Notes under the pieces: generated by a model
Seen by the model: the letters and a program-made list of their open reading frames with translations, nothing else
The model's database searches: none
Told to the model about the DNA's origin: nothing
Made by a program: the position numbers and the translations under genes
Assembly: GCA_951406725.2 (NCBI GenBank)
Contig: OX597831.1
Location: forward strand, 36,146,001 to 36,210,000
From: Octopus vulgaris
Taxonomy: Eukaryota
Direction of reading: 5' to 3'
Length of the DNA: 64,000 bases
Shown here: positions 1-64,000 of the stretch, in pieces
How positions within the stretch are numbered: the first letter of the stretch is position 1
How the letters are laid out: the number at the start of each line of letters is the position of its first letter

Positions 1-251
1 AACATTACAGAGAGGTTAATTTCATCATTAAGAACATGATGGTAGTATGTTCATTCTCCGTCTGTAGATTTTATCATTGAGTTCATTTTGTTATTTAGAG
101 CTATCAGTGGGGAGGGATTTTTATTCTTGGTTGAATGGAAGAAGATTGCTCGACATTTTAAAACTAATGTAATACTTACAGTGTTTAATAAAATGAGGTA
201 GCATGAAACAAATGTACTACTTTACCTTGGATATCCTTGTTGCTTATTTTC

Positions 252-321
<70 letters not shown>

Positions 322-324
<3 letters not shown>

Positions 325-990
325 GGTGCATTGAATAAACTGTCGTCTAAATTACGCAAAAATAAAAATAACACTCCTTTCTATTATAAGCAGAAAGCCT
401 AGAAACTGGAGGGGAGGAAGAGGCCAGTCAATTAGATTGACCTCAGTACACAACTAGTACTTAATTTATCGACTCCGAAAGGATGAAAGACAAAGTCGAC
501 ATCGGCGGAATTTGAAATCAGAACGTAGCGGCTGACAAACGCTTAGCATTTCGTCCGGCGCGTTAACGATTCTGCCAGCTCGCCGTCTTAATATGAAAAT
601 AACATTGACATTGCATTTTAACAGATATATTTACCAACCTTACATAAAAATATCTTGAAATACTAAAGAGTAGTTTTATTCAATAAAATCGCCATTGGCT
701 TCAACCATAGCTGCCAGACTACTTCGGAATCTACCGCAACTCTTCTGAATGGACTCCTTGTTTAAGTTAGTGAATGCTGCCATAATCCTAGCTTTTAATT
801 CATCTTTGGTGTTACAAGGAGTTTTGCCAGTCTCTCGTTCAACTGTGCCTTACACAAAATAATCAAGAGGGTTTCAATCTGGGGTTTAGGTGGCCAGATG
901 TGAGGGATGATGTGGCCGCAGAAATTGTCTGACAGCTATGACTGGGTTCTCCTGCTTATGTAGCATGATACTGAGTCCTGTTGCAACATA
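322..990 (-). mobile_element. DD37D (maT-family) Tc1/mariner 3' fragment: decayed transposase C-terminus (676-987) plus putative terminal repeat
   Basis: Manual minus-strand translation with one frameshift: QQDSVSCYISRRTQS*LSDNFCGHIIPHIWPP../PD*NPLDYFV*GTVERE...MVEANGDFIE*. There are 37 residues between the 2nd and 3rd catalytic Asp. The element end TA|CAGGGTG abuts (TA)n. A SINE interrupts it. Confidence 0.8.
376..590 (-). mobile_element. tRNA-derived SINE, group S1, inserted in the maT element
   Basis: Matches the S1 copies elsewhere in the window (GGCGAGCTGGCAG head, ATCCTTTCGGAGTCGATAAA core); flanked by the direct repeat AAAATAACA. Confidence 0.85.
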
Positions 991-1052
991 TATATAATGA
1001 TGATAATAAAAATGGATGTCTGTGTGTGTGTGTGTGTGTCATTTTTCAATAT

Positions 1053-1257
1053 GTGACCGCGCGTGTATCGTTGGCGATTTTCTTTCTCCGTCCTCCCTTC
1101 CTTGGACTTTTTTCCTTTTTTCTATATTTCTGACGAAGAGCCCCACTCGAAATGTTAAATCCTCCTTCTTTCTTCCCTTTTCTGAGCATCCAATAACACT
1201 ATACTTGTTCCACGTCCTCGCGTTGTAGTGTTTTCTCTTTGTTCATATTTGGATTAG

Positions 1258-1259
<2 letters not shown>
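1053..1259 (+). mobile_element. Hammerhead-bearing short repeat, family A (Penelope pLTR-like)
   Basis: Homologous to 51787-51990 and to 52340-52435 (minus); 3' end runs into (TA)n; hammerhead motif at 1126-1160. Confidence 0.7.
1126..1160 (+). ncRNA. Minimal type-I hammerhead ribozyme motif (family A)
   Basis: AUUU CUGACGA A GAG ccсca CUC GAAA UG UU AAAU: stem I AUUU/AAAU, intact CUGANGA and GAAA, 3-bp stem II. Confidence 0.65.
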
Positions 1260-1331
<72 letters not shown>

Positions 1332-1554
1332 ATCAATGGGTCTAACAACTAATCATGTGAAGCGAATAAGCAACTTTGCTGTATAGGCTGTAGAGGCGAC
1401 TCTACATCAGACTCAACTAATGGGAGGAAAACGTCATGGTCAGCAAACAAAAAATACCAGAGCAAAACTCGTATGGTAAAGTCTTTGGTGAGACGGAGTT
1501 GTCCCCCTTACCTCACTTCCAGCCTAGTCCACAACGACTTCGGAAGTTTGTAGC

Positions 1555-1609
<55 letters not shown>

Positions 1610-1639
1610 TATGTATATATATCAAACGGTCACAAAACA

Positions 1640-1940
1640 GTGATGACACGTAAATTCGTGGTTAGGGTACTTGGCTCACGATCATGTGTTTGATTCTTGG
1701 TGGCGTGTTGTGTCTTGGAGGAACAGACTTTAATTCACGTTGCTCCAGTACACTCAGCTGGCAACAATGAGTAGAACCTGTAATTCAAAGGGCCAGCCTT
1801 GTCACATTCTCTGTCATGCTGAATTGCCCTACGTTAAGGGTCAGCGTGTCTGTGGAGTGCTCAGCCAGATGTACCTTAATTTTACGAACAGGCTGTTCCC
1901 GTTGATCGGGCCCTCACCGTCGTAACCAACGAAGTGCCAG
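1640..1940 (+). mobile_element. Diverged tRNA-derived SINE, group S3
   Basis: Aligns to the 7067-7448 copy (GGCCAGCCTTGTCAC..., CAGGCTGTTCCGTTGAT, CGTCGTAACCAACGAAGTGC tail). Confidence 0.75.
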
Positions 1941-2691
1941 TTTTAGTCACAAGGCCACATAGGTGATAAAACTTTTAATCAGTACTTAGTTGACTCTTAG
2001 TTATATCGACTGCCGTAAGAAAGACTAGCACAGTTGAACTCGTTGAGATATGAACTCAGAACGTAAGACAACGTAGCAAAAAGCACTGCAAAAAATAAAG
2101 TAATGAAGTCATAGCAACATTTGAGCAAAAGAAGCACAATTAAATATATCTATAAGCTATCAATAGACATCAACTCTCAAAGTATTAAATGGTAAGATTC
2201 TAAAATGAAATAAAACCAAGAACCATGAGAACAGACAATTAAATATATCTGTAAGCTATTAATAGACGTTAACTTCCAAATCATATATGCTAAAAAATTA
2301 TTAAATGCAAAAATTAGAAAAATAAACAATGAATCATGAGAGTAGACGAATTCATGTAGAGTCTCTCTTGGCAGTGAGCACTATGTTGGAAAGATATAAT
2401 TGAGGTCTGCTGTAATACTTGTCTTTCAATGACTCTGCATGAAACTTTAGAAATCGACAACAAAACTAGCAGTAATTATTTAATGAAGAAAAAGAATTGA
2501 GAATCATAAGAAAGAGACAGCAATTTACTAGATAAAGGTAATTAGCTAAGATGGTAAATTTACGAAAGAAAGAAAATTTAAAAAATCTGATGACCGTTTA
2601 ATTTAGTTTAATTCGAACTATTAGTTAAATGAAACTACACGAAGGAAAAAAAACAGAGCACAATTTAGATATACGGAATATTATATTAGAG

Positions 2692-3550
2692 TACTGGCTG
2701 ACGTACCCGGTAATTCCCAGGAATGCAGGGCTTATCTGTTTTCATAATTGTTTCGCTGATCCAATAACAACAATACTAAGTATGTAGCCTTTAAAACGGT
2801 TTTTATGCTTTACAGAGAACACCGAACTGTCTTACACAGGATCTTGTATATAGGAATTCCCAATAAGTTACGAATACCCAAATTGTAAAGTCAGTTATGT
2901 GATAACGTGAAATTAGTTACCCGACAGTAAGAATTCAAATAAAGAAGCCGCGAAAAGGGCTTTAATGCGTTCTCAGAGTATATAGAACATAGGAGGAAAT
3001 GCTAAGGCATGTATGCTAAAATCGTGAATCATGTTACGTAATAACAGGTTAATCAGATATGGGATAATAACAATTCAAAGTAAATAACTCTGAAATGGGC
3101 TTTTGTATTTTCCCAGAGAATATTACCCCCAGAGGCATTAGTGTTGGTATATTCGTGAATAAGTCACTAACCGAAATAAGTGGATCTGTTGTTTAGGAAA
3201 ATACTATTTACTTGTTTAAGGGTTGTACTGGATAAATTGCGAAAATAACTCTAACAGTTCAAATACTAAGAAATATGAAATAAGCAGTTTCATTTTTACC
3301 AAATAATTTAGGAAAACGAATGGGTTATTTCCCTTGGCTATATATAAGGATCCCTTCCAGGGGTCAATGGGTTATTTCCCTTAGTTTTTAAAATAAAATA
3401 TATTAGATATATATAAGGATCCGTTCCAGGGGCCCTAATATTTCAACAATCTGAGTATGTCATGAGGTTTCCAGATATGAGTTTTACTCATGTGTCGTTT
3501 CATCAAAATCGATAAACAATGTAGGAGGAGTTAGCTAACAACATATATAG
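2692..3550. mobile_element. Non-autonomous Helitron/Helentron-like (DINE/Lep1-type) element
   Basis: Starts TACTGG with a short CCCGG..CCAGG hairpin; the other end has TTTCATCAAAATCG...GTAGGAGGAGTT. Same layout as 34784-35178. Internal tandem duplication at 3319-3435. Confidence 0.45.
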
Positions 3551-3691
3551 TAGGTGTTATTAGAATGGTCACATGACACTGTCAGTGAGCAAGGATTTAG
3601 ATTCCTTCGTCTTACATTATTCCTTGATAAATAAATTATTTATCAGGAATTTTCCTGGTTCGAGTTGATGCAGTAATATCGCTACAAGTCG

Positions 3692-3751
<60 letters not shown>

Positions 3752-3752
<1 letters not shown>

Positions 3753-4010
3753 GGCACTTCCATCGTCCAGATTTTGCGCGTGAGCGTCCAGATTTTGCCG
3801 AACGACCTGCACAAATGATTTGTTTATAGTGATCAAATGTATGTGCTACACATTAGCTCACTCCTTGCATCAAATCGGCGTTTCCTGAACAGATGCACGG
3901 CGTGCCACGCGTCATGTGCCAAAATGATGGCAGAACAACGTTGTGAGGTGAAGTATTTTGCTCAAGAACACAACGTACCGCCCGGTCTGGGAATTGAAAT
4001 CACGATCGCT
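3752..4010 (-). mobile_element. SINE with S3-type head and a different tail
   Basis: Minus strand reads GATTTCAATTCCCAGACCGGGCGG..TTGTGTTCTTGAGCAAAATACTT; the tail is also present at 16290-16408. Confidence 0.6.
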
Positions 4011-4215
4011 CGTATTTCGCAAGACATTTCCTGGATTAAGATGTTAAAACGTTAAGTTTCTGGAGAAATTTTGCCTCTTAGGGACAGGAAACATTATCAG
4101 AAGGGCTTTGAGCACTTGGGAGATTATAGAAAGCTTGTGGATATCCAAGGTTAACAGCTCGCAACCCACTACCCACAAATTCTACCAGGAATAAGAACAA
4201 ACCTGAGTGAAACTG

Positions 4216-4217
<2 letters not shown>
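4010..4217 (+). mobile_element. R4/Dong-clade non-LTR retrotransposon 3' end
   Basis: Translates NVKFLEKFCLLGTGNIIRRALST, the C-terminal 'QK..LLGT..I.R..L' motif of RLE-type R4/Dong ORFs, followed by a UTR and (TAC)n(TAA)n. Confidence 0.6.
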
Positions 4218-4300
<83 letters not shown>

Positions 4301-4904
4301 TAGGCGCAGGAGTGGCTGTGTGGTAAGTAGCTTGCTTACCTTACCATTGCGCACGAGCGGGACAGAGTTGTGTTTGACACCGAAGCGTTAAGACGTGCTT
4401 TTGATGCCGTCTTAAATTGAAGACCTGAAACTTAGCTGTAAGGTAAGACTTTCTTCTGTCTAATGAGGTCCTGTTGTATGTCGCAATTAATTTTACAAAC
4501 AAGAAGTCTTCACTGGACTCTAGTCTGCCTGAGGCTGAGTGACAAATTTTTTTCACTTAATTGTGAACATTATTGGTTTGGTGGGCGTATTCTGCCGCAA
4601 AATTTTGTTTGAAAATAGTGTTTTCAATAATATTGTTCCTGTCGAGGAGTACCTAGGAGAAGAAATTTGGAATGATTCTTTAACTGTTTTACAAATGCGT
4701 TAAAATTTTGGCCTGGAGTACTGAGTGGCCTTTGCTGTGTTTTGAACTGTTGCTCTCTCTTCATCTACCTTTTATTAAGAAAAAACTCTTTATTGAACTG
4801 TTAATTTTTTACTCTGCTTTTTGTTTGGACTTTTTTCCTCGTCCTTTTTTTTCCTTAATTATTTTATATTTTAACAATTGTTTTTTGGACTCTTTAAAAA
4901 AAAC

Positions 4905-5740
4905 ATGGCAAATAACAATGAAAAGTTGGTGGAGTGGGAAATTACACCTCCCCAAAAATGGTTAAAAGAACTTCAAAGTAAGGCGGTGGTTTCGAGGACG
5001 TACTCTAGGACCCTCGACACCATTACCGTTTTCAGAAAGGATATAATCGAAAGAGGGCTGGCAGAATTTAAGCCAGGGATTAAGTTTATCTCTCTGGGGG
5101 TCAAATACGTAACCGTGTGGTTGTTGTTTGACTCCCCAGAAGTGGCCGGTGAATTTGCGAGCCAGCCACTGGAGGGCAATGAAATTTTGTTTCTTCCCAC
5201 TTATTGTGGGACGAAATTGACGAGGGCTTGGGTTTGCGGCTTGTCACCCGGAGTTGAGCCCGAGTGGAAAGGAGATACTATCCGCCGGGGTCTGGATGGC
5301 AGTAGCACCAAGCTCCTTAGCGTAAATATTATGCCTGCAGCTGACTGGGAGGGGTCAAAAGCTGTTTTGACCCTATGGACCCAGTCAGCCGAAGGTCTGG
5401 TATTTCCAGACGTTTTGAGAATGGCCTTTCTAGGTATCCGGTGATGCTTGAAGGACGCCCTCCCCCAAGTGTCATCGGTGCTTGAAGCCTGGCCACATAA
5501 AAAAGAACTGTTCTCAAGGGCAAAGCAAAGTCCTAGAGTGGTTGGCGGAGACCTCTGTAGAGGAGGGAATGAAGGTGGCCGAGGAGACGGAAGACTCCTC
5601 AAAGAGCCGCAAAAGGAAAAGGGTGAGCAATAATGGGTTGCTCCCGAAGGATGCTGTGGATGAGAGAGGGGAGACAAATCTCCGGGTCACGGAGGAGACG
5701 CACCCTTCCCTAGTCGAGAAGAAAAAAGGAGGAAGAAGAG
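4905..5740 (+). pseudogene. Tx1/L1-clade ORF1 (gag-like), frameshifted; 5' UTR from about 4341
   Basis: ATG at 4905. CCHC zinc knuckle CHRCLKPGHIKKNC near 5470-5511 after a frameshift. The N-terminal domain aligns by eye with the ORF1 at 28104-28630. Confidence 0.75.
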
Positions 5741-6167
5741 TGAACACCGATAGAATAATCAGTCGAAGAGACCCGATATAATTGTGGATAACTGTAAAAA
5801 GAAAATATGTCCTTTAAATGGCGTGGACGTAACATTTGATTGTAACATCTGGAAGGAGTCCCGAAACCTCAGTAAATATAAAAATCTGATAAATAAAGTT
5901 GAGAAAATGTGGCATCTTGAGGCCTGTATAATACAGGAGATTGTCGGTGCACTTGAGATAAGAAAGCGAACAAAAATGTATTTGGACCAGATACCCGGAA
6001 AGCCATCTCTGCAAGAAATACAGAAAATAGTATTGGCTGTCCCTGTACGTATCTTGGGAAGGGAATTACCAATTTAAATACCTGTTCGTATTAACAAATT
6101 TTGCCTCAGGTATCAGGATGACTCTCGGCAGGATATGGAAAAGACGCAGAATTCAAACGAAGATCCA
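5740..6167 (+). mobile_element. Decayed R4/Dong-type RLE endonuclease C-terminus plus 3' UTR
   Basis: TDRIISRR/RPDIIVDN..ICPLNGVDVTFDCNI..KE..LSKY..L...MW....IVGAL.....YLDQIPG...LQEIQKIVL....ILGREL; ends at (TAA)n 6168-6217. Confidence 0.7.
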
Positions 6168-6219
<52 letters not shown>

Positions 6220-6919
6220 TATGTTATTGCTGTAACACATAATTGTATGTGTTACAATGCAATTCATATTTAAAAATAAGAAGCATATAGTGCAATTCAC
6301 CTTATAATGCATATAACTTATTTCTTTAACCTGTTAATAGAAATTAATGTGACTTTCCTGTTGGTTTTCATATTTTTTCTGAAGAAACGGAGCTGAAAAT
6401 GGAAATATATAACACCCTGGAGTTGTTGAAACCACTTAATCATAAAGCTTTTGTGTTATGGAACATCTTCTAAATGAATATCAAATCGAAAGGAAGAGAG
6501 AATATGGGAGAGAAAATCAAAAACAAACATCATTATTTATTATGCGATACGAGCGAGTGCTTTGTAAAGATTGTTTCCAAAGTCAAATAAATAAAGTTGA
6601 CATTCCATTGTTTCATTATTGCAATCACTTTGGAAAGCATGGCGACACTTAAATTCTCAAGTATTCAAGTATTCTTTTTCTTGAAGCGTATGTTTGATTT
6701 CGTTACTGAATCGTTTACAGAACACATTGAAAACGTCAAGTACTGCCTCTGGTGGTGGTGTGTTTCCAATGTTAATATACTTTCTGTGATTAAATTCGAT
6801 TTCACGTTAGAGAATTTACATGGTTATAAATGAAAATTCTGATTTTCTGATATAAGCACAAGGCCTCGAAATTTAGGGAATGTTCTGTAGTCGATTATAT
6901 TGATAACAATTCTTGACTG

Positions 6920-7608
6920 AAAATTAATATTTTAAAATCTCATAACGTGAGATATTCAGCAACAGTACTTTCTAGTAAAGATTGTTTGCCAACATAACAT
7001 GGTAGTCCTGGTTTAGGATTAATGTTGCTGTAATTTATCCCCAGGGGACATCGTCTCCAGCAGGCTGAAGCACTCCGTCGGTTACGACGACGAGGGTTCC
7101 GGTTGACCCGAATCAACGGAACAGCCTGCTCGTGAAATTAACGTGTAAGTGGCTGAGCACTCCACAGACACGTGTACCCTTAACGTAGTTCTCGGGGATA
7201 TTCAGCGTGACACAGAGAGTGACAAGGCCGGCCCTTTGAAATACAGGTACAACAGAAACAGGAAGTAAGAGTGAGAGAAAGTTGTGGTGAAAGAGTACTG
7301 CAGGGATCACCACCATCCCCTGCCGGAGCTTCGTGGAGCTTTAGGTGTTTTCGCTCAATAAACACTCACAACGCCCGGTCTGGGAATCGAAACCGCGATC
7401 CTATAACCGCGAGTCCGCTGCCCTAACCACTGGGCCATTGCGCCTCCACAGCAGGCTATACAACATGATCTGTGTCCTAACAGGTTCGAAAATGTAAGGA
7501 CACAGATCGTGAAGTATAGTCAGCTGGAGACGATGTATCCTGGGGCTAAATTACAGCAACATTAATCCTAAACCAGGACTGCCATGTTATGTTGGCAAAC
7601 AATCTTTA
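6920..7608. mobile_element. Foldback element with ~116-bp inverted arms and a one-sided extension
   Basis: After removing the SINE, 6976-7482 is the reverse complement of 7493-7608, with loop GGTTCGAAAA. It interrupts an S1 SINE remnant with an imperfect duplication AATTCTTGACTG/AATATTTGACTG. Confidence 0.75.
7067..7448 (-). mobile_element. Full-length young tRNA-derived SINE, group S3
   Basis: Head GTGGAGGCGCAATGGCCCAGTGGTTAGG (A box) ... GGTTTCGATTCC (B box); tail CCGACGGAGTGC resembles the RTE tail at 34425-34438; 9-bp TSD CAGCAGGCT (7058-7066 and 7449-7457). Confidence 0.9.
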
Positions 7609-7765
7609 ATATTTGACTGGTACTTTATTTTATCGACCCTGGAAGGATGGAATGCAAAATGGTCCTCCGCTGTATTTGGAATCAGAATAAAAAGTATCAC
7701 AAATGCGTTTTTGCGTCAGACCAATGCCGTAATTTAATTCAATGCCATGTTTACTAACGAAAATA

Positions 7766-8005
7766 CTGGTTTCAAATGTTGGCACAAGACCAACAATTTT
7801 GAGGAAGGAGCAAAGATGATTTGTTTGAAAATAGTGTTTCAATAATATTGTCCCAGTACACAACTGATACTTATTTTATCGGTATCGAAAAGATTTTAGG
7901 CAAAATAGACCTCGGCGAATTTGAACCCAGAGCATCAAGGCGGACGAAATACCGCTAAGCATTTTGCCTGGCGTGCTTGGGATTCTGCCAGCTAGTCACC
8001 GTCTT
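7766..8005 (-). mobile_element. S1 SINE carrying a foreign 32-bp insert
   Basis: S1 head and core on the minus strand; 7820-7851 matches 4604-4636. Confidence 0.75.
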
Positions 8006-8164
8006 AGTAACGAAAATAATAAAGTAGCTTTCTATCTTCAGGTTATGAGACGTTGTGGCACAGCCGTTTTGGCGTCGCCGATTATTTGGCATCAAACATC
8101 TTAATGTTTATCTAGTTCTCTCCTCCTTTTTTACTGTTCATGTTCGCTAGCATCTAGTAATGTT

Positions 8165-8510
<346 letters not shown>

Positions 8511-9991
8511 AACTTAGAATAACTTAGAAAGGTTTTGGCCAGTATTGGCCCAGGCCATGTCTAACTTAATAGCACCACCTGGCGAAGTCTTTCAGTTCAG
8601 GATTTGGGCACCAAGGCCCATTCGAGCAGAGAGTTATTGTTTGCGGAGACATATCCGGGTGTGGGTGGTTTGTCCGGTACTGTTTGAAGGAATTTGTCCA
8701 AAGACGTCTTGAATTTTGTGTGGTCAGTTTCTTTTTTGACGTGTCCTGGTGTAATGTTGAAGAGAGCGGGTCCAATTGAGGTGAAATAGTTGTGCCGTAT
8801 TGTCGTTATGTGATGCGATTTAGATTTTTGTTGTGGACGGATGGCACGTGGTCCAAGCCTTGGATGTATTTTGAAGGTGATGCCAACATCATTCGGACAG
8901 TGCTGATGGAATATTTTCCACATCATACAGATAATGTAGCGTTCACGGCGTCGTTGGAGTGAATACAATTTCAGCTTCTCTAGTCTACCCCAGTAGTCAA
9001 GGTCTGACATGCCATCTATCTTTTTTGTGATTGACCTTTGGGGAGCTTCAATTCTCATAATATTTTGTTTTGTGTAGGGAGACCACAGTGGACAGCAGTA
9101 TTCAAGGTGGGGTCGGGCAAAAGTGGAGAAGAGAAGGATAATAGCGTGGAAATCTCTCGACTGGAAGGTTCTGAGAATCCAGGAACACATTCTGCGGGCC
9201 ATGTCAACTTTGCTGCTTATATGTGTAGCCCAGCTTATGTTGTTGTCCACTGTTACTCCCAAGTCTCTGATGTTGTTGGATACCATGAGAATTTCTCCAG
9301 AAGGAAGAGAGTATGGGAGTTTCAGAGCGTCCTCCCTTCCAAAGTGGATCAGTTCGAATTTGTCTTCATTTAGCAACATGTTATTCTTTTCCGCCCATTG
9401 GACAACAGCCAGTAGGTCTGACTGAAGGTTTATTCGGTCATCCACGCCATTGATGACCTTCTGGAGCTTGGAATCATCAGCGAAGGTTCTGATGTTACTG
9501 TGTTTGATGGTGTCAGTAATATCATTTATGTAGATGATGAAGAGAAGTGGGCCCAACACAGTGCCTTGTGGGACACCACTGCTGACTTTGGCTGGGCTGG
9601 ATTTGACTCCTTCGACTACAACATGTTGGGTTCTGTTAGACAGGAAGCACTTGATCCACTTCAGCAGCTTTCCAGTGACACCAATATTGGACAGCTTTCT
9701 CAGAAGGATCTTATGATCAACCCTGTCAAAGGCCTTGCTAAAATCAAGGTAGATGACATCAGTGTTGGAACCTTCTCCCAAGGCTCTCAAAATGTCATCA
9801 AAATGATGCAGTAGCTGCGTCAGGCAATCTCTCCCATTACGGAATCCATGCTGTTTGGGGTTCAGCATATTATGACTCTCAAGGAAGTGAGTCATACGCG
9901 ATCTCAGCACCCTCTCAAATACCTTGATGATATGAGAGATGAGTGAGATTGGACGGTAATTCACGGCAAGCGATTTGTTTCCTTTTTTGAA
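8511..9991 (-). mobile_element. 5'-truncated CR1-group LINE; uninterrupted RT and C-terminal ORF2 (8597-9991)
   Basis: FKKG..NYRPISL, QHGFR, YLDFSKAFDRVDH, SGVPQGTVLGPLLF, FADD, RDLGV, RPHLEYC, PGY...NSL motifs with no stops or frameshifts; short 3' UTR ending (TTCTAAGTTA)x2 then (TA)n; endonuclease absent. Confidence 0.93.
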
Positions 9992-10236
9992 ATATTGCTG
10001 TCTGGGAGATGTCTTATGGTTGTGGAATAGTATTTAACTGCTATTTCTAAATTTCGGTATGTGGTGAAGCAATTTTTGTTGAACCCTAATTAAAAATTAT
10101 GCTTATAATTATAGAATTTTTGTATCAGGTTACCGATAATGGTTAATTTAACATAGCGAACTACTTTGTAAAATTATTAATTGTTAATTGATTAATTAAT
10201 TTTACCCTTTATTATTATTGATAACATATATTTATA

Positions 10237-10284
<48 letters not shown>

Positions 10285-10567
10285 CCTCTCTCTCCCTACC
10301 TCTCTCCCTCTCTTTGTCGGTCTATCTATATGTGTATATTTCTGTGCATATATGCCCGTGTGTGTGTGTAGTATGTTTGCTTCCAGCGCCAAAACGATCT
10401 GTCACCAAAATGGATGGAATATCCAGTGAGTCGCGTCAAATTGCCAGCATCCAAACAGCCGCACTCATTCGTCTCCTTCCATTGTCCTCATGAGTTTCAG
10501 AATACAAATAAAGGTATCAGGAAAGATTGGAAGATAAATAAATAAATAAATAATAATAATGATGATG

Positions 10568-10635
<68 letters not shown>

Positions 10636-10636
10636 C

Positions 10637-10665
<29 letters not shown>

Positions 10666-10667
<2 letters not shown>

Positions 10668-11214
10668 TACAGTACCAGGCAGTAGCTCTCGTGGCTTCTG
10701 ATCTTAACTGATTGGAAGTGTTATCATGTACATTGTTTTATCTTGGTATGAAAGATGGGCTACAGCAAATATTCTGCTCAATACCACAGATTTGCTTGTC
10801 AGTTGTTTGACCGTAACCAGTTGAGCATGTCCCTTAGTGGCTGACGATATTTGCATCTCTGATCACGAGCAGAAGTAGTGGGGGAGCATCATAGCCATGT
10901 GTTGAGAGGGATTCTTTGGGGTTTGAATAATTCACCTCAGGAAACACGGGTGGTTCTTTCAACATCCTTAAACAACCCTTATTCAGGGACCTTTTGAGTG
11001 GGATGGGCTACTCAACCTGAAGAAAATTCTAACTGGGCACCACCTGCAAGGTCATGTGCTGTTTATCTTGATATGAGATCACCATGTCGCGCACATATGG
11101 TTGTGATGCATGTGCCTGGTGTACCCTTAACAGACGGGTAGTCATGATGGGTATATTGGGCTTCGTATATTTTACCCCAGTGTCACTTTGATGGCATGAA
11201 CTACTCTCTCACTC
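10666..11214. mobile_element. Unclassified ~550-bp GC-richer insert within a (TAA)n array
   Basis: Sharp boundaries with (AAT)n on both sides and no recognisable ORF. Single copy in this window, so repeat status is inferred. Confidence 0.45.
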
Positions 11215-11261
<47 letters not shown>

Positions 11262-11278
11262 TAATGTTAATAATAATA

Positions 11279-12175
11279 GGCGTAGGAATGACTTTGTGGT
11301 AAATAACTTGCTTACCAACCACGTGGTTCGGAGTTCAGTTCCACTGCGTGGCACATTGGGCAAATGTCTTCTACTATAGCCTTGGGCCGACCAAAGCCTT
11401 TTGAGTGGATTTCGTGGACGGAAACTGAAAGGAGCCCGTCGTATGTATGTATGTATGTATGTATGTATGTATGTATGTATGTATGTATGTATGTATGTAT
11501 GTATGTATGTATGTAGCAACATATGGATGCGAGACCTGGACACTAAAAAAAGCTGACCAAAAGAGAATTAATGCATTCGAGCTTTAGTGTTGGAGAAGAC
11601 TTTTACGGATTCCATGGACAGCGAGGCTCACCAATGTAGAAGTTCTTAAGCAGATCAGGCCGAAAATGTCGCTAGAAGCTAGGATCACCAAGCATAGATT
11701 GGCATATTTTGCGGAGAAAATCCCTGGAGAAGGACATCATGCTCGGAATGGTCAGTGACAAGAGAGGAAGAGGCCGACCAAGAACCCGCTGGCTTGACAC
11801 CATCAAGAGTGATACCGGAATGGACATAGCCAATCTGAAAGAAGCGGCCCAGGATAGAACTGACTGGAGGACACTGATCCAACGAGTAACCGAGAGTCGA
11901 CTTTGACTGAGTGTATGTATGTATGTATGTATGTATGTATGTATGTATATGTATGTGTGTGTATATGTTTGTGTGTCTGTGTTTGTCCCCCAACATCGCT
12001 TGACAGCCGATGCTGGTGTGTTTACTTCCCCGTAACTTAGTGGTTCGGCAAAAGAGACCAATAGAATAAGTACTAGGCTTACAAATAGTAAGTCCTGGGG
12101 TAGATTTGCTCGACTAAAGGCAGCGCTTCAGTGAAATGACTGAAACAAGTAAAAGAGTAAAGAGTAAAGAGAGTA
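11279..12175 (+). mobile_element. S2 SINE (tRNA head, internal microsatellite), split by an RTE fragment
   Basis: Head GGCGTAGGA..TGTGGTAA..GTTCAGTTCCACTGCGTGG; 3' half TGTCCCCCAACATCGCTTGAC...GACTGAAACAAGTAAAAGAG; homologous to 47787-48203. Confidence 0.9.
11515..11912 (+). mobile_element. RTE (BovB-like) LINE 3' fragment
   Basis: ATYGCETWTLKKADQKRINAFEL*CWRRLLRIPWT..TN.EVL...LEKDIMLGMV..KRGRGRPRTRWLD.I....AQDR..WR; inserted in (TATG)n. Confidence 0.9.
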
Positions 12176-12599
12176 TGATAAATAAATTAAAAACTGTAAC
12201 TTCGTCAGATGCTAAATCATTACACACGCGACTAATTTTGAGTTCTTCACTTCCATTTTGGAAATATTCTCAGTTTTATTTTGGATTTTACGAATTACTG
12301 ACATCTAGACATAAATTCTCATCATAATACAGAAAACGTTTACAATTACACTGCGGGATGTTAACAAATTTCAGGTGCTTTTGAAGTTACTAAATGTCTA
12401 CTCATGCGTGAATGAGCAAATTAGACATCGGAGCAAAAGCAAATAGTTCTAGAAATAGGCGAGAACTTGACAATCAAGTAAATCATTCTTAACCGATAAG
12501 TGTAGGTATGGTTGAAGTAGTTAATTTCGCAGTCGTGTTGCTCCGTGTTCGATTCCAGTGCGTGACGCGTTGGTGGTTGGAGGACAATATCAAATGGGT

Positions 12600-13192
12600 G
12601 GCGGCGAGCTGGCAGAAACGTTAGCGTGTTGAGCGAAATTCTTAACGGTATTTCGCTTGCCGTTACGTTCTGAGTTCAAATTCCGCCGAGGTCGACTTTG
12701 CCTTTCATCCTTTCGGGGTTGATTAAATAAGTACCAGTTACGCACTGGAGTCGATATAATCGACTTAATCCGTTTGTCTGTTCTTGTTTGTCCCTTCTGT
12801 GTTTAGCCCCTTGTGGGTAGTAAAGAAATAGAAATAGGTATTTTGTCTGCCGTCATGTTCTGAGTTCAAATTCCACCGAGATCATTTTGCCTTTTATCCA
12901 TTCGGGGTCAATTAAATAAGTACCAGCTACGCACTGGGGTCGATATAATCGACTTACTCCGTTTGTCTGTCCTTATTTGTTCTCTCTGTGTTTAACCCCT
13001 TGTGGGTAGTAAAGAAATAGGTATTTCGTCTGCCACTACGTTCTGAGTTCAAATCCCGCCGAGGTCGACTTTGCATTTCATCCTTTCGCGGTCGATTAAA
13101 TAAGTACCAGTTACGCACTGGAGTCGATATAATCGACTTATCCCTTTGTTTGTCCTTTCTATGTTTAGCCCCTTGTGGGCAATAAAGAAATA
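12600..13192 (+). mobile_element. S1 SINE head-to-tail trimer
   Basis: One head plus three core-and-tail units joined at AAAGAAATAG|GTATTT; the whole array is bounded by the direct repeat AATATCAAATGGGTG. Confidence 0.9.
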
Positions 13193-13229
13193 AATATCAA
13201 ATGGGTGTAGCTTGTTAGACGGAAACTGA

Positions 13230-13630
13230 GCGGCGTCAGGTTTAGCTGTGGGGTTAAGAAGCTCGCTTTACAACCATGTGTTTTTAAGTTCAGTCTCGGT
13301 GCGTGGTACCTTGTGACAATGTATCTCCAGGCTGTGCCATGCTTTTAAAGTGAATTTGGTAAACGTAAACTGCATGATCATTCGTCGTACACCCCCCAAC
13401 CAACACACATATATACGTGTGTGAGTGTATCGTTGTGTTTGTCCCCAACCCCGCTTGGCACTCGGTATTATTTACTTACGACCCCTGTAACGTAGCAGTT
13501 CGGCTATAATTAACAGATGTAAAAAGTAACTGGAAGTATTGAGGGCGAATTTTTCGACTAAACCCTCCAACTCGATGCTCCCTGCATGGACGCCATTCAA
13601 TGAGTGAAACAAGCAAACGAATAAAAGATA
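13230..13630 (+). mobile_element. Diverged S2 SINE
   Basis: Degenerate head, internal CA/TG tract and 3' half alignable to S2. Confidence 0.7.
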
Positions 13631-13869
13631 TACGTGTATGTTTATAAGATATATTCTATTTATATTCGACATTCGTAAAAGGGAAGATACTTTTCTAAAA
13701 GTACGATAAAACGATGAATAGAGTTCGATAAAACGAGAACCGGACTTAATATTGGGATATTTCGACTAGAACACCTGAATGCGGTATGTCAGCATGGTTG
13801 CAGTCCATTGACTTGAAAGAACTGAAATTAAATAAAAAAGAAAACAATTCTAATCGAAAACTCTCATGC

Positions 13870-14413
13870 ATAGCACGGAATTTTGTCAGTGAACAGGTCA
13901 CGGTCTCAAAGCGACGAAAATATTTTGAGGACGTCGGTTGTTATTTTTGAACGCTCGTGTGTAAATGAGGGCGTAAAAGCGATTGAGATGGAATTTTCGA
14001 ATGAGAAGATAAAAGAGTATGAAAGGATATTTGAGAAAGTGATAAGAAAAGAGGGACTGTTGATTGGAGATGATAGGTGACGAGGGGTTGTGAAGGACAG
14101 GTAAGTGGTGCTGGCGGATGGAGCCGTCAGCATCGCTTTCATATTATCACTATCATTCTAAAAATTCATTCTCCATACTATTAATTATAATGTTCTATGT
14201 CCCCAATGTCTTGTGGTGTCCCCTCTGTGTCACCTCTAGTGGGTAATAAAGAAAGAGTAAATATTTTGACAAATTAAATTTAAATGTTGAAGTGAATCTA
14301 ACGGATTTTGTGTGTTTCTTAAATGGCTTATAAACACATTCCACGCTGCAATTGTTTTCGTTCCAGCACATGATCTCAGATCAGGTCACTTGCTATGCAA
14401 GTACATCTCCGTA
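13870..14413 (+). mobile_element. Family D short repeat (G3-C8 hammerhead variant), interrupted by a LINE 3' end
   Basis: Colinear with 16062-16263 once 13929-14269 is removed. Confidence 0.85.
13929..14258 (+). mobile_element. 5'-truncated LINE 3' end, probably Tx1-like
   Basis: 11-bp TSD AAATATTTTGA (13918-13928 and 14259-14269); short ORF tail ending at 14080; terminus CACCTCTAGTGGGTAATAAAGAAA resembles the Tx1 tail at 30305-30328. Confidence 0.65.
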
Positions 14414-15301
14414 ACAAATGTCTGTGTTTCCTCTTTCATTATGTCAATCTACGTACAACGTAACAGACATCATTAAACTACTGCAGCGTAACTGTCACAT
14501 GCTTTGATTGAAATCCAAATCTCTCAGTTGCACTGTCTCATGTACTTCTCGCATATCTGAGCTCTCTTCTGTTTCACATACATCGCACGTCTCTTGGCGA
14601 TATACTGCTACCAATTTCAACACGAAAAGTTGTGTCTGTACTTTGTCTAGTCATTCCCCGCTATCACTAACAGCAAAAGGACTTCCAAATACTTTTGGTT
14701 TATAGTCTCTTTAAATTAAATGTAATTTATATATCTCTTTCTCTGCTAACACCTCTTACTACCACCAAATATTTGATAAGAATTTCGCCTCCCACTTTCT
14801 CTTCTAGTCATGAACTAGAAAATTCAGCATTCACAAATGCGTTTCTTTGGTGAATACATATCGAAACTAGGATAAACTATAAAATGGAATTTTGTGGCTA
14901 AGCTTCTTTTAAAGAAGGAAAATATTATGAGCTTTAAATACCATAAACAACAGATAAATTTCAGATGTAATGGTGGATTTTCAATTTCAGCAGAAGCACA
15001 CGTCATAAGCTCGTTAAGGTTAAACTACTATCACACACCCACCTCCAATTTTTCATATCTATTTGCTCTATCATAATAATGCTACCCCGGTCAGATAATG
15101 AAAAATGCAAGCCATTCACCCTGAAAAATTGAGCAGTCAAATGGTTATTCAGATATGTATCGTGGCTTTTAATAAATAAATATAATTATTCTTTTATTCG
15201 TTTACTTGCTTCAGTCGTTAAACTGCGGCCATGCTGGAGCACGAACCTCAAGAATTCTAGTCGATCTGGAGCCTATAGGCGACTGTAAAATACGTGCAGT
15301 G

Positions 15302-15859
15302 AAAGGCGGCGAGCTGGCAGAAACGTTAGTACGCCGGGCGAAATGCGTTGCCGTATTTCGTCTGCCGTTACGTTCTGAGTTCAAATTCCGCCGATGTCGA
15401 CTCTGCCTTTCGTCCTTTCGGGGTCGATAAATTAAGTACCAGTTATGTACTGGCGTCGATGTAATCGACTTAATCCGTTTGTCTGTCCCTTTTGTGTTTA
15501 GCCCCTTGTGGGTAGTAAACAAATAGGTATTTTAGAATGGCGGCGAGCTGGCAGAAACGTTAGTACGCCGGGCGAAATGCGTTGCCGTATTTCGTCTGCC
15601 GTTACGTTCAGAGTTCAAATTCCGCCGAGGTCGACTTTGCCTTTCATCCTTTCGGGGTCGATTAAATAAGTAACAGTTACGCACTGGGGTCGATGTAATC
15701 GACTTAGTTCGTTTGTCTGTCCTTGTTTGTTCTCTGTGTGTTTAGCCTCTTGTGTGTAGTAAAGAAGTAGGTACCAGTTACGCACTTGGGTCGATATAAT
15801 CGACTGGCCCCCCACCCCTAAAATTTCGGGCCTTGTGCCTAGAGTAAAAAGAAAGAAGG
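15302..15859 (+). mobile_element. S1 SINE multimer
   Basis: Two headed units plus the alternative tail; flanked by AATACGTG(C/T)AGTG. Confidence 0.9.
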
Positions 15860-16061
15860 AATACGTGTAGTGGGTGTACTCCTGTGTGACTTTGAATACA
15901 TGTTATGTATGCTGTCAGTACTTGTGACTGTGTGCATAACGGGTATAACAAACCCGTATTTAGTCAGTACCCGTTGTTAATGAGCTGATGCGCTATCTCC
16001 GACTCTACCTTGCTGACTTTACTATTTAAATACCTGATTCTATCGGATCCTGAAAATTATA

Positions 16062-16263
16062 CAGCACGGAATTTTCTCAGTGATCAGGTCGCGGTCTCAT
16101 AGTGATGGAAATATTTTGGCAAATTAAATTTAAATGTTGTAATGAATCTAACTGTTTTTGTGTGTGTTTTAAATGGCTTATAAACACCTTCTACGCTGCA
16201 ATTGTTTTTGTTTCAGCACACGATCTCAGATCAGGTCACTTGCTATGCAAGTACATCTCTGTA
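16062..16263 (+). mobile_element. Family D short repeat, uninterrupted copy
   Basis: Perfect 15-bp TSD ATCCTGAAAATTATA (16047-16061 and 16264-16278); hammerhead-like fold at 16073-16123; 3' hairpin ACTTGC-TAT-GCAAGT. Confidence 0.85.
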
Positions 16264-16428
16264 ATCCTGAAAATTATATTTTATATATACGATGGACTCT
16301 CCCGTCAAAGACGACGTATGAGTGGTCAGCTTTTTGTCGGAAGACCTGCGCGAATTAATTGTTTATAGTGATCAAATGTTCATGCCGTGCATTAGCTCAC
16401 TCCCTCCATATATATATATATATATAAT

Positions 16429-16546
<118 letters not shown>

Positions 16547-16549
16547 TGA

Positions 16550-16810
16550 TGTCACTTAAACATGGCTGTTCCGTAGAAACCGACGCTACTGCTATTTTAA
16601 AATCCAAGAGGACGTCTTCTTCAGCTGGTTATTCGATGCAATCTGCACCCGTTATATATATACATATATATATTTTTTTTCAAGCAGGAGAGTGCCTCCC
16701 TACCATCTTCCAGCCACGAGACCGTACGGTTTCGACCTCTCTGTGGCCATCCTCGGTGGTGGATGTCGTCCGCTTTACATAGCAGTAGATCACTACAGAC
16801 CACAATATTT
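16550..16810 (-). mobile_element. Hammerhead-bearing repeat, family C
   Basis: Homologous to 52125-52282; hammerhead at 16714-16762. Confidence 0.7.
16714..16762 (-). ncRNA. Type-I hammerhead ribozyme motif (family C, U4C in this copy)
   Basis: CCACCA CCGAGGA U GGCC acagaga GGUC GAAA CCGUACGG UC UCGUGG; palindromic stem III ACCGUACGGU; GUC cleavage triplet. Confidence 0.7.
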
Positions 16811-19800
16811 AGAACACACATACACACACAGAGGCACACACAGAGAATAAAGTACTACGAAATGATTTAGCAGTCAATAGAGTACAATGTAGGATTCCCC
16901 TTCAATGGATGTTGCCTACACATGAAAGTCTCCTGTATCCAAGGTACTGATGTTTTAGGTACCAGTACCGTTGCATGATTTGCTGTTAGAAAATACAGAA
17001 CCGGACCGGGAACACATACCACAAAGCATCTTACTTGACGCTCTTATAGTTTCGATGATCTATTACCCTGAAATGTAAAATAGTACATCTCAAACGATGT
17101 GTACTGAATTTTTAGAATTGTAATCCTTAGGCTTTAAAAAAACTTTACTAATATTTGAGTGCCTTGAAAGCGTGTATAAATTTGATCTAAACAAGTATGA
17201 TTAATGCGACAAATTATACATCAATTTACTTAAAGAAAATCATTCCATGAAAATATCCCAGTAGATATTTTTTAAAAATTGTTATATGAATCGTATCAGA
17301 ATTTATTTTTATTCGGTCTCCAATGCGAAACGAAGTTAAAAAAAAAAACTGAGAAGACCTGGCTTAGGTTTTTAACTTTCAGTTATATCATAGTTTTATT
17401 TTTATATTTTCAGATCGATATAACATTAGCATGCTAACGTCAAGAATTAAGAGTTACATCGTATATAGCATGTCCTGTTCATAGACCTTACTTTCGTGTG
17501 ATGTAGCACAGACTGTTTATCTTCAACAAGACTGAGGCTACACACAAAATAATTTACGTGCATTGTCCTAGAAAGCTATTGTCTGCTGCATGCAACACTC
17601 AGAGATGGGAACGGGAAATGTAGTAATCTTTATAACAAACATATGAGAATATTAATGGCTTTAGAAAGAAGGGTCAGTTATTTTGCAACCGTCTCAGTAA
17701 ATGAATAATATTAGACAAAAAAAAATAAATAAGAAGAAACTAAATGAATTCGTATTTGACCATAACAAGTGGCTCTAATGCATTTGGACGAAAAAATCAT
17801 TTACCTGGGTTTTATACGTCTGTAAGTTTATAAACACTTATCTTGTTACTAAAACTTTATTCGTCGTACACAAACTGCAGTTCCGTTGCAGTTCGAAAAA
17901 AAATACAGATTCTGTTATTTTTTTTCTTTTAGTTCTAATCTAGCTTTACCTCCTTTTCATTCTGATGGGGAAAAAATAACAAAGAAATTTAGAAACATGC
18001 ATTAAACCATTTCAACATCAGACCTAAACTCTATACATTTTATTGGCTAGTTGAAAGAAAGAAATATATTTAAGAGAATCTAAGATCGAAACTGGAATAA
18101 AGTGTCAATGTATATATGTGATAGGAGGTTCAAAAAATGGTAAATTGAAACGACCCATTTCTCTTTTTTCTTTTTTTGCCTGCGTTGTGTTTATTGGCAG
18201 AAAATGTCATTGATAATGGTTACTTTGGAATGTTTGGAGATACGAAATGGCTATAATGATTTAGGTTTATGGGCAAAGTTCACATTAATAAATACTTCGA
18301 AGGTCCATTTCTGGGCGAAAACTCTTTATAGTGAAAGTTTTAAATTTAGCACAACTAAAAGAAAAAGAAAAACAATAAAAAATAAAATAAAACTTAAGAG
18401 AGTTAAATAAAGTTGTTCTTTTTTTTGTGTGGAGAATACTCGTAAGCTTTAGGTAGCCATGTTATGTTTAAAAGACGGTAAAAATAAAAGTATATAAATT
18501 CGAAAATAATTCAACCAGATCAGGTAAAATGGATTTTATTTTCTGAATGTAAGCGAACGCAATTAGCACGAAGTCATTTAATAACAGTTTAGAACTACCA
18601 AGAGAAATTCTTCATCTGTACACATCAGTAATTGACTAGATGGGTCACATTTTGATAGCTTATAAGTAGATGATATGGCAATATTGAATAGAGTATTTAC
18701 TGAAAAACAGATTTATATCAGAATCTTCAGTATCGAAGTCAAATAGTCAACCTTAGTAAATGAAATTATCCAAAAACAAAAGAAAATACAAAAACAAAAC
18801 ACCAACAAAACAATAGACTGTCTTCTTATCTCTTTCAAAGATAGCACTTTGTTTTCTTAATAGGAAATCATACAAAAATAAAAACGAAAACAATAAAAGT
18901 ATGATAATCATAGTCTTGTATTTAAAAAAGATTATAGTTTTCTCAACATAAAACGTCTATACCCATAAATAACTATTGTTTATCGCACAGATTAATCAGT
19001 ATTTAAATGCTACACAAAACAGTTTATTAATTGTTCCCACAATAAAAGAAAAAAAATCACGTGGCCAGCACTGGTCATGTGGTTCTTTTGGTGTTAATCA
19101 GATGCAGGAAAACTGTCTTCGTGTAGGATACTGGTCTATTTAAGGGTTCGTTTTCAAATAATAGAAAATCAAAATTGGCAAAACAAGTGAAGGGAATTGT
19201 TGAATTATTCTATTTCGAAATTAATGGTGGTGAGTTGTTCCATCTTCAGAACCAATTTCAAACTAACTGAACTATGTTAATTAAGTTACTTAATCATTAC
19301 AAAAACAAAAAAAAAAAGAAAGAAAAACGAGCTGGCAGATTCATTAGCGAATCGGAAATAGTACTTCGCCACAGTTTTCCAGCTCGCTACATTCTGAGTT
19401 CAAATTCCGCTGAGGTTAAAGTTTGCTATTCATTGTACTGGAATCGATAAAACAAAATCCCAGTCTAGTATTGGAGTCGATGGTAGAGACTAACACACAC
19501 CTCTCAAAATTGTAGGCTTTGTGCATAACTAAAAAAAAAAAAGGCCTTTGACAAAACGCAACACATGTGACAGCTTGCAAACCGCCAACCTTTTGGCTGG
19601 TTAGCAAATCAGATCGGCCATATGTGCTCTAATATTTAACAGACATTATTTTTCGGTGAAATGGCTGAGGAGATCATAACGCATAACCTTTACTTTAAAT
19701 ATTCTTTGTGATCATACATACAAAAAATATCGTTGATGAAATCTGTTTTTGACTGGTTACACTGCTTTAATGGGCTGTGTATGTATGTGTATACATGGTC

Positions 19801-20503
19801 ATATATATATATATGCCTAAACACACGCACACATATACACTTATATAAGCTAGAGATTTTGCTTTTCTTGAGAGTATTCAGGCGTTATGCTTATTGTTGT
19901 ATATACATCTATAAATCTTCATGACATCCTAAAAATCTACCATTCGAAAATACCCAGCATAGCTCGCTATTTACCTCTAATCTTCCACACTGTGACATTC
20001 ATCACAGGAAAGAGAACTACATCAAATTGCACAGTATGTACAATTTGTCATTCTTCAAAGCGAACTACATAGAAAATATTCTATAGCAGAAGTTATCGAC
20101 CATCAACTATTATCGTATATATCAGCATCTGATTACTCTATCACTTTATAATATGTAACAATTCCGAAGCAAGGCTGTGCAAAATATCCAACAGATGTTC
20201 CTGTGTCACTCATTAATTATATATATATTCCTACTTACTTTCATAAAGACACACGCATATTTTGTGTGTGTATGTGTATTTATTGCTTATATATTAAATA
20301 TTATATGTCTACGTGTAACACACACACAGACGAACAAATATATATAAATATACTCAGATATATGCATAATACATACATACATACATATATATTTATATAT
20401 GTATGTATACATATATACATATATACACGTGCGAGTATATATATATATATATATAATATATATATACATATATGTATATTACACACACAAACACACACAC
20501 ACG

Positions 20504-20536
<33 letters not shown>

Positions 20537-21834
20537 GCATGTATGTATACTCGCACGTGCTCACGCACTCATACACATGTATTACTTCTGTGTTAATAGT
20601 TTTGTTTCAATGCTATATATCTAACGATTTTAACCAACACTAAGTGTAAACACCTCGTCTTCTATGCTAAAGATATTTCATATATCATACATGATATATG
20701 TATATACATGATATATGCATATATATTTATGCATATATGTAGAATATATATATGTATGTGTGTGTATTTATGCATATAGTACGTATATACGTATTATATG
20801 CATAAACACATACACACATTTATATATATATATGATATATATACATATGTTATATATATATATATGTTTGTAAGTAGAATATATCCATATATTCTACTTT
20901 CATACATACATATTTCATTTATTAAAAAACACGACTATATTCCAGTTTTACTTTTTCATGGAAGCTTTGTTTTTCATATTCCTGTATAAGAAGTTTTGCT
21001 GTTTGGTCGAAGCAATAAAGTTCGATGTTCCACACCCAATGCCTCCACCATTTCACAGTGTTATTTTCAGGATATGAATACAGATTTGTTTCTGTATTGC
21101 TTCTTGAGTAAAGGTTAAATCATTATAGTTCTAATTGTTATGTCATAACCTATATTGGAAACTGTGTCAGTGATTCACAAACATTGGCCGTACTTGCAAA
21201 TCGAAAATCATTAATAATTTGCTCTGATAAGGTCGTAAGGTCCGTGTTCATATTCTGAGTTCAAATCTCGCCGCGGTCGACTTTGCCTATCATTCTTTCG
21301 AGGATCGATAAAATAAATACCAGTTGAGTACTGGGACCGATGTAACTGACTTAACACCTTCTCCGAAATTGCTGGCCTTGTGCGAAAATTCGAAATCAAT
21401 AATTTGCTCTTACGAATTTACATCAAACATTTCATTCACAAAACTCTCATTCGTTTTAATTTCTCAGACACAAATAAATATCAATTAAATCCGAGAGAAG
21501 AAAAAAAACGCAGTTCGGTTTCTAAAATTGATCTACCATTAAAGATTTTATACGAGATGAATCATTTTGTAAATTCCAATTGATCTGAATTCCATCGAAA
21601 CGATTTTCAAGCAAAACTACAAACAAAGGATAAAAAATACGGTGACGGTTTCAAATTTCATGTTGCATTTTGGATTCAACATCTATAAAGTGAAAACGTT
21701 AAATTTCATAGAGATAACTTATGCTTAATACTAAAAAAAAAAACAAGAAAAGAAAAAAAAAACACAAGTGAATTCTTGAGCAGCTGACACATGCTTTTTC
21801 GGAGATAGAGCAGTATTTGCAGTATCTCTTTTAG

Positions 21835-22228
21835 GCTTTTACTTGTTTCAGTCATTTGATGTAGCCATGCTGAAGCACCGCCTTCAGTCGAACTTTGTAA
21901 GCCCAGTACTTATTTTATCGGTCTCTTTTGCCGAACCGCTAGGTAAACACACCAGCATCAGTTTTCAAGTGATGTTGGGGAGGGGATAAACACAGACACA
22001 CAAATACATACATATATACATACATAATGCATACACACACACGCACATGCATATATATATATATGATGGGTTTCTTTCATTTTCCGTCTACCAAATCCAC
22101 TCACAAGGCTTTGGTCGGTCCGAGGCTATAGTAGAAGGCACTTGCAGAAGGTGCCATGCAGTGGGACTGAACCCGGAACCATGTGGTTGGGAAGCAAACT
22201 ACTTACCACAAAGCCATTCCTGCGCCTA
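21835..22228 (-). mobile_element. S2 SINE
   Basis: Reverse complement of the S2 consensus with internal microsatellite. Confidence 0.9.
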
Positions 22229-22239
22229 CAAGTAAAAGT

Positions 22240-22872
22240 TTTGGCACAAAGCCAGCAATTTTGAGAGAGGAGCAAAAGGATTCGATCGACCCCAGTGCTT
22301 AACTGGTTCTTATTTTATCGACCCCGAAAGAATGAAGGGAAAACTCGACCACCACGGAATTTGAACTCAGAACTTAAAGACGGGCGAAATGTCGCAAAGC
22401 ATTTTTCTCGTCGTGAGTATTATACCAGCTCGCCACTTTTGTTTAGGTCGCAGATTAATACATACAATTCTTTCTTTTTTTACTCTTGGCACAAGGTCCG
22501 AAATCTTTGGGGAGGGGACCGATCGATTAGATCGATTCCAGTACGTAACTGGTACTTAATTTATCGACCCCGAAAGGATGAAAGGCAAAGTCGCCCTCAG
22601 CAGAATTTGAACTATCAACGTAACGACAGACGAAATGCCTATTTCTTTACTACCCACAGGAGGCTAAACACAGAGAGGACAAACAAGGACAGACAAACGG
22701 ATTAAGTCGATTATATCGGCCCCAGTGCGTAACTGGTACTTATTTAATCGACCCCGAAAGGTTGAAAGGCAAAGTCGACCTCGGCGGAATTTGAACTCAG
22801 AGCGTAACGGCAGCCGAAATACCGCTAAGCATTTCGCCCGGTGTGCTGACGTTTCTGCCAGCTCGCCGCCTT
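22240..22872 (-). mobile_element. S1 SINE cluster (older monomer plus dimer)
   Basis: Repeated ATCGACCCCGAAAG cores; head ...CTGCCAGCTCGCCGCC at about 22855-22870. Confidence 0.9.
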
Positions 22873-23300
22873 ATGTACAATTCTTTCTACACGATAATTA
22901 TGCTATCAGTAGCTCATTTCAAGTTTGAAGAAATATCTAATTTCCCAAATTATTATTGCGAGACAAAATTAACAAAAAATTGAGTATCATAGCAATAATA
23001 AAATAAGTTGGATGAAATAGAACTATATCTTAAAATACTTAAATGTAAATTATCAACATTTGACAAAGATATAAGATTTATTGGAAATATTTCAGAAGAT
23101 CATGAACTATTCCTTAACCCTAAACCACAATACGAAAGAATATTTAGATTAGGAGGACATTCCATGAGAAACACCATCTCTTCTATGACACTAGTACAAT
23201 TCTGTTAATTAGAGACGACTTCTGAAGCTTGGAAATATACACATATACGTGTGTGTGTGTGCGTACGTGTGTGTGTCTATATATGTTTATATATATATGC

Positions 23301-23342
<42 letters not shown>

Positions 23343-24319
23343 GTGTATATATATTTATATGTGTATATATATTTATATGTGTATATATATATATATGTGT
23401 GTATATATGTGTGTGTGTGTATGTGTGTGTTTATATATATGTGTATATATATATATATGCATATATATATGTAAGTATGCATACATGTGTGTATATATAT
23501 GTGTGGGTGTGTATGTATGTGTGGTCATGTGTCTATGTATGCGTCTGTATATACTTCAATATTTAATCAATAATCTATTACATATCACTTATGAAACCGT
23601 TTAACTGAATGAAGAAGGGACGCCTCAAGGAGCATATTATTGAATGAGATTATCAATACGTGTCAATAGATTTTATGTAGCTTTTCCTACTATGAAGACT
23701 TTAACAGAAAGAAACGAGAAATGGGAAGTGTCAAATGCACTGACGGTTAGACTTGCAATCAAAGGTTCGACGATAAACGACATAATGGAGTAAAGTAATG
23801 GAAAACCCTGTTGGCAACAGCTCTTTGCTGTTTTACTGAACTGTAAATCTGTCGACCTGTGAACAGACACAGCAGTATATCTTGCACTACTAGAATATTG
23901 TTAATATGATACGTTAAAAGTGATATAAGCATCTATAAGTAACTAATTATTAGTTAAGTATACTTTATGATAGACATCTCAAAATTGGTTTACCGTGGGA
24001 AAGAGGAAAAGCCGGACTTTTAAAGAAACGCATTTTAACAGTGCGATAAGTTTTTAAGGAACAATCAAGTAAAAGAAAAAAAACTCTTCATGACAAAAGG
24101 TTCTGACCGAAGCGTCAAGATTGTTTTCGTTCCTCATTTGAAAGCGATAATATTTTCCACTTTTGAGCTGCTCGCCGAGCACGTATATGAAATTACTTGA
24201 CTGGGGGCCATAGAGTATTTTGAATGTTAGTCCTAACTGTAACCTGTAACGCTAATAAATTGGATAGAATTCACAAATAAAACACTGATACGCACTACGA
24301 AAGTGTTTAATATTTCTTT

Positions 24320-24733
24320 CTTTCTTTTCTTTTCTTTTACTTGTTTCAGTCATTTGACTGCGGTCATGCTGGAGCACCGCCTTTAGTCGAGCGAAACGAC
24401 CCCGGGACTTATTCTCTGTAAGCCCAGTACTTATTCTATCGGTGTCTTTTTGCCGAACCGCTAAGTGACGGGGACGTAAGCACGCTAGCATCGGTTGTCA
24501 AGCAATGCTAGGGGGACAAACACAGACACACAAACACACATACATACATACATATATATATATATACATATATACGACAGGCTTCTTTCAGTTTCCGTCT
24601 ACCAAATCCAATCACAAGGCATTGGTCGGCCAGGGGCCATAGCAGAAGACACTTGCCCAAGATGCCACGCAGTGGGACTGAACCCGCAACCATGTGGCTG
24701 GTTAGCAAGCTACTTACCACACAGCCACTCCTG
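24320..24733 (-). mobile_element. S2 SINE
   Basis: Near-complete reverse-complement copy. Confidence 0.9.
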
Positions 24734-25167
24734 AATATGTGTATTCTAGAAATATTTATGCCAAATCAATTCAATTCTTTTAATAGCCTAAGTCAAAGAC
24801 AGGCAAGGAGCACTTTTTTATGCCACCTTTAGATGACGTGTAAGACTGGTTGGAAAAGATCTAAGAAGAAACCAAAATTTATGTGTTACTGAAGTAAAAA
24901 AACCGCACCAAATATCGAGTTGTTCTCAAATCAGAGACCTTGATTCAAATGCTTGCAAGGATTAAATGGTAGTGTGACACCAAGGGATGTATTATGTGCA
25001 CCACCCAACAACAATCTCGATATGCTACTGTATATTTTCCGGCTATGAGTTTCTTAAAGATTTTGGTCGCTCCAAGGATATGACAGAAAATGCTTGCTCA
25101 AGGTTCCACATTAAATTCCAGCTCAGAGTCATGAATTTTTAAAGCATGCAGGAATACCTATATCAAT

Positions 25168-25226
25168 ACCTTCTGATCATAGGTCTGTTTGGTTAGAAAT
25201 GTCCTTGGGCTAAATAAAAAAACAAT
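25168..25226 (+). mobile_element. 59-bp 3' tail of an old SINE family with a 22-bp TSD
   Basis: TSD ATGCAGGAATACCTATATCAAT (25146-25167 and 25227-25248); the insert matches 25814-25870. Confidence 0.75.
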
Positions 25227-26040
25227 ATGCAGGAATACCTATATCAATCTAATTTTCATGCTTCTTTTATTCTTAATTCCTATTTGCATTTTTCTATCAG
25301 GTCATATTAAAAAAAATCGAAGCAAAAAATTTTTCACAACAGAATATAGAAATCAATGTTATTTGATGCTTCGCAGATTATCAATATATTATTAGTATTA
25401 TCATTGTTATAATTATCATTATCATGTTTTACATTAGGATTTGTTATGGGATCAAACCAGATATAAACAAATACCATGCTAAAGTTTCATAACTGAACTC
25501 AAGATCTCGGCGAAAATATTCAGGTTGTTCTTCGTCGTTTTTGCCAAAAGTTTCTCAATAAGTAACCAAGACGCGAAGTGGTTTGGAAACTTCCGTCCAA
25601 CCAATTGTTTCATAACCTGGTGCTCTATCCAATGTAATTTACAAGCGTTTGAATGTTCAACGTGCTGCCCTTTGTGTAGTATATCAATCTGCCAGAAATA
25701 ACTGATAAATCTCCCTCAAATTTCATCATTGCGATTAAGATAATTCACGATAGATTATATAGTCCTGAGTGTTATCATTCTGAGAAAATGAAAGGATGGT
25801 ATGGGCTGGAATTCTTCTGATCATAGGTCTGCTTGGTTAGATATGTCCTGGGGTTAAATAACAAACCAACAAATGACGAGAGAAATAGGAGTGAGATTGC
25901 AAAGCCAATGTGCTTTCGCTTTCCAAAAAAGAACTGTAAAAACGCTTTTAGTTCTTAGCGTATTACGTTCCTAGGAAACCATTTCTGCTCTGTATTAAAG
26001 TACATACGACGCCAACCATCTCTGTTCATACACGCACGCA

Positions 26041-26124
<84 letters not shown>

Positions 26125-26362
26125 TGTGTATATGTATATTTACAGATACGTGTTATGTGCACATATATATGTCCACATATATAACATATATATATATATA
26201 TATATTATACATATAATATACCTAATATATATAATATACACACATTTTATATATATATATTATATATGTATATATATATTATATATATATTATATATATC
26301 ATATATATATATATATATATATACACATACATATATATATATATACATACAGAGAGCGAGCG

Positions 26363-26402
<40 letters not shown>

Positions 26403-27208
26403 GGAGAGAGAGCGATACATTATCTGATAGAAGGTTAAATAAGGCAACATTAAGGTCCCCGATTAAGTTTTATTGCATTTAAACGAGGACCAACTAAACG
26501 ATCGTGGTCGTAATAATTTAACCTTTTATAGGCGGGAGGTATCTGCATTCATATGTCTCTGGGGGCCGCACAGAATGTGATGAGGTATAAAAAGATGCGA
26601 GCGAACTATTATACAGCAACACCGCTTTTATGGATCTCTTTGAAGAATTAATAGTATACGATCTCCAAGCTTCTATTTTGGATGATGTTTCAATTAGTTT
26701 AATTTGTTCAATTGAGCCTGGAATAAGTTTTGCAGGAAATAAATGTATTCTCATTGCTAAAGTAACCCATTAAATCTTTCTCTTAAAGTAGCATAAATTA
26801 CTCTTCCAACGTGCTTCACCAAACCGCAAACATAATAGCCATCCTGAAGACATTTATTATAAATATTACACAATATTACTTAATAATCCTATAAGTAGCA
26901 ACCATAAACACATTATATGTAATTTAAACAAATAAAATATTGTAAATATATATTATGACAATTTAAAATCCGGGAATTATATATACACGCTCGGAATTAC
27001 AAAATATTATTTAATATAATTTTGTTATAAATTGAGGCAGACCTGTGTAATTTGAGAAATTTTTATTTCTTCGACATTTATGTTTGTTACTTCGGGTATT
27101 AAAGCAATTAGCTTGACACACGCTACAAACCATATACACTGTCATAAAAAGAAAAAAAAATGCTGAACTTGAAGAGATGCAGATGTGCATATTTATGTAA
27201 AAATCATG

Positions 27209-27267
<59 letters not shown>

Positions 27268-27274
27268 GTCTTTG

Positions 27275-27307
<33 letters not shown>

Positions 27308-27322
27308 GCCTGCCTGCCTGCC

Positions 27323-27356
<34 letters not shown>

Positions 27357-27388
27357 GCTAGATATTCATGTATCTCTCTTTCCCTATA

Positions 27389-27428
<40 letters not shown>

Positions 27429-27593
27429 AATTTATCTATATATCTATCTATCTAGCTAGATAGATAGATATTAATGTATCTCTCCCTCTCCTCTTTCTTT
27501 CCCTATCTATCTGTCTGTCTATTTATCTATCTATCTATCTATCTGTCTATCTATCTATCTGTCTGTCTATTTATCTATCTATCTATCTATCTG

Positions 27594-27625
<32 letters not shown>

Positions 27626-30330
27626 ACGACATGGACGAACGCTAGTCAAATGGGCTCCACGTAAGTTGGCCACTTTTACATGTTTAAAACTCCTTGTTGT
27701 CAAATATTTAATTTTAATCGTTGTGCAAGTTCATTCACTAAAAAACCTGAGAATTATTCACGTAGAATTCCGCCCCTGTATGGGCGAAATTACCAAAAAC
27801 TTTCAAAACGTTCGTGGGTTCCTTTAAGCCATTTTTCACTTTGAAAATGGCAACTAGAAACCACATGGCTAGCCCGCCAGTCATCCGGAACGGTAGCGAA
27901 ACACTACTGCTACCACTAGCTGCTAAACCTCGCACCTTGAACACCGCTGTCATCACCACCACCACCAACAAAACTAACGTCGCAAGACCATTCACCATCG
28001 CCGCGACCAAAGACATTAATTTAAATTTCCCCCACTCCCTACACCACTTGTCGATGATAAAAGGACGGGGAAAGGGATTTCAAAAACGAAAACTGACGAA
28101 AACATGAATGCCAGCACCACCACCATCACTACCAACACCAAAAACAACGAAATCAGCACAAAACCGCCTACCAAAGACAACACCGCCTACACCAACACCA
28201 CTACCACGACTTCAGCTGCTACAACTAACCCTACTGCTGCTAACACCGCCAAAATTAAAACGAATTTCGCAGATGCGACAAGACAAAAACGAACAATCGT
28301 AAAATTCACCACACTGGAAATAAACCTCACAAAAGCACTCTTCACCAAAGAAGGAGATAAATTGCATCTTCACATTCCACAACACATCGTGGAAAACACA
28401 CACAAAAAAACAATAATCTACAAAGTCATCAACAAGAAAACAAAACGACCAGAAAATGCACCGCAGGAAAAAATTGAAAAATGCCTTCGTCCTGCATGGG
28501 ACTCTAAAGAGTATATCAGTTGGGGAAATAAATTTGGTACAGTCCAAGTACGTTTCCTCAACGAAAATTTTGCAAAACGATTCTCCACATTGGAGCTGCA
28601 TTCAGACGACTTGGTAATGATACCAATCTATTTAAACAATCTATCTAAACTGGACCGAGATAACGAGTAGGGTGGTCACTCTCGCCCGGCAATGGGCCGA
28701 GAGGAAACTGTCCCTAAAAGGTCGGGCGGAGGTGGCGAACACGTACATCGCGTCCGTCATCTACTACCTATTTCTTTACTACCCACAAGGGGCTATAAGG
28801 TAAAGTCAAAGGTTCTGGTGAGGATCGAACTCACGACCTTCTGCGTGTGAAGCAGACGTCATCTACTACCGCCTGACCGTTGTGCCTTGTCCCGACCCTA
28901 CCATCACCAAACTAGAGTGCATTCTCTTTCGCTTCTTGTGGAAAGGATGCGTCCCGATGGTCAGGTGATCCATTTGCTGTCAACACCCGTTAAAAGGAGG
29001 ACTGGGCATGCCGTGGTTGATGATGCGCAGACACGCGCTGAGACTGCGACATCTGAGGCTCTTCGTAGACGACGGTGAACAGGTGTGGTCGTCGTTTGTG
29101 AGGCACGCTTTCCCGCAGCTCGTCTCCATGACCGAACTGCAATCGTGGATCAAAAAGAGGCCGAGGAAGGTCGAATGGCACCGCGAGTGTCGCGTTGCTC
29201 TCAAGCAACTCTACCGTCCTGGGTCAACCTTGAGTGACTCCATCACAACCAAAGCATTCTATAGGGGATTAGTGGAGGGGAGGTACGACGACGAGCTCGG
29301 GGCGAACCTGGACGTCGACGAGGAATACCTGACCCGCCTGTTCGGGACGACTTTCGGGCCAGGGCCCATGGACAACTTCCAGAGATCCCTGGCCTGGCAG
29401 TGTTACCGAGAAGCGCTACCCGTTCGGGATAAGCTCTACAGACACGGCTCGAGAAACACGGTGCCGACCTGCCCGAGATGCAGTCAGAGTGACGAAACCG
29501 TTCTGCACGCACTCGTGCAGTGTCCAACAATTTCCGACCTGTGGGCTTATGTCGAACAACTGCTGTCACGTGTGGGACGAGTCGGTTTATCAGCTGAGTC
29601 TATCGTCAATATTGTCACGCCTCCTTCCTTCAAACGGGAAGGAAGAGCTATTTTCATCATCCTTGTGGCTATGGCGAAAGAATGTATCTGGTGGACGCGT
29701 CTGAAATGATTGGAGACAAACACTTTCCTCTCTGGTCAACCTCTCATCAACGTCTTCAAGTACCACTTGAAAAGGAAAGTGAGAGGAGAGAGGCAAGTTT
29801 TGTCTAGTGAATGTTTAAAAAAAAGATGGGTGAATGTAGCAAGGATGGCACGTATGAATGACGAAGCCACCTTGAGCATAATCCTATGAACCCAGAAATT
29901 GAAAATAGAGGGTTACCCACTTGCAAACAAATGTGGTAACATATAACAATATTGACCAAGTTTACCGTGTTCTTTTTCGTAGGCTTTTCTTCCCACGGAT
30001 AAACCTTACTTGCTTTCCCCTTTACACCATACATCATGACACTGTGATACACGATCCCTATTGATCGTTTTTTTCCTCTTCCCCTTTTTGTTCTTTTTTC
30101 TTCTTTTTTCATTTTTCTTTTCTTTTGTTCCTTTTCCTTTTTTTCTTTTTCTCTTTTCTTTTTTTTTGTTCTTTTTTTCCCTTTTACGATCCCTTTTGAT
30201 CGAAAACCTACGCCACCTTTTCCTTTTTTTTGTTTCTTTTGTTTTTTGTTTTTTTCATCCCCCAAAAGAAAAGCTCTACCTTGTAACTTGTCCCATCTGT
30301 GTGCAGCCCTGTGTGGCCAATAAAGAAACT
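27626..30330 (+). mobile_element. Internally deleted Tx1-clade LINE inserted in (TATC)n
   Basis: 5' UTR, then ORF1 N-half (ATG 27847, frameshifted, to about 28630), joined directly to the ORF2 C-terminus (WAERKLSLKGRAEVANTYI..KGGLGMP..CPRCSQSDETVLHALVQC, stop 29889). T-rich 3' UTR ends AATAAAGAAACT. (TATC)n on both sides. No APE or RT. Confidence 0.9.
28769..28856 (-). tRNA. Retroposed 5'-truncated tRNA-Val(CAC) fused to the S1/Tx1-type tail (non-functional)
   Basis: Minus strand: TCTGC TT CAC AC GCAGA AGGTC GTGAG TTCGATC CTCAC CAGAACC, then TTTGACTTTACCTTA, then TAGCCCCTTGTGGGTAGTAAAGAAATA; 14-bp TSD CGTCATCTACTACC (28755-28768 and 28857-28870). Confidence 0.85.
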
Positions 30331-30358
30331 TATCTATCTATCTATCTATCTATCTATG

Positions 30359-30408
<50 letters not shown>

Positions 30409-30837
30409 CACGTGTGTATATATGTATGTATGTACACAAATATGCTACACACACACATACATATCTGCATGTGTGGATGAATGGGTCGATGAATAGATAG
30501 CACGATCATATGAAATGCATTTCTCGATGAGAACCAAATAGATAATGAGAGTATTTGCTTTCAGCTGCATTAACACACGCATGTAAATCTATCTTATCCT
30601 GGTCTACAGTCTCCACATGCTTCAGAGAAAATTTATAGTTCTAAGTGTATTTCAGTAAAAGTTTTCTTTCTACAGCCATGCTATTCTAAAACACACGCAC
30701 GCAAAAAAAAAATTAGCACACTATATACGTGAGTGTATGTAAGTGTGTGTGTGTGTATTTGTGCGTCTGCGCCTGTGTCTATTCCCATAACGATTAACAA
30801 CCAGTGTTGGTTTGTTTACATCCCTGATCCGGTATAA

Positions 30838-31272
30838 GGCGGCGAGCTGGCAGAAACGTTAGCACGCTGGGCGAAAAGCTATGCAGTATTTCGTCTGCCG
30901 CTACGTTCTGAGTTCAATTTCCGCCGAGGTCGACTTTGCCTTTCATCCTTTCGGGGTCGATTAAATAAGTACCAGTTATGCACTGGGGTCGATATAATCG
31001 ACTTAATCCATTTGTCTGTCTTTGTTTGTCCTGTCTTTGTTTGTCCTGTCTTTGTTTGTCCTGTCTGTGTTTAGCCCCTTGTGGGTAGTAAAGAAATAGG
31101 TATAAGTCGATTAGATCGACTCCAGTGCGCAACTGGTACTTAATTTTTCGACCCCGAAAGGTTGAAAGACAAAGTCGACTTCGGTGGAATTTGAACTCGG
31201 GACGTAACGGCAGACGAAATACGGCTACGCATTTCGCCCGGCGTGCTAACGTTTCTGCCAGCTCGCCGCCTT
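30838..31272. mobile_element. Adjacent inverted S1 SINE pair (+ 30838-31098; - 31104-31272)
   Basis: The plus copy has TSD GGTATAAG; a minus copy follows within a few bases. Confidence 0.9.
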
Positions 31273-31952
31273 ACAAAGACAAAACTATCGAACAAAACAG
31301 GTTCACAAACATTGAAAAGCAATATATTAAAAAAAAGAAGAAAAAAGCAAGAAAGATTTCAATCATAGAATATAATTCTAATGACTTGATCTCTGATTGG
31401 GGATTATGCACGTTCATCATCATTAGAAGCTTATTAAGTAAAAACTAATCCACTAAAACTGTCAAGTTGTGGAAGTGGAATGAGTGCATATTTTGTAAGA
31501 GCGTGCTTTTCTTGTCATCGGAGCCTTTTCTACTGTTTAATATAATTTGGACTTCTATTTCTATGCTGTTTATAATTACGTTTACAGTTCGCTACGAAAT
31601 AACGAGTTTTTTCTAGTTTTGTTTCTCGGATTTCTCTTCAACGAAGAAAGTGTCGGTTCCTATTCTAGAAGCAAAACTCTTTTAGTGAAATAAAAAAAAA
31701 AACCCATCAATGGCGTGTTTATGCATGTATATGTGTACACATGTATACACATGTGAAACTAGCTTTTGCAATTTTTTTTCCTGGCTCTCTTTGTTTTCTT
31801 TCTTTCCTCTTCCTTCTCTTCCTACTCTCTCCTGGTCTTTCCAATAGAATCTGACGAAAGACAATGTCTGAAGCGTTGTACATTTGTTCTATAACTGTTT
31901 TCCTTCTCTAAGTTTCGATCCCCGCGTTCAAAATTACAGGCCTTGTGTCTAT

Positions 31953-32510
31953 AAATTATTTACATTATTTACATTTGACGGATATTTGTCCTCATCTTGT
32001 TTGTTGTTAACACAACGTTTCGGCTGATATACCCTCCAGCCTTCATTAGGTGTCTTGCAGAAATTTTGAACCTGGGTTCTCATTCCTAAGGTATTTTTCG
32101 ATGCTATCATCATCATTATTATTGTTATTATTATTATTATCATTATTATTATTATTGTTGTTGTTGTTGTTGTTGTTAATGTTCAGGTCACTTCTTGGAA
32201 TCGAACTCGGAATCTTGGGGGTTAATAGCCCGCGCTCTTAACCACTGCATCATATGCCTGTGGGCATACTAACCCCAAGATTACGAGTTCGATTCCAAGC
32301 AGTGACATGGACACTAATAATAATAATAACATCGAAAAATACCTTAGGAGTGAGAACCCAGTTTCGAAATTTCCGCAAGACACCAGAAGAAGGCTTGGGG
32401 GCTAAATTAGCCAAAATGTTGTATTAACAACAAACAAGATGAGGACGAATATCCGTCAAATGTAAATAATGTAAATAATTTACAGAATTCCTCATCTCTT
32501 AAATATAGAA
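31953..32510. mobile_element. Foldback tRNA-head/(AAT)n/hammerhead element, copy 1 (family E)
   Basis: Inverted arms around ATGCCTGTGGGCAT; hammerhead folds at 32009-32054 (-) and 32379-32425 (+); ~28-nt extension on the right arm only; 11-bp TSD CTTGTGTCTAT (31942-31952 and 32511-32521). Confidence 0.85.
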
Positions 32511-33585
32511 CTTGTGTCTATGTTAGTGAATAAGTTCAAGGTTTTTCAAAGGTTTTCAAACCGTGAACATCAACTTTGTCTCCATACTAATTTTTATCTT
32601 GTCTAATATAACCATTCAATTTCTTTTAAGGATTTGAAAGGGCTTTGGCATCTTCTTACAGCAGATCGCACAATAGCATAGAGGATCCATTGTTGGCACT
32701 TGAAGGTTGTTTGTTTTTTTTTGCCCCACTGTAATATTTGCAGTCTGTTTAATGGGTTGATAAAGGAACGATAAAAAAAAAACGCAGCATGTGAGCGTGC
32801 TCTTCTGTATAAATGCGTAAAAAGAAAGCATTTTGAAAACACCGTGCTTCTGAAACAAATAAATGGATAAACTTGACCATAAACTAAGACATATTGAATA
32901 ATGAGGTCTTAGATACACAATACCTCACTAAGCAAAATAAGAAGGTAATAGCTGGAACGCCTTTAACTGGCACTCTTTTCAATCAGGGCTGAAGGCCAGC
33001 TGATCAACATCAACCATTACTGTTGAATTGTATGAATATATATGATGATACTTAAGGCGTATAATATATTTGGGCCATTCACGAGGTAATTTCATGCATT
33101 TCATTGTATGCATTTTTGTGTGTATATTTGTGTATGTGTATGAGCATTTGTGTTTGTGTGGCGTCGATATACGTTTGGAAATATTTTTAATGCATAAGTA
33201 TTGTGGTTAATATGTGTATATGATTGAATGGAGTGTAAAATGGCCGAATGAATCAGGGTATTAAACTAGTTGCCTACGCCTGTAGTGTTTATATCAACTC
33301 CATGAAAGACATTTAACTCTTCACGCTTTAGCTCAGTCGGGCGTAGAGGAATAACTTTCCATATCTTTAAGAAAGATACTTGTGAGGGATTGGTATTTCT
33401 AAACACACACAGAATCGGTAGATCCATTCAATAAGTGTGCGCGCGCGTGTGTATTCCAGGCTTCTCAGTCGAAAAATGTGCCCCAGCCGAATGCTGGTGC
33501 AACTTCTGTTCCACCCAGCGATCGAATCCTGGATGTTCTACCGAGTAAAAACTATCTTATATATCTAATCTATCTTATCTATCTA

Positions 33586-33702
<117 letters not shown>

Positions 33703-33719
33703 TTTTTATTATTTATTTT

Positions 33720-33885
33720 TCCTTGTTCTTTTCTTCCCTTTTACGATCCCGCTTGATCGAAAACCTACGCCACCCCCCTTTTTTTTGTTTCTTTTGTTTT
33801 TTGTTTTTTTCATCCCCCAAAAGAAAAGCTCTACCTTGTAACTTGTTCCATCTGTGTGCAGCCCTGTGTGGCCAATAAAGAAACT
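33720..33885 (+). mobile_element. 3' end of the same Tx1 family, again in (TATC)n/(TC)n
   Basis: Nearly identical to 30165-30330, with the same junction AATAAAGAAACT|TATCTATC. Confidence 0.9.
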
Positions 33886-33924
33886 TATCTATCTATCTAT
33901 CTTATCTATCTAATCTATATTATA

Positions 33925-34031
<107 letters not shown>

Positions 34032-34164
34032 GCATGTATGTATGCATGTTCAGGGTATGTTTTCCCACACAAATGTACACCCACATTGAATGAATGCCAA
34101 ATCAGTGTCAGTGTTTATTAAAATACATTTCGTTTTCAAAGGCAAAGTCGACCTCGGCGGAATA

Positions 34165-34438
34165 TGAAGCCAGTAGATCTGTAAGTCCTGAGATGGCGGT
34201 GGGGGGGGGGGCGAAGGTCATAAATGATCCTCCACACTGGAGACAAATATTGCGAAAGGGGATGAAGCGAGAGGAAGAGAAACTGGTACTTGTCACGAAG
34301 GAAAAGCGCACTCGAAGAAAGGAAAATTCAGTAGTGCTGACTGCCACTCCCATTTGGGCCTGTACAGCCGCAGCAAACGTTGCACCACTATCAGCAGGTG
34401 ACACAAACGCTTCAGGTCTCTCGAAACCGACGGATGCT
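34165..34438 (+). mobile_element. RTE-clade LINE 3' fragment with C-terminal Zn-finger remnant
   Basis: ND.PHWRQILRKG...EKRTRRKE, then frameshifted DCHSHLGLYSRSKRC, and tail GGTCTCTCGAAACCGACGGATGC. Confidence 0.7.
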
Positions 34439-34683
34439 TCAGTCGTTTGACTGCGGCCATGCTGGGGCGCCGCCTTAAGGGAATTTAGTCGAAGAAGTCG
34501 ACCCCGGGCCTTATTCTTTGTAAGCCTAGTACTTATTCTATCGGTCATTTTTGCCGAACCGTTTGGTTACGGAGAATAAACACACTAACATTGGTTGCCA
34601 AGCATACAGAAGAGATAAACACAGATACACAAATATATTCATACATACATGCATACATACATACATACATATATACATACATG

Positions 34684-34770
<87 letters not shown>

Positions 34771-34783
34771 TTATATATATATA

Positions 34784-35178
34784 TACTAGCAGTATCGCCC
34801 GGCGTTGCTCGGGTTTGTAAGGGAAATAACTATAAAGCATTTTTAGAGAGTTATAGCCATAAAATGCAAAAAATGCATTAAAAATGGAAAAAAAATTATG
34901 GTAAATTTTTTTTAAATCGTTGACTCATCGTAGACATTTTTAGAGAGTTACTTCCCTTATATTAAAAATAATATGCATTAAAATGGAAAAAAATGATGGT
35001 AAATTATTTTAAAAATCGTAGACTGATCGTAGACGCGCGCTAATACTCAGAAGGGCTTGATATGAATCACGACTATAAGATACCTGGTTTTGGTTAAACT
35101 GCACCGCAAAATGTGGGAGTAGTTAGGAATCTAAATCGGAGTAGACAGACACACAACCTTTCTTTTATATATAAAGAT
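34784..35178. mobile_element. Non-autonomous Helitron/Helentron-like element
   Basis: TACTAG..CCCGG-CGTTG-CTCGGG hairpin at one end; GTGGGAGTAGTT...AGACAGACAC...TTTTATATATAAAGAT at the other; internal direct repeats; AT-rich target. Confidence 0.6.
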
Positions 35179-35423
35179 ATATATGTATATTTGGAGAGAA
35201 GATTTTTTCTCAGGGAGTTAAGATTGAGAAAAGAGCCTTCAGAACTGAAAGCGCTTGCACGTCTATGAAGCAAAAGCCACACACATTTTGTGAAATCTCT
35301 TCCCAAACGTAAGTCTTTCGACTTTCTAAAAAGGCTCTTTCCTCAATCTTTGAGAAAAAATCTCTCCAAATATTATAACTGTATCAAGGAATTTCCAAAA
35401 CACTCCGAATATATATATATATG

Positions 35424-35467
<44 letters not shown>

Positions 35468-35544
35468 TCGCAATTTCGGCTGATTACACTTGAGATTGCT
35501 CCAATCTGGCCAGCCCCAAGGAAAAACTAAGCTATGAGCATTAG

Positions 35545-35800
35545 TATATATATATAATACATACTAATACATACACCAACCCTATACATACACACGTCCA
35601 GACCCCTCATACGCACTTATACATACTAATACATACTAATAAGTACACCAACCCCATACATACGCACGTCCAGACCAATCCTACGCACTAATACTCTCTC
35701 ATACACACACACACACACACACTTATACATACTAATACATACTAATACATACACCAACCCTATACATACACACGTCCAGACCCCTCCCACGCACTAATAG
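35545..35800. repeat. Minisatellite, three ~70-100-bp CA-rich units
   Basis: Repeats of ACATACTAATACATACACCAACCCTATACATACACACGTCCAGACC, directly upstream of a family B element. Confidence 0.85.
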
Positions 35801-35884
35801 CTGGTCCTTCAACCCTATTATCAACCCTATTATCTCCCCTTATTTCGCTCTCGCGTCTCATGTTTGATCTTTGACCTCTGGCCG

Positions 35885-36102
35885 AAATCAGATCGCCATG
35901 TTGATTCGTTAGTTACTGCACGCATTTTTTTCTCTCCTTCTTTCTGTGTTTTTTTTCTCTCTGTGTATCTTTCTGTTGAAGAGCGTAGGCTCGAAACGTT
36001 AAAGACTTGTTTTATTTATATTTCCTGAGCGCCATACTAATACAATTGTTCGTTTGTTTTCCACCTGCCTTCGTCTTTTGTCTATTTTCATAAAGCTTCC
36101 CG

Positions 36103-36103
<1 letters not shown>
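35885..36103 (+). mobile_element. Hammerhead-bearing repeat, family B (motif 35968-36005)
   Basis: UCUUU CUGUUGA A GAGC guag GCUC GAAA CG UU AAAGA; ends at (TA)n. Confidence 0.75.
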
Positions 36104-36177
<74 letters not shown>

Positions 36178-37063
36178 TGTATGTATGTATGTATATATTT
36201 ATGTATGTATGTATGTGTGTGTGTGTGTATACGACGGACATCTTTTAGTTTCCGCCTACCAAATTCATTCACAAGATGGCTGCCCAAGTTGCCAGAATGA
36301 CTTAGATCATCAGTCACTTTGACTGAGATTGTCATAAATTTAACAACACCTAATACAACAAGGTACATGCCATAATACTATTGACGAAGGAGCGTTTACT
36401 AACTCGCGCAACCTACTAGAAACAACAGTCAGGTCTGCATCATTTCATATGTATTCTTTATAATAAATATTTAAGAAAGCATTCGAGAATGTTGACCTGA
36501 ACAGGCTGCATTCACACACACACACAAAAGAAGAAGATAGGTGGAACGCCATTGATTAGAGGCCTCTTCGATCATGTCTGACCTGCGGTTAAACTTCAAA
36601 ACCAACAACAACAATGAAGATAAGGCTAATGATGCTAAATTGCAGCCTTCATTAAAACAACTTTTTAATGAAGGCGACAGTTTTAATGAAAACGGCAACA
36701 ATAAAATTTAAACAAGAAAGTGAACGAGGTCCTCCCATCCCCCATACACTTCCTTTTCACACGCTATTAGTCGGTTTTTCTTTCTGACCCTACCCTGCGT
36801 TTTTCACTTATCATATTTTCTACATAATGACGCGACGCTTATGTGAAACATTATCCAAAAATAGCAATTTAACTAGAAGATTGTTCTAATTATTTTAACG
36901 ATACAATTTTCTTTCTCTCTGAAGTACATTTATTTATTTTTACATTATCGTTCTTGAATATAGGACATAGAACATTTTATATAATTATAAATGTGATTGA
37001 AAGAAATTCAGAGGAAGAACTACTCTCAGATAAATGAAAACACATACGGGCACACACACACAA

Positions 37064-37104
<41 letters not shown>

Positions 37105-37493
37105 TACGTATATACACACAAATGTTTATGGAAAATAACTCTTCCTTGATGTATGTCTATGTTACACATTCGCAGACAATACAGCAAACACAAACACATA
37201 CACGCATACACACACACACACGCAACACCAATACACACACACAAATTGTCTGGATATAATCAAGATGGGTGAAATTTTACTCATATATATCTTCAAAAGA
37301 ATACATTTAATTAGCGCTCACTCACACTCTTACACATTGCACAAAAATTGTGTTGAGGTACATATATATATATACCTAAACATGTATGAGTGTATATATT
37401 TGGTGTGCGTGCCTTTATATGCATGTGTACAAATAATATATATATATGTGTGTCTATATTATATAATATGAATATATGATAATTATTTATAAT

Positions 37494-37524
<31 letters not shown>

Positions 37525-37574
37525 GAGTATTGACACCATTAATAAGCAACCTCCTGTAATATACGGACAGACGA

Positions 37575-38233
37575 AGGCGGCTAGCTGGCAGAAACGTTAG
37601 CAAGCAGGGCGAAATGCTTAGCCGTATTTCGTCTGTCTTTACGTTCTGAGTTCAAATTCCGCCGAGGTCGACTTTGCCTTTCATCTTTACGGTGTCGATG
37701 TAATCGACTTAATCCCTTTGTCTGTCCTTGTTTGTCCCCTCTATGTTTAGCCCCTTGTGGGTAATAAAAAATAGGTATTTCGTCTGCCGTTACGTTCTGA
37801 GTTCAAATTCCGCCGAGGTCGACTTTGCCTTTCATCCTTTCGGGGTCGATTAAATAAGTACCAGTTACGCACTGGGGTCGATATAATCGACTTAATCCGT
37901 TTGTCTGTCCTCTCTGTGTTTAGCCCCTTGTGGGTAGTAAAGAAATAGGTATTTGGTCTTCAATTACGTTTTCTGAGTTCAAATTCCGCCGAGGTTGACT
38001 TTGCCTTTCATCCTTTCGGGGTCGATAAATTAAATACCAGTTAATCGACTTAATCCGTTTGTCTGTCCTTGTTTTCCTGTGTTTAGCCCCTTGTGGGTAG
38101 TAAAGAAATAGGTATTTCATCTGTCTTTCATCCTTTCAGGGTCGATAAATTAAGTACCAGTTGCATTCTGGGGTCGATCTAGTCGACTGGCCCCTTCCCA
38201 CAAAATTTCGGGTCTTGTGCCTAGAGTAGAAAA
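37575..38233 (+). mobile_element. S1 SINE multimer (4 units)
   Basis: Units joined at AAATAG|GTATTT; the last unit has the alternative tail. Confidence 0.9.
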
Positions 38234-38609
38234 TAATATGTGAACGAAGTGAATGGCAAACAAAGAGCAGAACTCCAATAATATCAGCTAATACATAAAC
38301 AAAAAATGTAGTGCCAATATAGTTAGGAATAGATCTTATCTTCGAAGCTCACAAACTGGTATTATTTCATTTATCTCCCTTGACAGCTCTTCTCTTTATA
38401 TATTTTAAATGCCTATAGAACGAATATATTTTTGTCTTCTAATTGCCAAGATAATAAATATAGCTTAATCAAAATTTTAAGCTCAATTTATTATATATAC
38501 GAAACTTTAGTGCAGCTGTACTCAATCACCATGGCGACAAGCGTCTCTCACTCGTGTGGTTGGTATTCGTAATCAGTGTTATAGTCTTTCTATTATTTAT
38601 AGAAAGACA

Positions 38610-39170
38610 AAGGCTACGAGCAGGCAGAAACGTTAACACGCCGGGCGAACTGCTTAGCGGTATTTCGTCTTTCGTCTGCCATTACGTTCTGAGTTCAAAT
38701 TCCGCCGAGGTCGACTTTGCCTTTCATTCTTTCGGGGTCGATTAAATAAGTACCAGCTACGCGCTGAGGTCGATATAATCGACTTAATCCGTTTGTCTGT
38801 CCTTGTTTGTTCTCTCTGTGTTTAGCCCCTTGTGGGTGGTAAAGAAATAGGTATTTCGTCTGTTTTTACGGTGTTAGTTCAAATTCCGCCGAGGTCGACT
38901 TTGCCTTTCATCCTTTCGGGGTCGATTAAATAAGTACCAGCTACGCGCTGGGGTCGATATAATCGACTTAATCCGTTTGTCTGTCCTTGTTTGTTCTCTC
39001 TGTGTTTAACCCCTTGTGGGTAGTAAAGAAATAGGTATTTCGTCTGTTTTTACGTTGTTAGTTTAAATTCCGCCGAGGTTGACTTTGCCTTTCATCCTTT
39101 CGAGATCGATAAATTAAGTAACAGTTGCGTACTGTGGTCGATCTAATTGACTGGGCCTTCCCCCAAATTT
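38610..39170 (+). mobile_element. S1 SINE trimer
   Basis: Same junctions as the other S1 arrays. Confidence 0.9.
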
Positions 39171-40196
39171 CGATATTGCAAACATGCATTTCATTTGTGT
39201 ATTTTGTTGGTACCTACATTTTCACTTCTGCTTATAGAAGAATGGAACTTTGTTTCGCCTTCTAAAGCAAAATTTACAGTATCTCCACCTCTTATAACGA
39301 TAGGGACAGTGTGCTTTCGTAAAATCCTTTCATCTAGATGTAGATAATGGTAACCACGGCGAATATTAAGCTTAAATTTGACACAATTTAAATAGACGCT
39401 TAATTAACCCTATACTTGTTCCTTTATAAATTTAAACGCATAACTGCGCACGTATTTACATCACATTATCAGTACAACTTTGAACAGTTTATGATGGACA
39501 ATTCATTTAGCTACCGAAAATATACGCCATTCTATGAACTATAAAATATAATTACAATATGTACCACTTGATTCCCTATGCTGTCGAATACATTAAAATG
39601 TTAAATCATTTACAGTTATTCCCCAGAGAGTATTTGTAAGTACACATTTCGCAGTTCTATGAAATTAGTTCTTCAATTGATAACTTTCCGGGCACTACAA
39701 TCGCAAAATGGCTTAGTGATCAGTTCTTATTATTATGTACCGAACTCGCAGTTATTTACCGAGAATAACATAAATGGTGGTGACATGTCACGAAGTAAAC
39801 AGACAAACTTCTAGTAAATGCCTAAATTATTTTTAATGTAAATTTAACAAAATTAGCAGTTGAATGATGGGGGTGGAAGTCCAAGGTAAATCCCTAACAA
39901 TTAGGCACGGTCTAAATCTCTGTATCTACCGTATAAGCCATAAAAAGCCACATGGTCGCTCGTGTAATAGAAATAGAAGTAAAATCTTTTTCGAATAACA
40001 TCCTACCGTTTTAAGAATAACGGAAAGATACACTGGATAACAAATGTAGTGCTTGAAGAGGAGGAAGGTGACATTACAGTTATAGAAAACAAGAAAAGAA
40101 GGTGATAAATGTATAGATATATACGAGAGAAGAAACGGCTGGGACAGTATAAATATGCTATAAAAAAGTGGTGTTGGAAACTACGTATATATATAG

Positions 40197-40398
40197 GGAG
40201 AGTTTACGAAAAAAACAAAAGACGAAGACAGGTGGAGTACAAAACAAACAGATGTATTAGTATAACGCTCAGGAATAGAAAAAAGTCTTTTACGTTTCGA
40301 GCCTACGCTCTTCTACAGAAAGGGACACAGAAAAAACAAGGAGAGAAACAAGGAGAGGAAAAAATGTGTGTAGTGGCTAACGATCTATCATGGCGATG
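40197..40398 (-). mobile_element. Family B repeat (hammerhead motif 40287-40322)
   Basis: Minus strand CUUU CUGUAGA A GAGC guag GCUC GAAA CG UA AAAG; TA run at the 3' end. Confidence 0.75.
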
Positions 40399-40974
40399 TT
40401 GAGGTGTATTCCGTTAAGAACGTATTAGAGTACAAAATAGAGCTCGTTGTATCGAAACATGTGTAGTGGTCATTAAACAGCTGTCGAATCGTACTCCCTC
40501 TTAGTTTTGACTCAATTTATTTTTTCGTTTTGTATCCCTCAAATTACTGAGAAAACAACCATGTTTTTCCTAATACTAAGCTTCAAGTTTTCTTGCTTTG
40601 TTTTCTTTTTTAGATACGAGGATGTAAAATGAAGGAGATTTAGGGATGGCTTATAGCAGTAATTTAGTTTCAGGTGAGCTTCGATCGGACCTGGTACTTG
40701 TAGAGTGTCGACCGACAATGTACTGACACGATAAATATCAATTATTGTTGCAGTTTAGCACCATGTAAGTTCTGTCTCAGCAGACCTAGATCTAGTAATT
40801 TTTTGCCTTTGTACACATCTATAAATTCTTTAACCAATACACCTTTCACTTTTCAAAGATGGTGTAGTGTAAATTGTCGAAACACTACAAAAACGCTCAT
40901 TCGGTATCAGTATTATAATAAGGTCGGTTTTAAAACCAAACCGAATCTTAACTGAAAATAAAAATGAGTTCGTT

Positions 40975-42268
40975 ATTTAGGTACAAGAAGAGCAGTTTTC
41001 AAGTGTGTGGTTAGTTGATACCATCGACATTAGTACTTGACCGGTACTTCATTTTATCGATTCCAAAAAGGTTAAAGGCAAAATTGAACCTGGTAGGATT
41101 TGAACTCAGATTGTAAAGAACCGAAACAAATAGTTCGCAGTAGTATTTCTTTCTGATCCTCCAACGACTCTGTATGTTCATCGATTTTGACTTCATCATA
41201 ATAATGATGGTTTCAAATTTTGGCACAGGGCCAGCAGTTGTTTGAGGGGATCAGGTAAGTTGCTTATCTCGACCCCAGTGCTAGACTGGTAATTTATTTC
41301 AGCAGCGGTCGAAAAGATGAAAAGTAAAGTTGACCTGAATTGTATTTGAACTCACACCATAAAGAGCCGGATGAAATGGTGCGGAATATTTTGCATCATG
41401 ATTCTTCCAGATCACTGCTTTGAATAACAATAGCAATTCTTTCTATTATAGGGAAATTTGGGGGAAGGGCTAGTTGATAACGTCGACCCCAGCGTTCTAC
41501 TGGTACTTATTTTATCGACCAACAGACAGTTGACACGCAAAGTCGACCTTGGTGGAATGCGAAATCAGGAAGTAAAAAGCTTGATGAAATGCCGCTACGT
41601 ATTTTGTTCGGAGTGCTAACGAATCTGCCAGATCGCCACCTTCCTTTTCACTACAAGCAGAAAGCTTGAAATGCTGGGGGACATTGTTATTCGATTACGC
41701 GTCGACCCCAGCGCTGAACTATTGCTTATTTTACTGAACCCGAAAGACTGAATGGCAATGTCGGCCTCCAAGGAATTTGAACTCAAAACGTAAAGTTGGA
41801 AGAAATGATGCGAAGTATTTAGTGCGGCGTGTTAACGTTTTTGTCAGATCACTTCCATCAATAATAATCCTTTCTACTATAGGCTCAAGGCCTGAAATTT
41901 TGGGGTTGAGGTTAGTCTATTAGATATACCCCAGTATGCAACTGGTACTTAATTTATCGACCCCGAAAAAGGATGAAAAGCAAAGTTGACCTCAGTGGAA
42001 TATGAACTCAGAACATAACAGCAGACAAAATACCTATTTCTTTACTACCCACAAGGGGCTAAACACAGAGAAGACAAACAAGGACAGACAAACGGATTAA
42101 GTCGATTATAGCGACCCCAGTGCGTAACTGGTACTTATTTAATTGACCCCGAAAGGATGAAAGGCAAAGTCGAGCTCGGAGGAATTTGAACTCAGAACGT
42201 AATAGCAGACGAAATACGGCTACGCAGTTCGCCCGGCGTGCTATCGTTTCTGCCAGCTCGCCGCCTTC
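40975..42268 (-). mobile_element. Cluster of about six S1 SINE units of different ages
   Basis: Successive minus-strand cores, increasingly intact toward 42268. Confidence 0.85.
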
Positions 42269-42308
42269 ACTTCCATTAATAACAATCATAATAATAATAA
42301 TAATGATC

Positions 42309-42342
<34 letters not shown>

Positions 42343-42344
42343 TC

Positions 42345-42384
<40 letters not shown>

Positions 42385-43594
42385 TAATATGATGATGATG
42401 ATGATGATGATGATTTAAAAAAAAAATTAAAACATTATTTTCAAAGAATTCTTCCGAGATTTTCTTCACTTTTATTTATTTTCCACTTAGAGTCATAGAT
42501 ATTTCTTGCTTATTTATAATTCTATCTTTTTCTTCCTAATTGCATTGGACATATTGGAGAGATGATGGAGCTTTTCATATTGTTTTATTTATTTATAGAA
42601 GTCATGTCTACATTTCTATATTTCTTCCATCACGGATTCAATTATTACGTCAAGCTGAAATCTATAAAAATAAAAGACGGCTACGATGCAGCCGTGGATG
42701 CGAAGTTAAGAAATTAACTTCGTAAACACTCAGTTCCGGGATCGATCCAAAACGGTGGTACTTTGGAAAAGCATCTCTTATTATAACCTCGAGTTGACGA
42801 TTACATTGATTCCCTTTGCTTTGGTACAAAGCCTCAGATTTCACTGAAAGGTATAATTATTTATATCTATTCCAGTACTTGATTAGTATTTTGTATAAAC
42901 AACACCAGACAGATGCCAGGCAGAATTTGACCTCAGAGAGATCTGATTTCAAATCATAAACGGCTAGAACTAAAAAAATGTAAGGTGCTTTTTTTTCCGA
43001 CGCTCTAACGTATCTCCCACTCCCATGCCTTGCCCTACATAGACTAATGTATTGCGAGAGAAATTTATTGACAGATGTAAACTAAATCCAATATGTGCAT
43101 GTGTGCGTATCTGCAAGTATATGGGCCTATTTTTGTATGTGTGTTTATACATGTATCTGTGTATATGTGCACGCACATACGTGCATTTGGTTCATCGTGG
43201 TGTGAGAACCGTTACGTTTGAACAGAAATAGCCTGCGGTATTAATGTCCGACCAAATTATACCCCACTTCCTTGCGGCAATGTCCTCTTTCCATAAAGTA
43301 TGCTACGAGATCGATGAAATTAAATACCAGACAAATGACAGTAATCGATATGTTTGACAAAAGCGCTGGAAGGAAGTGTCTTCAGCATGACCGCCATACA
43401 ATGACCGAAACTCAATTTAAAAAGTGAAGGCCTGCAACGTACACCCACACACTTACGCACGCGCGCAGGCTTACACGTACATACACATAGGACAACACAT
43501 ACTATCACCAGCAATAAATTCCAATGCAGGAAGCATACCAGCCATGTTTAACATAGCAAATTGTATCACTTTAAATGTTCTAGTAAGTATATGT

Positions 43595-43860
43595 GTGGAG
43601 GCGCATGGCTTAATGATTAGTGTGTCAGCACCATGATCGTTAGATTGTGGTTTCGATTCTTGGACCGGGCGACGCGTTGTGTTCTTGAGCAAAACAGTTT
43701 ATTTCACGTTTCTCCAGTCCACTCAGCTGGCAAAAATGAGTTACGCTGTGATAGACTGGCGTCCTGTCCAGCTGGGGAGCACATACGCCATAGAAACCGG
43801 GAAACCGGGCCCATGAGCCTGGCTAGGATTTAAAAGGGCGCATTTATTATTTTTTTATTT
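43595..43860 (+). mobile_element. tRNA-derived SINE (S3-type head, distinct tail)
   Basis: GTGGAGGCGCATGGCTTAATG..GGTTTCGATTC head; GATAGACTGGCGTCCTGTCCAG body; ATTT-rich end. Confidence 0.8.
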
Positions 43861-44464
43861 AGTAAGCATAGGTAGGTGTATACACACACACATATAAGAA
43901 ATTAAAGAAGGAAAATGCACACACTTTACATAGAGTTAATATAGTTTTTAATATATCATATATTATGTTTGTCGACCGGTTTCGCTTTCGCTAGTCCAGC
44001 CCAAGTTGTCATCTATAATCTTGAAATTTAAAAGTAATTCAAATTCAATGTTTTCTTGAAATAATATACTTCTATAGAGATTAGGATTTAAATTCCAATC
44101 TATGAGAAGTTTCCGTTCTACAATATTCTTAAAGCAACTCGGGCCTTGTAAGTGTAAACGACTAAGTGGCATCTTTTGTCAAGAGTACAGGCAACAGTCA
44201 AATCGCTGATGTTTGTTGTGTACTCCGCTGTGGTTATTTGATTGCTGTTATTCTGTGCGTCTGTGTATAAAGATCAGTTGTGTTTTGCAGGGTTGCTTTA
44301 TTTTTACCCTTAACTTAGAAATGGAGAACGAACGACATAGTGCTATATATATATATATATATATATATGGGGTTAGAAATAAAGCAGAAAAACGTGAAAT
44401 TCTTCGAGTAGGCATGTGCCATATACGAAATCTGTGATGAGCTCGAGTGACCTGGAAGGGCCTC

Positions 44465-44523
<59 letters not shown>

Positions 44524-44636
44524 CTGCTCGCTTAGCCAGCGGGGTGGCGTCATTCGAAGGTTAAAATAATGCGAACGCATTATGACCAGCGATGTGTAAC
44601 AACATCTGATTGTCTGGTCGGTCACGTGATCACGTG

Positions 44637-44675
<39 letters not shown>

Positions 44676-45001
44676 CGTACAAAGTATAAACTCTATACTT
44701 GGAATGACCAATTTTAGATACAACAGGATTTTATTCATGAGTTGTTGGACACTTATATGTATACCATTGTGTCTATAAAAAATGGATCTACAAATACAAT
44801 ATACCTACACGTCTCACAGCTATTTTCTCTCCTCCACCTCACTCTCTATTTTGTATCTTATCTAAATTAAATATTACTTAACCATCCTCTCACACCGTCT
44901 CCGATGAAGAGATATAATAAATATCCTGGAAACAGCTGTAAGACCTTCTATCTACAAAGTTCTAAAATCTACACAGCTTTGGTTTTTTATCTCATTACGA
45001 A

Positions 45002-45108
<107 letters not shown>

Positions 45109-45158
45109 TTATTTTCGTATATGATATAGTTTATGTCTATCATTGTTTGAATTACATA

Positions 45159-45209
<51 letters not shown>

Positions 45210-45214
45210 GTATA

Positions 45215-45276
<62 letters not shown>

Positions 45277-45888
45277 GAGAGAGAGAGTGTGAGAGAGAGA
45301 GAGAGGAGAGAGAAAGAGATGCATATCAGTAGTGGTATGAGTGTGTATATACATACATATGCATATCTGTGTGTTTGGGTGTATTCTTATATGTGTATAT
45401 GTATGAGTGTGAATGAGTAAAACTGATGAGAATAATTAAATTCTTTTATGGTATTTACGTATGTTTTGTGTCGAATTACGTTGCTCCATTCTAAAATGTT
45501 AGACTTAAACAGTTGATCAATAGGGAATAATAGCGTAAGCAACTGATATGAATGGGGTTAACATTCAAATCGACAGGGACGACTTTACTTTTTATTTCTT
45601 GGTTGGGAGAGGATCGATAAAATAAGTACCAGTTAAACACTAGGGTCGATGTAATCGACTTATCCTCTTCCGCAAAGTTTCTGGTCTTGTACCAAAATTG
45701 AAACTGATATCAATAAGGTCAAACTCATCGACTACGGCACAACAAGTTTGTGATCAAGCATGGCCAGTAACTAAAATCAGAAAAGAAAGCAAATACGTAC
45801 ATAAATACACACACACATGCACGCACACACACACACGCACACTCACATACACACAAACACACGCACATACACATATACATGTATGTAT

Positions 45889-45977
<89 letters not shown>

Positions 45978-45986
45978 CATCCATCC

Positions 45987-46329
<343 letters not shown>

Positions 46330-47207
46330 GAACATATATATCAGAGGGAGGGGTAGAATCGTAATGAGGAACAGCTTTTATACCACAGAACCAAAGTACA
46401 AGACATAAATATGAAAATAGACAGTAGCTTTGTTAGAACACAATATATATACACATACATATATACACACATATGCATATGTGTGTATGTATGACTATGT
46501 ATGTATATCTGTGTGTATGCACTTTTCTGTGTATTTGCGCCGTATTTATTCATATTTAGGTTAAATACATTTACATAATCCAAATAAAATTTGCCATTCG
46601 TACAATGCTCATTACCATAATTTTGATTTGTTAATATTTGAAGATTCTGGAATTGTATAAATAATTCAAAGAAGTAAATGAAGATTGTACAACGTCAATC
46701 GCTTACTGATAAGCAAATATTTCAAACAGTGGAATATCATTTATACCATTACGAAGAAGAATAGCTTAACGCTTCGGATAATTATTTTTTTTCGGAAAGG
46801 AATGAAAGTGACTAAGACAATAAAAATAAAGGTTTTAAAACTAAACAAAAGATTTGCGTCGTGAAGAAAGACAAGCATCCGAAACGTTAGAATTCTCTTA
46901 TTTCTTGCGGCATATTCCACTGTTTGTATTTACTGCTTCATGTTTTGATGGCACAAGACATTACAAGCTACTTCCGATGCTGCTGGTTAACTCTTTGTCT
47001 GTATCTCTCTGTCTCTCGCTGTCTCTCTTTCTGACACTCACACACACATACACACGCAATACACTCACAAAGTTTACTGAAACTGAATGTTTATCCCGAA
47101 ACCGCGATCTTCAGGTAACAAGACATACGCTCACACACGTATATGCCCGCACGCATATACATACATATCCACACACACACACACGTCTGCACGAAAATAC
47201 ATACATA

Positions 47208-47431
47208 ACCTATTTCTTTACTACCAACAAGGGGCTAAACACAGAGGGGACAAACAAAGACAAACAAACGGATTAAGTCGATTATATCGACCCCAGTGCG
47301 TAACTGGTACTTATGTAATCGACCCCGAAAGGATGAAAGGTAAAGTCGACCTCGGCGGAATTTGAACTCAGAACGCAGCGACAGACGAAATACTGCTAAG
47401 CATTTCGTCCGGCGTACTAACGTTTCTGCCA
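47208..47431 (-). mobile_element. S1 SINE
   Basis: Core and tail on the minus strand; the 3' junction reads AAAGAAATA|GGTTA. Confidence 0.9.
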
Positions 47432-47786
47432 ACCACACACACACATACATGTCCGCTCACACACACATGCGTCCTCATGCACACGCATACACGATCGCGC
47501 GCGAGAGCATACACACACACACACACACACACATGATTGATTGACAGAGCCGTTAAAGTATTTTAATCTGGTTTTCTGTGCTTTGACGTCTCGTCCTGTT
47601 GTAACCAACTTTGCATTCTATCTTTTAGTAGTTGATAAAATATTAAAAGTCCAATACTTGTGCGGCCACTTTCTGTCCTTCAGTACAGTAATGAAAACAT
47701 CAAAATGGACGACGTTCTGTAGGTTTGTGGATTCCTTCCCTATTGAGACAGTAAATACTTCACTTACTATCTATTCACCTGCTATA

Positions 47787-47963
47787 GGCGTAGGAGTGGC
47801 TGTGTGGTAACTAGCTTGCTTACCAACAACATGTTTCCAGGTTCTGTCCCACTGCGTGTCACCTTGGGTAAGTGTCTTCTACTATAGCCTCGGGCCGACC
47901 AAAGCCTTGTGAGTGGATTTAGTTGACGGAAACTGAAAAACGCCCGTCGTATATATATGTATA

Positions 47964-48008
<45 letters not shown>

Positions 48009-48203
48009 GTATATGTGTGTGTGTGTGTGTGTATGTTTGTGTGTCTGTATTTGTCCCCTCTCCAACATTGCTTGACAACTGATGCTGGTGTGTTTACGTC
48101 GCCGTAACTTAGTTGTTCGGCAAAAGAGACCGATAGAATAAGTACTAGGCGGTGCTCCAGCATGCCCACAGTCAAATGACTGAAGCAAGTAAAGAGTAAA
48201 AGT
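47787..48203 (+). mobile_element. S2 SINE
   Basis: Head GGCGTAGGAGTGGCTGTGTGGTAA, internal (TA)n/(TG)n, tail AAGTAAAGAGTAAAAG. Confidence 0.9.
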
Positions 48204-48345
48204 GATCTTCAGTTAGAAAGGTAACCCCAGCTTCAAAATACGAACGTTACTAATTACGAACCTCCCCAGAGAATAAATTTATCATCGAAGAATTAAATGC
48301 CAGAAGTTTTTCGCTGCTAAACTAATTAAATATAAGAGAATATGC

Positions 48346-48398
<53 letters not shown>

Positions 48399-48982
48399 TA
48401 ATAATAAAAATAATAAAATTAATATAAAAACAAATACAAAATATAGAAAAGCGGGGAAAATTGAAATTTAAATCGATATTAGTTCTGTCAACTGACGTTG
48501 AAATATTCTGAATCTCACATAATATTATTCTCAATCTTTTTATTTTCTATTTTATTTTAATATTAATGACAGAAATGTGTATATTTTTGCTTCATATTTT
48601 TTAAATCTTTTGTCAGGATTTGTGTATTATTCAATTTTTAATAACAAATTTATTACTTCGCCGATTACTTTCATATTTGTTTTCTATGTTATTTATTTAT
48701 TTATTCATTTAAAAAAAAAAAATTCAGCTTTGTTAAATCTGATATCATGATTTTTATTTGATTAGTCCAATATTTCACATCGTCATAATTAACTTTACTG
48801 AATTTTCTCGTTTGCTATTCTCAGTAGAATTTGTATTTCGAAATGCCTATAATTATCCCATCAAATACGAATCTATATAGCTGTACATATATTTCACTAT
48901 AACGCTCTCTCTATATATAAATATCTATATACATATATCTTTATGTCTATCTCTATATATATGAATATAATATATCTATATC

Positions 48983-49037
<55 letters not shown>

Positions 49038-49098
49038 GCAAGTCTATCTATGTGCTCATATATACTTGTATACATACATATATATACACATACATATA

Positions 49099-49152
<54 letters not shown>

Positions 49153-51449
49153 CATAAATACATATATACATACATATCTACACCACCAAACATATATATG
49201 TGCATATTAGTGTTTTAACGGATCGCAGAATGCATAAACAGTATCTATATACCAACAGAAAGAATAAATAACTTATTCGATTAACTGGAATCAGCGCTAA
49301 CTTGATACCCAGGGTTTCACCAGACACGAAATTTCATGTCTTTACAGTCGGTAGTTCTGGTGAAACATAATTGATAGCGATCAAAATGGCGGTGATGATA
49401 AGATCATGTGATTCATCATCACAAATAATACGTAGGCTCTATGCTGTGTTCCTCAATTTGTTGTGAATTTAGTATAGTTTAAGGGAGATAACTCAAGAGT
49501 TTGAAGTAATGAAATGACATGGTACAGATATAAAATAAAGGCATGATTATAAGATTAGAGGGTGGTAAACCAGCAGATTTTTATTATAGATCACTTTGTA
49601 AATTCACGTCTGCATTTTTCATTTTCCCGCCTTCGCATGTATAGACGTGTCTACGTATGATGTGCGGGTTCAGGTCTGGGCAATTCAAAATTTTGAAGAT
49701 TTTAAAATGTATGTTTTATTGTGATTTCTAAAAACTATAATAAAAGTAGATCCAAAGTTCAAATTTATATCATTTTATGGCATTTTGAATTTGGAACAAG
49801 TGAATGGTAGATGAATAATGTCAGAATTTTATCAGTCAAAAAATCGTTAAAATGAAAAGAATAGTTTGGAAATCTTTTTTTTTTTTTTTTAGAAAACTAA
49901 ATGATTTTTTCTATTTAGTCTAGAAAAGAAAAGCGGTTTAGGTGTGTATCATATTTAAACCCTGGTGATTTCTTGTAACCTTAGAAACAATATTGAAGAC
50001 TTTTGATGATGCCGCTAGAGTCTAGTGAAATTTACTCACATTTCAAGGTGTTTTCCACGAATGCTGTAATCTTGAGAAAAAAAGGCACAGGGTAACATCC
50101 AGAGGCTATTTGATTTCGAAAACTCAAGACATACGCTTAATTAAATAACAGTTTCTAAACCGTTATAATTATTATTTTTACAGCTTTTTTTTCTCTTATT
50201 ATTTTCATCAAATTTTGCTTAAAATGTTTGATGCTGATTTATATAAAAACTATCCTTTTATGAGCTTTTAAAATGTTAAAGTGATATGAAATATTGTAGG
50301 GCAAGAGATGGCAGTAACTAACAAAATTAGGAAGCAAAGTCAATAAGAAGGATTTACTAGACAAACCGTGTATCACAGATTATTCGCATTTTACCAAAAA
50401 AAGAAAAAAAAAATCTGGGAAAATTTACCTGATAAAAAGAAATATGGTGTAAAGAAAAATTTGAAAGTTTGTAACTCGTAGTTACTTGTACATGGTTGGT
50501 GTAGTGTTGATCCAAATTGCATCTTTTCTAGGAAATAGATAAAGTCTTGTATACATAGTTTGGGTAGTCACAATGAACATGAGCTTTCCGTAGAATATTT
50601 TCTTAAAATTTGTAAATAAGATGTTTTGAATGGGAGATTTTATTTGCCAATGATACATTCAACCATATGCCCAGATAATTACTTCTATGAAAGTATCAAA
50701 TGTTCGAAGACAGGCATGACGAATTTAGTATGAATGCGTTTTCTGGTACACTGTTCGCTTGTGACATAAACCTTAATGTTCATTATACTTATTTGGTAGT
50801 TTCATCACCTTGACATTTTCATCTTTCACAATTCGATACATTTGCCACAGTCTTCGTGATCTCTAACCCATTCTAGATAATGTGTGTCTTAATCAAGAAG
50901 AATTTTCCATATTTTTGTTTTAATTCATTAATAGCTATTTGTGACGATTGCAATCTATACAAAATCAAGATGACGAAATATACAAATTCTCTGCAGAAAG
51001 TTTAGCCTAACTACCGAAAAAGTATATTTAGCAGTCATATGCTGCATCATCCTTCTGCTAAAAACTTTGTCTTCATACTATCATATTATTTAAAGCACTA
51101 GGAATACACAGGAGTCAACTTGGTTGGCTTAACTTTTCCTTCTAAAACAATATATCTAGCTTTGCGACTGCGTTATAAACCATTACAAAGGCTAGGAGAC
51201 TAAATGACCAGCAATATTCGTTTGCTTCATAGCATTTGTGATTTAAATCAGCGATTGTTATAAGATTCTCACCGCAAGTTGAAGAATGAGGGATTCTTGT
51301 CCTCTGAGGAATGACCAAGCAACCGTAAAACAGATCAGGACAATTTCTTTATATTTCTACTTGCAAAGAGATTAATTTCTTTTTTTTACGTTTGTTTGCT
51401 TTTCACAGCATACTTGTTATAAATTGTTATGTATATATACACACATATA

Positions 51450-51486
<37 letters not shown>

Positions 51487-51730
51487 GCATGCTTATATAT
51501 ATACAACCATGTTGTATTCCTTTACCACAATTTTATCTCACTATTTCTTCCTCTTTCTGTTGTACCTGTATTTCAAAAGGGCCATCCTTGTCACACTCTG
51601 TGAAACTCTGAATCTCTCCGAGAACTATGTTAAGGCTACACGTGTCCGTGGAGTACGTTAATTTCCCGAGCAGGCTGTTCTGTTAATCGGATCAACTGGC
51701 ACCCTCGTCATCGTAACCGACGGAGTGCCA

Positions 51731-51778
<48 letters not shown>

Positions 51779-51786
51779 TTCAAAAT

Positions 51787-51990
51787 GTAACCACATGTGA
51801 ATCCTTGGTGATTCTTTTCCCTCCGTCTTCCTTTTCTATTGGACTTTCCACTGTTTCTGAAGAAGAGCGTTGTTCGAAACGTCAAACCACCTTTATTTCC
51901 TTCTCAGAGCGTCTGCTAATACTTTACATGTACCACGTTCTCGCGTTGTTGCTTTTTTGTGTTTGTTTTTCGTTTTCTTTTGGATTTACT
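51787..51990 (+). mobile_element. Family A repeat
   Basis: Homologous to 1053-1259; ends at (TA)n. Confidence 0.75.
51853..51887 (+). ncRNA. Minimal type-I hammerhead ribozyme with fully canonical core
   Basis: GUUU CUGAAGA A GAGC guu GUUC GAAA CG UC AAAC; predicted cleavage after C51883 (GUC); stem III is the palindrome ACGU. Confidence 0.75.
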
Positions 51991-52282
51991 TTATATATAT
52001 ATATATGTATGTGTGTGTGAGTGTGTGTGTATGTGTTAGTATTAGTATTAGTAGTAGTAGTAGTAGTTGTTAGAAACTCTTTATAAATGATGAAAGCAGT
52101 AACTATAGTGAGAAGTAATGCTTATCGCCACTTCAACGTGTCTGTTCGGTAGGAACCGACGTTACTACCGTTTTTAACCCCCGGAGGAAGCCTCATTCAG
52201 CTGGTTATCGATGCATTCTGCACCTGATATATATTGCATGTAGGGGAGCTAACCCCCACCATCTTCTAGCGACGATGGGACC

Positions 52283-52321
<39 letters not shown>

Positions 52322-52455
52322 AATACATATATATATATAGTTAATCCAAACAAGAAAACACAGAAAAAAACAAGCAACGCGAGGACGTGGAACAATTAAA
52401 GTATTATTTGACGCTCAGGAAAGAAGGGAAGGAATATAAATATATATATATATGT

Positions 52456-52511
<56 letters not shown>

Positions 52512-53605
52512 GGATTCAGTTGATTGCTCAAGCGAACATTGATTTAGAGTACACCTGACAGAACATTCCACAGCGCAATTTTCAGTCAGCGTGACGAAGT
52601 GTGTGTGTGTGACAAGTTAGTACTTTTGAATTCTCCGTGAAATCCATCACACGGGCTTCCCTACAGTTTCCACCCACTTAATTTACCCCCCACAAATCAC
52701 GAGTCAGTTTGAGGCTATAGAAAATGATAGGTGCCCAAGATAGCTCTTAGCAGAATCGAACCACATACCTCCATGCTTGCGAAAGGAAATAAACACAAAT
52801 TCAATCACACTGAACCTATGTGTGAATGTCTTTACGTGCGTGTCTCTATATACATGGGTGTGCGCATGCGCATATCTAGATTAATTTCCAAAATGAATAC
52901 CGAATATGTTCATATGTTGACAGGGTTCGCTGACATCATTCACAAAATGGATGCTGAAATTTTCCAGTTGAACTATTTGAAATTTCAGAAGCAGCGTCAT
53001 TTCACTTCTTTAAAATTGCAATTATCGTTAAGTAATGTAATATATTAATATCAATAATTACTATTATTGTATTACAGTACTTAACGGTTATTCGTTAAAA
53101 AGCAATAACCTTCTTTTTCGCTTTCTATTTCCTATCATAATTAATAATCATTCGTGATAGAAACAGAAGATGACCGAAATGATGCTTTTTTATTGTTTGG
53201 AACGAATAACTATATTATTTATTTATTCATTTATTTATTTTTAATCGGAAGAACGAGTGGTTTAATCAAAGAACAGAAAAGACAAAGAAAAAAAAATGAG
53301 AAGAAATGTTGCATTATGCTCAATTTCGTTTACTGAAAGATAATTTAAGAAGCAATATTCGAATTAAGGGTAATGGAATAACAGAAAATGTGCTTTCCGT
53401 TTATTTCATTGCGCGCTTATCCATCTTACCTGAAATTGTGCTTCGAAAATGTGAACTCCTATAGAACTAATATTTTCAATTGAAATCGCCGTACTGTCTA
53501 CAAATAATGCAATGAACTTTTGACATTAATATACAGAAAGTAATAATACAATAATAATGTTCACACATACAGCTGCTGAACACACATTCATATTTCTAAG
53601 AGTTT

Positions 53606-53663
<58 letters not shown>

Positions 53664-56600
53664 GAGAAAAGGAAAAGAGAAAGTGTGAGAGGAGGTGATA
53701 GAAATGATGGTTCAAAAACTGAGTTATTTAATTTATTTATAATTCCTTTATTTTATTTAACACAATACTTCTAACAGCGGGAGAAATATTGTGTATTGAA
53801 TTGAATCATATCTTGATGAAATCATTATCCTAATGTTCGATTCTGGAATACTTTGATTTAATTCCTCCCTCCCACCAATCGAAGTATGTTCACTGAAATC
53901 ATGGTAGCTACTACTTTACGTACGTCATCTCAAACGGCTAATTTAAAAATCCACGAAGTCAACTTCGCCTTTCAGCCTTCCGACTTGCATTGTGAGGTCG
54001 CTTTGGTCGAATGTATCCTGCCTCAATATTTCTATTTATGTACCTATATAATAAATCAGTTTACAAGGACTGAAACTGAGTTTGTGATAGACTAGTGCAA
54101 TGATTCTAAAATATATTCTATCACGGAAGAATAATTTCCAAAAATAGTGGAACCCATATCTAGATTTTACACACCCCACCTCACCGTTCTAATTTCAGTA
54201 AATTATTAAATGAAGCAAGAATTGTTTTAGTTAGAGGATATATTCATATGACCTCTTCATCATGAAATAATTCCCTGTGAAAATGGAGGATACCATTTCT
54301 TCATCAAATATAATTTTATTGATTTTTATTAAACGACATCGTATTTCGCAGAACTACGATTTGGGAAAACAAATCTTTTTTCGCTCTATTAAGGTCAAGA
54401 AAAAGAAGGAACATAACTAAATTTCAGATTCTCTTCGATAGGTTTGAGCAATAACAGATTGCTGTGTTTACTGAGTGTTTACTTTTTCACAATCCCGAAA
54501 CTAGTTCGAGTGTATCACTCAGGCTTGCGAGGAAGGGATGGCCTCCCTTTGCAAATACTCCAAGGACACTGATATTGTGTCTAAAGCCAGCTTGAGACGA
54601 AGATCTCTTGGGGCTATAAAGCTACAGTAACACCCCCTCCCCAATGTGGTTAGCCATGATAAGATGGCTTCTATACTTTACATTATTATGATTATTTTCC
54701 AAATATTAAAACAAATATATTGTTTTTATGTTCAAGCCAAATGGAATATACTTTAAATGGACACTTAGTCTGTTTTACTGTGGTTACTTGTTCCAGAAAA
54801 GCATGTCATGCTAACACAATTCTCTCACACCATTCATCGAGCTGTTCCTGGAATAAGAGTCATAAAGGCAGTCAAATTTAACCCCGATACTCTGTGTATA
54901 TGCAATAGGCTTCTTTCAGTTTCCATTCATCAAATCCACTCCCAAGGCTTCGAAAAAGAATGGAACTTTTAGGATTTATGAGGGTGGGTTTAAAAATATA
55001 TTTCTTTTCACATAGCATAATCGTATGACTTACGTAGGATACAAATTCACAAACCAGAATTCCGCCGAATCCTTTATTTTCCAAATCCTTTATATTTATC
55101 AGTTATTGATGTTGTATAAAAATGATAGTATTTTGTATATCAGTGGCATAACTTGATGTAAGCGAAGTTGTACTAGCATTGCCTCGCTTGTCATACAAAC
55201 GGCTTGTTCTAATCTACGACAAAACCTTAATAGATGAAGTCAACGAGGGCACCTCTACGTGGTACCTTCAGCCTCGCAAGAAATAGCACTAAGTGTTCTC
55301 TTGATTTAGACAACCATCCTCTTAAAAAGTAATGGATAGATGGACTAATGTAGTGCTACATATTCCATGTCCGCAATAAGGACAGGAATGTTGTGGTTGG
55401 AACAATCCTGCTCAGGGAATAAGAACCACAATTAAGCTGTAGAAAATGGTTACTCACTTTTCTAATTTTTTGTTGAAATCAAGGGAGGTTGAGAGTTTAT
55501 CTACAAAGTGTAGTGCAGGTTATAACTTGATTTCCTACACTGTACGATGTTTGACATAAAAAAGAACAACAATAGCAAATGTATTGGAGTCGAACCATTG
55601 AAAGACCTATAACTTCTTTAAAATAATGGGCTCAAATTAATCATATAGTCAGTACAATTAAGTATTAAAGATTATATGTTGTTTAGCATAGGGCAGCCGT
55701 GAAAGATGTTCCGGCTATGGCCATTCCAACATTTCCAAGGCTAAACAGAACTTCATTATCCAATGTGTAGATACCTTATTTAAAAAGAGTAAGGAGTGAT
55801 TTGAGGGAAGATGTTTGACTGCTATATCTAGCAGATAAAGCAACAATATTCTCCGCTGGTTGAAACTGATACTATGCTTATATTTATTAGCTCAAGAAAT
55901 TTTTTTTAATTAATGGCGCTGAGAAATGAACTCATCAGAAATTGAGAGGAAAAATAAATTTTCAGAATAAAAACAAAATTTGAAAAACAATGCTAGGTTC
56001 AATATCAAACATCAAAAAGAAATTCTTTCAAGTCAGCTTCCCCTATTACAATATAAAACACCTACGCGTACCTCCACCACGTCAGCCAGTGTAACTTCTC
56101 TCTTTTCGACCTCCAACACCGAAAAGTCTTGCCAAATGTATTAGAAAATAATTTATGAGTATTCAAACTCAATTTTCCACCTCTTAATTCTTTTACATTA
56201 TTAGATGCGTGACTTGCCACAGTCTCTAAGAATTAACAGTTGTACAAATTCTTCTACAAAAATTATATTATTTGGGAAGACATGAGAAAATTAAGTTTAC
56301 GAAACTGGAAGAGAGCCAAATTGAAAATTTGAAGACTCATGGCGTTTTGATTGATATCGTTTTTCATCGGTTTTGTTAGTTTCTGAAACAAAGCAAATTA
56401 ATACTATTGTCTGTCAGTCTCTATGTCTACCTCTTTGTCTCGCGCATGTGCACTCTCATATTATTTATTTATGAAGTCATATTTCTGGACATATAAATGA
56501 TTAAATATGTATTTAGAAGTTGTTAAGTGATAATCGTTGTATTCATCTCTCTTTCAAGCTACTTCTAGAGAGGCTCTACGCGGTTGATGAAATAATCCTT

Positions 56601-57013
56601 TCTAATATCAGGTCTGGAGGGGACAGTCGGTTACATCAACCCCAGTACTCAACTGGTACTTATTTTATCGACTCCGAATGGATGAAAAGCAAAGTCGACT
56701 TCAGCGGAACTTGAATTCATAACGTCAAGATGGAAGAAATACCACTATGAATTTCGCTCGGCGTGCTAACTGTACTGTGTAGTCCTAAATATTTAAAAAG
56801 ACAGGATGGTCTCCGTTGGAATGCTTTTGACGATAGAAGTACTAGATCAGACATGTTTAACTTAGAGCTAAACCACAGCAGCAGCAGCAGCAGCAAAATA
56901 ATAACAAAATGATCAGCATATACAAAACAACAAAGGCTACGGGTTGCACAGAGGTTATACACGCAACCCATCTACTCTGAAACTAAGAACACAATATGAA
57001 ACACTGCTTGAAT

Positions 57014-57163
57014 GCGTAGGCGTGGCTGTGTGGTAAGATGCTTATGTTCCAACCACATGGTACGGGGTTCAGCCCCACTACATGGCACCTTGGACAAGTG
57101 TCTTCTACTATGGGTAGAATGCCTTGTGACTGGACTTAGTAGACAGAAACTGAAAGAAGCCCG

Positions 57164-57217
<54 letters not shown>

Positions 57218-57310
57218 TTATGTGTTTCTCTCCCCACCACCGCTTGAAAACCGGTGCATTCGACTAAAAATTGGCAGCAGTCTAATGACTGGTACAAGTA
57301 AAAAGGAAAA
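57014..57310 (+). mobile_element. S2 SINE with internal deletions
   Basis: GCGTAGGCGTGGCTGTGTGGTAAG head and internal microsatellite. Confidence 0.8.
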
Positions 57311-57547
57311 AGGATATTACAGACAGTGTTTGTTCCTACAGTAAGATGTGATTCACTTTGTGACTGTCTCTGGTATGTACAATGTCTTCCTAAAACACCC
57401 GGGAAACTTGATATTGGTGTTACGTCTGGAATAAATGATCGTTGTATCTCATTTACTCGTTCAGTTGACTTCCTACGAATCTTTAGCTCTGTTTCAGTGA
57501 ACGAACTGTTGTTAAACAGAAAATTTTTAACACCAGCAACAAGTACG

Positions 57548-57701
57548 GTTCTGTATTTAAGAGATGGAGAATTATGTACATTATTTACATTTGACGGATA
57601 TTTGTCCTCATCTTGTTTGTTGTTAACACAACGTTTCGGCTGATATACCCTCTAGGTTTCATTAGGCGTTTTGGGGAAATTTCGAACCATGATTTTTATT
57701 A

Positions 57702-57785
<84 letters not shown>

Positions 57786-57922
57786 TCACTGCTTGGAATC
57801 GAACACGGAATATTGGGGTTATTAAACCACGCTCTTAATCACTACGCCATATGCCCGTGGGCATAGTGGTTAAGAGCGCAGGCTACTAACCCCAAGATTC
57901 CGTGTTCGATTCCAAGCAGTGA

Positions 57923-58003
<81 letters not shown>

Positions 58004-58172
58004 CAATAATAACAACAATATCGAAGAATACCTTAGGAATGAGAACCCAGGTTCGAAATTTCTCCAAGACACCTGATGAAAGCTGGAGGGTATACTAGCC
58101 AAAACGTTGTGTTAACAACAAACAAGATGAGGACAAATATCCGTCAAATGTAAATAATGTAAATAATGAACA
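57548..58172. mobile_element. Foldback tRNA-head/(AAT)n/hammerhead element, copy 2 (family E)
   Basis: Centre ATGCCCGTGGGCAT (57851-57864); tRNA-like heads 57784-57856 (-) and 57859-57924 (+); hammerhead folds at 57625-57670 (-) and 58068-58113 (+); extension on the left arm only. Confidence 0.85.
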
Positions 58173-58648
58173 GAAACTAGTGTAGGGCGAAAATATATAC
58201 GAACCGGCTTCAAAATAGATGCTATATCAACAAAAAATTGAAAGATAATACTCCTGGGTAGCATTTGGTATACTAATCACATATGTAAAGTAGTAAGGTG
58301 AAAAACAAATTAGGAAAAACGACCTTCCTCTATGAATGTTAAAATCTTGAAACTATAAGCAAGAGAGACAACTCCGATAATATTAGCTAATTCATTTTTT
58401 TATAAAAATTAAGACGATGCAGTTAGTACTGGGCCTTGTCTTTAAAGAGCAACAGGTATATTTCAAGTTTATTAGATCACCTCAATGATGTACATTCAGC
58501 TGCAGTTCAAAGACTTAAGAGATGATCAGTATATACGGAAATAAATGTAGTGATTACGAATACCAGCAATAGGGCAGAGAGAAAATATGCACTAGGAGCA
58601 CGTTTTTAATGCTAAATACACATAGAGTGGAACCTCACAAATGTAACA

Positions 58649-58867
58649 TAGTAATCTCTCGCAATATCGCGGCTCACCTATCGCGGTTTATTAATTAAGC
58701 TTACGTCGATCCCTCCGTGATGTTTTGCATTTATAATAAAATAAATATATACAAATTATAAAAATAATAAAAAAATATACAGTACTGTATTGTTTCTATT
58801 TCGCGGATTTTCACCTATCGCAGGGGGATTTCGGAACGTAACACCCGCGATAGACGAGGGTTTACTG
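58649..58867. mobile_element. pogo/Tigger-type MITE
   Basis: Imperfect TIRs TAGTAATCTCTCGCAATATCGCGG / CCGCGATAGACGAGGGTTTACTG|TA; repeated subterminal TCACCTATCGC. Confidence 0.7.
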
Positions 58868-59646
58868 TACATGTAGGTAATCAACTACTACACTGCAGTT
58901 AATCATATCAACTATAATATAGCAGTTAAGCAACTAGCTCGGTTTGCTGAGATTATTTTTACTGTTAAAAGGCAAAAGAAACCTCTACAGAGTTTATGAA
59001 AATCTACCAAAGACAAGAAAGGCTGTGGCACCAGTATAATATTACTCTTAAGTACGCGCAGAAGAAGACATATAGCAGCATACATGGGTGGTTTAGAATG
59101 TTGAAAAGTTCTATTTCCACTTGACAGCAGTCGGAGAAAAACTCGTTTTTGAATAATTAAAGTACATTCTATTATATGAAATAAATAGCAATAAAAACTG
59201 TTATTTGTAATAGCCACCAGTTCACCACTCCCATCTGCGCTCACACAGGGTAATAAAAAGTTACTTTAATACACAACAAAATTTATTGCATTATATTAAA
59301 AGCTTTATATCTGTTTAATATCATCCTTAAAGTTGGAGTAAAGAAAATAAATCTGGGAAAATCACCCTCAATTGAATATTTAATTACTGTAATGTAAGTA
59401 TATCTATAAATTTAACCAAAACTTTGAACAACATTTTGGATTGATCTAAAATGATAGTAAAATTTCAACAATTCCATTTTCATTATATTTTAATAATATG
59501 TTGATTGTATTGATAATTTTGATAACTACAACTGCTACAAACGCACACACTCTTATAGCTTTCATTCACTGCAATTAACTCTTCTGCTTTTTTTTTACAG
59601 CTTTAAGCTTAAATTCTCTTCGTCACTACCGTCCACGATTCTAACT

Positions 59647-60002
59647 TATTTCTTTACTACCCACAAGGGGCTAAACACAGAGGGGACAAACAAGGACAGA
59701 CAAATGGATTAAGTCGATTATATCGACCCCAGTGCGTAGCTGGTACTTATTTAATCGACCATGAAAGGATGAAAGGCAAAGTCAACCTCGGCGGAATTTG
59801 AACTAACAACGTAAAAACAGACGAAATACCTATTTCTTTACTACCCACAAGGGGCTAAACACAGAGAAAACAAACAAGGACAGACAAAAGGATAAAAGCC
59901 AAAGTCAACCTCGGCGGAATTTGAACTCAGAACGTAGCGGCAGACAAAATACCACAAAGCATTTCGCCCGGCGCGCTAACGTTTCTGCCAGCTCACCGCC
60001 TT
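59647..60002 (-). mobile_element. S1 SINE dimer
   Basis: Bounded by the direct repeat ATTCTAACTT. Confidence 0.9.
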
Positions 60003-60207
60003 ATTCTAACTTGCGACGTCACTTGTGCCAACCTGCATCGGCGTTTACCTTTCTCTTGTGTAAAATCGGTGATGTGGAGAGGGAAGTCTTGTATGCATGG
60101 GTGACTGCTGGTCTTCCATAAACAACCTTGCCCGGACTTCTACGTCGGAGAGTAACTTTCCTGGTGTAATCCCATGGTCATTCATGACCAACGGAGGTCT
60201 TCATATA

Positions 60208-61508
60208 TTAGGTTGTCAAGAAAGTTCTTGCGGAATTTTTAAATTTGGTATTAAATGATGTATTTTCGAATTAATTTTTGTTAAATTACTTTGACTTTAT
60301 ATATCATTTTAAAGCATGTTTCTCGCTCTATCTAATCGTGCTACTCTTTTTCTTTTTAAATAATTAGACCATTTTTCCGGAACGTTGAATACAACATGGA
60401 CAAAAACAAATTCGCACAATTTTCTTATTCCAGTTCAAGCTAGGCCGGAAAGCTGCTGAAACAGCTCGCGGTATCAACGATCCGTTTGGCCCAGGAACCA
60501 CTACTAAACGTACAGCACAATGGTGGTTCAAGAAATTTTGTAGCGGTGACGAGAGTCTTGAAGATAATAAGCGCAGTGGTCGGCCATCGGATGTTGACAA
60601 CGATCAACTAAGAGCCTTAGTCGAAGCAAATTTACGTACAGCTGTTCGAGAGCTTGCTTCTCAATGAGACGTAACATATACGACAATTTCCAACCACTTG
60701 AAAGAGATTGGAAAAACAAAAATACTTGAGAAATGGGTGCCGCACGAATTGAACGACCCCCCACCCCCCCAAAAAAAATAAAATAAATAAACGCCGTTTT
60801 GAAGTGTCGTCTTCCCTTCTTTTACGCAACACGAAGGACCCGTTTCTCGACCGGATTGTGACTTGCGGTGAAAAGTGGATTCTTTACGACAACCGGCGAC
60901 GCTCAGCTCAGTGTTTGGACACCGACGAAGCTCCACAGCACTTCCCGAAGCCAAAGTTGCACCAAATGAAGGTCATGGTGACTGTTCGGTGGTCCGCGGC
61001 CGGTCTCTTCCATCACAGCTTTTTGGAACTAGGCGAAACCATTACGGCGGAGAAGTACTGTCAGCAAATGGATGAAATGCATAAGAAAGTCCGACAACCA
61101 GCTTTGGTCAATAGAAAAGGACCAATTCTTCTCCACGACAACGCTCAGCCACACGTCGCACAACTGACCATGCAGAAGTTGAACGAATTGGGTTACGAAA
61201 CTCTGCCTCATCCGCCATACTCACCAGACCTCTCACCTACCGACTACCACTTTTTCAAGCATCTCGACAACATCCTGCGTGAGAAATGCTTCAAAACCGA
61301 AGACGATGCCAAACACGCCTTCAACGACTTCATCGCCACCAGAACGCAGGATTTTTTTACGCTGCTGGCATAAATAAACTTGTTTCGCATTGGCAAAAGT
61401 GTGTTGATTCTGATGGTGTTTATTTCGATTAATAAACTTTGTTTGAGCCGAGATATGTGCATCTGAATTTACAGGTTAAAATCCGCAAGAACTATCTTGA
61501 CAGCCTAA
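60208..61508 (+). mobile_element. Full-length (1301 bp) mariner, Hsmar1/cecropia-like, decayed transposase 60396-61432
   Basis: TIRs TTAGGTTGTCAAGAAAGTTCTTGCGGA / TCCGCAAGAACTATCTTGACAGCCTAA; left TA target. Motifs KQIRTIFLFQFKLGRKAAET, WVPHEL, IVTCGEKW (first Asp lost), HDNA, YSPDLSPTDYHFF (DD34D). Several frameshifts. Confidence 0.95.
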
Positions 61509-61539
61509 CATACATACATACATACATACATACATACAT

Positions 61540-61620
<81 letters not shown>

Positions 61621-62059
61621 CATACACACATAAATGTACTCAGACAGATGCCCAGAGGTGAAATTCAAGTTGGAGAAATGGGGCTCAAATATAAGAAGTA
61701 GACTTAAATACTATTTTTTCAGCTTAACAAAATAGTGTGGGTTTGTAAACAGGCACACATACCCACCTATCTGTCATTGTCTTCTAATTTAGGCACAAGC
61801 CGTAGTTTCAGAGGATAGCTTAATCGAATACATCGACTCCAGGTTTTGGGAGTTACTTTATTTTATCAGCCTTAAATAAAGGAAAAGATTAAGTTGATCT
61901 CGACAGAAACTGAGCTTTAATGGTCATGAGATTTAGAAACAAGGCCAGTAATTTTGCGGGTATGGTTTAGACGATACCTCTGAGTCCAAAAGTTGCTGGT
62001 ATTTTATTTTACCGACGGACGGAAGGCTATGGTGAATTTGGCGGCATTCAAAACGTGTC

Positions 62060-62315
62060 TTTTGAGGCGCGTCGTGTCTTTTGAGCAAAACACTTTAATT
62101 CACGTTGCTCCCAGTCCACTCAGCTGGCAAAAATGAGCTATACCTGTAATTCAAAAGGGGGCAATCTTGTCACATTTTGTGTCACGCTGAATCCCCCTGA
62201 GAACTACATTAAGAGTACGCGTATCTGTGGAGTGTTCAGCCACTTGCACGTTAATTTCACGATCAGGCTGTTCCGCTGATCGAATCACCAGGAACATTCG
62301 TCGTTGAAACCGACC
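62060..62315 (+). mobile_element. Headless S3 SINE
   Basis: CCAGTCCACTCAGCTGGC body and CAGGCTGTTCCG tail. Confidence 0.75.
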
Positions 62316-63084
62316 ATGCATGTATGAATGAATGAATATAAATGAATATATGTACGAATGAATGAATGTGATTTTCAACTAAAGGTAAGCAATAATTTTC
62401 TATATTTTTAATGGATTTTCAACATTAAAATTATATCTTTCGCAAGCAGGCATACGTAGTATGCGATTAATATCTTATCTTTGCGTTTCAGTGACCCAAA
62501 GTCAAAACAATTGAGAGCCCCTACTTTACTTGCCAGATTTAGCAGTTAAATATCCCTTATCTTACATATAGAGTTCAAGGGTACTTTAGATAATATACTT
62601 ACTACATAATCTCTAAAAAGATGGGATCGTCATGTCCAAAATGCTTTTGATCTTATATATGCCCAATGAAGGTTAACCCAGGGTTAAACACTAACAATAA
62701 CAACAAAAACAACAACAACGACATGAAACACCTTCAACAGTTAAAAATCTATTAACCCCGGTTTGGTTATTCCGTATCGTTCGTATTTGTTCAACCATTC
62801 AATATAAAAATATATATATCTTCTATCTTTAGACTAGAAGCAATAATTTTCAAGCTGTGTTATTTTTGTTATCGCTATAGTTCTGCTTGAATTGAGGACG
62901 GACGCTGCAATGAATGCCATATTATATTCAGGAAGTTGTTTCATAAAACACATGAATGCCACGGTGTTCAAAGGTTTAATACTTATCCCTAATGAAACTA
63001 GGAAGTCGGTTAAGACCAAAGAGAAAATGAAGAATAAATAAACGGTATTCATAAACTACAGTTTAAAATTAATAGCCATGCCGA

Positions 63085-63817
<733 letters not shown>

Positions 63818-64000
63818 CAGACACATAAATATCGTGTGACTGTGTGTGTAACAACAAAAACATATATTTGACTGACTGAATCTGATTTGTATAGGAAAAT
63901 GTTTTGGCTGTGTTTCAACCACGGCACCGTGACATATAATGTATGTAGAACTAAACACCTAACGAAAAGAAACTAAACCCAATATATAATTTGAAAACTA

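Follow-up and report, generated by a model that had tools for sequence, protein, structure and literature searches.

Two insertions of one architecture in the window

The window analysed here, a stretch of 64,000 nucleotides from Octopus vulgaris contig OX597831.1, carries two insertions that share one architecture. As the first-pass annotation had described, each consists of two units, made up of a tRNA-like head, an (AAT)n spacer and an arm, that stand head to head. The centre of each insertion is the palindrome ATGCCYGTGGGCAT, at 57850-57863 in copy 2 and at 32253-32266 in copy 1. The features are listed below, named after the Penelope-like element (PLE) to which we assign them.

Copy 2
57544..57576, minus strand: PLE tail of ~30 nt, part of the N-terminal coding sequence of the ORF; left unit only, continuing into the ORF in tandem copies
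57577..57688, minus strand: left-unit arm without its first ~30 nt, including the 9-nt repeats (reference positions 32-185, 88% identity)
57625..57670, minus strand: minimal type I hammerhead, core mutated (CUAAUGA), GAAA intact
57692..57781, minus strand: (AAT)n spacer
57782..57856, minus strand: complete tRNA-Arg-like head with A and B boxes
57850..57863, no strand: palindromic junction, formed by the element's own short hairpin at the 5' edge of the head and inverted joining
57857..57926, plus strand: head of the inverted partner, lacking 7 nt at the A box
57927..58020, plus strand: (AAT)n spacer
58021..58168, plus strand: tailless arm, with the ORF start codon at 58039-58041 and the 9-nt repeats at its end
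58068..58113, plus strand: minimal hammerhead, CUGAUGA intact, GAAA mutated, predicted cut after 58108

Copy 1
31942..31952, plus strand: left TSD, 11 bp
31953..32103, minus strand: tailless arm, hammerhead at 32009-32054
32104..32181, minus strand: (AAT/AAC)n spacer
32182..32266, minus strand: complete head with 5' hairpin, A box mutated
32267..32329, plus strand: inverted, 5'-truncated head (without A box) and short (AAT)n
32330..32512, plus strand: arm (degenerate hammerhead at 32379-32425) and tail (32483-32512)
32511..32521, plus strand: right TSD

Several finer points of the initial description held up on inspection. One arm per insertion carries an extension, the tail (57544-57576, minus strand, in copy 2; 32483-32512, plus strand, in copy 1), and copy 1 has an 11-bp TSD (31942-31952 and 32511-32521). 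Of the core motifs, CUGAUGA survives at 58073-58079, and only the two minus arms preserve GAAA. The tRNA-like heads are likewise present, but they are not symmetric: the plus heads are shortened, by 7 nt in copy 2 and, with loss of the A box, by 27 nt in copy 1. We looked for a clean TSD at the ends of copy 2 and found none. No further copies of the head/arm unit were found within the 64-kb window, and at default settings Rfam and ARAGORN called neither a tRNA nor a hammerhead in the two insertions.

The window also contains a far commoner SINE-like family (12600-13157, 15301-15748, 37576-39161 and others; frequently in tandem, with 34 BLAST hits), which is unrelated to the PLE. A weak Rfam tRNA match on the minus strand at 28817-28869 (28.3 bits, against a cut-off of 29) is probably another SINE head. 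Two open frames were named from their motifs: one of 478 aa (8600-10033, minus strand), which we take to be RT-like, and one of 206 aa (60753-61370, plus strand), presumably mariner-like.

Anatomy of the insertions across the genome

In the 2.8-Gb genome (227 contigs), a 25-mer from the arm had at least 5,878 exact matches, compared to none for the reversed control, and the abundance of the arm lies far beyond chance. Among 133 arms at loci picked by other queries, 19 contain this 25-mer exactly, which gives a rough figure of 40,000 arms. Arms diverge by ~5-6% from their majority sequence. For insertion anatomy we used 87 loci, drawn by position from the first 100 25-mer matches listed for contig C1; this set spans the first 48 Mb of that one contig and required the exact 25-mer for entry. 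Three duplicates and eight positions already sampled through other queries were left out; five of these eight have a head start and two are ORF-linked, and the proportions were unchanged.

We observed 54 head-to-head pairs among the 87 loci, and 33 loci without an inverted arm, ten of them tailed. The tail was present on one side in 49 of the 54 pairs, on neither side in five and on both in none, whereas a hand calculation predicts ~11 double-tailed pairs if the sides were independent. TSDs of at least 7 bp flank 31 of the 54 pairs (mostly 11-13 bp, with a range of 8-14 bp), compared to 3% for mismatched flanks. The insertions end tailed on one side and tailless on the other, with tailed ends stopping at reference positions 183-186, whereas most tailless ends fall in the 9-nt repeats, at 140-158. 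ORF-bearing copies have the same inverted, one-tailed layout. The one-tail rule (49 of 54, never two), together with the ~12-bp TSDs, supports two-ended priming at two different sites on the RNA. An inverted, 5'-truncated partner and a one-sided tail of 30-40 bp are described as standard PLE features in PMC8557442.

Two parts of the original proposal did not survive this comparison. The element had been read as a foldback, but its centre is not fixed: the junction differs from copy to copy. Transcription from both strands, also suggested, would be an accident of integration, as the partner head is usually truncated or missing.

At one locus (L239), the pair is tailless on both sides and its flanks are inverted copies over ~28 nt and not a direct TSD. 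Among the arm matches listed, a cluster at G000:C2:2734237-2735989 comprises seven on the same strand, six of them ~215 nt apart, and is a possible retrozyme-like head-to-tail pLTR array. The position-ordered loci are mostly inverted pairs or solos and not the head-to-tail arrays that characterize retrozymes. At six loci (L005, L006, L010, L018, L023 and L029), the 3' ends of other repeats lie at or inside the (AAT)n spacer, in some cases splitting the head from the arm; these are apparently LINEs with (AAT)n tails. Locus L288 contains seven tRNA genes or pseudogenes (six of them Cys) clustered within 3 kb.

The unit is part of a Penelope-like element

The head, (AAT)n spacer, hammerhead arm and tail almost certainly constitute the pLTR of a Penelope/Poseidon-type element that encodes an RT and a GIY-YIG endonuclease (EN). 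Coding-like sequence directly upstream of the head was common to 5 of 30 head-selected loci and one arm-selected locus, and a genome search with its translation gave 150 scored matches. In all 30 EN-selected loci that were extracted from these matches, one of which is the query locus, the EN stop codon is followed by the head and/or the arm, and the head is present in 29. The arm and tail also encode the start of the ORF. These data bear out the earlier suggestion that the unit is mobilised by a Penelope-like RT/GIY-YIG protein and not by a LINE, as it belongs to the pLTR of an RT + endonuclease element.

The upstream pLTR was seen in tandem at nine distinct loci, where arm and tail continue straight into the ORF. 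The reading frame of the majority sequence stays open for 832 codons, starting at an ATG in the arm, upstream of the hammerhead, and the N-terminus of a relative from elsewhere (P0003, 55% identical) is the same translated hammerhead motif. The order of the element is ORF stop, 30-nt UTR, head, (AAT)n, start codon, hammerhead, 9-nt repeats, tail and remaining ORF. Locus L151 contains a 569-aa open RT + EN frame with the same inverted, tailed partner. Its match to RVT_1 (E 2.7e-6) is just under the curated Pfam cut-off, and 12 of the 13 alignment members match this model. The Pfam GIY-YIG model had no direct match in L151 or L085. The EN is nevertheless a putative GIY-YIG enzyme, a call that rests on the 40% identity across the EN between L151 and a relative, P0069, which bears PF01541 (GIY-YIG). 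The Cys pair is visible in the translations. By inspection of the L151-L162 translations, a CX2-5CxxC zinc finger is absent between RT and EN; unlike Neptune and Nematis, the element therefore fits Penelope/Poseidon as these are defined in PMC8557442, an assignment made by description. A PDB search returned weak RT/telomerase matches only.

A genome search with the Pfam GIY-YIG model retrieved mostly another PLE family, which is not the partner, since arm or head similarity was found in none of its 30 loci. This second, apparently young PLE family is present in many of the places matched (for example L037 and L042), with repeated 781-aa open frames, a C-terminal GIY-YIG domain and a linker zinc finger. 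It is Neptune-like by the zinc-finger criterion given in PMC8557442, and a U3-A8-type hammerhead variant was seen by eye near L037:2770-2800. In ORF-linked copies of the octopus element (for example L172:1484-1530, oriented), the ~18 nt of UTR that precede the head resemble a degraded, inverted head start; it looks as if the same snap-back process had joined the head to the ORF end.

The arm contains a minimal hammerhead

A hammerhead had been assembled from the four arms of the window, and this composite is identical to the majority sequence of 15 tail-bearing genomic copies. The majority arm folds into helices I and II in its minimum free energy structure (-13.6 kcal/mol), whereas helix III requires a dimer; the hammerhead is thus predicted to cut as a dimer only. 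An unmutated core is retained by 89 of 261 distinct arms. Of 80 related loci on metagenome contigs, 16 contain a matching motif, compared to 0-3 in five resampled controls, with a pattern that itself required four paired bases; the related loci differ in their stem sequences.

We next considered where arms are truncated. In the position-ordered set, positions 88-97 account for 11 of 43 truncations (binomial P 5e-4, scan P 0.03). The predicted cut site and the bases that follow it (positions 90-95) have 9 of 77 overall (P 0.013), but 1 of 38 in a second locus set. The excess did not replicate there, which leaves the self-trimming of the first-pass annotation a conjecture. A palindrome at arm positions 92-99 is a rival cause of truncations near this site. 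Genome-wide counts of the cut-site pattern (1,104 vs 815) are dominated by deletions and CpG changes. For the anole PLE, hammerhead cleavage is reported to have needed protein and not to be required for insertion (PMC11167929), and the hammerhead is probably not needed for the octopus insertions either.

Most copies begin at the tRNA-like head

The head has the length of a tRNA and carries A and B boxes (positive by regular expression). In a comparison with eight tRNA genes of five amino-acid types, it was identical to the genome's tRNA-Arg genes at 50 of 77 and 48 of 75 positions (z 7.3), compared to z values of 3.8-6.4 for the other isotypes. It lies between the ORF stop, ~30 nt away, and the start codon, a site at which a PLE promoter is expected according to PMC6765202 and PMC2377424.

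We mapped the 5' ends of 78 head-bearing units, numbering positions such that the tRNA-like base 1 of the head is 510. The ends of 25 units lie inside the head, 37 at 501-514, seven at 480-500, seven further into the ORF and two at 562-570. Hence 37 of the 51 units that reach the 5' edge of the head (position 514) stop within 14 nt (501-514). In an independent, hairpin-selected set, 15 of 28 stop at this edge and 13 continue. Palindromic joining does not explain the pile-up at 501-514, because many of the ends join the target or an arbitrary point in the partner. Arms are truncated in 49 of 151 cases, at points spread over ~170 nt that include the hammerhead fold; this fold is more stable than the head hairpin (-13.6 vs -9.6 kcal/mol), yet no comparable stop is seen there. 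Since the ends join varied sequence and the stronger fold causes no stop, the simplest reading is that the RNA has its 5' end at the head. We consider a transcription start at the head's 5' edge highly probable. The head probably acts as an RNA polymerase III promoter as well.

The sense strand contains no run of four or more T in 2,625 nt, compared to 30 such runs of A. Codon shuffling gave a mean of 2.9 runs (P 0.023), and Markov models of order 1 and order 2 gave P 0.09 and P 0.2. TTTT occurs at least once in 39 of 41 related ORFs, the two without it being shorter, and the other PLE family of this genome, with the same T content, has seven such runs in 1.8 kb. The head is retained at none of the nine loci where the upstream pLTR continues into the ORF. 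These head-less tandems count against a head-initiated genomic RNA, because several would keep the head if the full-length RNA began there.

An A/B-box head between the ORF end and the hammerhead was found in none of eight related loci inspected. Across the 80 related loci there was one A/B-box match, which lies upstream of the ORF match and not in the position of the pLTR head. Relaxed ARAGORN settings on these loci produced noise (139 calls in 80 loci). Because related elements show no head in that place, it looks like a lineage-specific capture. In the literature searched, no tRNA-headed pLTR is described; Repbase/Dfam, earlier octopus SINE and genome work, and the library of PMC13282606 may hold the family. 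What appears to be new is thus the tRNA-Arg-like A/B-box head inside the pLTR of an autonomous PLE, whereas the inverted partner, the one-sided tail and the minimal hammerhead are already published PLE biology.

Short and ORF-linked copies appear to be products of the same element

To compare the short copies with those linked to the ORF, we examined 34 ORF-linked and 62 short head-start units. Polymorphic sites were common to both, fixed differences were absent, and divergence was similar (5.8% vs 5.3%). With shared polymorphisms and no fixed difference, the short copies look like products of the same masters and not like a separate SINE lineage. They are SINE-like in size and likely in promoter, but fail to qualify as SINEs on independence. 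The independent SINE of the first-pass annotation is instead the pLTR of the autonomous element itself, with its polymorphisms.

Each of three raw RNA-seq runs contained 7,000-10,000 family reads per 11-13 million reads. These reads were equal on both strands, in runs that are apparently unstranded, and had no defined starts or ends. They document presence in RNA only, probably as passengers in host transcripts. In a fourth RNA run, with a different organism code, the family was found as contigs. At L112:1656-1943, part of the endonuclease region, RNA depth was 2-3x that of the neighbouring ORF in two of the three runs and less in the third, which suggests that one host transcript carries this endonuclease piece.

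A model for the formation of short copies

Taken together, the insertions are best explained as 5'-truncated, head-to-head pLTR insertions of a Penelope/Poseidon-type retrotransposon whose head likely marks the transcript start and is likely a Pol III promoter, an account that we think is probably correct. The RT/GIY-YIG protein would cut both target strands with a stagger of ~12 bp. Both DNA ends would then prime reverse transcription, one at the tail end and the other ~30 nt inside; two-site priming of this kind is reported for the anole PLE in vitro (PMC11167929). Microhomology, or snap-back at the terminal hairpin, would then link the 3' ends of the two antisense cDNAs. If the primed pLTR is one at the RNA's 5' end, or if the template is a short head-to-tail transcript, reverse transcription would run off at the transcription start, and the run-off cDNA would yield a SINE-like copy of 250-350 nt. 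A bolder version, which we put forward tentatively, has a captured tRNA-derived promoter, a PLE transcribed by Pol III as a whole, a 2.6-kb sense strand purged of TTTT, and internal priming that gives rise to tens of thousands of SINE-like copies. Pol III transcription of the entire ORF is in itself conceivable but doubtful.

The same PLE pLTR could also carry the head as a passenger, an old piece of a SINE or tRNA, with transcription by Pol II; the stop would then reflect a Pol II start or a template switch at the hairpin. The pile-up coincides exactly with a hairpin of -9.6 kcal/mol, several copies have snap-back extensions, no head stands upstream of the ORF at the nine tandem loci, and D. 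virilis Penelope uses a LINE-like, TATA-less internal promoter according to PMC2377424. We still consider a passenger head unlikely, as the stronger hammerhead fold gives no similar stop and solo copies and non-palindromic joins start at 503-510 too. In addition, the earliest of the clustered starts precede the A box by 13 nt, and TTTT is missing from the sense strand.

It is much less probable that the short copies form a tRNA-headed SINE lineage of their own, which uses borrowed PLE protein to spread from its dispersed members. The head belongs to the autonomous element, and the 34 ORF-linked and 62 short units share their polymorphisms with no fixed differences and diverge to a similar extent; against this stand the numbers, since short copies are in a large majority (7 of 78 head units reach far into the ORF), and the tailed short copies, whose retained boxes and tail might allow renewed transcription. 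A DNA transposon of foldback or MITE type, bounded by long terminal inverted repeats, would account for the inverted arms of both window copies and for the TSDs. It would have symmetric inverted repeats and fixed ends, whereas the arms here are asymmetric, with one tail, and variably truncated, the junction varies, and an inverted arm is absent in 33 of 87 loci. The arms moreover encode the start of an RT ORF, and this linkage refutes the foldback reading, to which we give next to no credence.

The model of a PLE with a likely promoter in its pLTR would explain how thousands of scattered, short, SINE-like copies arise from one protein-coding element. If the head is a working Pol III promoter, a PLE makes SINE-like copies of its own terminal repeat, which would amount to the birth of a SINE without a LINE partner. 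Such short copies are likely filed as unclassified SINEs in repeat libraries; one octopus annotation, as given in PMC13282606, has 893 unclassified, recently active SINE families. Whatever the promoter, the family offers thousands of junctions for the unsettled question of the origin of PLE inverted ends and one-sided tails (as posed in PMC8557442).

Comparison with known systems

The closest relatives are Penelope/Poseidon PLEs such as Poseidon_Ac (PAc) of Anolis, which likewise has a single ORF with RT and C-terminal GIY-YIG, according to PMC11167929. As in the octopus element, its pLTR with the hammerhead overlaps the ORF start, the ORF beginning within the hammerhead region and containing the tail. 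A tail of 30-40 nt between two RT start sites and an inverted, 5'-truncated partner are also shared with this group, as described in PMC11167929 and PMC8557442. Compared with these descriptions, only the octopus element has a tRNA-like A/B-box head and an (AAT)n spacer in its pLTR, and most of its copies begin there. The minimal hammerheads of metazoan PLEs likewise have a 5-bp helix I, an extra nucleotide before helix II and a palindromic helix III that needs a dimer, and pairs on opposite strands, 100-700 bp apart, were noted before (PMC4209133, for both). We found no structural difference between these, as presented there, and the hammerhead predicted for the octopus element.

Pol III-type promoters and hammerheads also occur together in the short repeats Sm-alpha/Sj-alpha of Schistosoma (described in PMC6765202), the promoter being putative in the octopus unit. 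Sm-alpha/Sj-alpha are non-coding tandem repeats, whereas the octopus unit is the pLTR of a protein-coding PLE, arranged head to head with a one-sided tail. Non-LTR retrozymes, too, are short hammerhead units without coding capacity, and PLE pLTRs are their presumed source (PMC7229834; bioRxiv 10.64898/2026.07.22.740005). Unlike the octopus unit, they are defined by head-to-tail arrays, and a term search of the bioRxiv text on retrozymes returned none of 'tRNA', 'Pol III' and 'promoter'. Finally, Helenus/Ajax and Cassandra resemble the octopus element in having sequence derived from a small-RNA gene inside a retrotransposon terminal repeat; as PMC10886601 describes them, these are non-autonomous LTR elements, in contrast to the octopus element, which is an autonomous PLE.
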